A DNA stretch of 64,000 nt from a virus (IMGVR_UViG_3300025597_000613:87495-151494), one strand, 5' to 3'. Shown: positions 1 to 64,000, counted from the first letter of the stretch. Made by a program: numbers and translations. The notes: generated from the sequence alone by a model not told the origin.

Positions 1-1359
1 GTAAAATTCTTCCATTTCGAGAACATTGAATCTATCGTTCCACCAGGCCGCGAATGTATATTTGCCACCCTTTGATTCCCATTCAGCAATAGCTTCATTT
101 GTACGATCAAGGCGAATTTGCCCAATAATCGTTTCGGGACTCATGTTGAAGGCACGAATTACAGATGGATACAACGACTTCATGTCGGTAGATGCGACGT
201 ATTTGTGATAACCCTTCTTTGGAGTAGCTACCCAGCCACCTGCTGCACGATTATCTGTTTCTTCTTTATCGCGCTTCTTGTCTGGGCACACCATATTCTT
301 GCTGTGTGCTTCCATTAAGACGTTTTGGTCAGTAACCGCCACCGCACCCATTGTTGTCTGAATTAGAACACAACTTGCATGAGCAATAGAATTGGCTAAT
401 CCGATAAAATCGAGTTTCTTATCAAGTCTGTCAAGTAGTCGAGTATCTTGAATGTTATATTCTAAGAATTTCTTAAAGTCATCATTGTACAACTCATCCA
501 ATGTGCCGTCATAGGCAACTTTACTTTCGCCTAATTCAATATCGGCAATAGCATTGAGTGCATATGAATGTCTTTCTTCGTAATTATATTTCTTGTATAG
601 TTGAAGATAGTCGATGTGTACACGGCCGATCAAGTCGTATGTTGGCTGTGTTTTTCCACCTCTTTCAAACTCACGCACCTTAGGTTCTGCATCCCATAGG
701 CATAGACGACGAGCCTCATGTCTTCCAAGAACTTTCTTGATACGATTTACAATATAGGGAATATCATATGCTTCACTGTTCCAGCCGCTCAAAACATCGG
801 CGTCCTCAATGACACTAATGAATGCTTCAAGCATTTCACTTTCTTTTTCGAAGAGGATAACATTACCCACTTCTGCTGCAATGGCCTGTGCTTCATCCCA
901 TTTTAATGTTTCTGGAGGAACAGCCAGACAGATAATTTCATCAATCCACTGTAAATGCACAGAAATTGATGTGATATAATTGTTTGCGTCACTTGCTTCT
1001 GACCAGCCCGATTCCTTATCGAAACTGGTTTCAATGTCGAAGAACGCCACATTCATTGCTGGCGCTTCAATGCCCTGATAGTTGTGCTCAAGACAACGGA
1101 AGATGGGATCCACATCGCTTTCCCAGCGTTTTGTGTTTCCCGATAGTGTTTTCATTAACTTTTGCTTTTCGGCAAAAGTGCGTGGAACAAGTTTCTTTAC
1201 AGGATCACCGTAAATAGATTTGCTTGTACCGCGTGGATCTGTAACGAAGAAGTGATAATCGGGCTGAAATTCTTTGTAAACACGTTGACCGTTAACACGC
1301 TCAACAATTTTGATAACTTCCTGATCGCCACCTCGTTTGAAAAGTGCGTCAATATACAT
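1..1359 (-). CDS. B-family DNA polymerase, N-terminal part; runs off the window
   Basis: Missing from the ORF track; manual translation from ATG 1359 (MYIDALFKRGG...) stays open to base 1. ExoI FDIET, ExoII GWNSEAYDIPY, ExoIII YNIQD and pol motif A DMKSLYPS. Confidence 0.95.
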   Translation of the reverse strand, partial: MYIDALFKRGGDQEVIKIVERVNGQRVYKEFQPDYHFFVTDPRGTSKSIYGDPVKKLVPRTFAEKQKLMKTLSGNTKRWESDVDPIFRCLEHNYQGIEAPAMNVAFFDIETSFDKESGWSEASDANNYITSISVHLQWIDEIICLAVPPETLKWDEAQAIAAEVGNVILFEKESEMLEAFISVIEDADVLSGWNSEAYDIPYIVNRIKKVLGRHEARRLCLWDAEPKVREFERGGKTQPTYDLIGRVHIDYLQLYKKYNYEERHSYALNAIADIELGESKVAYDGTLDELYNDDFKKFLEYNIQDTRLLDRLDKKLDFIGLANSIAHASCVLIQTTMGAVAVTDQNVLMEAHSKNMVCPDKKRDKEETDNRAAGGWVATPKKGYHKYVASTDMKSLYPSVIRAFNMSPETIIGQIRLDRTNEAIAEWESKGGKYTFAAWWNDRFNVLEMEEFY

Positions 1360-1610
1360 TAACCGAGACCTGCTGCTTTATATAGTTCTTCTAGAGTTTC
1401 GTGATCATCCCTGCGATCATTCATCTTGTTCTTTTGAACGTCGGTGATAAGTCTGTTGACAATAGCCGGTTTTACTTCCAGTTCATCGGCGACAGCCTTA
1501 ACAGTTTCCTTAAGACCTTGTTTTAGATCTTCACATTCTTGTAATACCTGAACACCGTCTTTTACAAGCTGTTTTAATCTTGCAATATTTTCTGGTGATA
1601 ATTTTGCCAT
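1359..1610 (-). CDS. Small dsDNA-binding protein, T4 DsbA/GapR-like
   Basis: 83 aa helical protein with the pattern LKETVKAVADELEVKPAIVNRLI; TAATG-coupled to the polymerase. Confidence 0.55.
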   Translation of the reverse strand: MAKLSPENIARLKQLVKDGVQVLQECEDLKQGLKETVKAVADELEVKPAIVNRLITDVQKNKMNDRRDDHETLEELYKAAGLG

Positions 1611-1645
1611 GCGAACTCCTTTGTGACATACTTAGCTATCTAGCA

Positions 1646-1674
1646 AGTGTAACGGAGAAGTTCTTGAGTGTCAA
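1646..1674 (-). promoter_or_regulatory. sigma70 promoter for the dsbA-like/polB operon
   Basis: TTGACA-N17-TACACT on the minus strand. Confidence 0.8.
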
Positions 1675-1687
1675 TGTACGGATTTCG

Positions 1688-2278
1688 TTAGAATTTTCCG
1701 TAAGCATTTCCTGTGATGGGGTCGTTGGATCCCTTATACATATGTGGATCATATCCATGTATAGGAGATAATATGCCTCGATTCTGACGACCATCGCTTG
1801 AGTCCCCTTTGAATCTAATCATCTGGTCGGGCATTACTCTATTCAACCATTCAACGACAAGTGGTCGAACATCGCGAGAGGGTTCGGTTTCTTCAATGGC
1901 TCTGAATTGGTCTGACAATTCATCGTCAATGATAACCTCATTTAGATAGATAGGAGCTATTGCAGCCGGAATTGGCCTATCCATCAATTCCTTAATTAAT
2001 TCAAAATCTTCACTTGTAATAGGACACTTATGAACTGCTTCAGAAATTTGTTTTTCAGCGACAGCATGCAATCTTCCGATTGTATCCTTTAGTTCGTGAT
2101 AATCATCGCGCAACTTTGATTTTAGAAATTCTTTACCTGCTGCGGAAGTATTAGGATCGAAGATCTTATCGACATATCTATCCATGCGTGCTTGCAAGGC
2201 ATCGATTTTCCTTGCAACCTGCGGGGATAGGCTTCTATCCTTCAATGTTTTGGGTAATAAAATTTCAAATACTTTCAT
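1688..2278 (-). CDS. Hypothetical late protein, possible head-internal protein
   Basis: Likely start MKVFEILL, 5 nt after ATAAATA. Confidence 0.6.
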   Translation of the reverse strand: MKVFEILLPKTLKDRSLSPQVARKIDALQARMDRYVDKIFDPNTSAAGKEFLKSKLRDDYHELKDTIGRLHAVAEKQISEAVHKCPITSEDFELIKELMDRPIPAAIAPIYLNEVIIDDELSDQFRAIEETEPSRDVRPLVVEWLNRVMPDQMIRFKGDSSDGRQNRGILSPIHGYDPHMYKGSNDPITGNAYGKF

Positions 2279-2283
2279 ACCCA

Positions 2284-2290
2284 TATTTAT
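2284..2290 (-). promoter_or_regulatory. T4-type late promoter ATAAATA (representative of about 18 copies)
   Basis: Minus-strand copies at 2284, 2776, 3693, 6693, 11424, 16226, 17527, 22090, 28142, 33350, 37757, 38815, 39700, 40604 and 49037. Plus-strand copies at 16301, 29332 and 51237. A variant CTAAATA at 46679. Almost all lie just upstream of a gene. T4 late consensus is TATAAATA. Confidence 0.85.
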
Positions 2291-2292
2291 CA

Positions 2293-2331
2293 CAAAAAAG
2301 AAAAATGGGCAAGCCTTTAGGACTTGCCCAT
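2293..2331 (-). terminator. Intrinsic terminator
   Basis: ATGGGCAAG/CTTGCCCAT stem followed by a U-rich tract on the minus strand. Confidence 0.8.
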
Positions 2332-2345
2332 AATTCTAATCAATT

Positions 2346-2705
2346 TTAGATCTCGAATTGCTCAGTTACTGATGCTGGAACTAAATCAACATCATATTCC
2401 TTAGCCATTTCAACAATGATTGGCAATAGAAATATTGAACCGGGAATTGCCATCAGCATAGCAAAGCGAGTGCTCTTGAGCAATTCCTGTGCCATTTTAT
2501 TGGCCTTGTAAATTTCATTCAACGAAGCTTCACCTTGGGAAGCCTTATTGTAGATCTTCCACATTTCCTGTGTGTTCTTAGCTTCTGTTTCAAAGATAGC
2601 TTGAATTTTCTCGAATGTGGTTTTTAGGTCTTCTGGTGTCTTAGGAAGTGATTGAACAAAGTCGGATGTGATTTTGAAAATATCTGTAGGATTCTTGAAT
2701 AACAT
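2346..2705 (-). CDS. Hypothetical helical protein with a C-terminal hydrophobic segment
   Basis: 119 aa ORF with SD AAGGAG. Confidence 0.7.
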   Translation of the reverse strand: MLFKNPTDIFKITSDFVQSLPKTPEDLKTTFEKIQAIFETEAKNTQEMWKIYNKASQGEASLNEIYKANKMAQELLKSTRFAMLMAIPGSIFLLPIIVEMAKEYDVDLVPASVTEQFEI

Positions 2706-2802
2706 ATGTTCTCCTTAGTGCATTAAGCCACTATTGTTATCTACCTCACTATTGAGCGTAGAATGTATAGTAACATATTTATTTGCTGCAATGCAACAAA
2801 CC

Positions 2803-3357
2803 CTAATTATCGGTCTTTTTTAGGCCAAAAATTGTCTGTTGGTAAATTTCTTCCTTTAACGACTCATTTAATCGTGTAGGTAGGCCTTCCAGAAATTTTT
2901 TAGAATTTCCAGTAAGGGCATACTCTCGTAATTTGGAACTACTGATGCCTGGGATGCCACGTGATTGTATATTTCTATCACCTGCAGAGATGATTTGAAA
3001 ATTCTTAATGCCCCATTTCTCAGCATATGGAGTCATTCTTTCTTGATATTCCGGAACTCGATCACCACCGGCAATAAAGATGACTTGCTCATACTGCTCT
3101 CCCAGCTGTTGTAATGCTTGGAAGGGCGTTTTTATTGCTGAATCTAGTGAGATATTTACGCCAGGAAAAGCTGCCTGGCATACGCGGGTCTTAAATGCCC
3201 AATTAAGTGGATCCTTGTCGGATTTTTGTGTCTGAGAAAGAAAGACAGCATGGTCGGAACCATGCTGTCTTGAAACCTCAAGTAACTTGAGTATAAGGCG
3301 TTCATGACCCCTCGTCGGAGGATTCATTCTGCCAAACGTAAACACAACACTTCTCAT
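2803..3357 (-). CDS. HxGH-type nucleotidyltransferase (phage cytidylyltransferase-like)
   Basis: FTFGRMNPPTRGHERL motif and a C-terminal ISSSKLRE. Confidence 0.8.
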   Translation of the reverse strand: MRSVVFTFGRMNPPTRGHERLILKLLEVSRQHGSDHAVFLSQTQKSDKDPLNWAFKTRVCQAAFPGVNISLDSAIKTPFQALQQLGEQYEQVIFIAGGDRVPEYQERMTPYAEKWGIKNFQIISAGDRNIQSRGIPGISSSKLREYALTGNSKKFLEGLPTRLNESLKEEIYQQTIFGLKKTDN

Positions 3358-3362
3358 AATGT

Positions 3363-3391
3363 ATTGTAACGTCTACGTAAGGAAATGTCAA
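3363..3391 (-). promoter_or_regulatory. sigma70 promoter, probably giving a leaderless mRNA
   Basis: TTGACA-N17-TACAAT with the ATG only 5 nt downstream and no SD. Confidence 0.75.
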
Positions 3392-3670
3392 TTAACCTTG
3401 AGCGGCTTCCTTAGCCACTGCAACCTTAGCCTGTTCTACACGGGCAGCATCTTTATTGTCTAGCATCTTATTGAGGCCGGTATTACCTGCACCATAAGCA
3501 AGATAGGCAAGAAAATATTCGATGTTCATCCCACCGAGAATAACAAGCTTCCACATGAAAACTGTGGCAGCTACGGCCACAAGCATAGCAATAATGCGTG
3601 CTGAAGAATATCTTCCGGTTGCGTTGTCCTGCAAGGACTCCTTTACCATTTTGCAAAATGTCTGAAACAT
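3392..3670 (-). CDS. Small two-TM membrane protein (holin-like)
   Basis: Two hydrophobic helices and a charged C-tail; late promoter TATAAATA at 3693-3700. Confidence 0.5.
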   Translation of the reverse strand: MFQTFCKMVKESLQDNATGRYSSARIIAMLVAVAATVFMWKLVILGGMNIEYFLAYLAYGAGNTGLNKMLDNKDAARVEQAKVAVAKEAAQG

Positions 3671-3701
3671 AGGTATCTCCTAATTATACCCATATTTATA
3701 G

Positions 3702-3732
3702 AAAAAGCCCGGGGAGAAAACCCGGGCTTTTA
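3702..3732. terminator. Intrinsic terminator (possibly bidirectional)
   Basis: AAAAGCCCGGG-N7-CCCGGGCTTTT. Confidence 0.85.
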
Positions 3733-3750
3733 TTTGGAACTAGTAACTAA

Positions 3751-6651
3751 TTAAGCTACTTGGTATTCAACAATAACTTGGCATGAACCAGAACCTGCGT
3801 TCGTGGAGCTTGCTACTGTTGCAATTACCTGTACAGATGTACCTTCTGTTACATATGTCTCAGCTAGGTATAGACCCTGTGTCTGAGCATCGTTTTCAGC
3901 GGTTGTCATGTATGCAGATACGCTTCCTGTCTTACCGATAGACAATGTTGCTGTTGTATCAACTACAGTAACATTTACCTTAACGCTAAGAATTGTTGCA
4001 CCTGCTGGTAGAGCAGCACCAATGTTTGTTGTACCATCGGCATTCAATGGAACTGTTGCCTTAACTGCCTTGATAGCGCCAGAAGCAGCACCAGTCTGAA
4101 TTGCTTGGTCGACATAATACTTGTTGACTAGGTTTGTATCAGCTAGACCAGTTGCATAGTCTGCCGCTGTTGGACCTGAAACGTCAACCTTGTATGATGT
4201 ACCGGAAGCCAATACCATCGATGTGCTACCGGCGACCGACTGCAATGTCAATGTTGTGTTACCACGAACTGTCAATGCCTGACCTGCATCCGACTGGATC
4301 AAACCAGCGCCTGTTGGGCCAACGATAACCGATCCTGTACCGTTTGGTAGAAGAACCAAGTCACTGTTTGTAGCCAACGATGTCAAGAATGCATCTGTAC
4401 CGTCGCTTGCCAACGAAACACCGTTTGCACCACCGATTGTCAATGTATCGGTTGCACCACCGACGAATGTGAAATCTGCGGATTGAGCAAATGCTGTACC
4501 CGAAGCACCACCGAAGAATACCTGATCTTGTGTGATCGAAGTAATGTTTGTACCACCGTGGGCAATATCGACTGTATTCAACGAAACTGCACCGCTCGAT
4601 ACGCTGAACGATGTGCTGTTGAAACTTGCTACACCCTTTGTCGCTGTTGTTGCGTCAGCAGCAGTAATTGTAATGGTGTTGTTTGTTACAGTTGTCGAGA
4701 TACCCTGACCGGATGTACCAGCAATCAACAATGTTTCACCAAGTGCCAATGGATCTTGTGTACCAGCGTCAGCATTTAGCGTGATTGTGCTGTTTGCAAG
4801 CATTGCGTTTGTCACAGATGCGGCATTGATTTTCAAACCTGCCGATGTCTGGGCCAATGCACCGGCTGGATCAAGCAATAGATATAGCTTATCAGCAGAT
4901 GCTGTTCCACGAGTAGAACCATCGCTTGTTAGAATCAAGGCACCGTTTGTACCATCATAAAGATCGATACCAACTTCGTCCGAAGGAAGCTGGGCAATAC
5001 CTGCACCCAAGTTCACATCGAATGTGTTTCCTGTTAGTGTTAGACCGACACCAGCAACATATGTGCTCGAACCGGAGAATTGTACCCAGACGATATTCGA
5101 AGTACCGAGTGTTACATTGGATGTAGTTTGTACCCAACCTGTATCAGCATTTGCTGTACCAGTCTGTACGAATACTGCTGCGGAATCAAGTTCTGCACCC
5201 GAATCAGCATCTGTGGAACGAGTCCACGCACCTGCTGCAACAACATAGATACCATTTTCTGTCTGATCAGTTTGATTCTTGACCAATACGCGATTACCAG
5301 CAACGAGAGCAACACCGTCGACTGTCTGTGTACCGGACAATGTGATGTTAGCGGTAGTAGCTGCCAATACAGCGGTTTTCCATGTTAGACCTGCGGCAGT
5401 AGAATCAACATAGTTCTTTGTGGCAGCATCTTGTGCATTGACTGGTTCTGCAAGACCTGTAATGGAATTGCCACCCATTGCAAGATTGCCAGTCATTGTA
5501 TCGCCGGAAGTATTTACATAGACAGAATCCACAAGCGATGTGATATCTGCCTGAACAACTGGTGTATTTCCTGTTACACGACCAAATGTATCAAGTGTAA
5601 CCTTTACGAAGTCACCCGTGGCAGCCTGAGAAACTGTTGCAAGGTTGATGTCAGTGTTCGATGCGACACCGTCGCCGTTTGTTACAACGATATTACCTGC
5701 TGTACCAGCGATTGTTCTTGTTGTCCATGTGCCGTCGCCTGTACGAACTGAATAACCGGTTGTTGTCAGGCCTTCCACGCCTGCTAGATCATTTGCAAGT
5801 GCAAATGTTGGGTTACCAGCGACACCATCGGCGTTAGAAATTGTGATACCAGCGGATGGCTGAACCAATGAGCGCGAAGCATATGTGTCAGCACCAGTCT
5901 GAACAAGAATACCTGTATCGCTCTTTGCTGCAAGTGCTGCAAGACCTGCGTCATAACCCTGAACACCAGATGTTGCACCAGGGGCTGCTTGTGCCCAAAC
6001 GTTAGAACCGTTTGAGTAGATTACGTTGCCGATAGCCGATGAAGGGAAAATTTCATTAAGCGTATCTTTTGTCAATGCGTAGTCTGCAACCTGTTGAATT
6101 GCATTTGTTACGCTTGTTGGTGTTGAAAATACAGAACCAGTGAAAGCCGCTGCATTGAATGTGCCATCGGTGTTTACAGATGGGCCTAGAGAAGCTTCAA
6201 TGTTGTCGATTTCTGTCTGCAATGCAGTAACAGAACCGCTGGAACCAAGTGTCTGCCAAGCTGTACCATCGTAGTATTCGACTGTTGCGGCGGTAGGTGT
6301 GTCATTATTGACACGGATCATACCTGTTGCAGATGTTGGGCGTGAAGCTGTATTGCCGATTGGAGCAATGAAAGCCGCAGAACCCGAGAACTGCAATACG
6401 CCTGTTCCTTGACGGACAAGTGTGGCATCATTAAGTGTTAGATTACCTGCTGTTGCAACAAGGTTGCCTGTTGTAGCGGTAATGTTACCTGCGGACGATG
6501 TAATTCCTGCAGATGTGAGGGCGGCATCGGTAGAACCGTTTGCAGCCTTGAAGTTGAATGTACCAGCATTATTGATAATGCGTGTACCAGCCTTACCAAG
6601 CTGTAGGTCACTACCTACGCCAATAAGGCCGAAATTTTTTACGTTAGCCAT
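3751..6651 (-). CDS. Large virion structural protein (tail-fibre/decoration-like)
   Basis: 966 aa, G/T/A/S-rich beta-type composition; motifs VTLDTFGRVTG and DAATKNYVD; late promoter upstream. Confidence 0.7.
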   Translation of the reverse strand: MANVKNFGLIGVGSDLQLGKAGTRIINNAGTFNFKAANGSTDAALTSAGITSSAGNITATTGNLVATAGNLTLNDATLVRQGTGVLQFSGSAAFIAPIGNTASRPTSATGMIRVNNDTPTAATVEYYDGTAWQTLGSSGSVTALQTEIDNIEASLGPSVNTDGTFNAAAFTGSVFSTPTSVTNAIQQVADYALTKDTLNEIFPSSAIGNVIYSNGSNVWAQAAPGATSGVQGYDAGLAALAAKSDTGILVQTGADTYASRSLVQPSAGITISNADGVAGNPTFALANDLAGVEGLTTTGYSVRTGDGTWTTRTIAGTAGNIVVTNGDGVASNTDINLATVSQAATGDFVKVTLDTFGRVTGNTPVVQADITSLVDSVYVNTSGDTMTGNLAMGGNSITGLAEPVNAQDAATKNYVDSTAAGLTWKTAVLAATTANITLSGTQTVDGVALVAGNRVLVKNQTDQTENGIYVVAAGAWTRSTDADSGAELDSAAVFVQTGTANADTGWVQTTSNVTLGTSNIVWVQFSGSSTYVAGVGLTLTGNTFDVNLGAGIAQLPSDEVGIDLYDGTNGALILTSDGSTRGTASADKLYLLLDPAGALAQTSAGLKINAASVTNAMLANSTITLNADAGTQDPLALGETLLIAGTSGQGISTTVTNNTITITAADATTATKGVASFNSTSFSVSSGAVSLNTVDIAHGGTNITSITQDQVFFGGASGTAFAQSADFTFVGGATDTLTIGGANGVSLASDGTDAFLTSLATNSDLVLLPNGTGSVIVGPTGAGLIQSDAGQALTVRGNTTLTLQSVAGSTSMVLASGTSYKVDVSGPTAADYATGLADTNLVNKYYVDQAIQTGAASGAIKAVKATVPLNADGTTNIGAALPAGATILSVKVNVTVVDTTATLSIGKTGSVSAYMTTAENDAQTQGLYLAETYVTEGTSVQVIATVASSTNAGSGSCQVIVEYQVA

Positions 6652-6714
6652 GAGTTTCTCCTAATTTATAAGCCGTGCGGCCTTCAGCCAATTATTTATC
6701 CAAGAATTGTATAA

Positions 6715-8748
6715 TCATACATATGAGACGATAATTTGCGCCTGGCCGGTTGTTGCACCGCCGTTGACGAAATTCGCAGTAATGGAGACATCTCCCTGAA
6801 CTGTGTCAGTCCCGAAAAGTATATCTGTGTATGTGGTGTAAGTGCCCGATACTGTCAAGTCAGTTAAACCGATTGACATGAGACCTCCGGGCACCGGTGA
6901 TGGTGGGGATGGGTTATTTACTTGATAACCAATCTCTAATGTTGGACTACCGTCAAAAGGTGCCATGACCTCAACGGTAATCAAAGTAACTCTGCGTCCG
7001 GTGCTTAATGCACCAATTGTAAATGTTCCTGGGCTAGAACTTGTGAAGGATGACTCAAGGGATTTTGCGTCAGTTGAGGCACTGTCCTGATTACTGGTTT
7101 GTATCCAAGAAACTCCATCAAATAACCACATACTCCATTGGTTCACGTTATTACCCTGCCCGTCGTCGCTGTTAATGACATAGGCCTGATCACCCACCAA
7201 TGGTGATAGTGCATTCAATTGTGGAATATCAGCTACCACAGTTGTGGATGCGGTGCGTAGGCCCTCCTCAATGTATAGTCCACAGGCTTTGATTCCATTT
7301 TCAACGGAAATCAGTCCAAAGTCGACTACTGTGGAACCGACAACATCTAAGAAATTAATTGCTCTTGCATCAACCGCAGTGAAAACAATTTGATATGTTG
7401 AGGATGCCGGTGTTGAAAGATCCAACCCCGAACCGGAATTCAGACCTGCAAATGGTACGCCGTTGATATCATTTACAAGGTTAATAATGGTGATAGCACC
7501 ACCTGCGGTGTTTGTGATAGTCAATGTTTGTGCATTGGGCGATGTGGCAACAATATCGGGAATAGCTGCATTGTTGATAGCCTGGGCCATTTGTGGCGCC
7601 TGTGTATAATCCGTGTATCCCGGATTAGATGAGAGAATATCAAAAGTTACGGTAGTTCCGTTGATACTTGCTGATGCAGGAGACGATGCTGCATAGAGCA
7701 GAATTTCTCCATAGGTACCAGATAGATTTCCTAATTGTGTTGAAGCATCTGTGGGAATCAAAGAACGTGAAGCAGTTACGCCAGTGTTCAGTGATTGTAG
7801 ATTAACCGCGTCAACTACCGCCTGATCATCACCGGGCGCAAGAACTGTACAATCTATTCCATTTATTTGAAAAACATTATCGGCTGCTGTCGGCCCTGGC
7901 GCGGTACTTATCGAGACTGATGATGTATTATCTCTTAGCTTAATGTATAATTGGGCACCACCGGGTGTTGTTGTGACTCCACCAGGAACAGTAGTCGAGG
8001 CGTAGATAATGTTACCGACTCCGCCCGGTAGATAATCAAGATTATCTACTATCTTCTGAACAGGATTAACTGTAAACCAGCCTGGAAGAATATCCGACAC
8101 CGATGTTACTCGACCGATAACGAATTGCCTTGTTGGCCCCGATAATACAAAGGAATTCGAGCCACTATCGGCTGCAATTACATCATTTACTGCAAATGTA
8201 TTTCCGACCTGGTATAAAGGGAAATCATATTGCAGATTGATATACTCAAATCTGCTCTGTAGATTCTGCGTAAAGAATGAAGAAACACCTGCAGGTGGTA
8301 CAGGATCGATTTGGGGCAATCCGGCATCACTTGTGTTGAAAATAACATAGGTTCCCTGTGGCGGACCACCATTGCCCGAACCAGATGGATCCCTAAATGT
8401 ATTATATCGATAGATATCCTGTACAATTGCAACAACTTCTGTATTTGTCTTAGATGAGATGCTAATAATTTGCCAAGCCTGTCCACTTGTTACGTTGGCA
8501 ATCCATTGTCCAACGGTAACATCTTGCCCTTCATACATACCGGGCTGACGAGTTAAATAGGAACTCTGTTGCTGTGGTGAAATTACCAAGGTGACACTCC
8601 AACGAAAATCTTTCTGTACAGGAGTTGGATAAGGGTTACCCGGTTGTACAGGAAAATCAGTCGGATTATACCATGGCATTGTTTCAACGCCGATGACTGC
8701 TGTCACATCAGCCTGAATTGCCTTAAGTGGAGTGTTTAAAAAGGCCAT
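6715..8748 (-). CDS. Virion structural protein (baseplate/tail-associated)
   Basis: 677 aa, within the late structural operon. Confidence 0.6.
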   Translation of the reverse strand: MAFLNTPLKAIQADVTAVIGVETMPWYNPTDFPVQPGNPYPTPVQKDFRWSVTLVISPQQQSSYLTRQPGMYEGQDVTVGQWIANVTSGQAWQIISISSKTNTEVVAIVQDIYRYNTFRDPSGSGNGGPPQGTYVIFNTSDAGLPQIDPVPPAGVSSFFTQNLQSRFEYINLQYDFPLYQVGNTFAVNDVIAADSGSNSFVLSGPTRQFVIGRVTSVSDILPGWFTVNPVQKIVDNLDYLPGGVGNIIYASTTVPGGVTTTPGGAQLYIKLRDNTSSVSISTAPGPTAADNVFQINGIDCTVLAPGDDQAVVDAVNLQSLNTGVTASRSLIPTDASTQLGNLSGTYGEILLYAASSPASASINGTTVTFDILSSNPGYTDYTQAPQMAQAINNAAIPDIVATSPNAQTLTITNTAGGAITIINLVNDINGVPFAGLNSGSGLDLSTPASSTYQIVFTAVDARAINFLDVVGSTVVDFGLISVENGIKACGLYIEEGLRTASTTVVADIPQLNALSPLVGDQAYVINSDDGQGNNVNQWSMWLFDGVSWIQTSNQDSASTDAKSLESSFTSSSPGTFTIGALSTGRRVTLITVEVMAPFDGSPTLEIGYQVNNPSPPSPVPGGLMSIGLTDLTVSGTYTTYTDILFGTDTVQGDVSITANFVNGGATTGQAQIIVSYV

Positions 8749-8751
8749 CTA

Positions 8752-10950
8752 TTAGAATCCAAAAACTACCATCAACCAAGCTCTTTGTCCTACTGCACCA
8801 ACAGCACCGGTATCTGAAGGTCTTGATTGAATACTAATTGTGTTTGATGCTGTAAAAATTCCATTTACAATATCAGGAGCAGTGTTTACACCACCACCCA
8901 CAACAGTTGTTGTTGTCTGAGTATAAGGTGCCGTAATTCTGAACGTATTGGTGTTGAAAATCTGTCCATACACAGTGATAGATTTTGGTGGATTCGATTT
9001 ACCTGTAAATGAATAACTTACTACACAGTTTGCACCATCAGTGACGGTTGCTGTAACGCCGGATGTCTGCGAAACAATTGCATCAACCGGAGCTAGTGTT
9101 CCTGCAGCACCTGCAGAATATTTGAACACAACAATTTCTGGCGAGCTTGAACCGCCACCGCCTGTGATTGTTGTATTTGTTACACCGGTAATTCTACCCT
9201 TGGCATCAACCGTAAACACGGGAACCTGTGTCGAGCTACCATATGTATTTGCCACGACACCTGTGGTAGATAATGTTGCTGCAAAGGAGCCTGTTCCAGA
9301 ACCTGTAACATCACCAGTTAGGGTAATTGTTTGATCACCGGTGTTGGTACCGGAAAGATTTGAACCCGTTACTGTTCCAGTTGCTGCTACGCTTGTAGGA
9401 GTAATATTTCCTAGACCAAAAGTCAATGTTCCGGAAGTAGTAATCGGTGAACCCGAAACTGTAATTCCGTTGTTACCAGTTGCTGCGACAGATGTTACTG
9501 TTCCAGATCCAGAGACCGCTGCCCAAGATACGTTTGTTCCATCTGTTGTTAAGAATCGACCGGCATTGCCTGTCTGCGATGGTAACAATGCATTTCTTGC
9601 ACCTTGTGCAGTTGTTGCACCTGTACCACCATTAGCAATAGCCAATGTACCGGAAAGTGTCAATGTACCCGATGAGGTAATTGGGCCACCGGTGAATGTC
9701 AACCCTGTTGTGCCGCCGGATGCGTTTACAGATGTGACCGTGCCAGAGGCTGTAATAGTAACGTTAGAAACACCTGTGATTCTGCCCTTTGCATCAACCG
9801 TAAAGACAGGCACTTGCGTTGCACTACCAAAGGTACCGACGTTAGCATTTACCGTGGATAATGTGGCAGGGAAGCTGCCAGTACCAGAACCGGTAACATC
9901 ACCAGTCAAACTAATAGTCTGGTCACCAGTATTTGTACCGCTGGATGATCCAGAAAAGTTTGAACCTGAAATTGTTCCGGTTGCTGCTACGCTTGTGGGA
10001 GTAATAGCACCAAGGCCGATTGTAATATTTGGAGTAGTAGTTCCATTTGTTACGTTTGTTGTTACGCCTTGTGTTCCGTTTGCGGTTACTTGCGTGACCG
10101 TGCCCGTTCCACCCGAAGAAATATTTACATTGGTAACTCCGGTAATTCTACCCTTGGCATCAACAGTAAAGACTGGAACCTGAGTTGCACTACCGAATGT
10201 TCCAACATTTGAATTGACAGTCGATAAAGTAGCCGCAAAGCTACCTGTACCGGATCCAGTAACATCACCAGTTAGACTGATTGTTTGATCACCGGTATTT
10301 GTACCACTGCTTGAACCACTAAAATTCGAACCAGAAATCGTACCAGTCGCTGCTACGCTGGTAGGAGTAATAGCACCAAGAGTTAATGTTATTGCTGGAG
10401 TAGTTGTTGGGTTTGCTACAGATCCAGAAACACCATTAGCAGAAACGACAGAAACACTTGTTACCGAACCACCTGCAGGTGGCTTATTTATTAGATCATT
10501 GTAATCACCAGTTGTGGCGACCAGGGCAAGACCCGAAATGCTGGCGGCTGGTATAGTAGTCGAATAGATGAGCTGTGTACCAGCCGAGTTCCATTTGACA
10601 TAACCGTCTGGAAGCGATGGTTTTGCTGTATCACTTAATCCGGCAAAACTGAAACTGCTGCTTGTCGGTTTATTCAGCAGAGTATTATAGTCTACGAAAG
10701 TATTCTCCCATAGATTAGTGAATGAGTTATAGACAAGTCCTTGTCCATTCTGTAGGGATAATGGGTTATCAACATTGCTTGAAACATCAAGTAATTCACC
10801 CAATCGTGTTGCGCCACCTGTGCCCGATCCCTCAGCATTTACGAAAGCTTTTCTAACTGAATCATATACAATAGTCTGCCCATCACGAAGATCCTTTATA
10901 AAAAAGGTTGGTACATACTGATTTAGCAGAGCATTTTGACCTACGATCAT
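8752..10950 (-). CDS. Tail-fibre-like protein with three internal repeats
   Basis: 732 aa, G/T/S-rich. Confidence 0.7.
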   Translation of the reverse strand: MIVGQNALLNQYVPTFFIKDLRDGQTIVYDSVRKAFVNAEGSGTGGATRLGELLDVSSNVDNPLSLQNGQGLVYNSFTNLWENTFVDYNTLLNKPTSSSFSFAGLSDTAKPSLPDGYVKWNSAGTQLIYSTTIPAASISGLALVATTGDYNDLINKPPAGGSVTSVSVVSANGVSGSVANPTTTPAITLTLGAITPTSVAATGTISGSNFSGSSSGTNTGDQTISLTGDVTGSGTGSFAATLSTVNSNVGTFGSATQVPVFTVDAKGRITGVTNVNISSGGTGTVTQVTANGTQGVTTNVTNGTTTPNITIGLGAITPTSVAATGTISGSNFSGSSSGTNTGDQTISLTGDVTGSGTGSFPATLSTVNANVGTFGSATQVPVFTVDAKGRITGVSNVTITASGTVTSVNASGGTTGLTFTGGPITSSGTLTLSGTLAIANGGTGATTAQGARNALLPSQTGNAGRFLTTDGTNVSWAAVSGSGTVTSVAATGNNGITVSGSPITTSGTLTFGLGNITPTSVAATGTVTGSNLSGTNTGDQTITLTGDVTGSGTGSFAATLSTTGVVANTYGSSTQVPVFTVDAKGRITGVTNTTITGGGGSSSPEIVVFKYSAGAAGTLAPVDAIVSQTSGVTATVTDGANCVVSYSFTGKSNPPKSITVYGQIFNTNTFRITAPYTQTTTTVVGGGVNTAPDIVNGIFTASNTISIQSRPSDTGAVGAVGQRAWLMVVFGF
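9166..10470 (-). repeat. Three copies of a ~110-117 aa repeat in the fibre gene
   Basis: Unit ITPTSVAATGT...NTGDQTI.LTGDVTGSGTGSF.ATLST...GS.TQVPVFTVDAKGRITGV at about 10121-10470, 9754-10104 and 9166-9504; synonymous sites have diverged. Confidence 0.9.
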
Positions 10951-10963
10951 TTCTTATTATTCC

Positions 10964-11401
10964 TTATAAACTCAACAATACCTTATCAATCTGACCCCAT
11001 TGCCATGTCTGCCATTGAGGGTTAGGTGGGGGAGGTTGAATATAGTCTCTTGTGAGTACCGCTCTTAGAAATACAAAATTTCCAATAAAAGTAGTTGCCA
11101 TTGAGCCTGTGTCGCCGCCGTTGGCTCCTGTGGGGGCAAGTGGATCAATTGGGAATGGAATAAATGGTGTATTTACATCACCGAGTGGATTTAATTTTAT
11201 CCAGAACCAATCTTCTGGCTTTGGATCCAATGCAAGTGTGCCCTGCAAACCAAAACCGCCTACTAAATTCTGATAGATTACCTGCACGGTGTGTATACCA
11301 TCTGTGTAACCATAGTAGGCATCGGCCCGGACGGGCTCGCCGATAACATTCCAGCGAGTGCCGGTATTTGTCATCATGAGAACTGATTTTCTAATTGCCA
11401 T
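10964..11401 (-). CDS. Hypothetical late protein, first gene of the structural operon
   Basis: 145 aa; late promoter at 11424. Confidence 0.7.
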   Translation of the reverse strand: MAIRKSVLMMTNTGTRWNVIGEPVRADAYYGYTDGIHTVQVIYQNLVGGFGLQGTLALDPKPEDWFWIKLNPLGDVNTPFIPFPIDPLAPTGANGGDTGSMATTFIGNFVFLRAVLTRDYIQPPPPNPQWQTWQWGQIDKVLLSL

Positions 11402-11457
11402 GGTGTTCCTTCTTGTTCTCTATTATTTATCAGAAGGAGGCAAGAATTATAGCCCAC

Positions 11458-11481
11458 AAAAAAAGGCCCCGGAGGGCCTTT
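11458..11481 (-). terminator. Intrinsic terminator after clpA
   Basis: AAAGGCCC-TCCG-GGGCCTTT plus a T-tract. Confidence 0.85.
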
Positions 11482-11498
11482 CTGTGGGATGTTTTAGA

Positions 11499-13715
11499 TT
11501 AGACTAAAACAGGAACTTCTTCATTTGAATAGCATCTAACCACGATTCCGTTGACATCAATATCGATGACAACTCGTCCACCCTTAAGGAGCTTACCAAA
11601 CAGGATTTCCTTGGACAACGGCTTCATGATTTCATTCTCAAAAAGTCGGTTGAAGGGTCTTGCACCCATCTTAGGATCCAGTCCCTTAGTGGCAAGCCAT
11701 TCAGTTGCCTGGGCGGTTACCGCGAAGATAATATTCTTGCTGGCAAGAATATTACGAGTATCCTCAATCTTCGAATTAACAATGAGTCTCATTTCCTCGA
11801 TGCCGAGCTTATTGAATTTAACAATAGCGTCGAGTCGGTTTCGGAATTCCGGACTAAACAGTCTCTTCAATTCAGTATCTACAGCAACGCTGTTATCCTG
11901 ATTGCCAAAACCAATGCGATTTCTTTCGGCTTCGGCAGCACCGGCATTAGCAGACATGATAAGAACCACGTTGGAGAAGTCAACAGTCTTACCCTTGCTG
12001 GATGTCAACCGTGCATCATCCATAACCTGGAGAAGAATTGTAAACACCTCTGGGTGTGCCTTCTCAATTTCGTCGAGCAATAGAACACACGAAGGATTAG
12101 CATCAATCTCTGCAATAAGCTGTCCTTCGCCCATCTTGCCTTCGCCGTGACCCACATAGCCCGGAGGGGCACCGATGAGTCGAGAAACCGTATGCTTTTC
12201 CATGTATTCCGACATATCAAAGCGCACAAGCTTGACACCCATCAATTCGGCAAGTTTCTTCGCAGCGAAGGTCTTACCAGAACCAGTGGGTCCAGTGAAC
12301 AAGAAATTACCAATGGGCTTGTTTGTAGCACGCAATCCTGCCTTAGACATGTAGATAGCTTCCACAAGGCTTACGATAGCAGCATCCTGGCCGTATACAA
12401 TATCCTTCAGCTTGGTTTCAAGATTGGCGAGCTGGGTATTTTCCTTCTGGTCAATCTTATCAACAGGGATACGGGCAATCTTTGCCGCACACTTGGTAAC
12501 GACATCATCAGTTACCGTGGCCAAATCATTCAACTTGGCATAAGCACCCGCCGCATCCATAATATCCATAGCCTTGTCAGGGAAGAACTTATTCTTCATG
12601 TAACGATCGGCAAGGCTAACACACAGGTCGGTAGTACCTTCCATGTATGTCACATTATGGAATTTTTCGTAATGCTTGGTAACACCGCGCAGAATTTCCT
12701 TTGTTTGCTCAGCAGTGGGCTGATTCACATCGTACTTCTGGAAACGACGCAGCAGAGCCTTGTCTTTTTCGAAGTGTTCGTGGAATTCATCGTAGGTGGT
12801 AGCACCGACGCACATCAGCTGACCTTTTGCCAACATAGGCTTCAGCAGGTTACCAGCATCCATTGTGCTACCGCTTGTGGAACCTGCACCGAGAATCATG
12901 TGAATCTCATCAATGAACATAATGACATTGCCGAGCTTCTTAACTTCATCCAGTACAGCCTTGAGTCGTTCTTCAAAATCGCCTCGGAACTTAGTTCCTG
13001 CAATCAAAGCACCAATATCGAGACTATGGACAACTTTCTCCTGCAGGGCCTTAGGAACTTCCTTGTTGACAATCTTCAACGCCAGACCTTCGGCGAGTGC
13101 AGTCTTACCCACGCCCGGTTCACCCACATAGATAACATTATTCTTCTTACGACGAGCAAGAATCTCAATAGTATCCAACACTTCACGCTCACGACCAATT
13201 ACCGGGTCAATGGAACCATCGCTTGCTTCCTTATTTAGGTTGCGAGCATACAGTGCAAGGGCGCTTTCTTCCTTGCCTTCAGATTTTTCGCTACCCTTAC
13301 GAAGATGGGTGATAATCTTCTCTCTAGTCACACCACTCTTAGCAAGATAGTAATGTGCATGACTGGTATCTTCACTAAGAATGCTCAGCAGGATAGCCTC
13401 GAGCGTGAGCTCATTGCGACCACTGAAAATAAGTTGGGTAAAAGCTCGTTGGAAAGTACGATTTAGAACCTGTGTTCTCTTTGCAGGAACATCCTTCAGC
13501 GAATCCGGCTTCTTCATCTCCGGGTTACCGAGGAACTGCACAAGCTCAGTCTTAATCTTTGCAGGTTGGCCACCAATGGCCAGAATCAAATCTTGAATTT
13601 CCTTCTCACTAAGCAAAGAAAGTAAAAGGTGCTCAAGCGTCACATATTCGTGATTGTTATCATTGGCGATACCAATTGCACGAGCAACCATTTTATCAAC
13701 TTTTTGTGTACTCAT
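11499..13715 (-). CDS. clpA: ATP-dependent Clp protease ATP-binding subunit ClpA
   Basis: N-domain EHLLL; two AAA+ modules ([16 protein letters not shown]); [11 protein letters not shown]; IGF loop; no ClpB middle domain. Confidence 0.95.
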
Positions 13716-13723
13716 TCTTTTCC

Positions 13724-14545
13724 TTAAAGTGTGATTTTTTCACGGCGTGGCATAGTCTTCAAAAATTCCCTTTGTTCATCAGTTAATGTCTTTGGAACAC
13801 TAACGGTGACTCTTACCATAAGATCACCAAATCTGTCAAACTCAGGATTCTTCATACCCTTACCGGAAAGCTTTATTACCTGTCCAGTTTGAATTCCAGC
13901 AGGTATACTAAATTGTAATATAGCTCGATCTAAATGCTCAAGCTCCGTATCCACTCCCAACATGGCCTCAATGGCATTTATCTCGAGATCTACAAGAAGA
14001 TCATCATCAGATCTTCTAAATTTATGATGAGGCCTTACGACTATTTCGAAGATCTGAGATTCTACGAAGAATCTAGCCCCACTGCGTACACCTGCCGGAA
14101 GCTGTACAGACGCATTGGGCAATTTTATAACTTTACCCGAATATGCTTCTTCTAGGGAAATATTTATTACCTGGCGCGGCTTGGTCGGCCCTCTTTGTGT
14201 TTGACGAAATGCTTCAAAGCCGTGATCACCGAATACGCGGTTAAAGACCTCCTGGAAGTCCCCACCACTATCGGTAAATGTCCAGGTTCGATGTGTTTGA
14301 CCAGTTCCGTGCTGGAATGGATTATTATGACCATATTGGTCGTAGGTAGCTTTTTTCTGGGCATCGGACAAGGTCTCGTATGCCTCCTTAGCTTCCTTAA
14401 ATTTTTCCTCTGCAACCTTCTGTTCAGGCCCCTGATTTCTATCAGGATGATATTTCATTGCCAACTTTCTGTAGGCCTTTTTAATATCATCATCGGAAGC
14501 ATTCTTAGCAAGCCCGAGAACTTCGTAATAATCTCGTTTGCTCAT
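13724..14545 (-). CDS. dnaJ: DnaJ-family co-chaperone without zinc fingers (type II/CbpA-like)
   Basis: DYYEVLG...HPD J-domain and a C-terminal domain; no CxxCxGxG repeats. Confidence 0.9.
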
Positions 14546-14547
14546 GG

Positions 14548-14661
14548 TTATTTTCTTCTAGAAAAAAGCTTGTCGTAGATAACAAACCAATAATATAATG
14601 GCAGGGCTAGAATTATCAAGGCAATCATTAATGCCCTGCGTTCAGGCCGTTCTGTTTCCAT
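14548..14661 (-). CDS. 37 aa single-TM peptide (not in the ORF track)
   Basis: [37 protein letters not shown]; TAATG-coupled to infA and fills the gap before dnaJ. Confidence 0.55.
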
Positions 14662-14882
14662 TAGAATCGATAGGTAATTCTACCAAGTGAAAGATCGTAT
14701 GGACTCATCTCGATCTCAACTTCATCATCAAGAAGGATTTGGATATTATTCTTGCGGATCTTACCGCTGATAACTGCGTTCAAGACATGCCCGTTTTCTA
14801 GTTTTACTTTAAATCGAGCACCTGGGGCTGCATCAGTAACACGACCCCGTGTAATAATCATATCATCTTTGTCTTTAGCCAA
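14661..14882 (-). CDS. infA: Translation initiation factor IF-1
   Basis: FKVKLENGH...[13 protein letters not shown]...[15 protein letters not shown]; TTG start. Confidence 0.93.
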
Positions 14883-14888
14883 GTTATC

Positions 14889-15641
14889 TTATCCTCTAAG
14901 TTTTATTTCAAGATTTTTTAGTAACATTACCTTGTCGCCCTTATTGACGGCAAGATATTTTCCAAGTGGAAGAATTTGACAATCACCTAAGATATGTTCG
15001 AGCATTCGAGCCTCGCTGGATTTACGATTCAAATCGAATGCAGCCTCTGAAAGGAAATTTCTGCCCACAACGGTATCATAGTCACCGATGTCAACCATCT
15101 CTGCGACCACTTTTTTAGATCCAGTCCCCATTATAATTGAATCACCCTCGAGATGCAAGTACATAACCATAGAATCCTTCAAGAATTCTCTAATTTCTTC
15201 CTGTGTAGATTCTTTCATAAATTCATCCTTGGTTAAGTATTCATCCGGTTTAATAATTACATATTTGAAAACACTAGGATCCATTAAATCAAATTCCTTA
15301 TCATCAGATAGATAAGTTTTAATTTTCCATTCTAGTTCGCCCGATACATTTTCCACATCCTTGACAAGTGCTTGAAATTTATTTGGAAAAGTTTCATCTC
15401 TCGACATTTCGACGAAAACGAGATAGCGCCCTTCTTCGTCTGTATTGGGACTTACTTCAACATCCAGAGTGTCGATGAATCCTCGTTGGATGAATGTGTT
15501 TAGGTCTTCCGCTGGTTCCATGTCGGTGAGGTAGAAGGCCACTACAATGACTTCCTTATTATTTCCGGCCTTAGGTTCAAACTCATCGATAGAAATTAGC
15601 GGTTTAATAGTACCTGCTAGATCGCCATTCTTCAAGCTCAT
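14889..15641 (-). CDS. Hypothetical phage protein
   Basis: 250 aa ORF overlapping the upstream gene by ATGA. Confidence 0.75.
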   Translation of the reverse strand: MSLKNGDLAGTIKPLISIDEFEPKAGNNKEVIVVAFYLTDMEPAEDLNTFIQRGFIDTLDVEVSPNTDEEGRYLVFVEMSRDETFPNKFQALVKDVENVSGELEWKIKTYLSDDKEFDLMDPSVFKYVIIKPDEYLTKDEFMKESTQEEIREFLKDSMVMYLHLEGDSIIMGTGSKKVVAEMVDIGDYDTVVGRNFLSEAAFDLNRKSSEARMLEHILGDCQILPLGKYLAVNKGDKVMLLKNLEIKLRG

Positions 15642-16207
15642 ATTTCCTCTCCAGGCATCTGATCAGCTTCCGGGCCACCCATTGTCTGGTCCGTCGGTGC
15701 TTCAGCAGTTCCTTGATCTGGCATTTCGTCATCAAATGCGTCGGCTAATTCTGCGTTGGTCTCTTCGATATCCTTCTGGATGATATCGTCGGTTTGTTCA
15801 AGACCTCTGTTAATATACTTTATAGGAAGATCAATAGAAACAAGCCAAATTTCATGTTCAGACATCTTTGCACGCTTTGTTTCTGGATCTGCCCAATCCT
15901 GTGGGCCGGTTACTTTAACGGGTTTCTTAAAAATACCCTTTCGGAATCCCACTTTTGCCCCAATCTTGGTAAGACGTAACCCGCCATTTGGATCGGGCAT
16001 CTTTGCGTATGGATACATCCATGTGGTCTTATACCAATATCTTTCAATAAACGGACCCTCAACCAATTCTCCCAAAATCCAGTTTTGGTAAGCAAACACT
16101 TCGGCATTATCGAGAGTTCTTTCAAATTCAAGAAGTGTATCAAGTAATGTCTCGCCCTTGGAGATACTTACTAATGTTTTCTTAATAGAATCTAGATCGG
16201 TAGTCAT
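15638..16207 (-). CDS. Hypothetical phage protein with an acidic C-tail
   Basis: Likely start MTTDLDS with SD GAGGA and a late promoter at 16226. Confidence 0.75.
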   Translation of the reverse strand: MTTDLDSIKKTLVSISKGETLLDTLLEFERTLDNAEVFAYQNWILGELVEGPFIERYWYKTTWMYPYAKMPDPNGGLRLTKIGAKVGFRKGIFKKPVKVTGPQDWADPETKRAKMSEHEIWLVSIDLPIKYINRGLEQTDDIIQKDIEETNAELADAFDDEMPDQGTAEAPTDQTMGGPEADQMPGEEI

Positions 16208-16416
16208 TGTTGTCCTCGTTTGCATTATTTATCGATATTCTTGAAGATCTTGAAACTTTTGATTTTAGCACCATTCTAAATTTATCTAGCTTTGGAAAGG
16301 ATAAATATCTTGGTATGCAAAATACACTCGATAGTATTATCGATGCTTCCGATTCTGGGCAGTTCTTGCCTAGCATTCCATCAGACCAAAAAATAAACAA
16401 AATAAGGAGTACAACC

Positions 16417-17163
16417 TTGAGCAAAAACCGTAAGTTGGCTAAGATGCCTTCGCAATCTCGCGGACCAAAACAGGTCGAAGAAACACAATCTGCTAGTATC
16501 TATAAATTGAATAGCAGAAACTATAAAAAAGTTGAACTAATTCCACGCAATACAGCTCAAGAAAATTATGTGGAGGCCCTTTATGACAAGCGTATGGTAT
16601 TCGCGCTAGGTCCAGCAGGAACAGGTAAGACACTCTTAGCCGTTCTCAGGGCAATTAAGGCACTTAGAGAACAAGAAATTACAAAAATTATCATTACAAG
16701 ACCTGCAGTCAGCGTTGATGAAAAACACGGCTTCTTGCCAGGGGATTTGAATGCTAAAATGGAACCTTGGACACGTCCAATCTTTGATGTGTTTGAAGAA
16801 TACTATGGACTCCAGGAAACAAAGAGATTGTTGGATGATGGTATTATCGAAATTGCACCACTTGCCTTCATGAGAGGAAGAACATTTAAGCATTCGTATA
16901 TCATTGCTGATGAAATGCAAAATGCAACTCCAGAGCAAACAAAGATGCTCTTAACACGTATTGGCGAAGGTAGTTCTATGGTGTTAACGGGCGACTTGAA
17001 GCAGCACGACAGAGGATTTGATAAGAACGGTCTCAAGGATTTTGTTGACAGACTTGCTCAACATAAGAAAACCTCCATGGCAGTCTGCACATTTGGTAGA
17101 CAGCATGTTGAGAGAGATCCACTCGTTGCTGATGTTCTGGAAATATACGGGGAGGATGATTAA
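16417..17163 (+). CDS. phoH: PhoH-like ATPase
   Basis: GPAGTGKT, ITRPAV, LPGDL..KM.PW, RGRTF, DEMQN, GDLKQ. Likely start is TTG 16417 after AAGGAG. Confidence 0.95.
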   Translation: MSKNRKLAKMPSQSRGPKQVEETQSASIYKLNSRNYKKVELIPRNTAQENYVEALYDKRMVFALGPAGTGKTLLAVLRAIKALREQEITKIIITRPAVSVDEKHGFLPGDLNAKMEPWTRPIFDVFEEYYGLQETKRLLDDGIIEIAPLAFMRGRTFKHSYIIADEMQNATPEQTKMLLTRIGEGSSMVLTGDLKQHDRGFDKNGLKDFVDRLAQHKKTSMAVCTFGRQHVERDPLVADVLEIYGEDD

Positions 17164-17187
17164 AAAAGGGCCCTTGGGGCCCTTTTT
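17163..17187. terminator. Bidirectional terminator between convergent genes
   Basis: AAAAAGGGCCC-TTG-GGGCCCTTTTT. Confidence 0.9.
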
Positions 17188-17509
17188 AATTTGTTACTTT
17201 TGAAATTTCAGTTAGTTGTCTTTGATATCTTTCACGAAGAGCGTCCTCAAGCGGCGTCAGTTTGCGATCCGGTGCTTGCGCCCTCTTAAAGTCTAATTCG
17301 AATAGCTTATCCTCAAGCATTTGCTTTCTTAAAATCTGAGTATTTCTTTCGATTGATCTTGTGGTCTCTGTTTTATCTTTTTCAACATCTGCTGCGTGGG
17401 CATAACGTGCATCCAAGGTAAACATGGCTACAACAATTGAAGTAATTGTTCCGGCAGAACCGAATATTACCTTCCACGGATTTTCTTTGATTGATTGCAT
17501 TACTGGCAT
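17186..17509 (-). CDS. Single-TM, coiled-coil late protein
   Basis: N-terminal hydrophobic helix; late promoter at 17527. Confidence 0.65.
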   Translation of the reverse strand: MPVMQSIKENPWKVIFGSAGTITSIVVAMFTLDARYAHAADVEKDKTETTRSIERNTQILRKQMLEDKLFELDFKRAQAPDRKLTPLEDALRERYQRQLTEISKVTN

Positions 17510-17564
17510 ATCTATTCCCTCTCTACTATTTATTAAAAAATAGTTTCAAGGAAATAACCCAACT

Positions 17565-18167
17565 TTAAGGTTGGATATTATATGCCTTGCAAATCATCCC
17601 GTAAATTTCTTCCCAGGGCTTTTCATTGCTTACAGTTGGGAATAAGTCAGTTGCATAATGAGAATTGTATGGTTGTGCAATCAAAATAGGGCGAAGGCCG
17701 GCCTCATAACCCGCTTCAGCCTGCCTCATATGATCTTCAATCCAAAAATAGTTAGATGCGGCCCAGCGTTTTAGTACCTCGTGCTTACTTGCACCCATCT
17801 CGATGCATACAATCTCATCAAAGATATTTCCGAACAAATTGTGCAGGTTTTGAGTCCTGTGCTTTTTTGCATCGGGATGAGAGCTAAGGCTTGTGACTAC
17901 AGTAAATCTAAAGCCTTTTTCAACCAGTTTAGCCACATACTTCAGTGAATCGCCAAACGGTTCAAGTTCAGCAATAAGTGGACTCTCGCTGAATTCCTTT
18001 ATTAGTGCTCCGGCGGTATCCCAATCGATATTATAACGATCGGTCATTTTATATTCATGGCTTGTTCCGGGGATAACCTCATATCCACGGCTCTCCATGA
18101 ACTTTTCAAAGCCTTTTACCCAAAATACAAGTACGCCATCAGCGTCGGTAAGAATGTGCTTATCCAT
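17565..18167 (-). CDS. HAD-superfamily 5'-nucleotidase-like hydrolase
   Basis: LTDADGVL (motif I), VTS (motif II), K and WIEDH (motifs III/IV). Confidence 0.8.
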   Translation of the reverse strand: MDKHILTDADGVLVFWVKGFEKFMESRGYEVIPGTSHEYKMTDRYNIDWDTAGALIKEFSESPLIAELEPFGDSLKYVAKLVEKGFRFTVVTSLSSHPDAKKHRTQNLHNLFGNIFDEIVCIEMGASKHEVLKRWAASNYFWIEDHMRQAEAGYEAGLRPILIAQPYNSHYATDLFPTVSNEKPWEEIYGMICKAYNIQP

Positions 18168-18529
18168 TATACATCAAACACCGTTTTGGCACGAAGATTT
18201 CCGTGCTGGTCCACAAATAATGCATCACCTGCATCAGTAATCTCGGGGTTTGTATCTACAGGACGATACACTGCATCCAATTGTGCCATTTGCTTTGGAT
18301 ATTTCTTTCGAATATATCCCTCAAATTCATCATAATCCTTAATACCGAATCTTGTACCACTGATAACTTTTCGATTCAGATAATCTGCGGTGGCGGTTGC
18401 CATTGTTGCATGCTTATTACGTAGAGTGTTGACGAACTCAACTGTTTCTTGAGTTTCCCATTCAGTCTTAGAGCCTTTCTTTAGGCGATGAATGTGTGAT
18501 AGTACAATGAAAACTTTTTCCTTAGCCAT
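18167..18529 (-). CDS. Hypothetical protein
   Basis: 120 aa, translationally coupled. Confidence 0.7.
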   Translation of the reverse strand: MAKEKVFIVLSHIHRLKKGSKTEWETQETVEFVNTLRNKHATMATATADYLNRKVISGTRFGIKDYDEFEGYIRKKYPKQMAQLDAVYRPVDTNPEITDAGDALFVDQHGNLRAKTVFDV

Positions 18530-18536
18530 ATTTTCC

Positions 18537-18761
18537 TTAGAAATCTGTTATATGTTTTTCGTAACCGCAATATTTCAAACCCAAGAAGGATTCAATTTCA
18601 GTATCTTTATAGATTAATGCAATAAGCAATTCATAACCGGGTCTATCTGGTGCAACCGTTGTTGCTATGACTGTTCCCGGAAACATTCTATATAGATTTT
18701 TTCTTTCTTCCTCTATCATGTGTGATGGAAGAGTAAATTGCACGCGGCGTCCGTTGATCAC
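18537..18761 (-). CDS. Small hypothetical protein (possible member of the paralogue family)
   Basis: C-terminal IYKDTEIESFLGLKY. Confidence 0.6.
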   Translation of the reverse strand: MINGRRVQFTLPSHMIEEERKNLYRMFPGTVIATTVAPDRPGYELLIALIYKDTEIESFLGLKYCGYEKHITDF

Positions 18762-19699
18762 AGAACACCCTTAGCTATCATCTCCAACTCAACAAGTGTG
18801 GCACTGAGATTAATTTCAATATCAGCACACATCGTATGTTTCACGAGTCCGTCACGGATTGTGACAATACACTTATCTTCTTTGCTCTGATCTTCGCCGG
18901 CCCAGAAGCCTACATTCTGATACATGAAGCGATACATATCTTCGTATTCTTCCCGATTTACCTGAGAGCAAATAAGTTGGCGGGCTTCTTTATACTTTCC
19001 CTTACCAAATAATTCAATCATGTTAAGTTTGTAATCGGCAACATCTTCGGAATCTGCAGGAGGTGGATTAAGCTTTCCATCTACGGAACGAGCCTGAATC
19101 ATTCCAATACCACGTCTTAGATCGGGATATGTCTTTCTAGAGATAATCTCAAGTGCGTCAAAATCAATATCGATGTTTTCCTTTTGAAGAATATCGATGA
19201 GTCTCATATCATATTCATCTTTGTTTAGATTTTGAATATGCATCTTACCTGCTTCGCAACGAGAGTGAATTGCTTCAATTAACTTGTGTGGATAATTGCA
19301 GGTAAGCAGGAATCGAACGCTGGCCGCGTATTTTTCCATTGTACCTCTCAATGTGCCCTGAGCAGGTGCTGAAAGACCATCGGCCTCATCCAGGAATACA
19401 TAGCGAATTTCGCCATAACCCATTGTCTCGGCAAATTTCGTAATCTTATCTCGAATAAAATCCACACCGTTATCTTTTGATGCATTTACTTCGAGAACAT
19501 CAAAGGGATCTACCTTCAATTCATTCAGTAATGCTTTAATAAGTGTGGATTTTCCGGTACCCGGTGAACCAGAAAGGAGCATGTGCGGTAACGCCCCTTG
19601 TTTAATCCAATGATTTACAATAGTTTTTTGATTTTCATCCTTGAAGACGTATCCATCAAGGAGTGGTGGTCGATATTTTTCTACCCAAAGTTCTTTCAC
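18758..19699 (-). CDS. Clamp loader AAA+ subunit (RFC-small/T4 gp44-like)
   Basis: WVEKYRP, GSPGTGKST, LDEAD, FLLTCNY, DLRR. Confidence 0.93.
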   Translation of the reverse strand: MKELWVEKYRPPLLDGYVFKDENQKTIVNHWIKQGALPHMLLSGSPGTGKSTLIKALLNELKVDPFDVLEVNASKDNGVDFIRDKITKFAETMGYGEIRYVFLDEADGLSAPAQGTLRGTMEKYAASVRFLLTCNYPHKLIEAIHSRCEAGKMHIQNLNKDEYDMRLIDILQKENIDIDFDALEIISRKTYPDLRRGIGMIQARSVDGKLNPPPADSEDVADYKLNMIELFGKGKYKEARQLICSQVNREEYEDMYRFMYQNVGFWAGEDQSKEDKCIVTIRDGLVKHTMCADIEINLSATLVELEMIAKGVL

Positions 19700-19724
19700 A
19701 GGTGTTATCCTTATTGTTTGTGTG

Positions 19725-19754
19725 ACTATAACACGAGCAATTGACTATCGTCAA
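19725..19754 (-). promoter_or_regulatory. sigma70 promoter
   Basis: TTGACG-N18-TATAGT with an extended -10 TG. Confidence 0.6.
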
Positions 19755-20080
19755 ATCCACTTCGAATAAATCTCTGTTTTGGGTTCTTCATCGGAAACCA
19801 AAAGGACAGCGGTCGGCCATTCGACACCCCACACCTTGGTTTCCGAACCATCATCTTCCTTAACTGTGAGCATTCTTGTCCAACGGCCATTCTCAATTAA
19901 GATCCATTGATCGACAGAAATGTCGGTAATATCATCACCCACCGAATAAACCTTACCCCAACGTGGGCGAATGCCTTCGCTCTTGCCATTATCATCTGGA
20001 ATAATAATTCCATTGATAACTCTCATGCCTCGTTCAAGTTCTGTAACTAGGACTTTACCCTTCAGTGCTTTTATTTTCAT
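19751..20080 (-). CDS. groES: GroES-like co-chaperonin
   Basis: KVLV...GIIIPD...GKVYSVG; Cpn10 fold pattern. Confidence 0.8.
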   Translation of the reverse strand: MKIKALKGKVLVTELERGMRVINGIIIPDDNGKSEGIRPRWGKVYSVGDDITDISVDQWILIENGRWTRMLTVKEDDGSETKVWGVEWPTAVLLVSDEEPKTEIYSKWI

Positions 20081-20243
20081 TGTTTAGATTAGTAATAAGT
20101 TTCTTTTCTTCTTCTGACAACACCTTTTGAATTTCTTCCCAGAAATCAAGATTATGATTTTTCTTTAAGGCGTCGACCACATCGTCATTAACTTCGATGG
20201 AATAAGTATTTCCATGAGTAACAATCTCTTTGATGATTTTCAT
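20055..20243 (-). CDS. Hypothetical protein
   Basis: 62 aa, coupled in the operon. Confidence 0.55.
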   Translation of the reverse strand: MKIIKEIVTHGNTYSIEVNDDVVDALKKNHNLDFWEEIQKVLSEEEKKLITNLNNENKSTEG

Positions 20244-20587
20244 TCACCGTCCTCAATGATAATATCTCCGCTAGGAAGTTCTTTTTCTTTCTTTGCGGTA
20301 GTTTTGATTGGGGATTTCGTGACTTTTGCTTCAGATTTAGGTGCATCCATTACGACACCCGCTGGCGCCTCGGGAACAGGGCCCTTTAAACCAGCATTGG
20401 TAATGACGCTCTGCACACGATGATTTTCTCTTGCAATTTGGTCAGCTGTTTTAGCAACGGCCCCACCGCGAAGTTTATCACCCTTTGCATTAACTCCCAT
20501 GTTGCCAAGGGCAACAGTCTTTTCATTTTCTCTACGCATTGCTTCCATGTCAACGGTAGCACCACGATATGTTACATGTCTGCTCAT
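20240..20587 (-). CDS. Hypothetical protein
   Basis: 115 aa, coupled in the operon. Confidence 0.7.
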   Translation of the reverse strand: MSRHVTYRGATVDMEAMRRENEKTVALGNMGVNAKGDKLRGGAVAKTADQIARENHRVQSVITNAGLKGPVPEAPAGVVMDAPKSEAKVTKSPIKTTAKKEKELPSGDIIIEDGE

Positions 20588-21099
20588 TTTAAGTAATCCT
20601 TTATATCAAATCCATATTTGAGGCTATCTACTCTATGAACTCCAATTAGATATAGAATGTAGGATGAAACACTTGATCCTCTACCTACTCCCCAAATAAA
20701 TTTATTTTCTCTCATATATGCCACTAAGAAAATGAATAATCTTAGTAGCATAATTAAGTTTCTTTCTTTGTACAGTTTATATTCTTCCTGTACTCTCTCA
20801 ATCTGTTCTTGTGTGCTACATTTATCAAGTAACCATTTCTCTACGTCAAGTTGCTGATAAATTTCGGGAAAAATCCACTCATCTGCCCTTAATTGATGAA
20901 ATTCATCAAATGATAGATTTTCTTCCGGTGGATCTAAAAATATAACCTCTTGCTTTATTAATTCACTTTGAAATTTTTCGTGTAACTCAATCTCCTCATC
21001 CCTGATTACATTGAGGTGTCCGATATTCTTACCCTGTAATAGCAATTCCCTAAGGTTGTCACTAGACAGTATGGTTTGACCATACATGTTTACCTTCAT
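20584..21099 (-). CDS. Stand-alone fragment resembling DNA polymerase III alpha (DnaE)
   Basis: WGVGRGSSVSSYILYLIGVHRVDSLKY matches the DnaE GRGS region; only 171 aa. Confidence 0.75.
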   Translation of the reverse strand: MKVNMYGQTILSSDNLRELLLQGKNIGHLNVIRDEEIELHEKFQSELIKQEVIFLDPPEENLSFDEFHQLRADEWIFPEIYQQLDVEKWLLDKCSTQEQIERVQEEYKLYKERNLIMLLRLFIFLVAYMRENKFIWGVGRGSSVSSYILYLIGVHRVDSLKYGFDIKDYLK

Positions 21100-21806
21100 A
21101 CCTTTTTGGGTCTCCATCTTTCTACCTGTACAATTTTGGCCGGTTCCTGAACAACACCAATTTTTCTATGAACTATTTCGGTGATGTGCTTTGCAAATTC
21201 CGATAACGGATCTGTAATATCTGGAAAATCGGATTTACCTTCCTCATCGGGCTCTAATTTAACAATCTCAAAGGAAAATCCATCATTTCTGTGCCACCAC
21301 GGCACTGTATGCCTTGTCTCGCCCTCTGTATAATAATCCTCTGTTTTTGTAGGAAGATCATATGTGCCATCTACAGAATCAAAGGTATATTGCACTGATG
21401 CATCGCTCGCCTGTAACTGTAAATCTCCCACGAGTAGATAATTTTCTGACAATGCAGTAATTTTAGCGTGCAACATCTGTGCTATGATATCATCGTTGGG
21501 TGGACCTGGACAATAAAGCATAATGTTAGACGAAAGATTAGCAATATACAAGTCGTCTTCGTCTTCGACATTTACTGCGACAATAGAATGCAAATTAGTC
21601 TCTAACCAAAATAAGATTTTCTGATATGCTACACCTGCTTCTAATTCTTGCTCTTCCTTAGACTTGCCCTTCCTCTCAGGTGCCACAAGATTGACTTTTA
21701 ATTTCCAATCAACCGGTGTTAGTGTTGTTTCCTGTACTCGAATACCTGCAAACTCAAAATCCAAAGTCATGTGGCTCTTGATGCGGTGCTTTCCTGCTGT
21801 CATCAT
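21096..21806 (-). CDS. Hypothetical protein
   Basis: 236 aa, coupled to its neighbours. Confidence 0.75.
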   Translation of the reverse strand: MMTAGKHRIKSHMTLDFEFAGIRVQETTLTPVDWKLKVNLVAPERKGKSKEEQELEAGVAYQKILFWLETNLHSIVAVNVEDEDDLYIANLSSNIMLYCPGPPNDDIIAQMLHAKITALSENYLLVGDLQLQASDASVQYTFDSVDGTYDLPTKTEDYYTEGETRHTVPWWHRNDGFSFEIVKLEPDEEGKSDFPDITDPLSEFAKHITEIVHRKIGVVQEPAKIVQVERWRPKKV

Positions 21807-22069
21807 AGCTGTTTCCTTATCTCTTCTTCTAATTTCCCAAGATCAATGGGCTCTTTATCTTTAGGAAACTTTCTTTTTGTCTCTTCATCAATCATCTTGC
21901 GTGATCGATCCTGACGCTCTAATTCAAGAGATTGAATAACCTCTTTAATACTCAAGACAGTGGGTGTATGTCCAAGAGCTGTTTGTTGATTTAGATAAGT
22001 ATAAGCCTTACCCAATCTTTCAATAATTTCTTCATCCGTCAATTTACTGACGTCTAGGAATGGATGCAT
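21803..22069 (-). CDS. Hypothetical protein
   Basis: 88 aa; late promoter at 22090. Confidence 0.7.
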   Translation of the reverse strand: MHPFLDVSKLTDEEIIERLGKAYTYLNQQTALGHTPTVLSIKEVIQSLELERQDRSRKMIDEETKRKFPKDKEPIDLGKLEEEIRKQL

Positions 22070-22131
22070 AAAAATCCCTCAGTATGTTGTATTTATGAAG
22101 GACTCAGAGCAGTTTTATGATTGTCGATATA

Positions 22132-22509
22132 CTATTCTTCCATTTCAAAAATAGTATATGCTATATTCGAGGGCCAGATATGTACCTGTTTGGCAGATTC
22201 ACCGAGTGTAAGTCGAAACTGTAAGGCATCTTCCCTATCAGTAAATGCCCAATATGACGCAAGCTCGGTGTGCCAATTCATACCTGCAAATAATCCAAGG
22301 GTATTTGCTTCCTCTTTGGATAATGCACGCTCTTCGTATTCTGGATTGCTATATGCCCATGTTTTCAGGCACATTTCTTTAGCCAGTTTCAGTGTTTTGC
22401 GGAAGGCAGAATAATCCAGTCCGATGTGGCCATCGCTGTGTTTCAGCCTGACCACATATGGATCGATAATTAGAAGTTTACTATTCTGATGTATCCGTCT
22501 CACTGTCAT
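22132..22509 (-). CDS. Small paralogue-family protein
   Basis: YWAFTDREDALQFRLTL motif. Confidence 0.7.
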   Translation of the reverse strand: MTVRRIHQNSKLLIIDPYVVRLKHSDGHIGLDYSAFRKTLKLAKEMCLKTWAYSNPEYEERALSKEEANTLGLFAGMNWHTELASYWAFTDREDALQFRLTLGESAKQVHIWPSNIAYTIFEMEE

Positions 22510-22748
22510 AGATATTCGTGATGCAATCTATGAAAGGTAGTTAGATCATCTTTCTCTGAGAAACGAACAGAGATGAATTGACCGAGATCGATGTGGGTAT
22601 AGAGCCCCTTTACTGTCTCAAACCCCTTCTCAAAGGATTCTAAACGACGATAAAAGGTAGAAGGATGGAGCCTGACTTGATTCCAGTGGCGGGTATAGGA
22701 CTCAACGCGAATCGAATCACCGACAATCAATTTTCCTTGTTGTTTCAT
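22506..22748 (-). CDS. Small paralogue-family protein
   Basis: VRFSEKDDLTTFHRL motif. Confidence 0.65.
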   Translation of the reverse strand: MKQQGKLIVGDSIRVESYTRHWNQVRLHPSTFYRRLESFEKGFETVKGLYTHIDLGQFISVRFSEKDDLTTFHRLHHEYL

Positions 22749-23018
22749 TTATTCCCTTAATAGAAAACGCCAGCGTTCATAGATTCCCTGTGCATATTGT
22801 TCGGGATCTATCCTTTTATCCGGAGATTTAAAATGAGACAATGCCGAAATCTCATAATCTCTTCCAGAAGATGTGACTATTTTGATAGTCACATCTCCTT
22901 TTAGTTTGTCAATTGTCTGCCCTTCCTCAGTTTGAAACTCCATGCTTTCGATAGATCGCATGGAAATAGCAAACCCGGGGCGGGGATACAGAAAAGAATC
23001 TGTATAGGCAACAGACAT
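22749..23018 (-). CDS. Hypothetical protein
   Basis: 89 aa, coupled. Confidence 0.65.
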   Translation of the reverse strand: MSVAYTDSFLYPRPGFAISMRSIESMEFQTEEGQTIDKLKGDVTIKIVTSSGRDYEISALSHFKSPDKRIDPEQYAQGIYERWRFLLRE

Positions 23019-23287
23019 TAGATCAGGCTGAGGTACAGAGCAGATTGCGGATCAAAATCCACTCGAAAGATATAGACCTTCGGGCTCAGACTCTTACCTT
23101 GCTTCAGGGTCTTCAGGACACGACCCTCCATGGTCCATTTATCAGAACCCTTGCCGACATGTTCGTTCAGCCAGTTGACGATTCGATAGAAATGAGCCGT
23201 ATCACGGATGGTAACGCGGAAGGTATGAGCTGCATTCTGCTCCTTCTTGTTGACAGGAGCTTCCTTTTGGGTAGTTTGCTTGTTCAT
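23018..23287 (-). CDS. Small paralogue-family protein
   Basis: WLNEHVGKGSDKW motif. Confidence 0.7.
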   Translation of the reverse strand: MNKQTTQKEAPVNKKEQNAAHTFRVTIRDTAHFYRIVNWLNEHVGKGSDKWTMEGRVLKTLKQGKSLSPKVYIFRVDFDPQSALYLSLI

Positions 23288-23319
23288 ATTACGCTTTCTG
23301 TAAAGGTTGTTGAGTCTTT

Positions 23320-23348
23320 ATTTTAGTATGCCTTGGCATTAAGGTCAA
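23320..23348 (-). promoter_or_regulatory. sigma70 promoter
   Basis: TTGACC-N17-TAAAAT. Confidence 0.7.
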
Positions 23349-23349
23349 C

Positions 23350-23808
23350 TCACGGATCCGGATGCCCCGACACAAATGATACACCGGCTTCTTTAAGCAT
23401 TTCCTGTGCAACAGTCATATCTTCTTTCCATCTATCGGGCATTTTATCGGGCGTGTAGGCATCATCTACCACAACAGTCTTTATACCGCGGTGTATGATT
23501 GATTGGGCACAAGATGCACATGGTGAAAATGTGATAAACATCACACAGCCTGTTAGGTCGCGTGGTGCCAAATCCATTGCATTGCGTTCTGCATGGCACA
23601 TCCACTTATATTTGAGTGGTCTTTCCAGTCGCTCAGGAACATTGTCGTCAATTCCCATAGGCATGCCATTAAAACCCCAGGACACTGGTCTTCCATCGGG
23701 TGTAGTAATAACTGCACCGACTTTGGTTGAACTATCCTTTGACCAGGATGCAACATCTCTGGCCATTTTGAGGAGACGGCCGACCCATTTTTCTTTTAAT
23801 ATAATCAT
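23350..23808 (-). CDS. dCMP deaminase
   Basis: SKDSSTKVGAVI, HAERNA and PCASC zinc motifs. Confidence 0.92.
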   Translation of the reverse strand: MIILKEKWVGRLLKMARDVASWSKDSSTKVGAVITTPDGRPVSWGFNGMPMGIDDNVPERLERPLKYKWMCHAERNAMDLAPRDLTGCVMFITFSPCASCAQSIIHRGIKTVVVDDAYTPDKMPDRWKEDMTVAQEMLKEAGVSFVSGHPDP

Positions 23809-24119
23809 CTTGACAATGATTCCCTTGTAATGATCATTGCTAACTCTTCGCCCAGGTCCTGCCCGTCGGGAACTATATGCAGGTTGGCAACATGTCTATC
23901 CTTCGTGGGATCGTACTCCCAGAATTGTAAAACTTTTCCACCATTAGCGTTATAGATAACTAGATTCAACCCACGACTCATCTCTTCAATCCCGACGGGT
24001 TGTCGTTGAAGTTTGGATTGACCGCTATAAGCCAGGGTCCCTGATACATCTTGTGCAATTTTATCACTACCCAACATGCCTGCTAATTCAATAAACAATT
24101 TTCTAAATAATTCTTTCAT
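23805..24119 (-). CDS. Hypothetical protein
   Basis: Start MKELF overlaps the upstream stop by ATGA. Confidence 0.7.
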   Translation of the reverse strand: MKELFRKLFIELAGMLGSDKIAQDVSGTLAYSGQSKLQRQPVGIEEMSRGLNLVIYNANGGKVLQFWEYDPTKDRHVANLHIVPDGQDLGEELAMIITRESLSR

Positions 24120-24352
24120 TTGTAATTCCATCTAATTTTGAATATGAGCAATTCTTCTTCAGTCTTGAATGCATATGTTCTTGATGTGTTATTGAGATTG
24201 TAAGAATACCAATCACGAAATCTTGTACCCACGTGAGCGGAACACCAATTATCCATGGATATTTTTCTTTTAACAGATTCAAGGTCATCGGCTTCTGCTG
24301 CAAAATGCAGATTTATAGAATATGGCCAAATTTTTCTGTTTAGGTGTCTCAT
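24116..24352 (-). CDS. Small paralogue-family protein
   Basis: WCSAHVG...W...YAFKTEEELLIFKIRW. Confidence 0.75.
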   Translation of the reverse strand: MRHLNRKIWPYSINLHFAAEADDLESVKRKISMDNWCSAHVGTRFRDWYSYNLNNTSRTYAFKTEEELLIFKIRWNYK

Positions 24353-24636
24353 AACCAAGTCAACTTAAATAACGTTGCATCCTCAGGCAATCTAATATGT
24401 ACAAAGAATGAAGGGTCTCCGGAATTATATCTAAAATCAGAACTGTATTGCCCCTTCATATTATTCTTCATCCAGGTCTGGAATTGATCCACTTCGGATG
24501 TATAAACCTGACAATACCATCCTATCAAAGATTCTGTATAGAATTTATCGTTGGTAAGGACGGGATTGGTCTTAAAGTAAGATGGCAATTCTTCCCAACC
24601 GTCCCTATAAATCCAATTAAAGACTTTGACTTTCAC
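24349..24636 (-). CDS. Small paralogue-family protein
   Basis: WMKNNMKG...HIRLPEDATLFKLTW. Confidence 0.75.
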   Translation of the reverse strand: MKVKVFNWIYRDGWEELPSYFKTNPVLTNDKFYTESLIGWYCQVYTSEVDQFQTWMKNNMKGQYSSDFRYNSGDPSFFVHIRLPEDATLFKLTWL

Positions 24637-24826
24637 TGTCCTCTATCCAAGATAAATCATCATCACCATTGGTGCGGTATTTTCCATTTAGGGCAGGATC
24701 TTCATATAGGTATGGAGAACCGCAGCAACCACAACCCCCAATAAGTATCCCATGCTTTCGCGATAATTCTGCCAATTCTTTTAAGAATTGTGCTTGTCGA
24801 TCTTCATTTATCATTTTGTGTTCCAC
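24617..24826 (-). CDS. Small protein with a GCGCCG motif
   Basis: IGGCGCCGSPYL, possibly metal-binding. Confidence 0.6.
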   Translation of the reverse strand: MEHKMINEDRQAQFLKELAELSRKHGILIGGCGCCGSPYLYEDPALNGKYRTNGDDDLSWIEDSESQSL

Positions 24827-25058
24827 AGAGTCTTTGTACTATCAGGAAATTCTCCCATGCTTCTTTTAGGGAAGGATATTTTTCCAATTGTTCGGCAGTT
24901 GGCATAACAAATTCTGGTTTTGGATCTGAAACAGATGCGAACATTACCCATTTCGATCCATCAAAAACAAGATGACCTTCTTTATTGGGGTCAAAATACA
25001 CATCACCTAATGCAGGCAGCACCGGTCTTTGCCAATGGAATGTTACTGTCATTGCCAA
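24804..25058 (-). CDS. Hypothetical protein
   Basis: 84 aa, coupled. Confidence 0.65.
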   Translation of the reverse strand: MAMTVTFHWQRPVLPALGDVYFDPNKEGHLVFDGSKWVMFASVSDPKPEFVMPTAEQLEKYPSLKEAWENFLIVQRLCGTQNDK

Positions 25059-25459
25059 CTCAATTCAAATAATAAACCGTGTTCTTCTAATGCAAATTCT
25101 ATTACCAGAATTCTATAATCATCCGGTGATAGATCCCAATTCCAGTTTTTTCCTTGTTTACCTACATGGTTTTCAAGCCAGGGGCGATAGTGGTCGTTGG
25201 GCTCTTTTTCGCCCTCTCTCATAAAGGGTCGGCGAGAAATATGTGCTGGAGTAAATTCAGATTTCATTAGGGACCATCCATCAAACAAAGAGGTTCTGGA
25301 ATAGATTTTACCTCTTTCGTCCGGAGGTAAATCCATGAAATCACCACTTTGGTTGAACTCCTTACACAGCCTACAGAAAATTTGTCCCGATTTTGACTGT
25401 TGTAAATTTCCAATTGTATTACAACTCTTGCAAAATGCGGGCCCTGTCCAATACCCCAT
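25049..25459 (-). CDS. Zn-ribbon plus paralogue-family domain
   Basis: CKSC...CRLC followed by WLENHVGKQGKNW...IEFALEEHGLLFELSW. Confidence 0.75.
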   Translation of the reverse strand: MGYWTGPAFCKSCNTIGNLQQSKSGQIFCRLCKEFNQSGDFMDLPPDERGKIYSRTSLFDGWSLMKSEFTPAHISRRPFMREGEKEPNDHYRPWLENHVGKQGKNWNWDLSPDDYRILVIEFALEEHGLLFELSWQ

Positions 25460-25866
25460 TAAAGATCGCCGTCTTTTCTATTTTCGGAAAACCAAACATC
25501 GAAGGAACCGCCGGGATAGCGACTTTCTAGCTTCTTAACGTTTTCTTCGATAACATCATTTGGATCAATATTCAATGCAATGCATGCATTCATCCAATAC
25601 CAGATTACATCGCCTAATTCTCTCTTCATATGGAAGACATTATCAGCATTATATTCCTTGCCCTGATACATAATCTTCTTTACGATTTCACAGAATTCAC
25701 CAGCTTCACTTGACAACCCAATGGCTGCTGTACCAAGACGCGGAACATCCATTCCGTGTGCAAGAAGTTCTGCAACACGAGCCTGATAAGCATCTGCATC
25801 CTTGCTTGCAGAGCTAGTTACACCGTCAACGAAAAGTTTATAGTTATTTAGAATTGTTTTATTCAT
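25459..25866 (-). CDS. mazG: MazG-like nucleotide pyrophosphohydrolase
   Basis: GLSSEAGEFCEIVKK...RELGDVIWY. Confidence 0.9.
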   Translation of the reverse strand: MNKTILNNYKLFVDGVTSSASKDADAYQARVAELLAHGMDVPRLGTAAIGLSSEAGEFCEIVKKIMYQGKEYNADNVFHMKRELGDVIWYWMNACIALNIDPNDVIEENVKKLESRYPGGSFDVWFSENRKDGDL

Positions 25867-25874
25867 GAAATTCC

Positions 25875-27041
25875 TTAGATAAAAGATGTGTTCTTCACAT
25901 TTTTCACTATTTTATAGAATTTCACAAATTTGTCAAGCGTATACCTTGGTTTCTCGGCTCTAGTACCATAGGAATAATAACTTGATTGCCTAGGTTCAGG
26001 TTTCAGGTAGAGATTCTCAACTGAGTTCTCATTTATTGGTTGTAATTCAGAAACAGTAAACGAATGAATGGTAGTTGTCTTTGCATTTCCATAAGAATAA
26101 GGATAATCGACAAGGTACTTTTTCCCCTTTTCGTTCTCAAGCATCAGAACACCCTCATCTCTAATCGATTCGCCATCATGCCAAAGTCCGGTTGCCTCAA
26201 GATTATCAATTTCTACAAAAGTTAGTAGTGGTTTCGGAACGGCATATGGAGATGTAAACTTTACTCTTCCGTGTGTCGAATAATATTGGCCAGACAGGTG
26301 TGTGCTACTTGTAAAATATGCAGATCCTGATTCAATGGAAGCATTCATTATTGCGCAAGATTCTTCCTTAGTCATCGGTTTTTCTGCCTTAGAAACAACC
26401 TTTAGGATCTTTGCGTCAGTCTGATAATGGAAAATATCAGGCTTTACCATAATTACCTGTTTACGGAGCATGCTCTGCGCCTTCAAGGAGCCACCGGATT
26501 CAAGGAGTGTTCCATAAAGAGAAATTGAACCCATGTATACACCCTGCAACTTATTCTGCAACAGGACTGTATCACCGATTTCTACTTCCTTAATATTAAT
26601 TTTACCTTCAATCAATTCAGTATTCTTAACTGCTTCAATGTATAATTCGGAAGTAATGGGTACCAAGATCATTTTTGTCTCGGTATTTTCTCTTGCCCAG
26701 ACACATTTCTCTTGAATCAATCCCTCCGTGATTCCGGTAACATGGAGAATCTGTTCAAGATTGGAGGTAGTAATCCTTGATGTAAACCCACGGGGGTCAA
26801 TAATGATCCAGTCAGTCTCCGGAGAGCTCCAACTTCTGCGTGATGCCTTCTTCAGAGTAAATCCAGGCAATGGAACATTATCGAGTTCCTTGACTGTATC
26901 AAACTTTTGTGTGAATCCTTCTAGTCTCTTCTTCTCATTTGACGATTCACCTAATGGAATAATTACAGCATCGGGCAAATCATTTGCACTTATCTTCTTA
27001 CTATTGTAACCGATATAAATTTGTCGTGAAATATTGAGCAT
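25875..27041 (-). CDS. Hypothetical protein
   Basis: 388 aa ORF. Confidence 0.8.
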   Translation of the reverse strand: MLNISRQIYIGYNSKKISANDLPDAVIIPLGESSNEKKRLEGFTQKFDTVKELDNVPLPGFTLKKASRRSWSSPETDWIIIDPRGFTSRITTSNLEQILHVTGITEGLIQEKCVWARENTETKMILVPITSELYIEAVKNTELIEGKINIKEVEIGDTVLLQNKLQGVYMGSISLYGTLLESGGSLKAQSMLRKQVIMVKPDIFHYQTDAKILKVVSKAEKPMTKEESCAIMNASIESGSAYFTSSTHLSGQYYSTHGRVKFTSPYAVPKPLLTFVEIDNLEATGLWHDGESIRDEGVLMLENEKGKKYLVDYPYSYGNAKTTTIHSFTVSELQPINENSVENLYLKPEPRQSSYYSYGTRAEKPRYTLDKFVKFYKIVKNVKNTSFI

Positions 27042-27065
27042 TATTTAATGTGATTGTCTTTCTAG

Positions 27066-27299
27066 TTATAATCCGAAACGAATTTTAAAATTCAGTGCAT
27101 CGGTGGAGTCCTCAAATCCAAATTTATTTCCACCAAGCATAGTCCATTTACCTTCAAGATTTTCCATACACCACATGACAATTCCGCGAAGCGAAATTTC
27201 TTCATAGGATAGATTAATATTGGTAAATGTCCAAGAAGTTTCTTTATTTCTGATCAGCTCGTTCATAGGAACGTATAAATCTTTTTCTTGTTTTTCCAT
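27066..27299 (-). CDS. Small paralogue-family protein
   Basis: WCMENLEGKW...FGFEDSTDALNFKIRF. Confidence 0.75.
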   Translation of the reverse strand: MEKQEKDLYVPMNELIRNKETSWTFTNINLSYEEISLRGIVMWCMENLEGKWTMLGGNKFGFEDSTDALNFKIRFGL

Positions 27300-27311
27300 A
27301 ATATTCCTAAA

Positions 27312-27350
27312 GTATTATGCTATTTTAACATAATACATTTTACATGTCAA
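27312..27350 (-). promoter_or_regulatory. sigma70 promoter with an inverted repeat flanking the -10
   Basis: TTGACA-N17-TAAAAT; arms GTATTATG/CATAATAC. Confidence 0.75.
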
Positions 27351-27360
27351 AATTGGGCAA

Positions 27361-27388
27361 AATAAAACCGGGCGAACCCGGCTTTATT
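27361..27388 (-). terminator. Intrinsic terminator with a UUCG loop
   Basis: GCCGGG-TTCG-CCCGGT-TTTATTT. Confidence 0.85.
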
Positions 27389-28118
27389 TCTTTGTTTTGT
27401 AGTGTTTCCAATCTTCTACATTTTGGGATAATCGATCGGCAATAATATGCATGGTAATGGGATTATGGCCTAACCCTAAATGACTTGCACCAGGAACCTC
27501 AATATTCTGAGATGTGGGACCCTCATCCTCAATCGAACACTGCCACGATACCACCCCATCTGATTTACTATAGATGGATGTGAACGGTACGGGCGGCTTA
27601 CCTTTCAATTTTTCAATAATTTCCGGATTATCGTGATTTTTGTCTTTGGTAAGAATTTCATAGAGTATCCTGGCATTAGTACCTTCGGATCCGGCCTTAA
27701 ACGGTGTCCCTAATGTAATCACCTGACGTGATTGTTCGGGCAACATTTTAGCAGCTTCTCTTGCGTAAATTCCGCCCAGACTCCAGCCGATTAAGCTTAC
27801 CTTCTGTCCGTCGTGGGCCGCCGATACCTCGGCAACTCGCTCTGAGACTTTTTCCAACAAAATATCAATGCCTTCTCTCGGGCCTAAATTGCGCCCAAGT
27901 CCCCAGGAATAAACTTCATATCCCAGGTTCTCAAGGAAATTTCTAATAAAGTGAGTTGAACCATCTGCACCGCCTAGCCCCGGAAATACAATTACCGGAT
28001 GCCCATCTCCCTTAGGGGAGATGTATTGCAATGGCATATGCAATAACCATCCTAGACCATATTCATATACTGCCCTAGCTGCCTCCAGCCCTAAAAGCAT
28101 TTTAGATGGTGATTCCAT
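27384..28118 (-). CDS. Alpha/beta hydrolase (esterase/lipase-like)
   Basis: Oxyanion PGLGG, nucleophile GWSLGG, DGVV acid, HLGL base. Confidence 0.9.
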   Translation of the reverse strand: MESPSKMLLGLEAARAVYEYGLGWLLHMPLQYISPKGDGHPVIVFPGLGGADGSTHFIRNFLENLGYEVYSWGLGRNLGPREGIDILLEKVSERVAEVSAAHDGQKVSLIGWSLGGIYAREAAKMLPEQSRQVITLGTPFKAGSEGTNARILYEILTKDKNHDNPEIIEKLKGKPPVPFTSIYSKSDGVVSWQCSIEDEGPTSQNIEVPGASHLGLGHNPITMHIIADRLSQNVEDWKHYKTKK

Positions 28119-28156
28119 GTGTTATCCTTTCTGTGATAACATATTTATTAGAAAGT

Positions 28157-28477
28157 TCAAAAACCTACACTACTACCACAACCGCATTTTGTTGATGTAT
28201 TGGGATTCTCAAATACGAAAGATTCACCCATTAGGTCTCTTCGATAATCAATAGTTGTCCCTGGCAAATACATTGCACTCATTGCATCAACCAATAATGC
28301 ATGCCCGTCACCGAGGTCGAAGGCCTGATCATCCTCTTCCTTAATCTGATCCAGTGTCAGGAAGTATTGGAAACCATTGCAACCACCACCCTGTAAACCA
28401 AAACGAATGAATTCAGAATGATCCTCCTTGAGGATATCAAGGAGTTTTTCTTTTGCTGTATCGGTAATCGTGATCAT
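28157..28477 (-). CDS. A-type Fe-S carrier (IscA/ErpA/HesB)
   Basis: GGGCNG and CGCGSS cysteine motifs. Confidence 0.92.
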
Positions 28478-29070
28478 AGACGCTTATCAACGATCTGATC
28501 TGCAAGACCCAATTCAAGAGCCTGTGGTGCAGTCAACCATCTGTCACGGTCCATCAATTCAACAAACCTTTCGTACGGCACATTCTTGCTGTTGTGTTTG
28601 ACATAAAGTTCAGTCATTTCCTTCTTGATGCGAAGGCTCTCCATAAGGTCAATTTCCATATCGGAAATCTTGCCACGTGTTCCCGAAGACGGCTGATGAA
28701 TCATCGTAATTGCGCGTGGAAGCAGATAACGATGGCCTGGCTCACCTGCCTGAGCAATAAACGAACCCATACTTGCTGCCATACCAGTTACATATGTATA
28801 GACTGGACATTTGATATACTGCATCACATCATATACGGCCAAACCATCATATACACTACCACCGGGGCTATTGATATACATGTGAACGGGAGTTTCGGGA
28901 TTTTCTGCCTCAAGGAATAGAAGCTGTGCAACCATGATGTTACACATATTGGTCTCTACCTCGCCAGTGAAGAATACCACACGTTCCTTCATCATGCGTG
29001 AATAAAGATCGTAAGAACGTTCGCCTCGCGGAGATTGTTCTACTACCATCGGGATTAGAGCATTTTGCAT
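28474..29070 (-). CDS. clpP: ATP-dependent Clp protease proteolytic subunit
   Basis: YINSPGG, AASMG (Ser), MIHQP (His), A.ELGLAD. Confidence 0.95.
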
Positions 29071-29078
29071 ATGTTTCC

Positions 29079-29327
29079 TTAGTTGAAAGTTAATTTGAAA
29101 ATAAGAAGGTCTTCTTCAGTGTCGAATTCTATAAATTTGAGCCAGGTATTATTTTCGGAGTATATAAATTTACCATTGAATCTTTTTATAAACGGTTCTG
29201 CTGAAACACACCAAGGCCCGATGCCAATAAGGTCTGCCCTGAATTCCGGTTGGGCATCTACCCAATGAGCAAAACTTTCCCAATGATTCCTCAGGGAAAT
29301 GTCATTTACCTCTAGGAGCGTTGACAT
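29079..29327 (-). CDS. Small paralogue-family protein
   Basis: [16 protein letters not shown]. Confidence 0.7.
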
Positions 29328-29343
29328 ATAGATAAATATAGAT

Positions 29344-29730
29344 ATGAAGATAAAAGACGTATTACTTGAGTCACCTACCGACCTTGTTGCACGCTTCTAT
29401 AAAGAAGCCGGGGAACATTATGACAAATTCTATAACCCCGAGGATGCAAAATACAAACACAAGAATAAGGAATACTACGACAAACATTTTAAAGAATGGT
29501 TTGCAGAAGAAGTAGTTCCTGTTTTTACAAAACCAGTCGACAAGCCACAGCCTGAGTACACTGTACAGCCTAAAGAGGGCAAGTTGCAATCTCCAGGATA
29601 TCGCGGACTACAATATGCCTTGGCACGTTCCGGATTACCATATAACCATCATGTACAAAAATATGAGGGCGGACTTCCTGCTGCAATGGCCTCATACATG
29701 AACGGTGCAAGAAATAATAACGGTCAATAA
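29344..29730 (+). CDS. Late protein, possible head-internal protein
   Basis: MKIKDVLLES N-terminus; ATG 5 nt after ATAAATA. Confidence 0.7.
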   Translation: MKIKDVLLESPTDLVARFYKEAGEHYDKFYNPEDAKYKHKNKEYYDKHFKEWFAEEVVPVFTKPVDKPQPEYTVQPKEGKLQSPGYRGLQYALARSGLPYNHHVQKYEGGLPAAMASYMNGARNNNGQ

Positions 29731-29969
29731 CCGTACAATTTTCTAAATAGAAGTTTTTCTTCCTGTTCCTTTGTATATTCAAACACAGTCAATGTGTAAT
29801 TATTTAGATGAACGGTATATTCTTGAAGTAGATTATCAATTTCCAATCTATTACTCACCATTATTGGTATATTTTCACCTATAAAACTAAACCTGGATAA
29901 TACATAAGATTTCTGGTAACTTGTTCTACACAGAACAGATTTCCCATCAGTTGTCATTATTCCAAACAT
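29724..29969 (-). CDS. Small hypothetical protein
   Basis: 81 aa. Confidence 0.6.
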   Translation of the reverse strand: MFGIMTTDGKSVLCRTSYQKSYVLSRFSFIGENIPIMVSNRLEIDNLLQEYTVHLNNYTLTVFEYTKEQEEKLLFRKLYGY

Positions 29970-29978
29970 ATTGGGTCA

Positions 29979-30227
29979 TTAATCTTTCTTAAGCCTTAGA
30001 ATAACAATAGTTTCAAGTTCCTCATTGGTGAGCTCAACAACTTTTAGCCGTTCCTTATAAATCCTATTCAATCTCTGACATCTTATACCGGCCTTTTCTA
30101 AGGTATCAATGTACATATTGGGAGAGTCCATGAGATTACCAAAACCACCATTGTTTGTGGGTCTCCCATTGGAGCCTATCCAATTTCTAAGATACAGATC
30201 CCCATTTTTGATTGCAAATTTCTTCAT
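29979..30227 (-). CDS. Small hypothetical protein
   Basis: 82 aa, coupled. Confidence 0.6.
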   Translation of the reverse strand: MKKFAIKNGDLYLRNWIGSNGRPTNNGGFGNLMDSPNMYIDTLEKAGIRCQRLNRIYKERLKVVELTNEELETIVILRLKKD

Positions 30228-30445
30228 TTTTCCATTAGATTATATTTTAGTTTCAAAAATATCTTAGCCTCCGGAAATGGATAACAGAGTACATGAACTT
30301 TTGTCGATTCGGAGGTTCTTAATACTATCCAAAGATCCCCCACTGGCCCATCTATATTCTCTAAATCATATTTAAAGGATTCGAGATCATTGATATCTAA
30401 TATAACTTCCCAGCGACTTCTCATGTTAATCATCAATGAGATCAA
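30224..30445 (-). CDS. Small hypothetical protein, tandem paralogue of the next gene
   Basis: LCYPFPEAKIFLKLKY. Confidence 0.65.
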   Translation of the reverse strand: MISLMINMRSRWEVILDINDLESFKYDLENIDGPVGDLWIVLRTSESTKVHVLCYPFPEAKIFLKLKYNLMEK

Positions 30446-30614
30446 ATTTCAGTTTTAGAAAAGCCTTAATTTCCTCTGACGGATAACTTATAACAAGATT
30501 CCTGCCATAGGTATCTAATGCATAGACCAATACCGGACCAGTGCAAGGTGGTGATCTTAGAACTTCTAAAAGTTCATGTTGATCTGAATAGAGCACCTTC
30601 ACCCGCCAGGCCAT
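30426..30614 (-). CDS. Small hypothetical protein, tandem paralogue of the previous gene
   Basis: ISYPSEEIKAFLKLKF. Confidence 0.65.
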   Translation of the reverse strand: MAWRVKVLYSDQHELLEVLRSPPCTGPVLVYALDTYGRNLVISYPSEEIKAFLKLKFDLIDD

Positions 30615-31390
30615 TAATCTATCCCTAATGCCCTATGAACGCTTGCTGCGAAATCTGGATCAAAGTTGTCAGCTTCCTCATTCAACGAATCCATATTCTG
30701 CATAGCCCACTTCCAATAGCTATGTGGGATCTCAGTCATCAATTCGCCCTTATGTTTGCCAAACGGCATTCTTTCATAAATGATAGGCTGCTGTGCCCAG
30801 GCGTGAATTTGCGGACCGTATGGCTGATCTTTGTCAATCAAACCCATTTCTTCCATATAACCGACAAGTGTTTCAAGTAACCTTGCTGTCATATAGGAAT
30901 CATTACCGGCACGATGACATAGCATATCATCTGGTACCTCTAATTCCAATGCAAATCTTAGATAGGGAAGATTTGTTTCTTCAATTGAGGGTACATCATT
31001 AAAGATTTTCTTTGCCATACGCCAGGTGCAAATCCAATTATGATTTTCCGTATCAATACCGTGATTACCTAGCACTCTCATATCAAAGAAATGGTTGTGC
31101 GCCACAAGATAACCGTTTTTGTAACCATCGACAACAGATTGAAAAATTTCTTTCTCGTCTAGGAAATGGGGGCGATCCTCAACCATCTTGTTTGTGATGT
31201 AGGTAATCGCTGATACCTTAGGCGGAATTGGTCGCTCAATGGGTTTGTGTAGTTCTTGAAAGATTGTCCAATTATTATTTTCGCGGATTACAAATCCAGC
31301 TTCAATGATTTCGGCAATCTTATAATCGTCGGAGTTTGTCTCGGTATCCAGAATGAGACAACTCTGCAAAAATTCTTCCTTGTAATTCAT
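30614..31390 (-). CDS. DEDDh 3'-5' exonuclease (ExoX/epsilon-like)
   Basis: LDTET, AHNHFFD, HRAGND; C-terminal MPFGKHKG module. Confidence 0.9.
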   Translation of the reverse strand: MNYKEEFLQSCLILDTETNSDDYKIAEIIEAGFVIRENNNWTIFQELHKPIERPIPPKVSAITYITNKMVEDRPHFLDEKEIFQSVVDGYKNGYLVAHNHFFDMRVLGNHGIDTENHNWICTWRMAKKIFNDVPSIEETNLPYLRFALELEVPDDMLCHRAGNDSYMTARLLETLVGYMEEMGLIDKDQPYGPQIHAWAQQPIIYERMPFGKHKGELMTEIPHSYWKWAMQNMDSLNEEADNFDPDFAASVHRALGID

Positions 31391-31396
31391 AAGAAA

Positions 31397-31442
31397 ACTC
31401 TCCAGTAAATTAGACTATAACATCTACTTACTGGAGAGTCTA
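31397..31442 (-). promoter_or_regulatory. sigma70 promoter inside a 12-bp inverted repeat that covers the SD
   Basis: TAGACT-N17-TATAGT; arms ACTCTCCAGTAA/TTACTGGAGAGT, followed by TTTCTT. Confidence 0.8.
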
Positions 31443-31463
31443 GACTTTCAATTAAAATCGAGA

Positions 31464-31643
31464 TTATTTCTTTGTCTCGTTGTCGAATTGCTTCTTTGTA
31501 GCTTTAATAATTCCGCTGAATCTTTTATTTGCCTTTTCGGTATTTCCTTCCTTGTCAGCAGCCGATGCCTGCGAGCTGGCTGCCTTCTTGTATTGACCCA
31601 ATTTGGCAGTAGAAAGTTCTATCAGAAAATCTTTTGCTCTCAT
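31464..31643 (-). CDS. 59 aa basic late protein (not in the ORF track)
   Basis: MRAKDFLIELSTAKLGQYKKAAS...; ATGA overlap; shares ELSTAKL..Y..KA with the 51269 protein. Confidence 0.75.
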   Translation of the reverse strand: MRAKDFLIELSTAKLGQYKKAASSQASAADKEGNTEKANKRFSGIIKATKKQFDNETKK

Positions 31644-33325
31644 TGCTTTCCTAACTTAGCAAAACGCTTCATCCAGGCAATAACTTCTTGGTCGGCCGAT
31701 TCATCAACCTTTTCTTCCTTGAAGTGATCCTTTGGATCATCTGACCACTTGGACTTCTTACCATTCTTTAGATGGGAATCTTCGTCGAGTTCGCCACCCT
31801 CGGAATCTGATTCACCATTCTTCTTATCGTTAATGGCTTTCTTCATCGATTCCTTCTTATTGCCATCCTTATCCATATCAAGAAAATCAGGCTTTGCCTT
31901 CTTCTCAAGGACAGGTGCTACTGATTCGGTTAGCTTATCTAGTTTCTTTAGGCTGCTGAGCATTGCTGCTACATCTTTATCTACGTTTTCCATAATTGTT
32001 CCTTCCGGCATTGTTGGTGCCATTCCTGTTGGGCTTTGTGCCATTCCGTCACCTTGATCCATCATTGGCATGTCGTCTTCGGCAACTTCACCCATAACTT
32101 CCTGATAAATTCTTTTCTGTTCTTCGGGTGACATCATCTGTAATTGATATGGTGTATATTGTTGAGACGCTTTGCTCAAACCCATATCCTGCATATAAAC
32201 AATTTTTCCGATAAGTTCGGAATGGTCAGGTTCCCAATCACCCTCTGGGATTTCTTCAGCAAGATTATCCTCGCCGTGTGTTAATGGGGATTCTTCACCT
32301 GCCTGATCTGCTGGAACATATTTCTGAACAATATCTCCCAACTTTACTCCTTTTCCAGAGGCTGGCTTTTCGTGACCAGCTACCTCGAAATCCATGTCCT
32401 CTTCCTCAACTGGCATTACCATAGGAACTTCCATTTCCTCATCACCGGCACACATTTCGTCACCATGAAGTGGATTGCCGCACATTGCGCATGCATCTCC
32501 CTGTGGTGCCATTCCGTGTTGTGGTGGTACATTCATGCCGGGCATAACTACTTCGCCGCCGTGATCTGGGAAACATGCTAGGCAATCCCAGGCACCACAA
32601 CCGCATTCTGCTGCATTAGTAGGCATAGCTTCTGCAACTACACCAGTTTCAGCGGCGAGTGCTTCTTCGATAGCGCTCATCCATTTGCTAAATTCGTCTC
32701 TCTGATCCATGTTATTTGTTCCATTGATGTTTATGTTTACCTGTGGTTCTGAAACATCAACCTTGACATTTTCGGAACCCAATGACATTGGTGATAATGC
32801 ACCGTCATTGTCAGTTTGAGCGAAATTATCTTTCGCATTTTGTTCTAATACAGATCCCACATTAGATGTAGGAACTACAATTTCTTTATCATCGAAGCTA
32901 ACGATACATTCGTTGCCAGATGTGCTATATGCAATGAATACACCGTATCCAGGGCCAATAACTGTTCCATATACATCTGCAACCTTTACCATGTCGCCTG
33001 GGCGAAATTCCGGCTTATCCTTCAACGATCCAACTGTATCAGGTTGCGTGCTTACGTGGAACCAATCATTGCCTTTGGCAAGTGGCTCATCATAATCCCT
33101 TTCTGGTACAGAAAAATCTTCATGCGCAAGTTCTCTCGCAACACCCTTGATATCAATCATGGCACCATTTGATGTATATTCCATGAATCTACCAGTGCCG
33201 CCGCCGACTCTGGGACTTACCATTACAGTTGCATCTTTCTTGAACATAACTTTTCGTGGAGGTTGATCAGCTAGTTCTGCCGGAATGCTTTCTACTAGAT
33301 TGATCCATTTCCTAAGATTTGACAT
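31640..33325 (-). CDS. Acidic late protein, scaffold/head-internal-like
   Basis: 561 aa with many [ILV]xE sites and DMDKDG; late promoter at 33350. Confidence 0.65.
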   Translation of the reverse strand: MSNLRKWINLVESIPAELADQPPRKVMFKKDATVMVSPRVGGGTGRFMEYTSNGAMIDIKGVARELAHEDFSVPERDYDEPLAKGNDWFHVSTQPDTVGSLKDKPEFRPGDMVKVADVYGTVIGPGYGVFIAYSTSGNECIVSFDDKEIVVPTSNVGSVLEQNAKDNFAQTDNDGALSPMSLGSENVKVDVSEPQVNININGTNNMDQRDEFSKWMSAIEEALAAETGVVAEAMPTNAAECGCGAWDCLACFPDHGGEVVMPGMNVPPQHGMAPQGDACAMCGNPLHGDEMCAGDEEMEVPMVMPVEEEDMDFEVAGHEKPASGKGVKLGDIVQKYVPADQAGEESPLTHGEDNLAEEIPEGDWEPDHSELIGKIVYMQDMGLSKASQQYTPYQLQMMSPEEQKRIYQEVMGEVAEDDMPMMDQGDGMAQSPTGMAPTMPEGTIMENVDKDVAAMLSSLKKLDKLTESVAPVLEKKAKPDFLDMDKDGNKKESMKKAINDKKNGESDSEGGELDEDSHLKNGKKSKWSDDPKDHFKEEKVDESADQEVIAWMKRFAKLGKQ

Positions 33326-33381
33326 TAGAAATCCTTGTTCTTGATTTAGTATTTATCAAGGATCGGGTAGATCACGGTCAT

Positions 33382-33405
33382 AAAAAAAGGACCCGGAGGT
33401 CCTTT
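33382..33405 (-). terminator. Intrinsic terminator
   Basis: AAAGGACC-TCCG-GGTCCTTT-TTTT. Confidence 0.85.
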
Positions 33406-33709
33406 ATTTCCAATATCGCCTTAATGCCCAGGCATGTATTTCATTTATTCGTATTTTGGCCCAGGAGCGAGCACTGTAATCTCCAGATTTAAATCTCGAT
33501 GAAGTAGGATCCCAGATTTTCTTCTTCATCTGGGATTTTACCAGAGCAGTTTGGGTGATGGGCTCAAGCATCCATTCATACCTAAAGTTATAGATATGAT
33601 TATCCCAAATTGTTACATTAAATCCGCGGTATCTGAAGGAATTTACCTTGCGGAGTTTATGCCCTTTTCTCGGCAGCCCATACTTCCAGACTTTTAAATA
33701 TGTTTTCAT
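33404..33709 (-). CDS. Hypothetical basic protein
   Basis: 101 aa, coupled to the RNA ligase gene. Confidence 0.65.
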   Translation of the reverse strand: MKTYLKVWKYGLPRKGHKLRKVNSFRYRGFNVTIWDNHIYNFRYEWMLEPITQTALVKSQMKKKIWDPTSSRFKSGDYSARSWAKIRINEIHAWALRRYWK

Positions 33710-34731
33710 GATGCTAACTCATTGGGTGTAAAAGACCTACCTGCTCTCCAATGCTTGGTGGTCTGAACATGCCCTTTACGAACATATTTCGCAATACTGT
33801 CCTTAAATTGACCATATGTAAAACTTTCAGCCAGTCTCACAACATAGCCCTCATCTTTATCCCAGGCTAGATTTTTTTCTAAGGAACGAATAATCTTCTC
33901 ATCCCAGATACCATCATAGATGACAGGCACCGGAGTAATTCCAAGCAACTCAAAATATTGCAAGGTATCATCCCAGCTCAAACAAACATTCCGCTCATTC
34001 CAGGCCGAGAAACCAAGGAAATAAGAGGGTAGGTCAGTGTAGTGAATCGAGTGCTCGGCCCATAGATTCTCGCCACAAATCCGCCAATCTACAGGGATAT
34101 CATGTGCAATGCTGGCCCAGAACTGCTTGACCCAGGCACGATCCTCCCCGCCCCTAGAATCAATACTACGTGCATGGATGTGATCAGAATACATGGTAGT
34201 ATTCTCACCATCCATCTTCTTAGTGACGATGACTCGCTTACCCTCGAAGTTCGAAAGATCCTGCATTACGCGATCATCATCGTTGACGCCGGGACTCCAC
34301 GGTAAATGATTGGTTCTCGGATATTTAACACGAGAGGTAAACAAATCAAGAACATTTCCTTCCTTGAGAACCTTTTGTACAGATTCATCGAAGAAGAGTT
34401 CACCTTTGCCGCGGCGACCATCCTCAAGGACTGGATTACCCCATTTATCATAGATATGGTCATCATAGAGATGCGGCGGTACCCAAATCTTGGTAATGCC
34501 GGCTGCATAGCGGACATCTTCTACAGAGATAGTAGTGCGCTCACAGGCGAGATGATGTTCCTCACATACAGAGGCACCATTTTCTAGATAGTAGCCACCG
34601 TCAGGCCATAATCTACGTTCAAGGATGTGGTGTGCATCTTTTGCAGGTTTATTGCAAAAGACACATTTGTGATTGTCCCGAAGGAATACTCCTTCTCGGA
34701 ACGCATCTCGTGTTAATAATTTTGGTTCCAT
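33706..34731 (-). CDS. HNH-domain/RNA ligase fusion
   Basis: N-terminal CxxC...HHI...NG..VCEEHH; ligase motifs KMDGEN (I), CGENL (III), FLGF (IIIa), EGYVV (IV), AKYVR (V). Confidence 0.85.
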   Translation of the reverse strand: MEPKLLTRDAFREGVFLRDNHKCVFCNKPAKDAHHILERRLWPDGGYYLENGASVCEEHHLACERTTISVEDVRYAAGITKIWVPPHLYDDHIYDKWGNPVLEDGRRGKGELFFDESVQKVLKEGNVLDLFTSRVKYPRTNHLPWSPGVNDDDRVMQDLSNFEGKRVIVTKKMDGENTTMYSDHIHARSIDSRGGEDRAWVKQFWASIAHDIPVDWRICGENLWAEHSIHYTDLPSYFLGFSAWNERNVCLSWDDTLQYFELLGITPVPVIYDGIWDEKIIRSLEKNLAWDKDEGYVVRLAESFTYGQFKDSIAKYVRKGHVQTTKHWRAGRSFTPNELAS

Positions 34732-34743
34732 GATAATTCCTAC

Positions 34744-34766
34744 ACCGGTAGTGCAGGACTACCGGT
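34744..34766. other. 9-bp hairpin between the mini-gene and the RNA ligase gene
   Basis: ACCGGTAGT-N5-ACTACCGGT with no U-tract. Confidence 0.6.
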
Positions 34767-34924
34767 TACGTGTTACAAGCTCGGGCGATATCTTCTGCCT
34801 TCATCCCTGCCTTAATTGCTTCTTGTTTGCAGATTCCGACTCTCTGTGAACATTGTGCAATGAGCAGAGTACAACAGATAACAGCGATAGCAACTACCGC
34901 AAGAAAAATTCTTTCAATATCCAT
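34766..34924 (-). CDS. 52 aa membrane mini-protein (not in the ORF track)
   Basis: MDIERIFLAVVAIAVICCTLLIAQCSQRVGICKQEAIKAGMKAEDIARACNT. Confidence 0.8.
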   Translation of the reverse strand: MDIERIFLAVVAIAVICCTLLIAQCSQRVGICKQEAIKAGMKAEDIARACNT

Positions 34925-35073
34925 TATCGACACACCTTTGAAATTTCTTCAGCATTACGGCCTGCCTTCAGGGCTTCCATACGGCAGGAGTTTATTTGAT
35001 AGGTATTAAGAGAAATACCGCCAATAATTAGCAAGGCAACAAAGCCAGCCAGAATAAGTTCGCCCCTGTTCAT
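34924..35073 (-). CDS. 49 aa membrane mini-protein, paralogue of the previous gene (not in the ORF track)
   Basis: MNRGELILAGFVALLIIGGISLNTYQINSCRMEALKAGRNAEEISKVCR; ATGA and TAATG coupling. Confidence 0.8.
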   Translation of the reverse strand: MNRGELILAGFVALLIIGGISLNTYQINSCRMEALKAGRNAEEISKVCR

Positions 35074-36437
35074 TTGATCTCCTTTGAAGAGTTTGCAACA
35101 GATTTATCCAAACGACGCTCCTTAAACCGAGGCAAGAATAGACTATCCACTTTTGCCCGATCTTTGCTACTAATCCTTTCGTTGTAAAGAACCGTAACAA
35201 TTCCATTCATCCAACTGTTGATGTCTCTGGTAATTTCGGCTCGCAGATCATCCGGGAAACCGCTAATGGCGGCTTCAACAAGCCTGTCACTGGAGGCAAC
35301 AATCAGACTACCAACTTGGCCAACAAATTTGCCCTCACCGGGATTCCAACCAATAATTTCCATATCGGCGTCGAGTTCTGCCTTGAATTTAACAAGGTGC
35401 TTACTTCTGGTATCTTCCCAAATGCCACAAAAATTCTTCAGGATAGTGCCTTCTTCTCCGGCAGCAAGTAATTCCTCAAAGTGTTGCACCGCTTCTGCAA
35501 GACTATTTACAATTCGATAAGGAATCAATCGGAATTTAAGAGCACCGTATTTCAAAGAATGCAACGTCATGTATTCCTTGTTCTCAACAATACCTTGCAC
35601 CGCCTTCACCAAATGGTCAAATCTCTTGTCATAGGTTTCGGCGGAACGACGTGTATGAAATTCATTCAACGGAAATGCATCCCAGACCTGGAATCGAACC
35701 ATGGCTGCTTCCTCGGGGCTAATAGTCCCCTTGATGGCCTTATTGATAATTCCGTTACCAGTTTTTCGGTCAATGATTTGCTCTTTGGAATCAACTACAA
35801 CGAACTCACCATCGAAAAACATATCGGTGCCATATTGACTGGCAAGAAGTTTGAGATCGTGATCTAGACTACCATGAAGGTCAATCTCTCTTCCAGAACG
35901 CCCACAATGGGAAACGGCATCGCCGGCCACCATAGCATTTGCACGGACGCCGTCGGCCTTCAATTGGCTATTGGCAGGAAAGATAATATTCTTGATGTTT
36001 TTTGCATCGTAAGGACGTGCAAGCAAACAGGGATACTCTGGAATGAAATCTTTTACGACAGCATTAACCGTACCATCCGCGACGCCACAGCGTAGATCTT
36101 TACCAATAATCCGCTCAACAACAGTAGCATCATCGGGATGCACGCTAAGGAGCACATTAGTAAGATGCTCAATACCTGCGTGACCAGTGAGTTGTCGGCT
36201 TGACAACTTTTCAAGTTCATCCAATGCCCAGTCGAGGGTCTTGAATTCTTCGCCTTCGGCAAGGAATCTAAATCCATAATTAGGGATTTTCCTGATATAA
36301 AAATTGACATAAGGGTCCAGCGCCAACTTCACAACACGCATGAAGAGTGCATTAGTCTTATGTTGCTCAAGAAGAGCAAGTTTATGGCTACGCTTGGTGT
36401 CAGAACCTAGTGCATACAAAATCTTCAAAATACTCAT
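35070..36437 (-). CDS. ATP-dependent DNA ligase
   Basis: QLKADGVR, FFDGEF, FQVWD, EEGTILK, LVKFK and an OB domain. Confidence 0.93.
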   Translation of the reverse strand: MSILKILYALGSDTKRSHKLALLEQHKTNALFMRVVKLALDPYVNFYIRKIPNYGFRFLAEGEEFKTLDWALDELEKLSSRQLTGHAGIEHLTNVLLSVHPDDATVVERIIGKDLRCGVADGTVNAVVKDFIPEYPCLLARPYDAKNIKNIIFPANSQLKADGVRANAMVAGDAVSHCGRSGREIDLHGSLDHDLKLLASQYGTDMFFDGEFVVVDSKEQIIDRKTGNGIINKAIKGTISPEEAAMVRFQVWDAFPLNEFHTRRSAETYDKRFDHLVKAVQGIVENKEYMTLHSLKYGALKFRLIPYRIVNSLAEAVQHFEELLAAGEEGTILKNFCGIWEDTRSKHLVKFKAELDADMEIIGWNPGEGKFVGQVGSLIVASSDRLVEAAISGFPDDLRAEITRDINSWMNGIVTVLYNERISSKDRAKVDSLFLPRFKERRLDKSVANSSKEIK

Positions 36438-36451
36438 AATATCCCCTTTGA

Positions 36452-36486
36452 GCCATATTGTAGTATGGCCGCACTGGAAATGTCAA
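36452..36486 (-). promoter_or_regulatory. sigma70 promoter with an inverted repeat around the -10
   Basis: TTGACA-N18-TACAAT; arms GCCATA/TATGGC. Confidence 0.7.
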
Positions 36487-36671
36487 TCGGTATTTTGTAA
36501 ATCGGATTTAAGTTCTTTCTCTATAATATAGTCAGCCATTTCGGGGAGGAAGATATCATAGATCCTCAAATGGTGCTTCTTACAGTAAGATTTTCCAGTG
36601 ATAGGAGAATGCGTACAACCCTCGCCGTCTCCAATCCAAGCACAAACTAATCTAATCCTATCTTCATCCAT
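36483..36671 (-). CDS. 62 aa protein resembling the GcrA C-terminal Cys/His domain
   Basis: CAWIGDGEGC...GKSYCKKHHLRIY compared with the GcrA pattern CxWPIGD...C...G.PYCx2H...AY. Confidence 0.55.
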   Translation of the reverse strand: MDEDRIRLVCAWIGDGEGCTHSPITGKSYCKKHHLRIYDIFLPEMADYIIEKELKSDLQNTD

Positions 36672-36680
36672 AATATACGA

Positions 36681-36817
36681 TGCCCCATGATGGAACACAT
36701 CAAACCACCGACCTTCCGGTTAGAACCGGATGCTCTCTTCAATGTAACTAATTTGATATACAGCCGGCGGCGCCACCTTATGTGCAGTGACCAAACGTTT
36801 TTCTGAGCTAACGGGGC
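36681..36817 (-). ncRNA. tRNA-like RNA (Arg-UCU-derived?) with a 69-nt D-loop, 6-nt anticodon loop and 11-nt T-loop
   Basis: Acceptor GCCCCGT/ATGGGGC+A; TA linker; D-stem GCTC/GAGC; AC stem TCCGG/CCGGA with loop TTCTAA; variable loop AGGTC; T-stem GGTGG/CCATC. Confidence 0.8.
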
Positions 36818-36823
36818 GCCTTG

Positions 36824-36852
36824 ACTATAACACAATTATTCTTCGTCGTCTA
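36824..36852 (-). promoter_or_regulatory. sigma70 promoter for the tRNA-like RNA
   Basis: TAGACG-N17-TATAGT with an extended TG; predicted +1 coincides with G1 of the acceptor stem. Confidence 0.7.
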
Positions 36853-37201
36853 CCTCAGTGCTAAGGTATTCGGGATCGGCAGTCTTATCAAGATGTTCAA
36901 GAATGATTCTATCATATCCATATGTAATTGCATACTGGATAACATCTGCAAGAATAACTTCTTTCTCCATTGTGGAAATCCACAATGTACGATAAGGATC
37001 GACTTCTTCGTAACCCTCTAATACAGCAATCGATTTATCAAGATATTCCTGTACACTTGTAAAGGTTTCATTATATGTGCCAAGGGCTGCTTCAAGGATC
37101 TCTGTGTCCTGAATAACCTGGATGGTCTTGATAATTTTACCTGTTTGGTCAGCAACGGTATAGTCTGTGCCAAGGTCGTCGATTCTCGTAATTTTATACA
37201 T
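36836..37201 (-). CDS. Hypothetical acidic protein
   Basis: Likely start MYKITR after AAGGA. Confidence 0.7.
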   Translation of the reverse strand: MYKITRIDDLGTDYTVADQTGKIIKTIQVIQDTEILEAALGTYNETFTSVQEYLDKSIAVLEGYEEVDPYRTLWISTMEKEVILADVIQYAITYGYDRIILEHLDKTADPEYLSTEVDDEE

Positions 37202-37751
37202 TTTGGTTGATCCTTGCATTAATAATTGTCCAATCGATAATCTTCCAGATATTGGCAAGATATTTTTCCTTATCCGCACCATAGTCGATTATAAATGAAT
37301 GCTCCCACATATCAATAATTACTGCAACATCGTCTACGACCTTGTGATTTACGATGGTTTTGATAGTGCCTTTTGTGTCTAGATATACCCAGCCTGAACC
37401 GTGTATTTCTAGTGCAGCGTTCTTAATGGAGTCTTTGAAATTCTCAAAGCTTCCAAATTTCTTTTCGATTAGAATTTTGGAAGCATCCGAGGGTCTATTA
37501 TTGGCCTTCGATGCCTGAAATTGCTCGAAGAACAATGTGTGTAATTTTGCGCCCGCTACTTGAAATTCTCCTTCGCCGGCGTGTGCCTTCTCGACATATT
37601 TTTTGTACAGAGTGCCATAATGCAAAGAAATTGCTTCTTCGCTGAATACTGGTTTCAATTGGGATTGGGATACCGGTAACTTGATTTGGTAAACTTCTTC
37701 CTCAGCTTTCACCTTCTCTATTAAAGTACGGAAGGATAGATCTTTTGTCAT
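37194..37751 (-). CDS. Fe/Mn superoxide dismutase (divergent)
   Basis: Metal ligands in SLHYG, KLHTLFF and DMWEH; FGSFENFK and HGSGW motifs. Confidence 0.85.
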   Translation of the reverse strand: MTKDLSFRTLIEKVKAEEEVYQIKLPVSQSQLKPVFSEEAISLHYGTLYKKYVEKAHAGEGEFQVAGAKLHTLFFEQFQASKANNRPSDASKILIEKKFGSFENFKDSIKNAALEIHGSGWVYLDTKGTIKTIVNHKVVDDVAVIIDMWEHSFIIDYGADKEKYLANIWKIIDWTIINARINQNV

Positions 37752-37759
37752 ACTACTAT

Positions 37760-38791
37760 TTATGGAAATTGCAAGAACTTGGTTTTGTTATCGTAAAACC
37801 TTTTGACACCGACAAGACGTTCAAGCACTGCCCTGTCGACGACATCTTGCGTAAAGTCCTTTATTTTAGCAAGTTTTTCTGCATTTGTAAACGAATCAAG
37901 TTGTAGATCCTGCACATTCACTGAGGCGTCTGACAAAATTGACCCATAAATGGACGGTGTAAATGTTACATTTCCCTTTCCATAAATGATATTTCTGTAG
38001 TTTACACTGAAATCATAATTCTCGGAGGCAGGGTACAATGATACGATAGAATTAAAATTTCTTCCCGCACAATCTGTAACACCTAGTAATTCGATATTCG
38101 AATCTGAATGCACCTGGAATCTATTTTCATCTATGACGTTTGATGCTCCACGACCGAACATTGCATGTGTGTATGAAGAATTCTCCTGTGTTATTACATT
38201 TCTATAATTGAAAGAAATAGCACTGGAATTATTCTTATAGAATGTCGAAAGGGCCAACCTAGCCCTCGGCTGTAGAATGTAATTGACTACGGCGTTTAAA
38301 GCACATTGGCTCTCCACCTCCTCAACAATTTCTGCATCGAGATCTTCGCCGAGATTGAATACAAGAACTGAATTGTAGAAGGTTTCGTAATCAGTCCTAT
38401 ATTTGACATAGATGGGTTCATCCACCGGACCATTAATACTGAACATGGTATGATTCTGACACACCAAGTAGGCAATGGTAGAAAACGTCTCGGGATTATA
38501 GAGACTACGTGGGTTCTTATTTTCTTTATTCTCAAGTGAATTTGTTATGACCACATTCTTGTGATCATATAATTCCTTGCTAATATGAATTTCGTTACCC
38601 ATAATGATAACTGCTAATCCAGGAAGACCTGGATCCACAATCATCTGAGTCTTATTATTTTGAATATAGAAACGCTGCTCGAAAAATGTATCGAGGTTAG
38701 ATCTTTGATACTTATCCTGTGTGGCTGAGTAGAGGAGCTCTGGATAATATTTTCCGAGGAATGATTTTATTTGAATTAGAGTTGTCGACAT
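37760..38791 (-). CDS. SufD/SufB-like beta-helix protein (divergent)
   Basis: Repetitive short beta-strand pattern resembling the SufBD core; late promoter at 38815. Confidence 0.45.
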   Translation of the reverse strand: MSTTLIQIKSFLGKYYPELLYSATQDKYQRSNLDTFFEQRFYIQNNKTQMIVDPGLPGLAVIIMGNEIHISKELYDHKNVVITNSLENKENKNPRSLYNPETFSTIAYLVCQNHTMFSINGPVDEPIYVKYRTDYETFYNSVLVFNLGEDLDAEIVEEVESQCALNAVVNYILQPRARLALSTFYKNNSSAISFNYRNVITQENSSYTHAMFGRGASNVIDENRFQVHSDSNIELLGVTDCAGRNFNSIVSLYPASENYDFSVNYRNIIYGKGNVTFTPSIYGSILSDASVNVQDLQLDSFTNAEKLAKIKDFTQDVVDRAVLERLVGVKRFYDNKTKFLQFP

Positions 38792-38823
38792 GTATTTCTC
38801 GTATCACTACGAGATATTTATTG

Positions 38824-39141
38824 TTATAGTTCTTCGTAAGTGGCAGTTAGCGGAAATCCGTTGGCCCGTGCATATGCTACGGTCTCAAGAGTCTTCTCTT
38901 CGGCAATTTCCTTGGTGTAAGGAGAACCGGCGATGCCCTGTCCTTGAACGTGGATAGTCTGGGTCAGCAGAATAGCGTCTTCTACCGTTCTATGAAAAAT
39001 GCGAACCAAAACTTCAATCACAAACTGAAAGGTAGTCGAATCATCGTTATGGAGCAATACCTTATACATCTTAGGTATCTTTACCTGAATCGTGTCTTCA
39101 ACACGCTCAATAACTTCGATATCTGGTTGAGTTGTTGCCAT
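38824..39141 (-). CDS. clpS: Clp protease adaptor ClpS
   Basis: PKMYKVLLHNDDSTTFQFV...IH..G..IAG...EIAEEK...GFPL. Confidence 0.93.
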   Translation of the reverse strand: MATTQPDIEVIERVEDTIQVKIPKMYKVLLHNDDSTTFQFVIEVLVRIFHRTVEDAILLTQTIHVQGQGIAGSPYTKEIAEEKTLETVAYARANGFPLTATYEEL

Positions 39142-39150
39142 ATGGAAAAT

Positions 39151-39196
39151 CCCCGGGTTATAGGTTGATTCTACATTGCCCGGGGTCTAAAGTCAA
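39151..39196 (-). promoter_or_regulatory. sigma70 promoter inside an inverted repeat that covers the clpS SD
   Basis: TTGACT-N17-TAGAAT; arms CCCCGGG/CCCGGGG followed by ATTTT. Confidence 0.75.
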
Positions 39197-39202
39197 CTAA
39201 TC

Positions 39203-39613
39203 TTATTTGATAGCGATAAGCTTAGGTTGTGCTTCCTCGGGCACATTCTTCTTGAAGACGACAGTCAAAATACCATCTTCGAGTGTTGCTTCCGCAATCT
39301 CGAAGTATTCTGCCATCTTAAACTTCTTCTCAAAAGAACGCTTACCAATACCACGGAACTGGTACTGCTCTTCGGGCTGTGATTCCTTTACGCCCTTTAC
39401 AGTCAGTAGACTTTCGTGTTCCTCAAGTGTGATTTCACTCTTCCTAAATCCTGCAACAGCAAGTTCTAGAACAAGTTCGGTATCACTTCTCTTGATGATA
39501 TTGTGTGGTGGATAGCTTGTAGATTCAAATTGGAATTCCCTGAATAGGGGCCCGAAACCTACAGTTAGTTGGTCAAGTCTGTCAAATAGACGGTCAAATT
39601 CATTTCTAGACAT
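39203..39613 (-). CDS. Small heat shock protein (IbpA/Hsp20)
   Basis: YPPHNIIK...LELAVAGF...RGIGKRSFEKKF...A.LEDGILTV. Confidence 0.93.
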   Translation of the reverse strand: MSRNEFDRLFDRLDQLTVGFGPLFREFQFESTSYPPHNIIKRSDTELVLELAVAGFRKSEITLEEHESLLTVKGVKESQPEEQYQFRGIGKRSFEKKFKMAEYFEIAEATLEDGILTVVFKKNVPEEAQPKLIAIK

Positions 39614-39697
39614 AGAAATTTACTCCTTTTATAAGCAAGTTAGAATGCAGCCTTCTGCTGCTAAATTGAGGACCCTCACCATTGAGCGATCCTCAAA
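39614..39697 (-). promoter_or_regulatory. ROSE-like RNA thermometer leader
   Basis: Two upstream hairpins, then CUUGCU-UAUAAA-AGGAG pairing with a bulged G over the SD. Confidence 0.7.
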
Positions 39698-39712
39698 TTT
39701 ATTTATCTCTGA

Positions 39713-40534
39713 TTAGAGAGGGGTATACTTGAAACTTTTTACCCACATTGTGCGTTCGACAGCGATTGTGGCCTTTCCGCCCCAATCTTCGTTGTCGGTG
39801 CCCCAATGATTGATCATTACCTTGGCTGCCTCGGTCGGCACAACCTTGGTATGAGTTCCAATCAGAGCATTATCTCTGTAGAATTCAATTTTGCCCGGCA
39901 TCCAGACAAATTTATATGAATGAAACCCCTGATGTGGAAGATCATCATTCGATGCCGGCGCTACATCAGTATGTTCGTTCGGATTAGATTCACCCACCCA
40001 GCTTGTTAGTTGAGTTGCTCGATTTCTAATTCCACCCTCGACTTCAAAGTCAATTTCAGTCTTAGCACCATCAAGGTAGATAAAACATCCTGTAATGGAT
40101 CCACTTACAGGCGTACCCGGACCATCTGCGGTAGTTGCAGTGGAACTTGCGCGGGCAACCCATTCAAAAGTGCCATATTGGAAACTATCAACTGTGGCAA
40201 TTTCGGCACCCTTAGAGGATACGCCGTATGACATTGCCGCTTGATTCAATTTGAGACACAAAATTCCGTCTACAATTGAGACATTTTTTGCTAAAAACGT
40301 GCCCTTGTGCGTAGCTGAACCGCCCGGTGCTGTCCAGGTAGAAACCACCCATTTTGCAGGATCTAGCTTACCGGAAGAAAAATCTTCCACAAAGGTTGGT
40401 TCTTTTACCACTACGGGTGGTAATGGTGCCGGCGCGGGAGCCGGAATAGGTGCGGGTGCGGGAGCCGGAATAGGTGCCGGTGCCTTATTTCTTCCAAGTA
40501 ATTTATCTAACAGCCTTTTCAATGCTTTCATCAT
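39713..40534 (-). CDS. Glycoside hydrolase family 16 with an N-terminal Pro/Ala linker
   Basis: EIDFE catalytic motif, FHSYKFVW, INHWG; start MMKALK after GAGGA. Confidence 0.88.
   Translation of the reverse strand: MMKALKRLLDKLLGRNKAPAPIPAPAPAPIPAPAPAPLPPVVVKEPTFVEDFSSGKLDPAKWVVSTWTAPGGSATHKGTFLAKNVSIVDGILCLKLNQAAMSYGVSSKGAEIATVDSFQYGTFEWVARASSTATTADGPGTPVSGSITGCFIYLDGAKTEIDFEVEGGIRNRATQLTSWVGESNPNEHTDVAPASNDDLPHQGFHSYKFVWMPGKIEFYRDNALIGTHTKVVPTEAAKVMINHWGTDNEDWGGKATIAVERTMWVKSFKYTPL
40434..40477. repeat. 24-nt-period tandem repeat encoding APIPAPAP
   Basis: gcgggagccggaataggtgc at 40434 and 40458. Confidence 0.85.
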
Positions 40535-41288
40535 GTTTACATTCCTCGAGATTACCTGTCTCAACCATGGAGCGCAGGTCTGCAATCGTGCAGTTACCGT
40601 CAATATTTATCCGACGAATCTCCAAGGGAGACATACCTTTGGTATTTTTAGTGACAGAATTAACCATCACAGTTGATGAATACCCTGTGTTACCCGCAAA
40701 CTTCACAGCTTCGGGCCTACTATATCCAAACGGCCATGAGAGAGATGTAACAGGCTTACCGGTAACCTGTTCGAGAATAATCTTCGACATTGCAACCTCA
40801 CCTGCCATGATGCGAAAATCAATCTTATCAAGTTGTGTCTGCCATTCAAGAAAATGAGTATGCGTATGCGCACCAATCTCAAATCTATCATTCTGGGCAA
40901 GCGCCGATACTTCTTCTGCCGTCAGGTATTGCGGATCATCAAATGCCCCGCTAATGATATACAACGTGGCCTTTGAATTATAGGCATTCAAAGATTTAAC
41001 AGCGTTAAAGGTAGATCTCCAACCATCATCAATAGTAATTGCTACACTCTTCTCCGGAACGCGCAATTCACCCTTCATGAATTTTTCAACTTCTTTAATT
41101 GTAAGAGTGGTATATCCCTGATCCTTCAGGAATTTCACATGTTCCTCAAATCGAGATTTGCTAATAACGGTACCACCGGGATTTTTATCATCCGTAATTT
41201 GATGGTACATCAATACAGGAACAAATTGTTCGCTGGCAATTGAAATCTGAGAAATGAGTGAAAGTGCGGCTGCAATTACAATTTTCAT
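40503..41288 (-). CDS. Secreted polysaccharide deacetylase (CE4, IcaB/PgaB-like)
   Basis: Signal peptide MKIVIAAALSL; VLMYHQI, TIDDGW, GAHTHTH, WPFG. Confidence 0.9.
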   Translation of the reverse strand: MKIVIAAALSLISQISIASEQFVPVLMYHQITDDKNPGGTVISKSRFEEHVKFLKDQGYTTLTIKEVEKFMKGELRVPEKSVAITIDDGWRSTFNAVKSLNAYNSKATLYIISGAFDDPQYLTAEEVSALAQNDRFEIGAHTHTHFLEWQTQLDKIDFRIMAGEVAMSKIILEQVTGKPVTSLSWPFGYSRPEAVKFAGNTGYSSTVMVNSVTKNTKGMSPLEIRRINIDGNCTIADLRSMVETGNLEECKHDESIEKAVR

Positions 41289-41629
41289 TTGATTATTACT
41301 TTCGATGTGGAACAACAGTCCATTAGTTCTTGATAGACTTCAGGTTCTATATTGACACATCCGGCTGTAACTGTCACCCGGTGCTGTGCATACGGGCTTC
41401 TTAATCTTGCGATTCTCTGCTGACCTGGAATATCCAATACACGGTGGATGGCATAGACGCCATTCTCATCATGTTTGAAAACGAGAAGATCCCCGCCGTA
41501 GCGAGGATCTATGATCGAATAAGGGGCAAGAGTATATTCGCCCCTTGGTGTATCATAACCTACCAAAGCGTTATGACATGTTCCGGCAAAGCAGATTATC
41601 GCCGCAGCGATATCTACTAGTACCTCCAT
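41285..41629 (-). CDS. L,D-transpeptidase-like (YkuD) catalytic domain
   Basis: TPRGEY...AIHRV...TAGCVN. Confidence 0.7.
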   Translation of the reverse strand: MEVLVDIAAAIICFAGTCHNALVGYDTPRGEYTLAPYSIIDPRYGGDLLVFKHDENGVYAIHRVLDIPGQQRIARLRSPYAQHRVTVTAGCVNIEPEVYQELMDCCSTSKVIIK

Positions 41630-41632
41630 ATC

Positions 41633-41929
41633 TTAACCCTTAATACAGCCACGAACCTTTAGGATACCGCGATCCTTTGGTGTTAACTTCGCAAGTTCGG
41701 CCTTGGTAAGTTTATCAGCCGGAGGGCACAAAGGCTCAACAGGCTTCAGAACAACTGGCGCAGGTGCAGGTGCCGGTGCGGCAACTACTACTGGCGCAGG
41801 GGGTGGAGGTGGAGGGACCTCCTTAGGAATAACGGTTGCAACACCTACTGCCACGGCTACCGGTACAAGGACCGGAAAGCGCATCAGAAAGTTGACAACC
41901 GTTGCGTTACCAGCAACGGGCATTGTCAT
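41633..41929 (-). CDS. Membrane-anchored Pro-rich protein with a C-terminal Cys pair
   Basis: Hydrophobic segment, PPPPPPAP linker, C-x27-C. Confidence 0.7.
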   Translation of the reverse strand: MTMPVAGNATVVNFLMRFPVLVPVAVAVGVATVIPKEVPPPPPPAPVVVAAPAPAPAPVVLKPVEPLCPPADKLTKAELAKLTPKDRGILKVRGCIKG

Positions 41930-41938
41930 AATTTTTCC

Positions 41939-42397
41939 TTATTTCTTCAGATTCCAACCAAACCAGTAGCTGGCATAGACTTGCACGCCAGAACCGGAAA
42001 CAGGACCAGTGACTTCAGGACCGACATTGAAATGACGTTCATGAACTGCCTGAACACCGAGATTCAGCACACCGTGATCGAAATCACGAACAAGCTTTAC
42101 ACCGACCGCAGGAACCAACTTGTTGTTATAATCCAACTTATTCTTATCCATGCTATAGCCAAAAGAGGCATAGGTGTTGAGCTTCCACTTGTCAGAAACT
42201 TTCATCCAATCAATACCTTGCTCAACTTTACCCTGCAGGAGGATATTGTTGTCTTCCTTGGTGCCCTTAATAACACCGGGACTGAAGGTCAATTCAGACC
42301 AATTCGAACCAGGATAGCCCAGGGGCTCGGCGGCCATAGCACCCATCGACGCGAGAGCCAGAATGACACCGGCGATAGCAAAACGAGACTTCTTCAT
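41939..42397 (-). CDS. Small outer-membrane beta-barrel protein
   Basis: Signal peptide ending AMA; alternating amphipathic strands; C-terminal YASYWFGWNL. Confidence 0.75.
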   Translation of the reverse strand: MKKSRFAIAGVILALASMGAMAAEPLGYPGSNWSELTFSPGVIKGTKEDNNILLQGKVEQGIDWMKVSDKWKLNTYASFGYSMDKNKLDYNNKLVPAVGVKLVRDFDHGVLNLGVQAVHERHFNVGPEVTGPVSGSGVQVYASYWFGWNLKK

Positions 42398-42408
42398 AAT
42401 TACCTTTC

Positions 42409-43467
42409 TTAGTTAGTGTGTGAATCGAAACTGTACCTCTTGACTTTGTTCCATGCCAAGATTTCTTTACGCTGAATTACAATTTCGAAGAATGATTTCA
42501 TAAAAGCGTAGAAGTTATAAAACCCCAACCAGTAGTATACAGGATGTTTATAGATAACGTCAAGCCGTCCTGTACGCCAAGCACAATAACATGCAATCAA
42601 GAATGAAACACCATAATCAATTGCCATGATACCGAATAGCATCGGGGTGTAGAAAATACCTACAAGGGCCAACCAGAATAAACGATTAAAGATAACCGCA
42701 TCAAGTGTGAGCAAGATTAGATACCAATCAACCCGTTGCTTTTTGCTAAAACCGAAAACATTGTGCTTCTTAATGACTTGCCAGAATCCACGATACCATC
42801 GTGTCATCTGTTTTCCATAATCACGGAAGGTTGATGGATCCTGTGTATATACAATTGCATCCGGTACATATTCAACACGCTTTCCGTGCCTATGAACCTG
42901 CATGGTAAGATCCATATCTTCTGCCAGTGTCTTCGGATCAATGTCCAGTTCGGACAATACCTTTGTATTGTACATCGAAGAACAACCCGGGCCCACAAAT
43001 ACCACATTGAAATTAGATTGTCCCTGTTTTGCAATATCCTGACCATACGTATAATCATACGCACGGAGTGATGAAAACAGATGATTATTTTCTGCAGATT
43101 TAACCTGGCCGAGATAAAGACCCACATCGGGATTAGCTTCGGCAGCGCCACGCATCTTCATCATGAAGAGTGGATCAACTTTGGTATCACCGTCAAAGAA
43201 GATGATCCAATCATATCTCTTCAGTAATTGAAAATACACAAGTGCTTGGCGCTGGGCATTTGCCTTTCCGCCATTTTCCGGCACTGTATACACATTTACA
43301 CCCGTGGCGGATGCAAGCTTTGCTGTATTGTCTGTGGAGCGGTCATCCACAATATAGATATCGGATTTTGCACATCCAGAACGGATTAATGAATCAATTG
43401 TCGCCTCGATGACAACTTCTTCATTATACGCAGGGATTAAAACAGCAATAGTAGGAAATGTGTTCAA
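42409..43467 (-). CDS. Processive GT2 glycan synthase (IcaA/PgaC/NodC/BcsA-like)
   Basis: IPAYNEE, VDDRSTD, FFDGD, LAEDMD, QMTRW (D,D,D,QxxRW) and C-terminal TM helices; likely TTG start at 43467. Confidence 0.92.
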   Translation of the reverse strand: MNTFPTIAVLIPAYNEEVVIEATIDSLIRSGCAKSDIYIVDDRSTDNTAKLASATGVNVYTVPENGGKANAQRQALVYFQLLKRYDWIIFFDGDTKVDPLFMMKMRGAAEANPDVGLYLGQVKSAENNHLFSSLRAYDYTYGQDIAKQGQSNFNVVFVGPGCSSMYNTKVLSELDIDPKTLAEDMDLTMQVHRHGKRVEYVPDAIVYTQDPSTFRDYGKQMTRWYRGFWQVIKKHNVFGFSKKQRVDWYLILLTLDAVIFNRLFWLALVGIFYTPMLFGIMAIDYGVSFLIACYCAWRTGRLDVIYKHPVYYWLGFYNFYAFMKSFFEIVIQRKEILAWNKVKRYSFDSHTN

Positions 43468-43492
43468 GGCGTTACACCCGTAAATTTCCGTT

Positions 43493-43532
43493 ACTATAAA
43501 ATAAAAGAGGGCATACGTCAAGCCCTCTTTTT
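43493..43532 (-). promoter_or_regulatory. Terminator after rpsU overlapping the sigma70 promoter of the GT2 operon
   Basis: AAAAGAGGGC-TTGACGTAT-GCCCTCTTTT; TTGACG-N17-TATAGT with the -35 in the loop. Confidence 0.8.
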
Positions 43533-43549
43533 GTGCGATTGTTTACAGA

Positions 43550-43810
43550 TCAGTAGCGTTTATCTTTGTGCCACATACCTGCAGAGATCATTTCCTCGAC
43601 TGTTCTTTCCCAGCGTTTGCGAGCTTGCTTCTTCAGCCTCTGACGCTTTACAGCAGGTGGTTCGTAAGACATCCTATCTTTTACTTCCTTTAGGATGCCT
43701 GTATCTTGGACTTTTTTCGACCAGGTACGCAATGCACGACCGAAATCATCCCCACGGACCTCAACTGTGAGGCCCTTATGTCTCTTACCTTCTTTATATC
43801 GATTACTCAT
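43550..43810 (-). CDS. rpsU: Ribosomal protein bS21 homologue
   Basis: [43 protein letters not shown]. Confidence 0.85.
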
Positions 43811-45035
43811 TATTTGCTCGTTTCGTTGAACGCTTTGTCTTGTATACATATTTCACTGCGCCGCGTGAATCTACTGCAACAGTCGAAACCCCATCTTTCG
43901 CTAACCTAGGCAGGGTAAATTGTACTGCCTGTAGATCTTTCTCAAGAATGGAGCGCAGACCACGTGCGCCAACCTTCTGTCGCAGACACTCCTCTGCAAC
44001 ATTCTGTAGGTATTTATCATCGAAGTCCAAAGTAACACCCTCATACTTGAAAAGTGCCTTAAATTGACTAATGATGCTATTCTTAGGTTCCTTCAAGATC
44101 TTAACAAGCATGTCAACGGTAAGGTCGTCGAAGACAACCGTTACAGGACAACGACCGACAAATTCAGGGATTAATCCATATTTTATAAAATCTTCAGGAA
44201 TAACACTTGATACAGTATCAGAGAATGAAGATTTTACATTCAGAGTTGCACCAATCCCGATGCTTGTCTTGGATCTATTCTTTCGAATTAGTTCATCCAG
44301 GCCAACAAATGCACCACTGCAAATAAACAATACGTCCTTTGTGTCAAATTCGATCTCGGAACCTTCGGCGTCTTCAAATTTAACAATTGTTCCTTCAATC
44401 ATTTTTAGAAGTGCCTGCTGAACACCTTCGCCGGAAACATCTCTACTTAATGTGGAGGATTCACTTTTTCTGGATTTCTTATCAATTTCATCAATAAAAA
44501 TAATGCCATGCTGAGCACGTTCTAAATCCTCTCCAGAATTTTCATAGAGCCTTTTGATAAGATTTTCTACGTCTTCACCGACATATCCTGCTTCGGTTAT
44601 CGTAGTAGCATCAGCAATTACATAGGGAATGTCATAAAGTCTTGAAATTGTTTTGACTGTAAGAGTTTTGCCAGAACCACTGGCACCCACCATTAACAGA
44701 TTTGATTTATCAATCTCTACATCTTTATTCTTGTTGTTTACTCTTTTGAAATGATTGTATACAGCAACAGAAATTGCAATTTTTGCTTTATCTTGCCCCA
44801 CGATATAATCGTCAAGATATGCCTTGATATCTTCCGGAGTAGGTAATTTTTCTTTCTTTTTCTTAGTAACCTTCTGTTCAGAATCCTGGGTTAATACATC
44901 ATGACTGAATTTAACACATTCATCGCAAATATACAGAAGGCTACCATTAAACATCGGGCCCTCAATCATGTGCTGAACTTCGTGTCTACCCTTACCGCAG
45001 AATGAGCAGGTGATATTCTTATTCTCTGTTGTCAT
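43803..45035 (-). CDS. clpX: ATP-dependent Clp protease ATP-binding subunit ClpX
   Basis: C4 zinc domain; GASGSGKT; AGYVGEDVE; [14 protein letters not shown]; IGF loop reads IGI. Confidence 0.95.
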
Positions 45036-46674
45036 TTTTAAATTCCTTTATCCAACTTAGTGGTGTTAGATTACTTTGCTTAGGTACGGTTTCAGAATTC
45101 TCTGCTTCATTGCTGCCCGGCGCATCACCCACAACTTTATCCATTTCCTGTCCCTCTTCAGATAACGATGTAATTTCACCCGACGACGAATTCTCCGAAC
45201 TGTCGGTGGTGGTGAGGGATTTTTCCAATCGCTGAGGCTTCTTTTCTTCATCCAATGCCTGTGGTGTAAAATGTCGTGTGTTACCGACTAATTCTCTTAA
45301 TACTTCTTGCTGATGTGCCCAAGGAATAGCTCGATTATCTACAGGTAGATCTTCCTGATCCTCGAAGGTGGCGGCGGAAGTAATCGTCGACGCGCGAGGA
45401 ACCTGAAATACCCCATTGTTCTGCGTAGACCTGGTCCAGTATTCATCTTTGTAGAACTTCTCCACAATTGCTTTTTCTTTTTCATTTAACCCCGACACCT
45501 CTTCCGATTCTTGAGCAGGTATTTTCTTCGTGGTCCCGATATTAAGCTCAGTGGGGTCACTTTCACCGGGGACTTCTCCTCCCATCTCTTCCAGCACTTT
45601 GTCAGGCGCGGGCGACGCTGCCATATCGTGAGTGGTTTCGGGAGCCGTATTTTGTACGGTAGAATTTTCTTTTTCATCAGAAATTATATGTTTTTCCAAA
45701 GAGTTTGGAGATATCGACGTGTGTATCCCACCTTCCTCTTCATACTCAGATCTGCTATCCTCATCCCTAGTTCGAATGCTCGATACCCTCGATTGTTCGA
45801 TGTTTTTAATTGATTCTGAATAGATCGAATTCTGTTCCTCAACCACATTATTTCCAACCGTCGGTATGGTTCCCGAAGGCGTATATTCCTGAGGGCCGAG
45901 GGCCTGTCTGGTCTTTTCTTCTTTCTCATCCCTGCGCCTAATTAAAGTATGGTTGGCGGCAATTAATAGTGTAACCGCAAGTGGGTCAAGAGTCGATACA
46001 ATCAAGAGCGTAAATATCTTCACTGCACTTTCGAGCGTCTTATTGTTGCTATTTTCTGTTCCGTAGATTAATTCAGCAATATATCTTACCGGACCTACCT
46101 CCAGTTCCATAGCCCTTACCTCAGATTGGAGCTTTAGGCGTTCCTCACTGAGTAGATCAATTCTCTTGTTTGCTGCATCAATTTCTTCTCTCAATTGTTT
46201 ACGCTGAGGGGCCTGGCTTCGTCTTATTACCACAGACCTATCGGCTCTATCTTTTCCAAGATAGGAATTGATTGTTGCATCTAATTGTGCTATAACCTTT
46301 TCACTATCAGCAATAGTTTCTTTTTCTCTTGCTATCTGCTGATCAAGTCTTTCAATCTTCGGACCATTATCTAGTGTGGCAACACCTTGTTGAAGATGTG
46401 CCTTAGAAAGAAATCCAAACACACCGATGCTTGTTGCAAGCATAAGGGCTGCGGTGAAGATAATTAGTGGAAGTTTTAATGCCCAGGATGAGGATTTCCA
46501 ATTACGATATAACCAACTTGTGGTAACTAATTTTCCACCCTCGAGAACTACACCCATAATGAGTGCATGAATAGGTGCGCCTGCATAGATAGCCATGACA
46601 CCTATAATAGAAAACCAGCCCGCTACTGTTGCCAGTGAGAGAGCTGATAATAAAGTAAGAATTGCAAAAATCAT
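45019..46674 (-). CDS. Multi-TM coiled-coil protein with an acidic disordered tail
   Basis: Three N-terminal TM segments, coiled coil, further TM segment; CTAAATA 4 nt before the ATG. Confidence 0.75.
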
Positions 46675-46705
46675 CTATTATTTAGCGTCAAAAAAGAGTT
46701 CCAGA

Positions 46706-46924
46706 TTATAGATTGAACTTACTGTTGCCTCTTCTTTTTTCATATTCGGCGCATAGACGCTTATAAGACCATCCATACCTTTCCAATTCAGCATCGGCAA
46801 TCTTTTCTTTTTCTTCGAAATGCATTCCGAAGGGTAGATTGTCTGTAATGCTTATGGATAGATCCAGGGCCTCCTCGAATGTCATGGCCCTGAGAGCAAT
46901 AAATAGATCATCCTCAGTTGACAT
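46706..46924 (-). CDS. Hypothetical protein
   Basis: 72 aa. Confidence 0.6.
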   Translation of the reverse strand: MSTEDDLFIALRAMTFEEALDLSISITDNLPFGMHFEEKEKIADAELERYGWSYKRLCAEYEKRRGNSKFNL

Positions 46925-46931
46925 ATCTATC

Positions 46932-47435
46932 TTAGAACTCCTCTAATAGATCCTCTTTCCATTCTCTATGGCCTTCGCGAAATGCCATATTTGCCTGCGT
47001 CTCACGAACTTCAACACGATAACACCACAGTCTATTGGCTTCACCGGGACCCCATAGGTCGGGAATATAGACACCATTGATATACTTGTAAAGCATATCT
47101 GCCAGTCCCTCGCATCCGAGTCGTGGAAGTATAGTGATTTTTGCCATCTTTCTTTTTTCCAGTTCCTTGTACATTTCAAGTTCTGGATCATCCTGTGCTA
47201 CCAAAAGAGTATGATCAAACATGCTCTCTAGCGTGCCCTTCAATTCCTTTAATCCGCCGTAGTCAGCTGCCCAATTTCTAACATCAAGGTCATCTGTTCC
47301 AAAATAGAACTTCATCGAGAAGCTATATCCGTGAATTAAATTGCAATGCGAATCAGCCCTCCACTGGCGATATGCACAGGGAAAGGCGTCATGATATTCT
47401 TTTGTACTTGTATATTTGTAAACTCTTGGTTCCAT
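46932..47435 (-). CDS. queD: 6-pyruvoyl-tetrahydropterin synthase/QueD-like
   Basis: HCNLIHGYS, DYGGLKELK, FDHTLL, VEVRET. Confidence 0.85.
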   Translation of the reverse strand: MEPRVYKYTSTKEYHDAFPCAYRQWRADSHCNLIHGYSFSMKFYFGTDDLDVRNWAADYGGLKELKGTLESMFDHTLLVAQDDPELEMYKELEKRKMAKITILPRLGCEGLADMLYKYINGVYIPDLWGPGEANRLWCYRVEVRETQANMAFREGHREWKEDLLEEF

Positions 47436-47437
47436 AT

Positions 47438-47803
47438 TTACTCCAATTCGATTCTCGCCTCAAGAAACACTGCATTAGGATAAAATTTTCTTACCCTATT
47501 TAAAAGGTCTGATGGGAATCTATCTCTATTATATTCGTCGACTTGCGCAAGTATAGCACGTTTCTCGAGTGCAAGTACAAATTCTTCAAATTCCCAGCCA
47601 TTGCTCTCAAGGCATTTTATTTTTTCATATGTCGTGACAATATCGGGGACCATTTCTGGCCCATTTCTGAAATTTACCGAAGATTTTACCGTGGTAATAT
47701 CTTTCAATTTTTCCAGCATTGTGTCGATATCCGGCCTTCTTAAGACATCAAATGTCTTTTCCTCTTCCGGCTTAGGATTTTCTTGCATCGATATAATCTT
47801 CAT
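47438..47803 (-). CDS. Hypothetical protein
   Basis: 121 aa. Confidence 0.6.
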   Translation of the reverse strand: MKIISMQENPKPEEEKTFDVLRRPDIDTMLEKLKDITTVKSSVNFRNGPEMVPDIVTTYEKIKCLESNGWEFEEFVLALEKRAILAQVDEYNRDRFPSDLLNRVRKFYPNAVFLEARIELE

Positions 47804-48290
47804 AATATACCCACCATTGAGTTTCAGGTTTCCAATCCTCGTGCATTAGGAATCCCCATTCTCTTTGCTGTGGACCCGGCATGAAAAGTGTCCAGCAATC
47901 TACACCTGGTTCCAATTCAATTCTATGATAGCTTGTTGCTTTACAGACTCTGAAATGTCCCGGGCCTCTCCAAATTTTCTTTTCCCCAATAATCTTAGGT
48001 GTTTCCTTAGGTGCTACAACCGGATCTGGATATTCCGTGGTAGTGTCGATAATGGGGACCCATTCCCAATATCCACCTTTTAGAATAAAGGTAGCATACG
48101 GCCAGGGATGATCATGAAGATCGTCCGGATCGCTTCTGTGGAAATTATGAAGAAAGACGTTGAAAGGGAATTTCTTTCTGTCTTTTAGAAAAAGATAATA
48201 ACGAGTAAGATAGGGAGATTTGCTCTCCCTATCCATGATTACTCTCTTTCTATCGTGCTTTTCAAGCCACTTTAGAAATTTTTTGAACAT
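47772..48290 (-). CDS. Cupin-fold protein
   Basis: HNFHRSD..DLHDHPW...GGYWE...YHRIEL. Confidence 0.7.
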   Translation of the reverse strand: MFKKFLKWLEKHDRKRVIMDRESKSPYLTRYYLFLKDRKKFPFNVFLHNFHRSDPDDLHDHPWPYATFILKGGYWEWVPIIDTTTEYPDPVVAPKETPKIIGEKKIWRGPGHFRVCKATSYHRIELEPGVDCWTLFMPGPQQREWGFLMHEDWKPETQWWVYYEDYIDARKS

Positions 48291-48292
48291 GA

Positions 48293-48973
48293 TTATTCCT
48301 TATCAAAGGAAACAAGACGCATGAATTCAATTCTTACATTAGGGTCGCTCTTGAACACGCCACCCAATTTTGAGGTGATTGTGCTCGATCCTGTATCCTC
48401 GACACCTCTGCTCTTTACACAGAAGTGCTGTGCGTGGATTACCACCGCAATGTCATCAGTTCCAAGGATGTATTGCAGTGCGTGATATACTTGCTCTGTT
48501 AATCTTTCCTGGATCTGTGGGCGCTTGCTGAAATATTCAACAACACGATTGATCTTGCTTAAACCAAGAACTTTCTCTTTAGGAATATAAGCAACGGTTG
48601 CAACACCGTCGATAATAACAAAGTGATGTTCACAGTTAGATTGAACGTTTACATTGCGCTCAACAACCATTTCATCATATTTCATCTTATTTGCGACTGC
48701 GGTGCATTTCGGAAATGCATCGTAATCAAGACCCCAGAAAATTTCATTCACATACATCTTGGCTACTCTCTTAGGAGTTTCGGCGAGGCTATCATCATTG
48801 GTATCGAGGCCGAGAGTGTGCATAATGTTTTCAAATGCCAATTCAATTTTTTCGATCTTATCTTTGCGATCGAGATGATTTTGAATTGTCGGAGTTTCAA
48901 CACCACATTTAACAAGGTGTTGATGGATTTGCTGACCCAATTCGGGGTCACATTTTGTTTTATTGTATGACAT
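48293..48973 (-). CDS. folE: GTP cyclohydrolase I
   Basis: ETPKRVAKMY, SNCEHHF, LGLSKINR, QIQERLT, HFCVKSRG. Confidence 0.95.
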   Translation of the reverse strand: MSYNKTKCDPELGQQIHQHLVKCGVETPTIQNHLDRKDKIEKIELAFENIMHTLGLDTNDDSLAETPKRVAKMYVNEIFWGLDYDAFPKCTAVANKMKYDEMVVERNVNVQSNCEHHFVIIDGVATVAYIPKEKVLGLSKINRVVEYFSKRPQIQERLTEQVYHALQYILGTDDIAVVIHAQHFCVKSRGVEDTGSSTITSKLGGVFKSDPNVRIEFMRLVSFDKE

Positions 48974-49046
48974 TTTAGAATCCTTCCTTAAACGGATATT
49001 GAGTTTTGAAAAGTTGTCACCGTTGTGTGACAAATGTATTTATGAC

Positions 49047-49370
49047 TCAATATATACCGTGCTTGCTTTTTAGGCTGTTAAATTCACTGACCACATAGGG
49101 TTCATATGGCTTCGTAGTAATCTTTATCAGAGTTTTTACATCTTCTTTCAGGGACCAGAAATCGCCCTGGAGTGTCATAAAATTTGAACTCATCTGGTCA
49201 TGTTCTTGAACAAGCCTGGTGAGTAATTTTGGATTATTTTCTGTGCCCTTTAACCTTGCAACTACTTGCTCAGTTTCTGCCATGGCCTGTAAATCCTCTA
49301 GGCTAAGAGCTCCCAGAAGTTTATCAAGGAGTTCGATTTTCTGCATTGTATCGGGTGTAGGAAAAATCAT
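49047..49370 (-). CDS. Hypothetical coiled-coil protein
   Basis: 107 aa, coupled to thyA. Confidence 0.7.
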   Translation of the reverse strand: MIFPTPDTMQKIELLDKLLGALSLEDLQAMAETEQVVARLKGTENNPKLLTRLVQEHDQMSSNFMTLQGDFWSLKEDVKTLIKITTKPYEPYVVSEFNSLKSKHGIY

Positions 49371-50281
49371 ATTGCCATTCCTGGTTTATTTTTTACATCT
49401 GGATAAGGATTATAGCCGATCAGTTCGATATCCTCCCATTGCAAATTTAGAATATCCTCAAAGGAATTCAAATCTTTCTTGATATTTAGGGTGGGTAATT
49501 CACGTGGCTCGCGCTGAATCATTTCCTGACACATATCCATCTGATTTTGATAGATATGTACATCCCATCCGAAGTAAACAAGTTCACCTGGAGTAAGTCT
49601 TAGATATTTTGCGAAGATGTGATTTAAAAGTGCATAAGATGCAATGTTGAATGGGAGCCCAAAGGGAACATCATTGCTCCTCATTACAAAGCAATTATTC
49701 AGTTTTCCATTGTCTACTGTGAAATCACCTTCCACAGAATACATATGTAGCATGTGGCATGGGGGCAAGGCCATTTCGTGTAATTGACCTGGATTCCAAC
49801 CTGTCACAACGTGACGACGACTGTAAGGATCATCTTTCAGTCCAGTGAGAAGATCTGCAATTTGGTCAACCTCTATCCCAGATGTTCTTAATAATGCATA
49901 ACTGTTTTCAGAAATTGGAATAGACTCGACCTTACTCGCTTCCCAATGCCGCCACTGGTATCCATAACCCTTACCCATATCACCTTCGGGTAGATGCTGA
50001 AGCCCACGCTTATCGAGAAATTCTCGAGAAGTGTTTCCCTTCCAGATGTTTATGTTCTTTTCTTCGAGTAACTTTGTATTTGTTTCACCACGAAGGAAAA
50101 ACATTGTTTCTTCGAAGGCAATACGCAAAGGAACTTTGCGTATGGTTGTTAGTGGAAATCCTTTGCTAAGATCCCACCTGAGCATTCTACCAAATACCGA
50201 TTTTGAGCCTACGCCAGTTCTGTCTGGTTTATCAACACCGTTATTGAGAATGTCAATTATCAAATTTTTATAATTGTCCAT
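49367..50281 (-). CDS. thyA: Thymidylate synthase
   Basis: DRTGVG, YGYQWR, ALPPCH, RSND..FGLPFNIASY, DVHIY. Confidence 0.96.
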   Translation of the reverse strand: MDNYKNLIIDILNNGVDKPDRTGVGSKSVFGRMLRWDLSKGFPLTTIRKVPLRIAFEETMFFLRGETNTKLLEEKNINIWKGNTSREFLDKRGLQHLPEGDMGKGYGYQWRHWEASKVESIPISENSYALLRTSGIEVDQIADLLTGLKDDPYSRRHVVTGWNPGQLHEMALPPCHMLHMYSVEGDFTVDNGKLNNCFVMRSNDVPFGLPFNIASYALLNHIFAKYLRLTPGELVYFGWDVHIYQNQMDMCQEMIQREPRELPTLNIKKDLNSFEDILNLQWEDIELIGYNPYPDVKNKPGMAI

Positions 50282-50303
50282 TTGTCCCCTTTATCGGGAC
50301 CTG

Positions 50304-50360
50304 AAAATACATACCAGGTCTCATGGTATGTATTTTATCACAGTGTTACTCGAAAGTCAA
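50304..50360 (-). promoter_or_regulatory. sigma70 promoter overlapping a 13-bp hairpin upstream of thyA
   Basis: TTGACT-N17-TAAAAT; AAAATACATACCA/TGGTATGTATTTT. Confidence 0.7.
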
Positions 50361-50575
50361 AGATTTTCTGATAGTTTTCTTACGAGATAGACATCTTCAG
50401 TAAGTTCCTCGGTCATTTCTGTATGACCGTATGAATCATTTTCAAAACCCCAGGTGACATATTTCTTATAATAATTTTTCCACCAAATCATTTCATTTCC
50501 AATTTTTTTAGGAAACCAAGCAAAGGCTTTTTTATATCTGGTTGTGGAGGTTAATTCATTCCTCCAATCTCTCAT
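50357..50575 (-). CDS. Small hypothetical protein
   Basis: Start MRDWRN; FAWFPKK motif. Confidence 0.6.
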   Translation of the reverse strand: MRDWRNELTSTTRYKKAFAWFPKKIGNEMIWWKNYYKKYVTWGFENDSYGHTEMTEELTEDVYLVRKLSENL

Positions 50576-50595
50576 AGGCTTATCGCCGACCATCC

Positions 50596-51132
50596 TTACT
50601 CCTTGGGTGCAGGCATACGATAGAAATCGTGATTTCCGACCCGCATAGTTCTTGTCATCTCGAAACGCCAGGCAGGTTTACTGGTGAATGGATTGTGAAA
50701 GTGCGTTGCACCCTTGGTATTATCTTCAACTTCGCCCGCAAGAACAGTGATCGCAACAATAGATGCAATTTGGAATTGATCAACCAATGCCTGGTTGATT
50801 GTACCATCTTTCTTCAGAAAATTAATTTCTTTTCCCTTTTTATCATTCTCACAGTACCAAGAGAATGCACAAACGATATTTTTCGTTATTCTGTGCGGAA
50901 GGGCTTGTTTCACAACACCGCAAATCGTATTAGGAAAACGCGGATCCTTGGCACGATTTAGTGTAACAGAGGCAACCGCAAATTGCCCTCTAATATCTTC
51001 ATTCCGGGACTCATAAAAGATATTTTCAGCCAAGCAATATGCTTCAGCTGGATCAACTTTTGATGTATCGGCAACGCCGGTAATATCTGAGGCCTGAAGA
51101 AGATATGCTAACAATAGTTTCGCTGTTATCAT
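50596..51132 (-). CDS. SleB-like cell wall hydrolase
   Basis: CLAENIFYESR...VTLNR...FPNTICGVV...FSW...GATHFH...HDFY. Confidence 0.9.
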   Translation of the reverse strand: MITAKLLLAYLLQASDITGVADTSKVDPAEAYCLAENIFYESRNEDIRGQFAVASVTLNRAKDPRFPNTICGVVKQALPHRITKNIVCAFSWYCENDKKGKEINFLKKDGTINQALVDQFQIASIVAITVLAGEVEDNTKGATHFHNPFTSKPAWRFEMTRTMRVGNHDFYRMPAPKE

Positions 51133-51192
51133 ATTATCTCCTAAAAATCCCCTAAATTGGAAACCAAAAAGGGGACAGTATTTAGCATCTGC

Positions 51193-51222
51193 ATTATACC
51201 ATTAAATACATTGTGAAGTCAA
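51193..51222 (-). promoter_or_regulatory. sigma70 promoter, divergent from the late promoter at 51237
   Basis: TTGACT-N18-TATAAT with an extended TG. Confidence 0.7.
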
Positions 51223-51268
51223 ACTCCAAGTTCTAGATAAATAGTCTAAACCGGTAAAGGATAAAGAA

Positions 51269-53143
51269 ATGAAGCCATCTGATTTTAGTTCATTTGATAC
51301 AAATAATATTTTGGAAAGCCTACGTAGTGGCGAATACTATATCTGGAAAGTGCATTTTGAAGATGGCACCTCCCAAGATGTAAGAATCACCTGGGACGAA
51401 ACATCAAAGGAAGACTTGGAAAAACATTTCGGTAAACCCATTACCAAAATTGATTACAATTTTGGAATCCGTGGCGGCCAGACAACAGATGATTCAGCAT
51501 TCCTGAGACAATATCACAGGGACCAAAATGAAATTGAGAGGCGTGCAGGAACTAGACCATGGAATGCACCAGTCGAAGAAGGTCATTGGGTTGCAAAATC
51601 AAAGGACGGCGTAGAGAAAAGATTTAAGACTTCTGACACAGCAGGTCGTGACGAATGGGCAAACAAGACCGTGAAGGCTCCGGCTGCGCCCGCAGCGGCA
51701 GCCGTACCAACCAAACCATCTCTAACACTTGATATGGTTTGGAGAAAGGTTGAGGAAGTAGTAGCTAATATTTTCCCCGATGGAGATCCAATTGATTGGT
51801 TAGGTCCATGGCTACAGAAGCAAGGAATCACTGACTATAAAATCGGTGATACTCTTGATAAGGCAGCTCAACAAAATGGCTATAAAGATATCTATGATTA
51901 CTACGACGAAATGAAAAGGCAATATGATGCCGACATGACTGCTGAAGGTTCCATGGGCGGAATTAATAGATCTGCCCCTGCACAAGATGTGAGCTATGAA
52001 GACGTATTGGATGAAGTCTACAATGCCTGGTTTGAAGAACAAGAATTAGATGAGCTCAGCACCGCTAAACTCCGCGCCTATGCAGACAAGGCTCGTGCAA
52101 TTGATCCGCATGCAGACCGCTTTAAAACCGTAAAACACAGCCAAGGAATGCAGAAAGCAAATGCTCGCATTGCCTCTAAGACAGGCGATCGTAGACCTAC
52201 AGCAAGAACATTCGAAGAGAGATTAGCTGAATTTTTAGAATTGGATGAAGCCTTTGATAAAAATATGTTTGCTGATATTTTAGCTCAGCAAGATAAGGAA
52301 GAGAAGGCTGCTGTACAAGCTAAGATTGGAACAAGAGATATTGATCACCATGGTTGGACTATCCGACATCAAACAAAGGTTCCGCGCGGACAGGCTGTGA
52401 AATGGCAGGTCATGGATAAAAAAGATGAAATTAAACATCGTGGAGAATCCGCCGATGAAGCATCTGCAATTACTGATGCACAGAACTGGATTAACACAAA
52501 GGCAGGCGCTGGGCAGGAAGCAACACAGAATGTTACAATCGACTTCAACGTAAACTTTGCTAAGGAAATTGCACCAGATTTCTATGCCACAATTACACAG
52601 GATAATGGTGTGCCTACATTGCTCATGTCTCTAGAACCACAAAAGGGTCTACGCCATACAACAACAAGGCAACAGGCGCACAAAATGACGGCATCTACAA
52701 CACCTTTGCCGGGCATTACACTCTCACCTAAGGAAGCAAATGCTGCCGGGCTAAAACCCAATGGGCGCTATCTTCTAGGCCCAAAGGAAGACCTCGGGGA
52801 CGGATTATGGTCATTCCCACTTATCTATCAAAGCACCGTTGCCGGAAAAGGCGACATGGTAAAGATGGGTAAACCTGGTTTGACAGTGGCACATAATCGC
52901 ACTATCGAAGAAGAAAATCTTTCAGAATTCATGGATCCATGGCACGGATATAGTGCAGACGATCCTAAGGTAAATGCCTTAAAGAAGGCACCTAAGTCAT
53001 CAATGCAAGGAACAGAAGATACACCCTTCAGTGAACTTGTTCAGGATACTATCAGGGAACATGGATTAAAGTGGGCCTTTGATTTCTATGTTAAGAAACA
53101 TGGACTTCCACCAAGGCAATTTAAGATATACGCAGGACTATAA
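51269..53143 (+). CDS. Modular late protein, possible head-internal polyprotein
   Basis: 624 aa; modules separated by [LIV]xE sites; late promoter at 51237. Confidence 0.7.
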   Translation: MKPSDFSSFDTNNILESLRSGEYYIWKVHFEDGTSQDVRITWDETSKEDLEKHFGKPITKIDYNFGIRGGQTTDDSAFLRQYHRDQNEIERRAGTRPWNAPVEEGHWVAKSKDGVEKRFKTSDTAGRDEWANKTVKAPAAPAAAAVPTKPSLTLDMVWRKVEEVVANIFPDGDPIDWLGPWLQKQGITDYKIGDTLDKAAQQNGYKDIYDYYDEMKRQYDADMTAEGSMGGINRSAPAQDVSYEDVLDEVYNAWFEEQELDELSTAKLRAYADKARAIDPHADRFKTVKHSQGMQKANARIASKTGDRRPTARTFEERLAEFLELDEAFDKNMFADILAQQDKEEKAAVQAKIGTRDIDHHGWTIRHQTKVPRGQAVKWQVMDKKDEIKHRGESADEASAITDAQNWINTKAGAGQEATQNVTIDFNVNFAKEIAPDFYATITQDNGVPTLLMSLEPQKGLRHTTTRQQAHKMTASTTPLPGITLSPKEANAAGLKPNGRYLLGPKEDLGDGLWSFPLIYQSTVAGKGDMVKMGKPGLTVAHNRTIEEENLSEFMDPWHGYSADDPKVNALKKAPKSSMQGTEDTPFSELVQDTIREHGLKWAFDFYVKKHGLPPRQFKIYAGL

Positions 53144-53173
53144 AGAAAAGGGCCCAGAGGGCCCTTTATCTTT
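53142..53173. terminator. Bidirectional terminator
   Basis: AAAGGGCCC-AGA-GGGCCCTTT between convergent genes. Confidence 0.85.
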
Positions 53174-53181
53174 GCACCATT

Positions 53182-54570
53182 TTATCGTGCGGGTTGACGG
53201 GCACGAGTTCTAACTTCTTCGAAGTTAGTCTCGTTATAAGACAAACCGTCCCTGTAACGAGTCTTCAGGTGATCAATGATGTTTTCACCAAAATCAAGAA
53301 CCTTGGTAATAAACTTACCGGTCTCGTCGGTAACAAGCATAAGCTGACCACGCTTGCTCTTCTTCATGGAAGAAGTGATCGGATCCTTGTAGACCTCAAC
53401 CCACTTACCCTTGATATAAGCAGCGGAACACTTCATGGCAAACTCAAGGGTGTCTCGGTTGATTTGTTGCAACAGAGCACCGCCTTGACCAAATGCCACG
53501 TTATCGGCACTGTAGCCATTGATGTCCATCAGAGTAAGGATAGCACGGATCGAAACATGATCAATACCATCACCTTGGATGATACGAACATTGTTCAGCA
53601 CCTTGTAACCCTTACTATTCACGGTGTGTCCAAAATGCTTGTCGAGAATCTTCAAGCAGTCATTAACGACTTGGACAGGATCACCACTATCCGGACGGAC
53701 AACCACAACCGCACCGCTGTCAATCACATCCTGCTTCAATTCGGTTCCCCACTTCTCGCAGGCCTTGTAGATGTCGTAGCTATCACTGACGCAAGCCAGC
53801 AAAGCACCAGGCTTACCGTAAAGCTTCAGCATGTTTCGGAATGAAGCGGTTTCACCATCACGACCCCAGCTGGTAACGGTACTGTGTTCCATTGCAGGAA
53901 TACTGAATCCGCAAACTTCTGCGTCATAGTATTCCATGGCAGCCAGGATTCCCGACACCGTATCAGTACCCATGAAGTTAACCAGGTGAGCCATGCCACC
54001 AAGGCCGGCACTTTCCAGGCTCGACACACCACGAGCACCAAAATCGTGCAGCTTGAAATCAATCAGTGAAGGATCACCATTCTTCTCAAGGAAGTGCTGG
54101 ATAATCTTCTTGCTGTGGTAGCTGTTGGAACAGACAGTGGTGGGATACCAAATTGCACGAAGAAGAGCAGTCTCAAGGAAACTGGTCAACCAGTAGCACT
54201 TCGGATCAGTGTTAACGATCGAAACAAGTACGTTCTTCAGGTACATCACGGTACCTTCATCTACGGACTTGATTTCGACGGGGAGTCGGCCACCGTGGAC
54301 TTGGACAATATAGTCCCACCCTTCTCGGTTGAAGGGTTCGCCGTGGGCCTTGATGATCTTTTCTGCCTCGTCCACCATCTTTCGAGTGATGGGGGTAGTT
54401 AGATATTCGCGAATGAATGCTTGCAGTCCAATGAACACAAGTTCGTCGTAAATCTTACTTCCTCGAGATTCGATGTACGAATACACGTATTCGGTGCCCT
54501 CGGGATATTGGGGCCACTGGCTGTACTTGTAGCTGTCGCTATTGAGAATAATGTTATGTGCATACTTCAT
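53182..54570 (-). CDS. nadV: Nicotinamide phosphoribosyltransferase
   Basis: DSYKYSQ, LHDFGARG, GTD, IPAMEHS, VSDSYD, RPDSGDP, IQGDG; start MKYAH. Confidence 0.95.
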   Translation of the reverse strand: MKYAHNIILNSDSYKYSQWPQYPEGTEYVYSYIESRGSKIYDELVFIGLQAFIREYLTTPITRKMVDEAEKIIKAHGEPFNREGWDYIVQVHGGRLPVEIKSVDEGTVMYLKNVLVSIVNTDPKCYWLTSFLETALLRAIWYPTTVCSNSYHSKKIIQHFLEKNGDPSLIDFKLHDFGARGVSSLESAGLGGMAHLVNFMGTDTVSGILAAMEYYDAEVCGFSIPAMEHSTVTSWGRDGETASFRNMLKLYGKPGALLACVSDSYDIYKACEKWGTELKQDVIDSGAVVVVRPDSGDPVQVVNDCLKILDKHFGHTVNSKGYKVLNNVRIIQGDGIDHVSIRAILTLMDINGYSADNVAFGQGGALLQQINRDTLEFAMKCSAAYIKGKWVEVYKDPITSSMKKSKRGQLMLVTDETGKFITKVLDFGENIIDHLKTRYRDGLSYNETNFEEVRTRARQPAR

Positions 54571-54610
54571 GATAAACTCCTTATCAAATAATGCCCAACT
54601 CACTGTTGGG
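54570..54610 (-). promoter_or_regulatory. Twin-hairpin leader of nadV
   Basis: CCCAAC-AGTGA-GTTGGG, then TGATAA-GGAGT-TTATCA(TG). Confidence 0.6.
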
Positions 54611-54618
54611 ACTTGTTA

Positions 54619-54852
54619 CTATAATACAGTCGCCTTTAGTGTAATTGCGACCAACTCCAGATCCGAATATTCATATCCTTCTTCTAGAGTACCATATCTA
54701 TTTTTTAGATAGATAATTCCTTCCTTGGTTTTGGCAAATATAATCTCAGAGGAAAGTCTGATTCCGATGGGTACCGAATTTGTAAATTGACCGTAGGAAA
54801 TGAACCATTCGTTTCCTAGTCGTGCCTGAGGTGGTACCTTACAAAAAATCAT
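54619..54852 (-). CDS. Small hypothetical protein
   Basis: 77 aa. Confidence 0.55.
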   Translation of the reverse strand: MIFCKVPPQARLGNEWFISYGQFTNSVPIGIRLSSEIIFAKTKEGIIYLKNRYGTLEEGYEYSDLELVAITLKATVL

Positions 54853-55193
54853 TTAATTCCCAGGGCTTCTTTTTCAGCAACGGAAAGCTTGGATAATGCC
54901 TGACGTCTAAGCTTTTCCTGTTCTTCAATTCTGTGCTTGGCATCTAATTCCTTATGGGCTTTATGCCATCTCATGAGGTCCTTCTTGGTAATTCCTGCCG
55001 ATTTGTAATCAATTGTATCATAGAAATCGGGAGGGCCAAAATCTCCTTTACCATCGCACACCGCGTGCTCAAGCGCAGCAAGTGTGGCACATAGAGCACT
55101 TTCGGCAAAACTAATTTGTTTCCGCAGTGCTGGTTCGGTTACATCCTTAAAATATTGCTCAGGATGATCGTCGTAATAATCTCTGCAAGGCAT
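54849..55193 (-). CDS. Hypothetical protein (MPCRD N-terminus)
   Basis: 114 aa with SD AAGGAG. Confidence 0.7.
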   Translation of the reverse strand: MPCRDYYDDHPEQYFKDVTEPALRKQISFAESALCATLAALEHAVCDGKGDFGPPDFYDTIDYKSAGITKKDLMRWHKAHKELDAKHRIEEQEKLRRQALSKLSVAEKEALGIK

Positions 55194-55202
55194 ATTTTCT
55201 CC

Positions 55203-55463
55203 TTAACCCCCGGGCAGGTAATCTTTTCCCGGAATCATTTCAGGAATCTTAGTGGAATAACTACCACCGTGTGCCAGCACATAGGCAATGGCATCCTCTT
55301 CCTGATCAAATTTTAAATGTGGAGCAACATTATGAATCATGCCATCACTCCACCCACCTTCACTATAATCTACCTCGACAACTCCACTTTCATTGAGCCA
55401 GGAACCAAGGATCGCAATGTCGTTGCGACCATTCAATCTCTTGATTCTGACATAGAAGCTCAT
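55203..55463 (-). CDS. Small paralogue-family protein
   Basis: WLNE...LKFDQEEDAIAYVL. Confidence 0.65.
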   Translation of the reverse strand: MSFYVRIKRLNGRNDIAILGSWLNESGVVEVDYSEGGWSDGMIHNVAPHLKFDQEEDAIAYVLAHGGSYSTKIPEMIPGKDYLPGG

Positions 55464-56545
55464 TTTCGTGCTCTTGCTACCAGGGTTGCAATAATGTGCT
55501 TGTGATCTCCATAAAGAAGTTCTCCCATTTCTTCAACTTCCGAAAGCTTGAACCATCTTGCCTTCTTAGCATCGTCGGATCCTTTAACTCTCGGAAGTTC
55601 ACCATTGCCGCCATCCAACTCAATCAGATAGGCCATAGTTATGGTGCGACCACGCAAATCACGGTCCGGGTGATCAAAGACTTCGTTGTAGGTAATACCC
55701 TTGCGAAGAACAATCTCAGGAACCTTGATCTTGGTTTCTTCCACAAGCTCGCGAATCACACAATCTTCAAGTCGTTCCTTGGGATTGATAAATCCGCCGG
55801 GTAGTGCCCAAAGACCCTTACCGGGAGAAAAACCTCGCTGGATAAGAAGAATGTGACCGCCTTGGATAACCACTGCATCAGTCGTTTGGAACACCGGTAC
55901 GAAAGGAGCACTGGCCCAGGATTTGTGATAATCCTTATAGAATTTGTATTCTTCTACCATATCCTGGTAGAACTCGGTTTCCATGAACTGTTTCAGGTAA
56001 TTAAATACCGCATTAGGAATAGCACCGGTGATGAAATCTAGGTGACCTTCGAAATAAAGTTCGCGAACCTTGGTTGCATCAATGGGATTAGATCCGTGCT
56101 TCACAAAGCCGTTGAGTGGAATAAAAGCCCATTGCGGAAATGCATGATTATACCAACTAGTTTCATCTTTGTCGTATCCGAGGATGCAGATTTCTCTGTC
56201 ATCAATTTCCGGATCTTCCTTAGCAACAATGCCCTGGACATACGAAATCCAAGAACTATTGCTATATTTGAAATCAGGGAGTGGACTGATAGAGATGTTG
56301 GACGCAGAAAATTCTTCCGGAATACGTGCATCCGCAAGTGCCTCACTCATGGCACGCTGAATCATATCGCTGCGTTCCTGGAACTTGAATGGATTTTTCG
56401 GAGTGCGTGGCTGGAATGAACTTCCAATCAAAATTTGCACTTTATCTGCAATGCCCATGGCCTGCAAAACATTGGCTAGATGCCCGTTGTGGAAAGGTTC
56501 AAAGCGCCCAATGAGGATTGCTTTCTTAAATTTTTTCGCTGACAT
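55460..56545 (-). CDS. nadM: Bifunctional NMN adenylyltransferase/Nudix hydrolase
   Basis: GRFEPFHNGH; DATKVRE; Nudix box WALPGGF...E.LEDCVIRELVEET; GSDDA; DHKHII. Confidence 0.93.
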   Translation of the reverse strand: MSAKKFKKAILIGRFEPFHNGHLANVLQAMGIADKVQILIGSSFQPRTPKNPFKFQERSDMIQRAMSEALADARIPEEFSASNISISPLPDFKYSNSSWISYVQGIVAKEDPEIDDREICILGYDKDETSWYNHAFPQWAFIPLNGFVKHGSNPIDATKVRELYFEGHLDFITGAIPNAVFNYLKQFMETEFYQDMVEEYKFYKDYHKSWASAPFVPVFQTTDAVVIQGGHILLIQRGFSPGKGLWALPGGFINPKERLEDCVIRELVEETKIKVPEIVLRKGITYNEVFDHPDRDLRGRTITMAYLIELDGGNGELPRVKGSDDAKKARWFKLSEVEEMGELLYGDHKHIIATLVARARK

Positions 56546-56589
56546 ATTTGGCTCCCAAATAAGTTATGAGTTGCGAAGTCTCTCTTCGC
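56545..56589 (-). promoter_or_regulatory. Twin-hairpin leader of nadM
   Basis: GCGAAG-AGAGA-CTTCGC, then TATTTG-GGAGC-CAAATA(TG). Confidence 0.6.
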
Positions 56590-56626
56590 GTACTATTTAG
56601 CCTTTACTATAGCACAGGCGTGCTAT

Positions 56627-56968
56627 TTAGGGCGACCGACGGCGTGCCATCAGGCCCTTCAAAACCTCATTGTCGACGTAGGGCTTATCTCCCCTCAACT
56701 TATCAACAATCTGTTGTCGTTCGATTTCAAGAGATTCATTATATTTCTGCCATTGTTCCTTTATAGATCTATAAACGGCATATATCAACACCAATGAGAG
56801 CACTGCAACGATAGCAATAAAGAAAATAAGTAATGCCTTGATTCCAAAGATCATGCAACCTGGAACAAGAATTCCTATTAGAAAGAGAAGAATAGTCAGA
56901 ATTTTTGCATCCACACTGCTCTGTTCCCAAAGCCATCTTAGAAAATTAAGAATCTTCATTCTTTTCAT
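56627..56968 (-). CDS. Two-TM membrane protein
   Basis: Two hydrophobic helices and a coiled C-terminus. Confidence 0.7.
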   Translation of the reverse strand: MKRMKILNFLRWLWEQSSVDAKILTILLFLIGILVPGCMIFGIKALLIFFIAIVAVLSLVLIYAVYRSIKEQWQKYNESLEIERQQIVDKLRGDKPYVDNEVLKGLMARRRSP

Positions 56969-57104
56969 CCTTCTTGGTTTGATCCTGTAGGATTCTCATA
57001 AATTCTTCCTCTTCACCCTCGGTCCATTCAATGTACTCCTCGAGGGTGAAATCATCAACAACATCCTTGGGTAAAGGTTGCACAGGTTTCTTATTCTGTG
57101 TCAT
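56946..57104 (-). CDS. 52 aa acidic protein
   Basis: Start MTQNKK; EYIEWTEGEEEEF. Confidence 0.55.
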   Translation of the reverse strand: MTQNKKPVQPLPKDVVDDFTLEEYIEWTEGEEEEFMRILQDQTKKDEKNEDS

Positions 57105-57528
57105 GCTTTTTCCTTTCAGCTTCATAAACTCTATTTCGTAAACTTGTTGTAGAAAATCCGTGATTTCTAGAATTGAAAACAACCTTTGTATGCATGTACG
57201 GAATATCCCACCCTGTATATTGTTTGCCTTCCCAATCTGCACCAATAAATCGTTTGTCAAATTTTACAGAACATAAGAGATTGCGTAAATCTTGTTCGGT
57301 TTCATACACAATCACCTCATCTACATATTTACAGGCACGCACCTGTAGATACCGTTCATGTGTACTTTGTACAGGTACATTCTTCTCAGGTCGATCGATG
57401 TTAGGGTTTGTCTGTAGGAACACAATTAGATAATCGCATTGTCCCTTACATTCTTCAAACATTAGATAATGGCCGGCATGTGTTAGGTCGAAGCTACCGG
57501 CAGTAACTCCAATAACACCCTTTGTCAT
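57091..57528 (-). CDS. TagD-like cytidylyltransferase
   Basis: TAGSFDLTHAGH...ER...CKYVDEV...SRNHGFSTT. Confidence 0.85.
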   Translation of the reverse strand: MTKGVIGVTAGSFDLTHAGHYLMFEECKGQCDYLIVFLQTNPNIDRPEKNVPVQSTHERYLQVRACKYVDEVIVYETEQDLRNLLCSVKFDKRFIGADWEGKQYTGWDIPYMHTKVVFNSRNHGFSTTSLRNRVYEAERKKHDTE

Positions 57529-57725
57529 TCTGGTTTCCTACCTGTCGGAAAAGGCCATCGAGTTGGATTGGATAGATCTTCATTGAGTTCTTCCTCGGAT
57601 GTACCTTCCTTAGGGAAAGGCCATTCATTATCCGAAATCACATCTTTATCCTTGGCTAATTTCCATGGGCGCGGCGGGTTAAGTTTTGCCCCCACTTTAT
57701 CTCCATTTTTAGTCTTTTTTGTCAA
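57525..57725 (-). CDS. Small disordered protein with WPFP motifs
   Basis: NEWPFP and RWPFPTG. Confidence 0.6.
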   Translation of the reverse strand: MTKKTKNGDKVGAKLNPPRPWKLAKDKDVISDNEWPFPKEGTSEEELNEDLSNPTRWPFPTGRKPE

Positions 57726-57871
57726 GTTGTTGCTCCAAGCATATTATCACCGTTATTTAGAACGGCCTCTACATAGAATTCTTCCTCTTCTTCTGTAAGC
57801 TCCATTCCATCGGCAAGTTTTTCTTCAATCAATGCCAATTTTTCATAATCTTCATCAGTGAGAATATCCAT
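57722..57871 (-). CDS. 49 aa highly acidic protein (not in the ORF track)
   Basis: MDILTDEDYEKLALIEEKLADGMELTEEEEEFYVEAVLNNGDNMLGATT; coupled at both ends. Confidence 0.7.
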   Translation of the reverse strand: MDILTDEDYEKLALIEEKLADGMELTEEEEEFYVEAVLNNGDNMLGATT

Positions 57872-58635
57872 TATTTGAACTCCACAAATTTTTCAAACTC
57901 AAATCCCTTCCTGGTCTTCATCAAGATTGCACCACTAAGGAATCCACCCTTTCCACAACCGGTATCGAGGAAAATGACTTTGCCACCATTCTTATTACGA
58001 ACAACCATGGGCTCGGTAATAGGAACATTATGAATAGGCTGTTTATCATGTCCGACGATAACGGTCTTACCCATAGGAACTTCTTCGATCCAATTGTAGA
58101 GGCGCACAGGATACCCATCCTCGTACACTTCTCCATTTGTCTCACCAACCAGAAATCTGGAACGTGCGGTTTTCCCGACATCGGCACCATCTTCCCAGAG
58201 AGAAGGATGACTTGCCGCATGAACAACCGTAAAATCTCCAAATTTATGATAAATGCCCGATAACATTTTATCTTCGATGATTTCAGCATACATGCGCTGA
58301 AACTCTGACATGCGTTCTTCCCCGACATCAACCAATGTCTGTTTTGCTGCGTGCGAGAACCTAACACTATTTCCTTTGATTGCCCGATAATGCTTATCAT
58401 CATGATTGCCAATAGTTATACCGGCAAGGCCATCATACATCATAGAATGCATCTTGCTAACGACTTCGAAAGGTTGGCGACCGCTATCGACGAGATCACC
58501 GGTCGCCAACAGAAGAAAATTTTCGCTTCTGGAATAATTGCATGCTTTTTCGAAGGATTGGAAATCAGCATGAACGTCCCCAATGACTAACACACCATCG
58601 AGGCTTTCAAAGACATAATTCGACATTGTTGTCAT
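57871..58635 (-). CDS. Calcineurin-like metallophosphoesterase, Pnkp-phosphatase type
   Basis: GDVH, GDLVD, GNHD, HAA, GETNG...GYPVRLYNW, GHD, LDTGC. Confidence 0.88.
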   Translation of the reverse strand: MTTMSNYVFESLDGVLVIGDVHADFQSFEKACNYSRSENFLLLATGDLVDSGRQPFEVVSKMHSMMYDGLAGITIGNHDDKHYRAIKGNSVRFSHAAKQTLVDVGEERMSEFQRMYAEIIEDKMLSGIYHKFGDFTVVHAASHPSLWEDGADVGKTARSRFLVGETNGEVYEDGYPVRLYNWIEEVPMGKTVIVGHDKQPIHNVPITEPMVVRNKNGGKVIFLDTGCGKGGFLSGAILMKTRKGFEFEKFVEFK

Positions 58636-58642
58636 TTTCTTT

Positions 58643-58999
58643 TTAGGTCTTTTGAACCCAACCCATTCTATCAAAACATTCTTTTACTCTATCGGTAACA
58701 ATACCCTCATCACCGAAACAATAAAAATCCAGGTAACTCTCATTAGTATTATGATACCTATTGCGTATTGCCGCAATATATCCACCAGCAGATCGCCAGG
58801 AACATCCCCAGCATTCTTCATCCTCGCCTTTTAATCTCTTAATAATTTGCTCATCTTCGGGAATAGGTGGCGATTTTATTTTCCATTCAACATTACAGAG
58901 TGCCTGATAAAATTCAACAGCAATAGAGTGATCCTTAAGATATTCAATGACTATTCCATCCTTAAACATCTCTTCAAAAAGATCCCTCTTCATGTCCAT
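58643..58999 (-). CDS. Hypothetical protein
   Basis: 118 aa. Confidence 0.7.
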   Translation of the reverse strand: MDMKRDLFEEMFKDGIVIEYLKDHSIAVEFYQALCNVEWKIKSPPIPEDEQIIKRLKGEDEECWGCSWRSAGGYIAAIRNRYHNTNESYLDFYCFGDEGIVTDRVKECFDRMGWVQKT

Positions 59000-59781
59000 A
59001 GATTTTTACGAATTTTTATCAAACGGATGAGCATTTCGGTATCCTCTTCATCCCATTCTTGTTCCAATTCCTCTTGTCTTTTATGCTCTTCTTGCCATCT
59101 CTTATAATCCGGAGCATTACGATCAAAGTCGTCATCAAGGGATGACAAAATGCCAAGGCCCTGGTTAGAATACGGTACGGGATCAATATTCTTTCGTGCA
59201 GCCCTGTCAATGGTCCACCACTTATATAGTGCAATGATTTCCCTGGCTGTTTGTGCTTGTTCCACGCACCGTTCATGTGGTGGTAAAGAAGGATCATCTA
59301 GCGTGGCCGCCCATTCGTAATACTTCATGGCGAAGTCCGGACGACGAAGATTTCTGTTTTTCCATCTACGATAAAGTCGAATATGACGATAGAAAAAATT
59401 CTTCCTGTTAATATCTTCTTCTGGATGTTGCCAGAGGTAGTGCCATGCAGATTCAATTTCAACAAAGTCTTTTAGAATCTTGAAATTTGCATGAAGAATC
59501 TGCTCTTCTGCTCCGTGGTAGTCCGGTGAAAGATCAAGCCTAATAATATGATATCGATTAATGGTTCGATATCTAATCCAGTCATTAATTGCCTGCCATT
59601 TATGTTTTACAGGCCAGATAAAGGTTTTCTTAAATTCGTTATTTAGATAATATCTAATGGGGGCTTTTTCCTTAAATTCTTTTCTGAAATAACGCCAGCC
59701 CGTAGATGACAGAGCGCCTGGAGGATTATATGCCATCCAGGCGCTGAACTTTGAAAATATAAATCGTATCTTTTTTACCAT
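58990..59781 (-). CDS. Hypothetical Trp/Arg-rich protein
   Basis: 263 aa. Confidence 0.75.
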   Translation of the reverse strand: MVKKIRFIFSKFSAWMAYNPPGALSSTGWRYFRKEFKEKAPIRYYLNNEFKKTFIWPVKHKWQAINDWIRYRTINRYHIIRLDLSPDYHGAEEQILHANFKILKDFVEIESAWHYLWQHPEEDINRKNFFYRHIRLYRRWKNRNLRRPDFAMKYYEWAATLDDPSLPPHERCVEQAQTAREIIALYKWWTIDRAARKNIDPVPYSNQGLGILSSLDDDFDRNAPDYKRWQEEHKRQEELEQEWDEEDTEMLIRLIKIRKNLWT

Positions 59782-59784
59782 ATC

Positions 59785-59818
59785 TCTTATTGTACAATAA
59801 GATTCGGTAACTAGTCAA
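59785..59818 (-). promoter_or_regulatory. sigma70 promoter with a perfect 18-bp palindrome over the -10
   Basis: TTGACT-N18-TACAAT; TCTTATTGTACAATAAGA. Confidence 0.75.
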
Positions 59819-59821
59819 CAA

Positions 59822-60031
59822 TCAGTGGGTAGGATTTCCTCGAGAAACGAATGCATTTAGTTTATCTGCTTCTGCGATAATTTCCTCAGACGTTGGTGCT
59901 GTTGTAATCCTATCACCATTTGCCGCACCCTTTGCTTGGTGTTGTTGATGAAGAATTGTCTGTGCTAAATTCAAAAGATCTAGTCTAATTTCGTACGGTG
60001 TCTTGCTTCCTGTTTTCATATGTGTCTCCAT
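59822..60031 (-). CDS. Hypothetical phage protein
   Basis: KTPYEIRLDLL...PTSEEIIAEADKLNAFV. Confidence 0.7.
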   Translation of the reverse strand: METHMKTGSKTPYEIRLDLLNLAQTILHQQHQAKGAANGDRITTAPTSEEIIAEADKLNAFVSRGNPTH

Positions 60032-60034
60032 GTG

Positions 60035-60340
60035 TTATGTAATAATCCCTTGCTTGGGAGGTAATGCAATCTTCGAAACTGATTGTTCGTAACTTGAGCG
60101 AAGGCTTTGCGCCGGTGATGCTGTAATAATAGGCTTGCAGATCCTAATTGGTTTCTCTGCATCGGCCATCATCATAAACGGTGCAAATTGGATTCCACCT
60201 TGCGAATTTACTACCAGGCATCTTGCTTTCTCGACAAAATATGCCTGTTCAGTTTCCTCTACCACGGTTCCTACAAGTTCTTCACCTGCAGAAGTCTTAA
60301 ATACCGAAATATACGGTAATTCTTGTTTTTGTACCAACAT
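60035..60340 (-). CDS. Sm/SH3-like small beta protein
   Basis: FKTSAGEELVG...IQFAPFM pattern. Confidence 0.55.
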   Translation of the reverse strand: MLVQKQELPYISVFKTSAGEELVGTVVEETEQAYFVEKARCLVVNSQGGIQFAPFMMMADAEKPIRICKPIITASPAQSLRSSYEQSVSKIALPPKQGIIT

Positions 60341-60410
60341 ATATTCCTTTTATAAAATCAATCTATGATTCATTATACACGAAGTTCTATTATAAAACAA
60401 TCACCAAATA

Positions 60411-62993
60411 TTAACTACACTTGCCAGATCCACAATTCACACATTTCTTGCATCCTTCTTCGTAGACTATATTTGATGAATTACAATCCTGACATACCTC
60501 GCCGTGTACATGTTCGCCATCTCGAATAAATGATGCCAGAAATTTCTTAATTTGGAATAAGAAACTACCAATATACATACCCTCTACAGTATCTAATGCG
60601 GCTACAATATTCTTAATGAGAACACCGTGTCGTAGATTCAACGATATCATTCTCGCAATTTTAGAAGCATTATCACTTCCTGCAATCTTTGCAGTGACTT
60701 CGTTGATATAACTCTGTGGAATACCCTTTCTTGTAGCTAAATCATATAATTTTTCTACCGCATCGGATGTGGTTATATTCTTTTCATGATGATTTGTGTG
60801 TACAAATAAAGCAAAAGGACGAGTTTGTTGTTCATTCCACACAACCGAAAGGTACCATTTTCTTCCTTCGGCCTTTAATGTCTTCATGGAGGCTGGTGAG
60901 GAATCTGGTAATTTTACGCTTTCGAGAATAATTTCTTCGTCGTCTACTGTGGCGTTTTTCTCTTCCTTGGCAGATAGAACAGAAGTCATGGTACCAGATC
61001 TGTATGTGGTAAATCCTTTAATAAATCCGGTATTAAATACCTTCAAATAAAGACTTTTAAACTCTTCATAGCTATAATCAAACGGAATGTTACATGTCTT
61101 CGAACATGCCGAATCCGTCCACCGGGCAAATCCTTGCAAATCAGAAACATGATCGTCGACTGTCAAATTTGTCGTGGTCACAGCCCAGGGCGCAGTGGGA
61201 TCCCATTCACCCTTATTCTTTAGATATCTGACACCGTAATCCTCACATAGAATTTCTTTTGTTAATCCTCTGTTCTTATCAATTTTATAGACAATACCGT
61301 TATGAGTACCTTTTAAAATTTCTTCATCACCTTCCTTGGTGAGTTTGAATAAGTCAGTTTCATTCCATTCTCCCTCATACCATTTTGGTGTGATTGAAGA
61401 GATTTCGTCCGGTGGTGTCGAAACAATAACCGTTCTGACATATTCCGGCATAAAGATTGGTTCAATTCCACCAGAAACAACATTAGCCAAAATAGATGAA
61501 TTACCATTTGGTTGCTGGCTCATGAGTGATGAGTTTCTAATTCCTACCTTCCTCATCTTTTCCATATATTCGTCTGAAAGATTTAATTGCCTGACAAAAA
61601 CAGAATCAGCATGTTTCTCTGGAATACAATATTCAAATTTCCCCTTTTCGACCGCTAAATCAATAGATGTTTCATAGGCAGTTTGTGCAACCAATCTCAT
61701 CAGGCTCTCACGAATTCTTGATGCTTCGTCTGATGCAAATCGTATTTTCATCATAAACAGTGACGATCCCCATCCCATTATACCGAGACCAATTCGTCTC
61801 TTTTTTTGCATAGATTCTAAATACTCTGGTAATGGTGCTGAAGAATATGAATTTACATTATCAAGGAAACGAACCATATATCCTACATATTTTTTAATTG
61901 CAGGAAAATCAAAAGTTCTGTCATCTTTCACAAACTTGGTCAAATTAATACTACCAAGACAACAAATATTTCCTGGAGCCAGTGTTTGTTCACCGCATGG
62001 ATTGGTTGCATAGATAGTTTCACCGTAATTCAGGGGGTTAAAGTAATTTGCGCGATCTAGAAATAATACACCCGGCTCGGCCCTATTATATGTAGATTCC
62101 ATGATTAGATTCCATAACCATTTTACAGAGACGGTATTAAACACATTTACCGGATAACCATTTTTTATCCATAGAACAATATCGCCATTCCATTTTTCTT
62201 TGTAATATTCAGAAGTGGTCACAGGAAAAATTAGGTCCCATTTATCTAAATCATTTATCTCATTATTGATATTTTCAACAATAGATTTATCTGTTTCAGT
62301 AGATAATGCATACTCAAGTTCATTTATCTTGCTTACCCGTGACATAAAATCATCTGTACAATTCACAGAGATATTGAATTTTGTTAGTCTACCGGGTTGC
62401 TGTTTTGCTGTAATAAATTCAACAATATCTGGATGCCAAATATCTAATACACCCATCATGGCCCCTTTTCTAATTTTTCCCTTTGCTTTCTTATTGGTAG
62501 ATTTTTTCCCAGAACCAGAGGTAATAATATCAGACGCCTTATCGTATAATTCCATATATTTTACTGCGCCGGGCGATTCAACACCTATACCATTGATAAA
62601 TGAACCACGAGGACGGATATAAGAAAAGTTTTCCCCCCAGCCACCTTCTGATTTTAATGTCTGGGACTGACTTAATAAATGACCGTAAATGCCTTCAAGT
62701 GAATCTATATCATATGAATTTCTTGGACCAACAAAACAGTTTATCAACGTAGTGCCCTTCCACTCTGTTCCAGCATTAGATAATATGCGACCACCGGGAA
62801 CACCCTTAAAATCTGTTAATAATTCATAAAATTTTTCTTCCCATTCTTTACGAAGTTTTTCTGTGGATTCTGTAGATGCTATAGCACCTGCAATTCGACG
62901 CATTGTATCGTCGATATCTTTATCATTATGATCTCTATATGTAACATTCCACACTTCTTCTGAGAACGAATCTTGAAATACCGTATCTGTCAT
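60411..62993 (-). CDS. nrdJ: Class II (B12-dependent) ribonucleotide reductase
   Basis: PGGRILSNAG, INCFV, KFNISV, NPCGEQ, RRIGLG, GGIEP and a C-terminal Cys zinc-ribbon tail; no beta subunit nearby. Confidence 0.88.
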   Translation of the reverse strand: MTDTVFQDSFSEEVWNVTYRDHNDKDIDDTMRRIAGAIASTESTEKLRKEWEEKFYELLTDFKGVPGGRILSNAGTEWKGTTLINCFVGPRNSYDIDSLEGIYGHLLSQSQTLKSEGGWGENFSYIRPRGSFINGIGVESPGAVKYMELYDKASDIITSGSGKKSTNKKAKGKIRKGAMMGVLDIWHPDIVEFITAKQQPGRLTKFNISVNCTDDFMSRVSKINELEYALSTETDKSIVENINNEINDLDKWDLIFPVTTSEYYKEKWNGDIVLWIKNGYPVNVFNTVSVKWLWNLIMESTYNRAEPGVLFLDRANYFNPLNYGETIYATNPCGEQTLAPGNICCLGSINLTKFVKDDRTFDFPAIKKYVGYMVRFLDNVNSYSSAPLPEYLESMQKKRRIGLGIMGWGSSLFMMKIRFASDEASRIRESLMRLVAQTAYETSIDLAVEKGKFEYCIPEKHADSVFVRQLNLSDEYMEKMRKVGIRNSSLMSQQPNGNSSILANVVSGGIEPIFMPEYVRTVIVSTPPDEISSITPKWYEGEWNETDLFKLTKEGDEEILKGTHNGIVYKIDKNRGLTKEILCEDYGVRYLKNKGEWDPTAPWAVTTTNLTVDDHVSDLQGFARWTDSACSKTCNIPFDYSYEEFKSLYLKVFNTGFIKGFTTYRSGTMTSVLSAKEEKNATVDDEEIILESVKLPDSSPASMKTLKAEGRKWYLSVVWNEQQTRPFALFVHTNHHEKNITTSDAVEKLYDLATRKGIPQSYINEVTAKIAGSDNASKIARMISLNLRHGVLIKNIVAALDTVEGMYIGSFLFQIKKFLASFIRDGEHVHGEVCQDCNSSNIVYEEGCKKCVNCGSGKCS

Positions 62994-63011
62994 TTATACC
63001 TCATTATAATT

Positions 63012-63464
63012 TTAATCTATATTTTTTATTTGGTGTTGATGGTACCTTGTCAACACCTTTATCTCATCTTTTATATCTCGTAGACTACTTACCTCTCCCA
63101 AATAGTAATTTAGAACAAAGTGATCTTCTGTTCCGGGACAGTCGATAACTGGGATAAGGTAAATGTCTCCACCATCCTCAATAAGTTCTAGCTCAATAAC
63201 TTCATCAATATCAATTAATATCAATGTATAGAACATCAGAAGGCTGATAGAGCTCCTGCAAAAAGACCCGTGAAATAGTATTTCCCACGGGGTCGGCCAA
63301 TCCTGCGGGCTGTAGTAATCAAGTGTTCTTGAACCAATGGGAAATTTAGAGAAAAACCCTGCAATTTCCTTCAATTGTTCATCTAATGATTTGTCAACCA
63401 AATCATTACGTAAATTTTTCCAAAGGCGAAGGCGCTCTTCGTTTGGAACTGAATTCCAATTCAT
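63012..63464 (-). CDS. Hypothetical protein
   Basis: 150 aa, WPTPWEIL motif. Confidence 0.75.
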   Translation of the reverse strand: MNWNSVPNEERLRLWKNLRNDLVDKSLDEQLKEIAGFFSKFPIGSRTLDYYSPQDWPTPWEILFHGSFCRSSISLLMFYTLILIDIDEVIELELIEDGGDIYLIPVIDCPGTEDHFVLNYYLGEVSSLRDIKDEIKVLTRYHQHQIKNID

Positions 63465-63474
63465 ACTCTTCTCT

Positions 63475-64000
63475 TTATAGTGATGCCCAAATAATTGAGC
63501 TTGTACTAAAAATCAAATTTCCCGGAAAGTTGTGGATATAAGATACTTCGATATTTGTATTAGAAATATCGTAGTTTGCCTGAAAACTAATATCAAAGGC
63601 TGTGGTATTCACCTCAACACTCGAATCTGTTAGTTGAACAGGTGTCAATGGTGGAAATCCCGGTGGAGGTGGCGCTGGTACAAAAGGTACTGTTGCCGTA
63701 ATTTTCATTTCACCATTTCGTGAAAAAGAATTACCTACAAGATTTTGATCTGCCGTAGGTGCATCTGTAACACTGTATACCAGATTATAGAAAGGTGTTG
63801 GCAAATGAGTTAGTTGTGGAATAACAGTAAAAGATCCGGCAGGTGGTAATACAATTACCAATGGTTGAAATACAAGATTAGCAAGTGTTGATGTTGCTAG
63901 TTCGACATATTCTCCATTGATATTACCGATAAAGATTCTTCTCGAATCTGTGCATAGAGCAATTTCACCGGGCTGAAGGATTTCTTGTCCCGTTCCCGGG
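63475..64000 (-). CDS. Structural protein, 5' end outside the window
   Basis: Frame stays open to the window end; LQPGEIALCTDSRRIFIG resembles a fibre N-terminal motif. Confidence 0.7.
   Translation of the reverse strand, partial: PGTGQEILQPGEIALCTDSRRIFIGNINGEYVELATSTLANLVFQPLVIVLPPAGSFTVIPQLTHLPTPFYNLVYSVTDAPTADQNLVGNSFSRNGEMKITATVPFVPAPPPPGFPPLTPVQLTDSSVEVNTTAFDISFQANYDISNTNIEVSYIHNFPGNLIFSTSSIIWASL

Follow-up and report, generated by a model that had tools for sequence, protein, structure and literature searches.

A giant-phage gene cassette with the predicted make-up of a synthase-dependent polysaccharide secretion system

Why would a giant bacteriophage carry a membrane glycosyltransferase, an outer-membrane-type protein, a polysaccharide deacetylase and a glycan hydrolase in one block of genes? 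We addressed this question in a window of 64,000 nucleotides (IMGVR_UViG_3300025597_000613:87495-151494), contained in a 211,620-bp IMG/VR record that was judged 55% complete and stems from an uncultured giant phage of activated sludge. Judged by its sequence, the block is a real, phage-borne synthase-dependent polysaccharide secretion system that differs from the known ones, and its six genes most likely cause the infected bacterium to synthesise and trim a new sugar polymer and to export it. No report of a comparable polymer synthesis and export machine in phages was found in the literature.

Cassette layout and transcription signals

ORF calling placed six tightly packed genes of the same orientation on the minus strand between 39713 and 43467, as the initial annotation had described. 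Together with the upstream signals, the features are as follows, in order of transcription:

43506..43528, minus strand: terminator hairpin after rpsU (RNA fold; U-run at 43505-43499)
43493..43521, minus strand: putative sigma-70-like promoter, TTGACG-N17-TATAGT (promoter scan, 10 of 12 positions)
42409..43467, minus strand: predicted processive membrane GT2 synthase, 352 aa (Pfam/NCBIfam, motifs)
41939..42397, minus strand: predicted secreted six-strand half-barrel, 152 aa including the signal peptide (AF2, family profile)
41633..41929, minus strand: small TM/Pro-rich membrane protein, 98 aa (hydropathy, orthologs)
41288..41629, minus strand: YkuD-related Cys enzyme (L,D-transpeptidase/Tlde1-like), 114 aa (phrog_38499, Pfam matches of orthologs)
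40503..41288, minus strand: predicted secreted CE4 polysaccharide deacetylase, 261 aa (Pfam/NCBIfam)
39713..40534, minus strand: GH16 glycanase, 273 aa (Pfam/NCBIfam)

The cassette is bracketed by proteostasis and stress genes, ClpX-S21 on one side and Hsp20-ClpS on the other, and it occupies the identical position in related contigs. Genes for phage structural proteins, ligase, RNR and NAMPT also lie in the window.

The hairpin after rpsU has a 10-bp stem with a folding energy of −15.5 kcal/mol (z −4.63), was matched in stability by 0 of 200 shuffled sequences and is directly followed by the U-run; the terminator that the initial annotation placed between rpsU and the cassette is real. Equivalent hairpins lie 5' of the GT2 gene in seven related loci (L002, L003, L004, L007, L008, L009 and L010). 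The −35 element of the putative promoter sits within the loop of this hairpin. The TTGACG-N17-TATAGT sequence named as the cassette's own promoter is present, but promoter-like sites in the region are not above chance in number (13 observed, 10.1 expected). The candidate is supported by its relatives, since L002, L004 and L010 (TTGACT...TATAGT) and also L003 (TTGATT...TATTAT) have both elements 17 nt apart and joined to the terminator in this way. Upstream of the L012 cassette we found TTGACA-18-TATAAT.

The TTG at 43521 was considered as the start codon of the GT2 gene and rejected, as it belongs to the −35 element in the hairpin loop; the TTG at 43467 is the more likely start. The CE4 gene starts with the ATG at 41288, which overlaps the stop codon of the YkuD-like gene as ATGA, and the GH16 gene starts at about 40534.

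Predicted functions of the encoded proteins

Among known families, the GT2 is closest in sequence to the GlcNAc polymerases PgaC/IcaA, NodC and HAS. It matched Glyco_tranf_2_3 (8.5e-27) and Chitin_synth_2 (8e-6) in Pfam, and PgaC_IcaA (7.7e-27, the best), NodC (1.6e-19, the second) and CelA (2e-10) in NCBIfam, and its nearest solved relative is the hyaluronan synthase 7sp7 (2.9e-14), with BcsA also matched. Its scores miss the equivalog cut-offs by a wide margin (94 vs 422 bits for PgaC, 70 vs 550 for NodC), so that family affinity suggests, but does not fix, the product sugar and its linkage. The claimed processive D,D,D,QxxRW signature is complete (DDRS41, DGD92, EDMD183 and QMTRW220). It is followed by a C-terminal TM block, with hydrophobic residues 251-295, which accounts for the TM helices also claimed; the protein has no TM helix at its N-terminus. 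The cellular L015 copy and nine phage orthologs all keep the DD, DGD, EDMD, QxxRW and WNKVKR motifs.

Both the deacetylase and the barrel carry the signal peptides attributed to them, with Sec-type N-termini. The CE4 protein matched Polysacc_deac_1 (Pfam, 9.8e-17) and, in NCBIfam, PgaB (8.6e-21), PdaB (4e-11) and IcaB (2.9e-9). Its motifs include DDGW87 and HTHTH141; the orthologs, most of which have a signal peptide, share DDGW, HxxxH, WPxG and two paired C-terminal Cys. The lichenase-like hydrolase matched Glyco_hydro_16 (1.4e-13), ExoK (9.4e-20) and BglS (4.4e-15), and the closest proteins of solved structure are 1,3-1,4-beta-glucanases of bacteria. The EIDFE motif expected of it was located at EIDFE160, and TE[IV]DxEVEG is invariant across eight sequences. 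GH16 enzymes are known to act on beta-1,3 and beta-1,4 glucans and on galactans, not on PNAG, so the enzyme fits a beta-1,6-GlcNAc product poorly. This copy begins with a basic amphipathic helix and a Pro/Ala-rich linker and has no Sec signal, while orthologs have a TM anchor (L006) or a signal peptide (L019).

The YkuD-like protein belongs to phrog_38499 (6.8e-35), a PHROG family of unknown function. The Pfam YkuD model matches this copy at 0.0084, which is under the Pfam cut-off, but it matches 10 of 13 orthologs, at best with 2.4e-5, and in the atlas it lies near clusters, mainly viral, of L,D-transpeptidases and Tlde1 proteins. Invariant residues include H62, T88-x-G-C91-x-N and four further Cys. 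A cleavable signal peptide is present in the L008 and L009 orthologs and missing from this copy. Neither the YkuD-like protein nor the GH16 of this phage carries a Sec signal that would take it to the periplasm, which counts against the reading that we favour below.

The barrel protein had no match in Pfam, PHROG or NCBIfam and belongs to an uncatalogued family. An AF2 model of the single chain (about 130 aa when mature) has six strands at a pLDDT of 87, and a profile built for the family retrieved 340 proteins, many of them tandem duplicates and some with LysM, SPOR or AMIN domains. These tandem-duplicated cellular homologs are modelled as closed 12-strand OM barrels; the tandem model (pLDDT 90.8) has OM barrels exclusively among its structural matches (Hbp, Z 11.6; PcoB, Z 11.4; KdgM, Z 10.0; NanC, Z 8.6), Foldseek relates it to PgaA (4y25) at 4e-5, and the atlas neighbours of the barrel are OM barrel families as well. 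Homodimer prediction for the phage protein gave 0.67 compared with 0.01 for the best control, a mark reached by 21 of 30 solved homodimers and by none of 23 proteins solved as single chains. Across three runs, at least 35% of contacts were in common and the partner pLDDT was at least 68, with a symmetric interface that joins strand 27-44 to strand 135-151. Two copies of the half-barrel are thus predicted to form a 12-strand OM pore of a previously undescribed two-piece type. This agrees with the view of the initial annotation that the protein is too small for a PgaA-type export pore unless it oligomerises, and its label of a new minimal architecture is fair. A C-terminal Lys is found in 34 of 41 close barrel homologs and in 15 of 96 tandem or fused ones; among viral barrels it tracks weakly with YkuD (12 of 14 loci with the enzyme, 4 of 8 without).

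The small membrane protein has orthologs in phages. It begins with a conserved motif, in which a Pro is invariant and a Gly nearly so; a single TM helix and a Pro-rich linker come next, and the basic tail closes with K-G. In cellular loci, those of CPR and Acidobacteriota among them, a protein with a matching N-terminal motif is encoded behind the barrel gene.

Recurrence in viral and cellular genomes

Co-occurrence in further genomes, as the operon hypothesis predicts, was found. All 21 viral loci have GT2 and barrel genes side by side; the loci range in GC from 0.36 to 0.60, and the largest of their contigs measures 358 kb. Of these loci, 14 have YkuD and 8 have CE4; GH16 lies within 7 cassettes, with one more copy about 3 kb upstream on the opposite strand. 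The order of the genes is rearranged in L008, L009 and L012, and the genes are retained.

Among cellular genomes, a Yanofskybacteria GT2 with 39% identity over its full length adjoins a protein with LysM and two barrel units as well as a small TM protein. The same module of GT2, barrel and small TM protein occurs in Kaiser- and Adlerbacteria and in Acidobacteriota, and both Kaiserbacteria and Saccharibacteria have CE4 directly next to GT2; phage and phage-like loci were the sole places in which YkuD and GH16 turned up. The cassette of a related contig (L019) includes a GlxA-like copper radical oxidase.

This distribution points to GT2, barrel and small TM protein as the fixed unit, with CE4 and GH16 as frequent accessories, and to a cellular origin of the core. 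The view of all six genes as one system is therefore only partly upheld: the layout of roles and its recurrence stand, while CE4 and GH16 are not obligatory. Since the trio is also a cellular module, the Pro-rich protein would be a conserved subunit and not the mere spacer proposed for it. The barrel family also extends into CPR bacteria, which are thought to be without an outer membrane; this is awkward for an OM-pore reading of the family as a whole.

Proposed polymer export and its alternatives

We think it probable that the phage carries, in this cassette, a self-contained system for synthase-dependent polysaccharide secretion that yields a GlcNAc-containing surface polymer. Host RNA polymerase would transcribe it from the sigma-70-type promoter. 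As in related synthases, the inner-membrane GT2 would polymerise a host UDP-sugar, most likely UDP-GlcNAc, into a beta-linked chain and push it through its C-terminal TM channel, with the small TM/Pro-rich protein, to judge by conserved gene order, acting as an accessory subunit of the synthase or as a link across the periplasm. Periplasmic CE4 may then strip part of the acetyl groups and GH16 may trim the chain, roles that would parallel PgaB-N, BcsZ or PelA. The polymer would leave through the predicted 12-strand pore, in which two six-strand copies join first to last strand, and the infected cell would gain a new GlcNAc-containing surface polymer. The lytic lifestyle, the partly deacetylated nature of the coat and the benefits named in the initial annotation, such as receptor masking, superinfection exclusion or anti-grazing, found no support in this analysis. 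Peptidoglycan in the vicinity of the machine is the probable substrate of the YkuD-related enzyme. L,D-transpeptidases attach Lpp and OutB to peptidoglycan, for which a C-terminal Lys is both required and enough (PMC12274547); speculatively, the phage enzyme might form a covalent bond between the wall and either the TM protein or the pore, whose C-terminal Lys is conserved, and so stand in for the LysM, SPOR or AMIN domains of cellular pore homologs. The frequent C-terminal Lys of close barrel homologs favours this idea, and its weak tracking with YkuD in viral loci speaks against it. A Pfam search of the cassette proteins found neither a c-di-GMP receptor nor a TPR scaffold, which counts against the secretion-system reading.

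The nature of the product is the point at which another reading has most to offer. The same machine could make a beta-glucan, be it curdlan-like, cellulose-like or of mixed 1,3-1,4 linkage, with GH16 as its cognate lichenase-type trimmer and CE4 as an O-deacetylase or an enzyme acting elsewhere, for example on peptidoglycan. The ExDxE motif of GH16 and its proximity to ExoK, BglS and solved 1,3-1,4-beta-glucanases speak for this, as do the GT2 matches to cellulose synthase models and BcsA, the absence of CE4 from the module in many viral and cellular loci, and the existence of bacterial (1,3;1,4)-beta-glucan synthases of the GT2 family (PMC10374906). We nevertheless regard a glucan as unlikely: the top GT2 families (PgaC/IcaA, NodC, Chitin_synth_2, HAS) all use GlcNAc, E-values for GlcNAc polymerases beat that for CelA by 7-17 orders of magnitude, and CE4, nearest to the PNAG deacetylases PgaB and IcaB, recurs directly next to GT2 in Kaiserbacteria and Saccharibacteria. 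NodC as second-best family, the small size of the GT2, its lack of N-terminal TM helices and the pairing of GT2 with CE4, which mirrors NodC-NodB, could also indicate a synthase of short, partly deacetylated chito-oligosaccharides that serve as signal or decoy. This seems very unlikely, given that the phage CE4 is secreted and NodB is cytoplasmic, that a dedicated OM barrel and a glycanase are typical of polymer systems, and that the NodC cut-off is missed so widely.

Two further readings concern the purpose of the cassette. A polymer kept in the periplasm or on the wall could, with the YkuD-like enzyme, stiffen or re-shape the envelope for a long giant-phage infection; YkuD is indeed a commoner phage partner of GT2 and barrel (14 loci) than CE4 and GH16 (8 each), cellular barrel homologs bear peptidoglycan-binding domains, and proteostasis and stress genes flank the cassette. 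However, the constant pairing of a TM beta-barrel with a processive synthase is a hallmark of OM export, the tandem model matches OM channels exclusively, and our analysis gave no sign of polymer retention, which makes this a distinctly improbable account. That the cassette arose by an error of binning or assembly, or is a passenger fragment from the host, and has no role for the phage is close to refuted. Its GC content (0.44-0.46) is slightly above that of the flanks (about 0.41), and L019 was binned into a Polaromonas MAG; yet one insertion site and shared flanking phage genes recur across many independent viral contigs from different samples, catalytic motifs are intact at 45-70% protein identity, and 18 of 20 viral GT2s fall into one cluster of the tree (support 85/89).

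The favoured GlcNAc-polymer system most resembles E. coli PgaABCD and staphylococcal IcaADBC, which likewise comprise a processive QxxRW GT2 (PgaC/IcaA being the best NCBIfam match), a secreted CE4, a small membrane protein that partners the synthase, an OM beta-barrel exporter and glycoside hydrolase activity. In silico, the exopolysaccharide layout of synthase, deacetylase, OM barrel and hydrolase is supported. The phage version differs in scoring far under the equivalog cut-offs, in a pore without a TPR domain that is predicted to be a 12-strand homodimer of six-strand halves (PgaA has 16 strands), in a separate GH16 hydrolase where PgaB has a GH153 domain, in having no recognisable c-di-GMP-binding PgaD-type partner, in its additional YkuD-related enzyme and in being phage-carried.

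Viral precedents are less complete. For the processive GT2 of chloroviruses (PBCV-1 A98R and relatives), reviews (PMC5408694, PMC7019647) describe an infected cell that extrudes a GlcNAc-containing surface polymer. These hyaluronan/chitin synthases are likewise virus-encoded and processive, and hyaluronan synthases are the nearest solved relatives here. The chlorovirus host, however, is a eukaryotic alga and the synthase gene stands alone, without pore, deacetylase, hydrolase or wall enzyme, whereas here a bacteriophage is predicted to carry a complete diderm export set. GtrABC seroconversion genes and the 'LPS/capsule' gene clusters of cyanophages (Iyer et al. 2021, PMC7824862) also alter host surface carbohydrates, with a proposed role in stopping rival phages from attaching (PMC7824862), but they act through non-processive transferases, either decorating existing O-antigen or building nucleotide sugars and oligosaccharides, and none is a synthase-dependent secretion machine with its own OM pore. 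Lpp and OutB attachment has a parallel in the cassette, where a YkuD-type enzyme stands beside envelope proteins with a C-terminal Lys that might be attached in the same way; the phage enzyme, a minimal domain of 114 aa, lacks the signal peptide and PG-binding domain that are usual in L,D-transpeptidases. The predicted pore shares its 12 strands and its overall resemblance with the oligosaccharide channels KdgM and NanC, which, in contrast, are single-chain import channels.

Setting and conservation of the cassette

The parent IMG/VR virus record comprises 211,620 bp and its completeness is judged at 55%, so the genome is probably larger than the record. Between 0.73 and 0.78 of the sampled words of the DNA are present in activated-sludge and sludge metagenomes (two studies), and a near-identity DNA search of GenBank phages returned no match. 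A tblastn search of GenBank phages with the glycosyltransferase (GT2) recovered distant GT2s only (<30% identity), many of them in records resembling bacterial contigs. Around the cassette, the window encodes phage structural proteins, DNA ligase, ribonucleotide reductase, NAMPT and a Lon-like protease; no tRNA was detected by ARAGORN in the whole 64-kb window, 36681-36852 included. Six minus-strand open reading frames are packed into 39713-43521 with hardly any gap.

Features of the cassette and its surroundings (window positions)
39713-40534, minus strand: GH16 glycoside hydrolase
40503-41288, minus strand: CE4 deacetylase
41288-41629, minus strand: YkuD-like protein
41633-41929, minus strand: transmembrane (TM), Pro-rich protein
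41939-42397, minus strand: barrel protein
42409-43467, minus strand: GT2 synthase
37194-39613 and 43550-45035: conserved flanking block of proteostasis and stress genes
11499-13715: Lon-like protease, further on

The immediate flanks encode ClpX and ribosomal protein S21 on one side and Hsp20, ClpS, a SufBD-like and an Fe/Mn-SOD-like protein on the other. As called, the S21 reading frame overlaps the end of the ClpX gene; its true start is probably an internal Met.

Two scans of IMG/VR yielded 21 distinct viral loci with a related GT2 (37-66% identity) on contigs of up to 358 kb and with a GC content of 0.36-0.60.

Genes accompanying the GT2 gene in viral loci
Barrel, next to GT2: 21/21
YkuD-like, next to GT2: 14/21
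CE4, next to GT2: 8/21
GH16, within the cassette: 7/21
GH16, opposite strand, ~3 kb upstream: 1/21 (locus L068)

The closest relatives keep all six genes and the site between S21 and Hsp20/ClpS, and three loci (L008, L009 and L012) retain the genes in shuffled order. Every catalytic motif is conserved among orthologs at 45-70% protein identity. The initial annotation had read these genes as one operon for surface-polysaccharide synthesis and would have been refuted by their failure to co-occur in other genomes; they do recur together in other viral loci. The unit is graded, with an invariant core of GT2 and barrel, usually joined by the small TM protein, the YkuD-like protein as a frequent partner, and CE4 and GH16 as common accessories. 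In summary, the cassette is real and well conserved, and its function is wholly predicted.

On one 49-kb viral contig (L055:6989-8537; GC 0.59), the insert between primase/VapE and EndoVII/DUF2800/PolA-like genes consists of just two genes, GT2 and barrel, so the pair also travels in ordinary-sized phages. In a phage lineage with a GC content of 0.37, a Gcw_chp protein (L065:5967-6743; Pfam 2.5e-41), which we take to represent another outer-membrane barrel family, is encoded upstream of GT2; the cassette there consists of GT2, barrel and YkuD, with no CE4 or GH16 within 7 kb.

A hairpin with a 10-bp stem and a U-run lies directly 3' of the rpsU stop codon. Its fold (-15.5 kcal/mol, z -4.6) was matched in stability by none of 200 shuffles, which bears out the terminator proposed between rpsU and the cassette. 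The proposed promoter, TTGACG-N17-TATAGT, is present as a sequence, with TTGACG in the hairpin loop and TATAGT 17 nt further. Promoter-like sites occur in the region at chance level (13 found, 10.1 expected), and the support for this one comes from recurrence of the composite in related phages: TTGACT-17-TATAGT precedes the orthologous GT2 in loci L002, L004 and L010 and TTGATT-17-TATTAT in L003, in all of which the -35 element lies within a hairpin whose stem sequence is unlike that of the window. Locus L012 has a near-consensus TTGACA-18-TATAAT. Given this recurrence, the cassette is most likely a separate transcription unit read by a sigma-70-type polymerase.

The rpsU terminator and the cassette promoter share bases (43493-43528), the -35 element being inside the hairpin, and this arrangement is kept in at least four related phages with differing stems, which suggests a compact terminate-and-restart signal. 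We rejected TTG 43521 as the GT2 start, as it is the -35 hexamer in the terminator loop; the start is most likely TTG 43467, just 5' of where the GT-A fold opens with its first beta-strand; the orthologs start likewise. CE4 starts at an ATG overlapping the YkuD stop codon (ATGA), and GH16 at ~40534, overlapping the end of CE4.

The synthase and its predicted outer-membrane partner

The GT2 matches Pfam Glyco_tranf_2_3 (8.5e-27) and carries the motifs DDRS41, DGD92, EDMD183 and QMTRW220 together with a C-terminal hydrophobic block (251-295), so that the processive signature and TM block described initially are both in place. The D, DxD, ED and Q(Q/R)xRW motifs are invariant in eight aligned sequences, one of them cellular. 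With these motifs and TM helices, the protein has the features of the processive inner-membrane synthase of synthase-dependent exopolysaccharide systems (Pga, Bcs, Alg, Pel, Nfr class), and we infer its processivity from the motif. Among NCBIfam models, PgaC/IcaA (7.7e-27) and NodC (1.6e-19) rank ahead of cellulose synthases (~1e-10); Pfam Chitin_synth_2 gave a weak match, and the nearest solved relatives are hyaluronan synthases. The scores lie below the equivalog cut-offs of both PgaC_IcaA (TIGR03937; 94.3 vs 422.3 bits) and NodC (TIGR04242; 70.2 vs 550 bits), and the GT2 is, by sequence, related to these families and a member of neither.

For the barrel protein, an alignment of 28 homologs yielded a model with a pLDDT of 87, in which the signal peptide, noted initially and visible as a Sec-type N-terminus, is followed by six long antiparallel strands forming an open sheet. 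A Foldseek search of the PDB with this single chain gave no match at E ≤ 1e-3 and only weak outer-membrane barrel rows; neither the barrel nor the Pro-rich protein matched Pfam, PHROGs or NCBIfam. The fold became clear only with the model of a tandem homolog. A profile search of 1.84 billion representative proteins produced 340 barrel relatives, many of which are tandem duplications of 260-300 aa and some of which have a peptidoglycan-binding domain (LysM, SPOR or AMIN) at the N-terminus.

A tandem member was modeled as a closed 12-strand barrel (pLDDT 90.8, pTM 0.81). In Foldseek, the best 50 of its 74 PDB matches below 1e-3 are outer-membrane barrels, including the PNAG porin PgaA (4y25), and nearly all of the 50 listed VIA-align matches are membrane beta-barrels, with Hbp (Z 11.6), PcoB (Z 11.4; rmsd 4.0 over 188 residues), OmpG (Z 10.8), KdgM (Z 10.0) and NanC (Z 8.6) as the best. 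The Atlas neighbours of the phage barrel are likewise outer-membrane barrel families.

The initial annotation had considered the barrel too small for an export pore unless it oligomerises, and oligomerisation is borne out as far as prediction goes, by the closed tandem barrels and by a homodimer of the mature phage barrel that scored 0.67 against 0.01 for the best control. Of the 30 solved homodimers used for calibration, 21 attained this mark; of the 23 single chains, none did. The dimer runs share at least 35% of their contacts, with a partner pLDDT of at least 68, and the predicted interface is symmetric, with strand 27-44 of each copy pairing with strand 135-151 of its partner, which corresponds to the seam that is closed covalently in the tandem proteins. 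The models thus support homodimerisation. With its signal peptide, strand pattern and conserved last strand (YWFGW), the protein is predicted to be a transmembrane beta-barrel of the outer membrane that closes only as a tandem or dimer. Its gene adjoins GT2 in all 21 viral loci and in many cellular loci, the position and predicted fold being those of the outer-membrane porin of the synthase-dependent class.

The AFDB lists a 635-aa GT2 whose C-terminus appears to match the barrel. A further candidate GT2-barrel fusion (P0132), on a contig of 2.3 kb, was not relied on, as its gene call looks truncated or chimeric.

The core also occurs in cells. The protein P0070 (LysM plus two barrel units), encoded on a 193-kb contig, matches the sequence of the Yanofskybacteria locus L021. 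Two genes upstream of it lies the gene for a GT2 of 347 aa, which shares 39% identity with the phage GT2 along its full length. A scan by GT2 alignment, with one genome per species, located GT2-(CE4)-barrel arrangements with a single or tandem barrel in Adler-, Kaiser- and Yanofskybacteria, three Acidobacteriota and one archaeon-binned contig, and GT2 plus CE4 in Saccharibacteria and Paceibacteria. In each of the eight cellular loci inspected for this, the barrel gene is followed by one for a small protein. These proteins can be aligned at the N-terminus with the phage Pro-rich protein: a Pro is invariant, a Gly nearly so, and a TM helix comes next. The Kaiserbacteria copy has a Pro-rich linker as well. 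As the motif is short, we consider the homology likely, short of certain. The cellular GT2s had neither a YkuD-like nor a GH16 gene beside them, and among the sampled loci these two were confined to phage and phage-like contigs.

Of the 20 viral sequences in a GT2 tree, 18 form one cluster (support 85/89), and the other two are placed with sequences from CPR and Acidobacteriota, which indicates that cells and viruses exchanged the gene more than once; the tree is unrooted, and the direction of transfer cannot be read from it. CPR/Patescibacteria MAGs with barrel-family members next to GT2 include L015:8001-9497, L021, L022:11823-12554, L033:11815-12573 and L020:11062-11535. LysM, SPOR or AMIN domains are found on metagenomic members of the family, and among the CPR loci it is the L015/L021 copy that has LysM. 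CPR bacteria are generally thought to be without an outer membrane, which makes the outer-membrane reading awkward for those copies.

Modifying enzymes, probable product and possible wall anchoring

Both polysaccharide-active enzymes belong to their families by score: CE4 matches Polysacc_deac_1 (9.8e-17; 61.5 bits against a cut-off of 23.1) and GH16 matches Glyco_hydro_16 (1.4e-13; 51.2 bits against 22). The CE4 has the motifs DDGW87 and HTHTH141, which its orthologs conserve, and EIDFE160 of GH16, the catalytic ExDx(x)E, is invariant in eight sequences. The signal-peptide-like N-terminus of CE4 and the EIDFE motif described initially are therefore both present. In NCBIfam, the secreted CE4 is nearest to the PNAG deacetylases PgaB and IcaB. 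Together the two proteins are candidates for the periplasmic modifying enzyme and the hydrolase of the synthase-dependent class, with the limit that the window GH16 begins with a basic amphipathic helix and a Pro/Ala linker and has no export signal. Its orthologs include one with a signal peptide (phage-like contig L019) and one with a TM anchor (locus L006), and the window enzyme may gain access to the polymer late in infection only, or by some route that we do not see.

The better-matching GT2 families all use UDP-GlcNAc, and with a CE4 nearest to PgaB and IcaB our best guess for the product is a GlcNAc-containing, partly de-N-acetylated beta-glycan. A beta-glucan in place of a GlcNAc polymer is a serious rival. 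The GH16 is of a lichenase/ExoK-like class, which would suit a beta-1,3 or beta-1,4 backbone better than the beta-1,6 linkage of PNAG. The GH16 family also takes in fungal chitin transglycosylases, and a chitin- or chitosan-like chain would reconcile GT2, CE4 and GH16.

The window YkuD-like protein scores 17.1 bits against the Pfam PF03734 cut-off of 23.4 (E 0.0084) and is thus formally outside that family; 10 of 13 orthologs match at E ≤ 0.1 (best 2.4e-5). A PDB profile search with the alignment retrieved no L,D-transpeptidase and nothing meaningful. The protein belongs to phrog_38499 (6.8e-35), a family that carries no functional annotation, and its Atlas cluster of 640 mostly viral proteins neighbours the L,D-transpeptidase and Tlde1 clusters. 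H62, T88-A-G-C91-V-N93 and four other Cys are invariant in the 13 orthologs, in line with His ... [S/T]-x-G-C-[IV]-[RN], which we take to be the YkuD catalytic motif. A relation to the L,D-transpeptidase/Tlde1 fold is therefore likely on sequence grounds.

Export of this enzyme is less straightforward. The window copy has no cleavable signal, and its first 19 residues have a Kyte-Doolittle hydropathy of 1.65, similar to the CE4 signal peptide. Orthologs in loci L008 and L009 have a classical signal peptide and a charged equivalent N-terminal segment; in the signal-less copies this segment is uncharged and Ala/Gly-rich, with the hydropathy of the CE4 signal. A route of the signal-anchor-release type is conceivable.

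Could the YkuD-like enzyme anchor the machine to the wall? A C-terminal Lys is necessary and sufficient for L,D-transpeptidase attachment of Lpp, the inner-membrane OutB and a reporter to peptidoglycan (PMC12274547), which favours the idea. The barrel ends in Lys (NLKK, NLGK, NLK) in 34 of 41 close homologs, a frequency that falls to 18 of 52 among single-domain members at greater distance and to 15 of 96 among those that are tandem or fused; however, the close homologs form one clade. The phage barrel moreover does not have the non-covalent peptidoglycan-binding domains (LysM, SPOR or AMIN) that its cellular relatives carry. Against anchoring, Lys-ended barrels track YkuD only weakly in the viral loci (12/14 with YkuD, 4/8 without), and the window enzyme has the missing signal peptide to contend with. 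On balance, we regard anchoring by this enzyme as rather unlikely.

A broader reading includes this step. GT2, the TM protein and a half-barrel (or tandem) would constitute an undescribed class of secretion system with a two-piece 12-strand pore; phages would have captured it and added a minimal L,D-transpeptidase that staples the pore, via its conserved C-terminal Lys, and/or the Pro-rich TM protein to host peptidoglycan by a covalent bond, thereby building their own wall-anchored export machine across the envelope of the infected cell. We put this forward as a speculative scheme that is probably wrong in at least some part.

All phage copies of the Pro-rich TM protein have a basic C-terminal tail, [KR]-G. 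Tails in the window (41633-41650) and in loci L003-L007 read IKG, KIKG, KKKRRG, KKKKKG and KKVRG, and the YkuD-like gene starts 4-15 nt on. We discarded a read-through or frameshift fusion of the two proteins: the in-frame stop/ATG occurs in the window and L003 and is absent in L004-L006.

Comparison with known secretion systems

PgaABCD and other synthase-dependent systems comprise the same roles as the cassette, which nevertheless falls outside Pga proper. Four features set it apart from the synthase-dependent class: a split pore of 12 strands that lacks TPR, a small TM subunit, the GH16 and the YkuD partner. No TPR or other Pfam domain was found on the barrel or TM protein, and cellular barrel homologs have LysM, SPOR or AMIN instead. 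A search of the six proteins with Pfam and NCBIfam likewise detected no c-di-GMP receptor (PilZ, PgaD-type, Alg44, PelD, MshEN), a divergent one being possible; a missing receptor would suit a phage whose machine has to work immediately upon synthesis.

The nearest viral precedent is provided by the chlorovirus hyaluronan and chitin synthases, which are single genes of an algal virus. A comparative survey of jumbo phages described only O-antigen/capsule-type glycosyltransferase clusters (PMC7824862), and the literature searched held no report of phage-borne secretion of PNAG, chitin or another synthase-dependent polysaccharide. If the cassette works as read, a bacteriophage would use four to six genes of its own to have its host secrete a new surface polymer, an ability of viruses known so far from the algal chloroviruses. 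Matrix production would then join the effects of phages on their hosts, which is relevant to activated sludge, the source of this phage, where flocs need exopolysaccharides. The cassette would furthermore be a very compact and apparently signal-independent secretion system suitable for transfer to laboratory strains. It would define two novelties that CPR bacteria and Acidobacteriota share, a family of split outer-membrane pores and a small subunit of the synthase, and would give a testable role to the minimal YkuD/Tlde1-like phage enzymes (~640 Atlas members, mostly viral).

A 17-kb phage-like contig in an 'uncultured Polaromonas' MAG encodes a 1186-aa GlxA-like protein within its cassette (L019:10434-13994; GO-like_E_set 3e-18, Glyoxal_oxid_N 8e-7), recalling the CslA-GlxA glycan system of Streptomyces. 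The GlxA-like gene is flanked by two identical pairs of barrel and TM-protein genes, a repeat that may be an assembly artefact.
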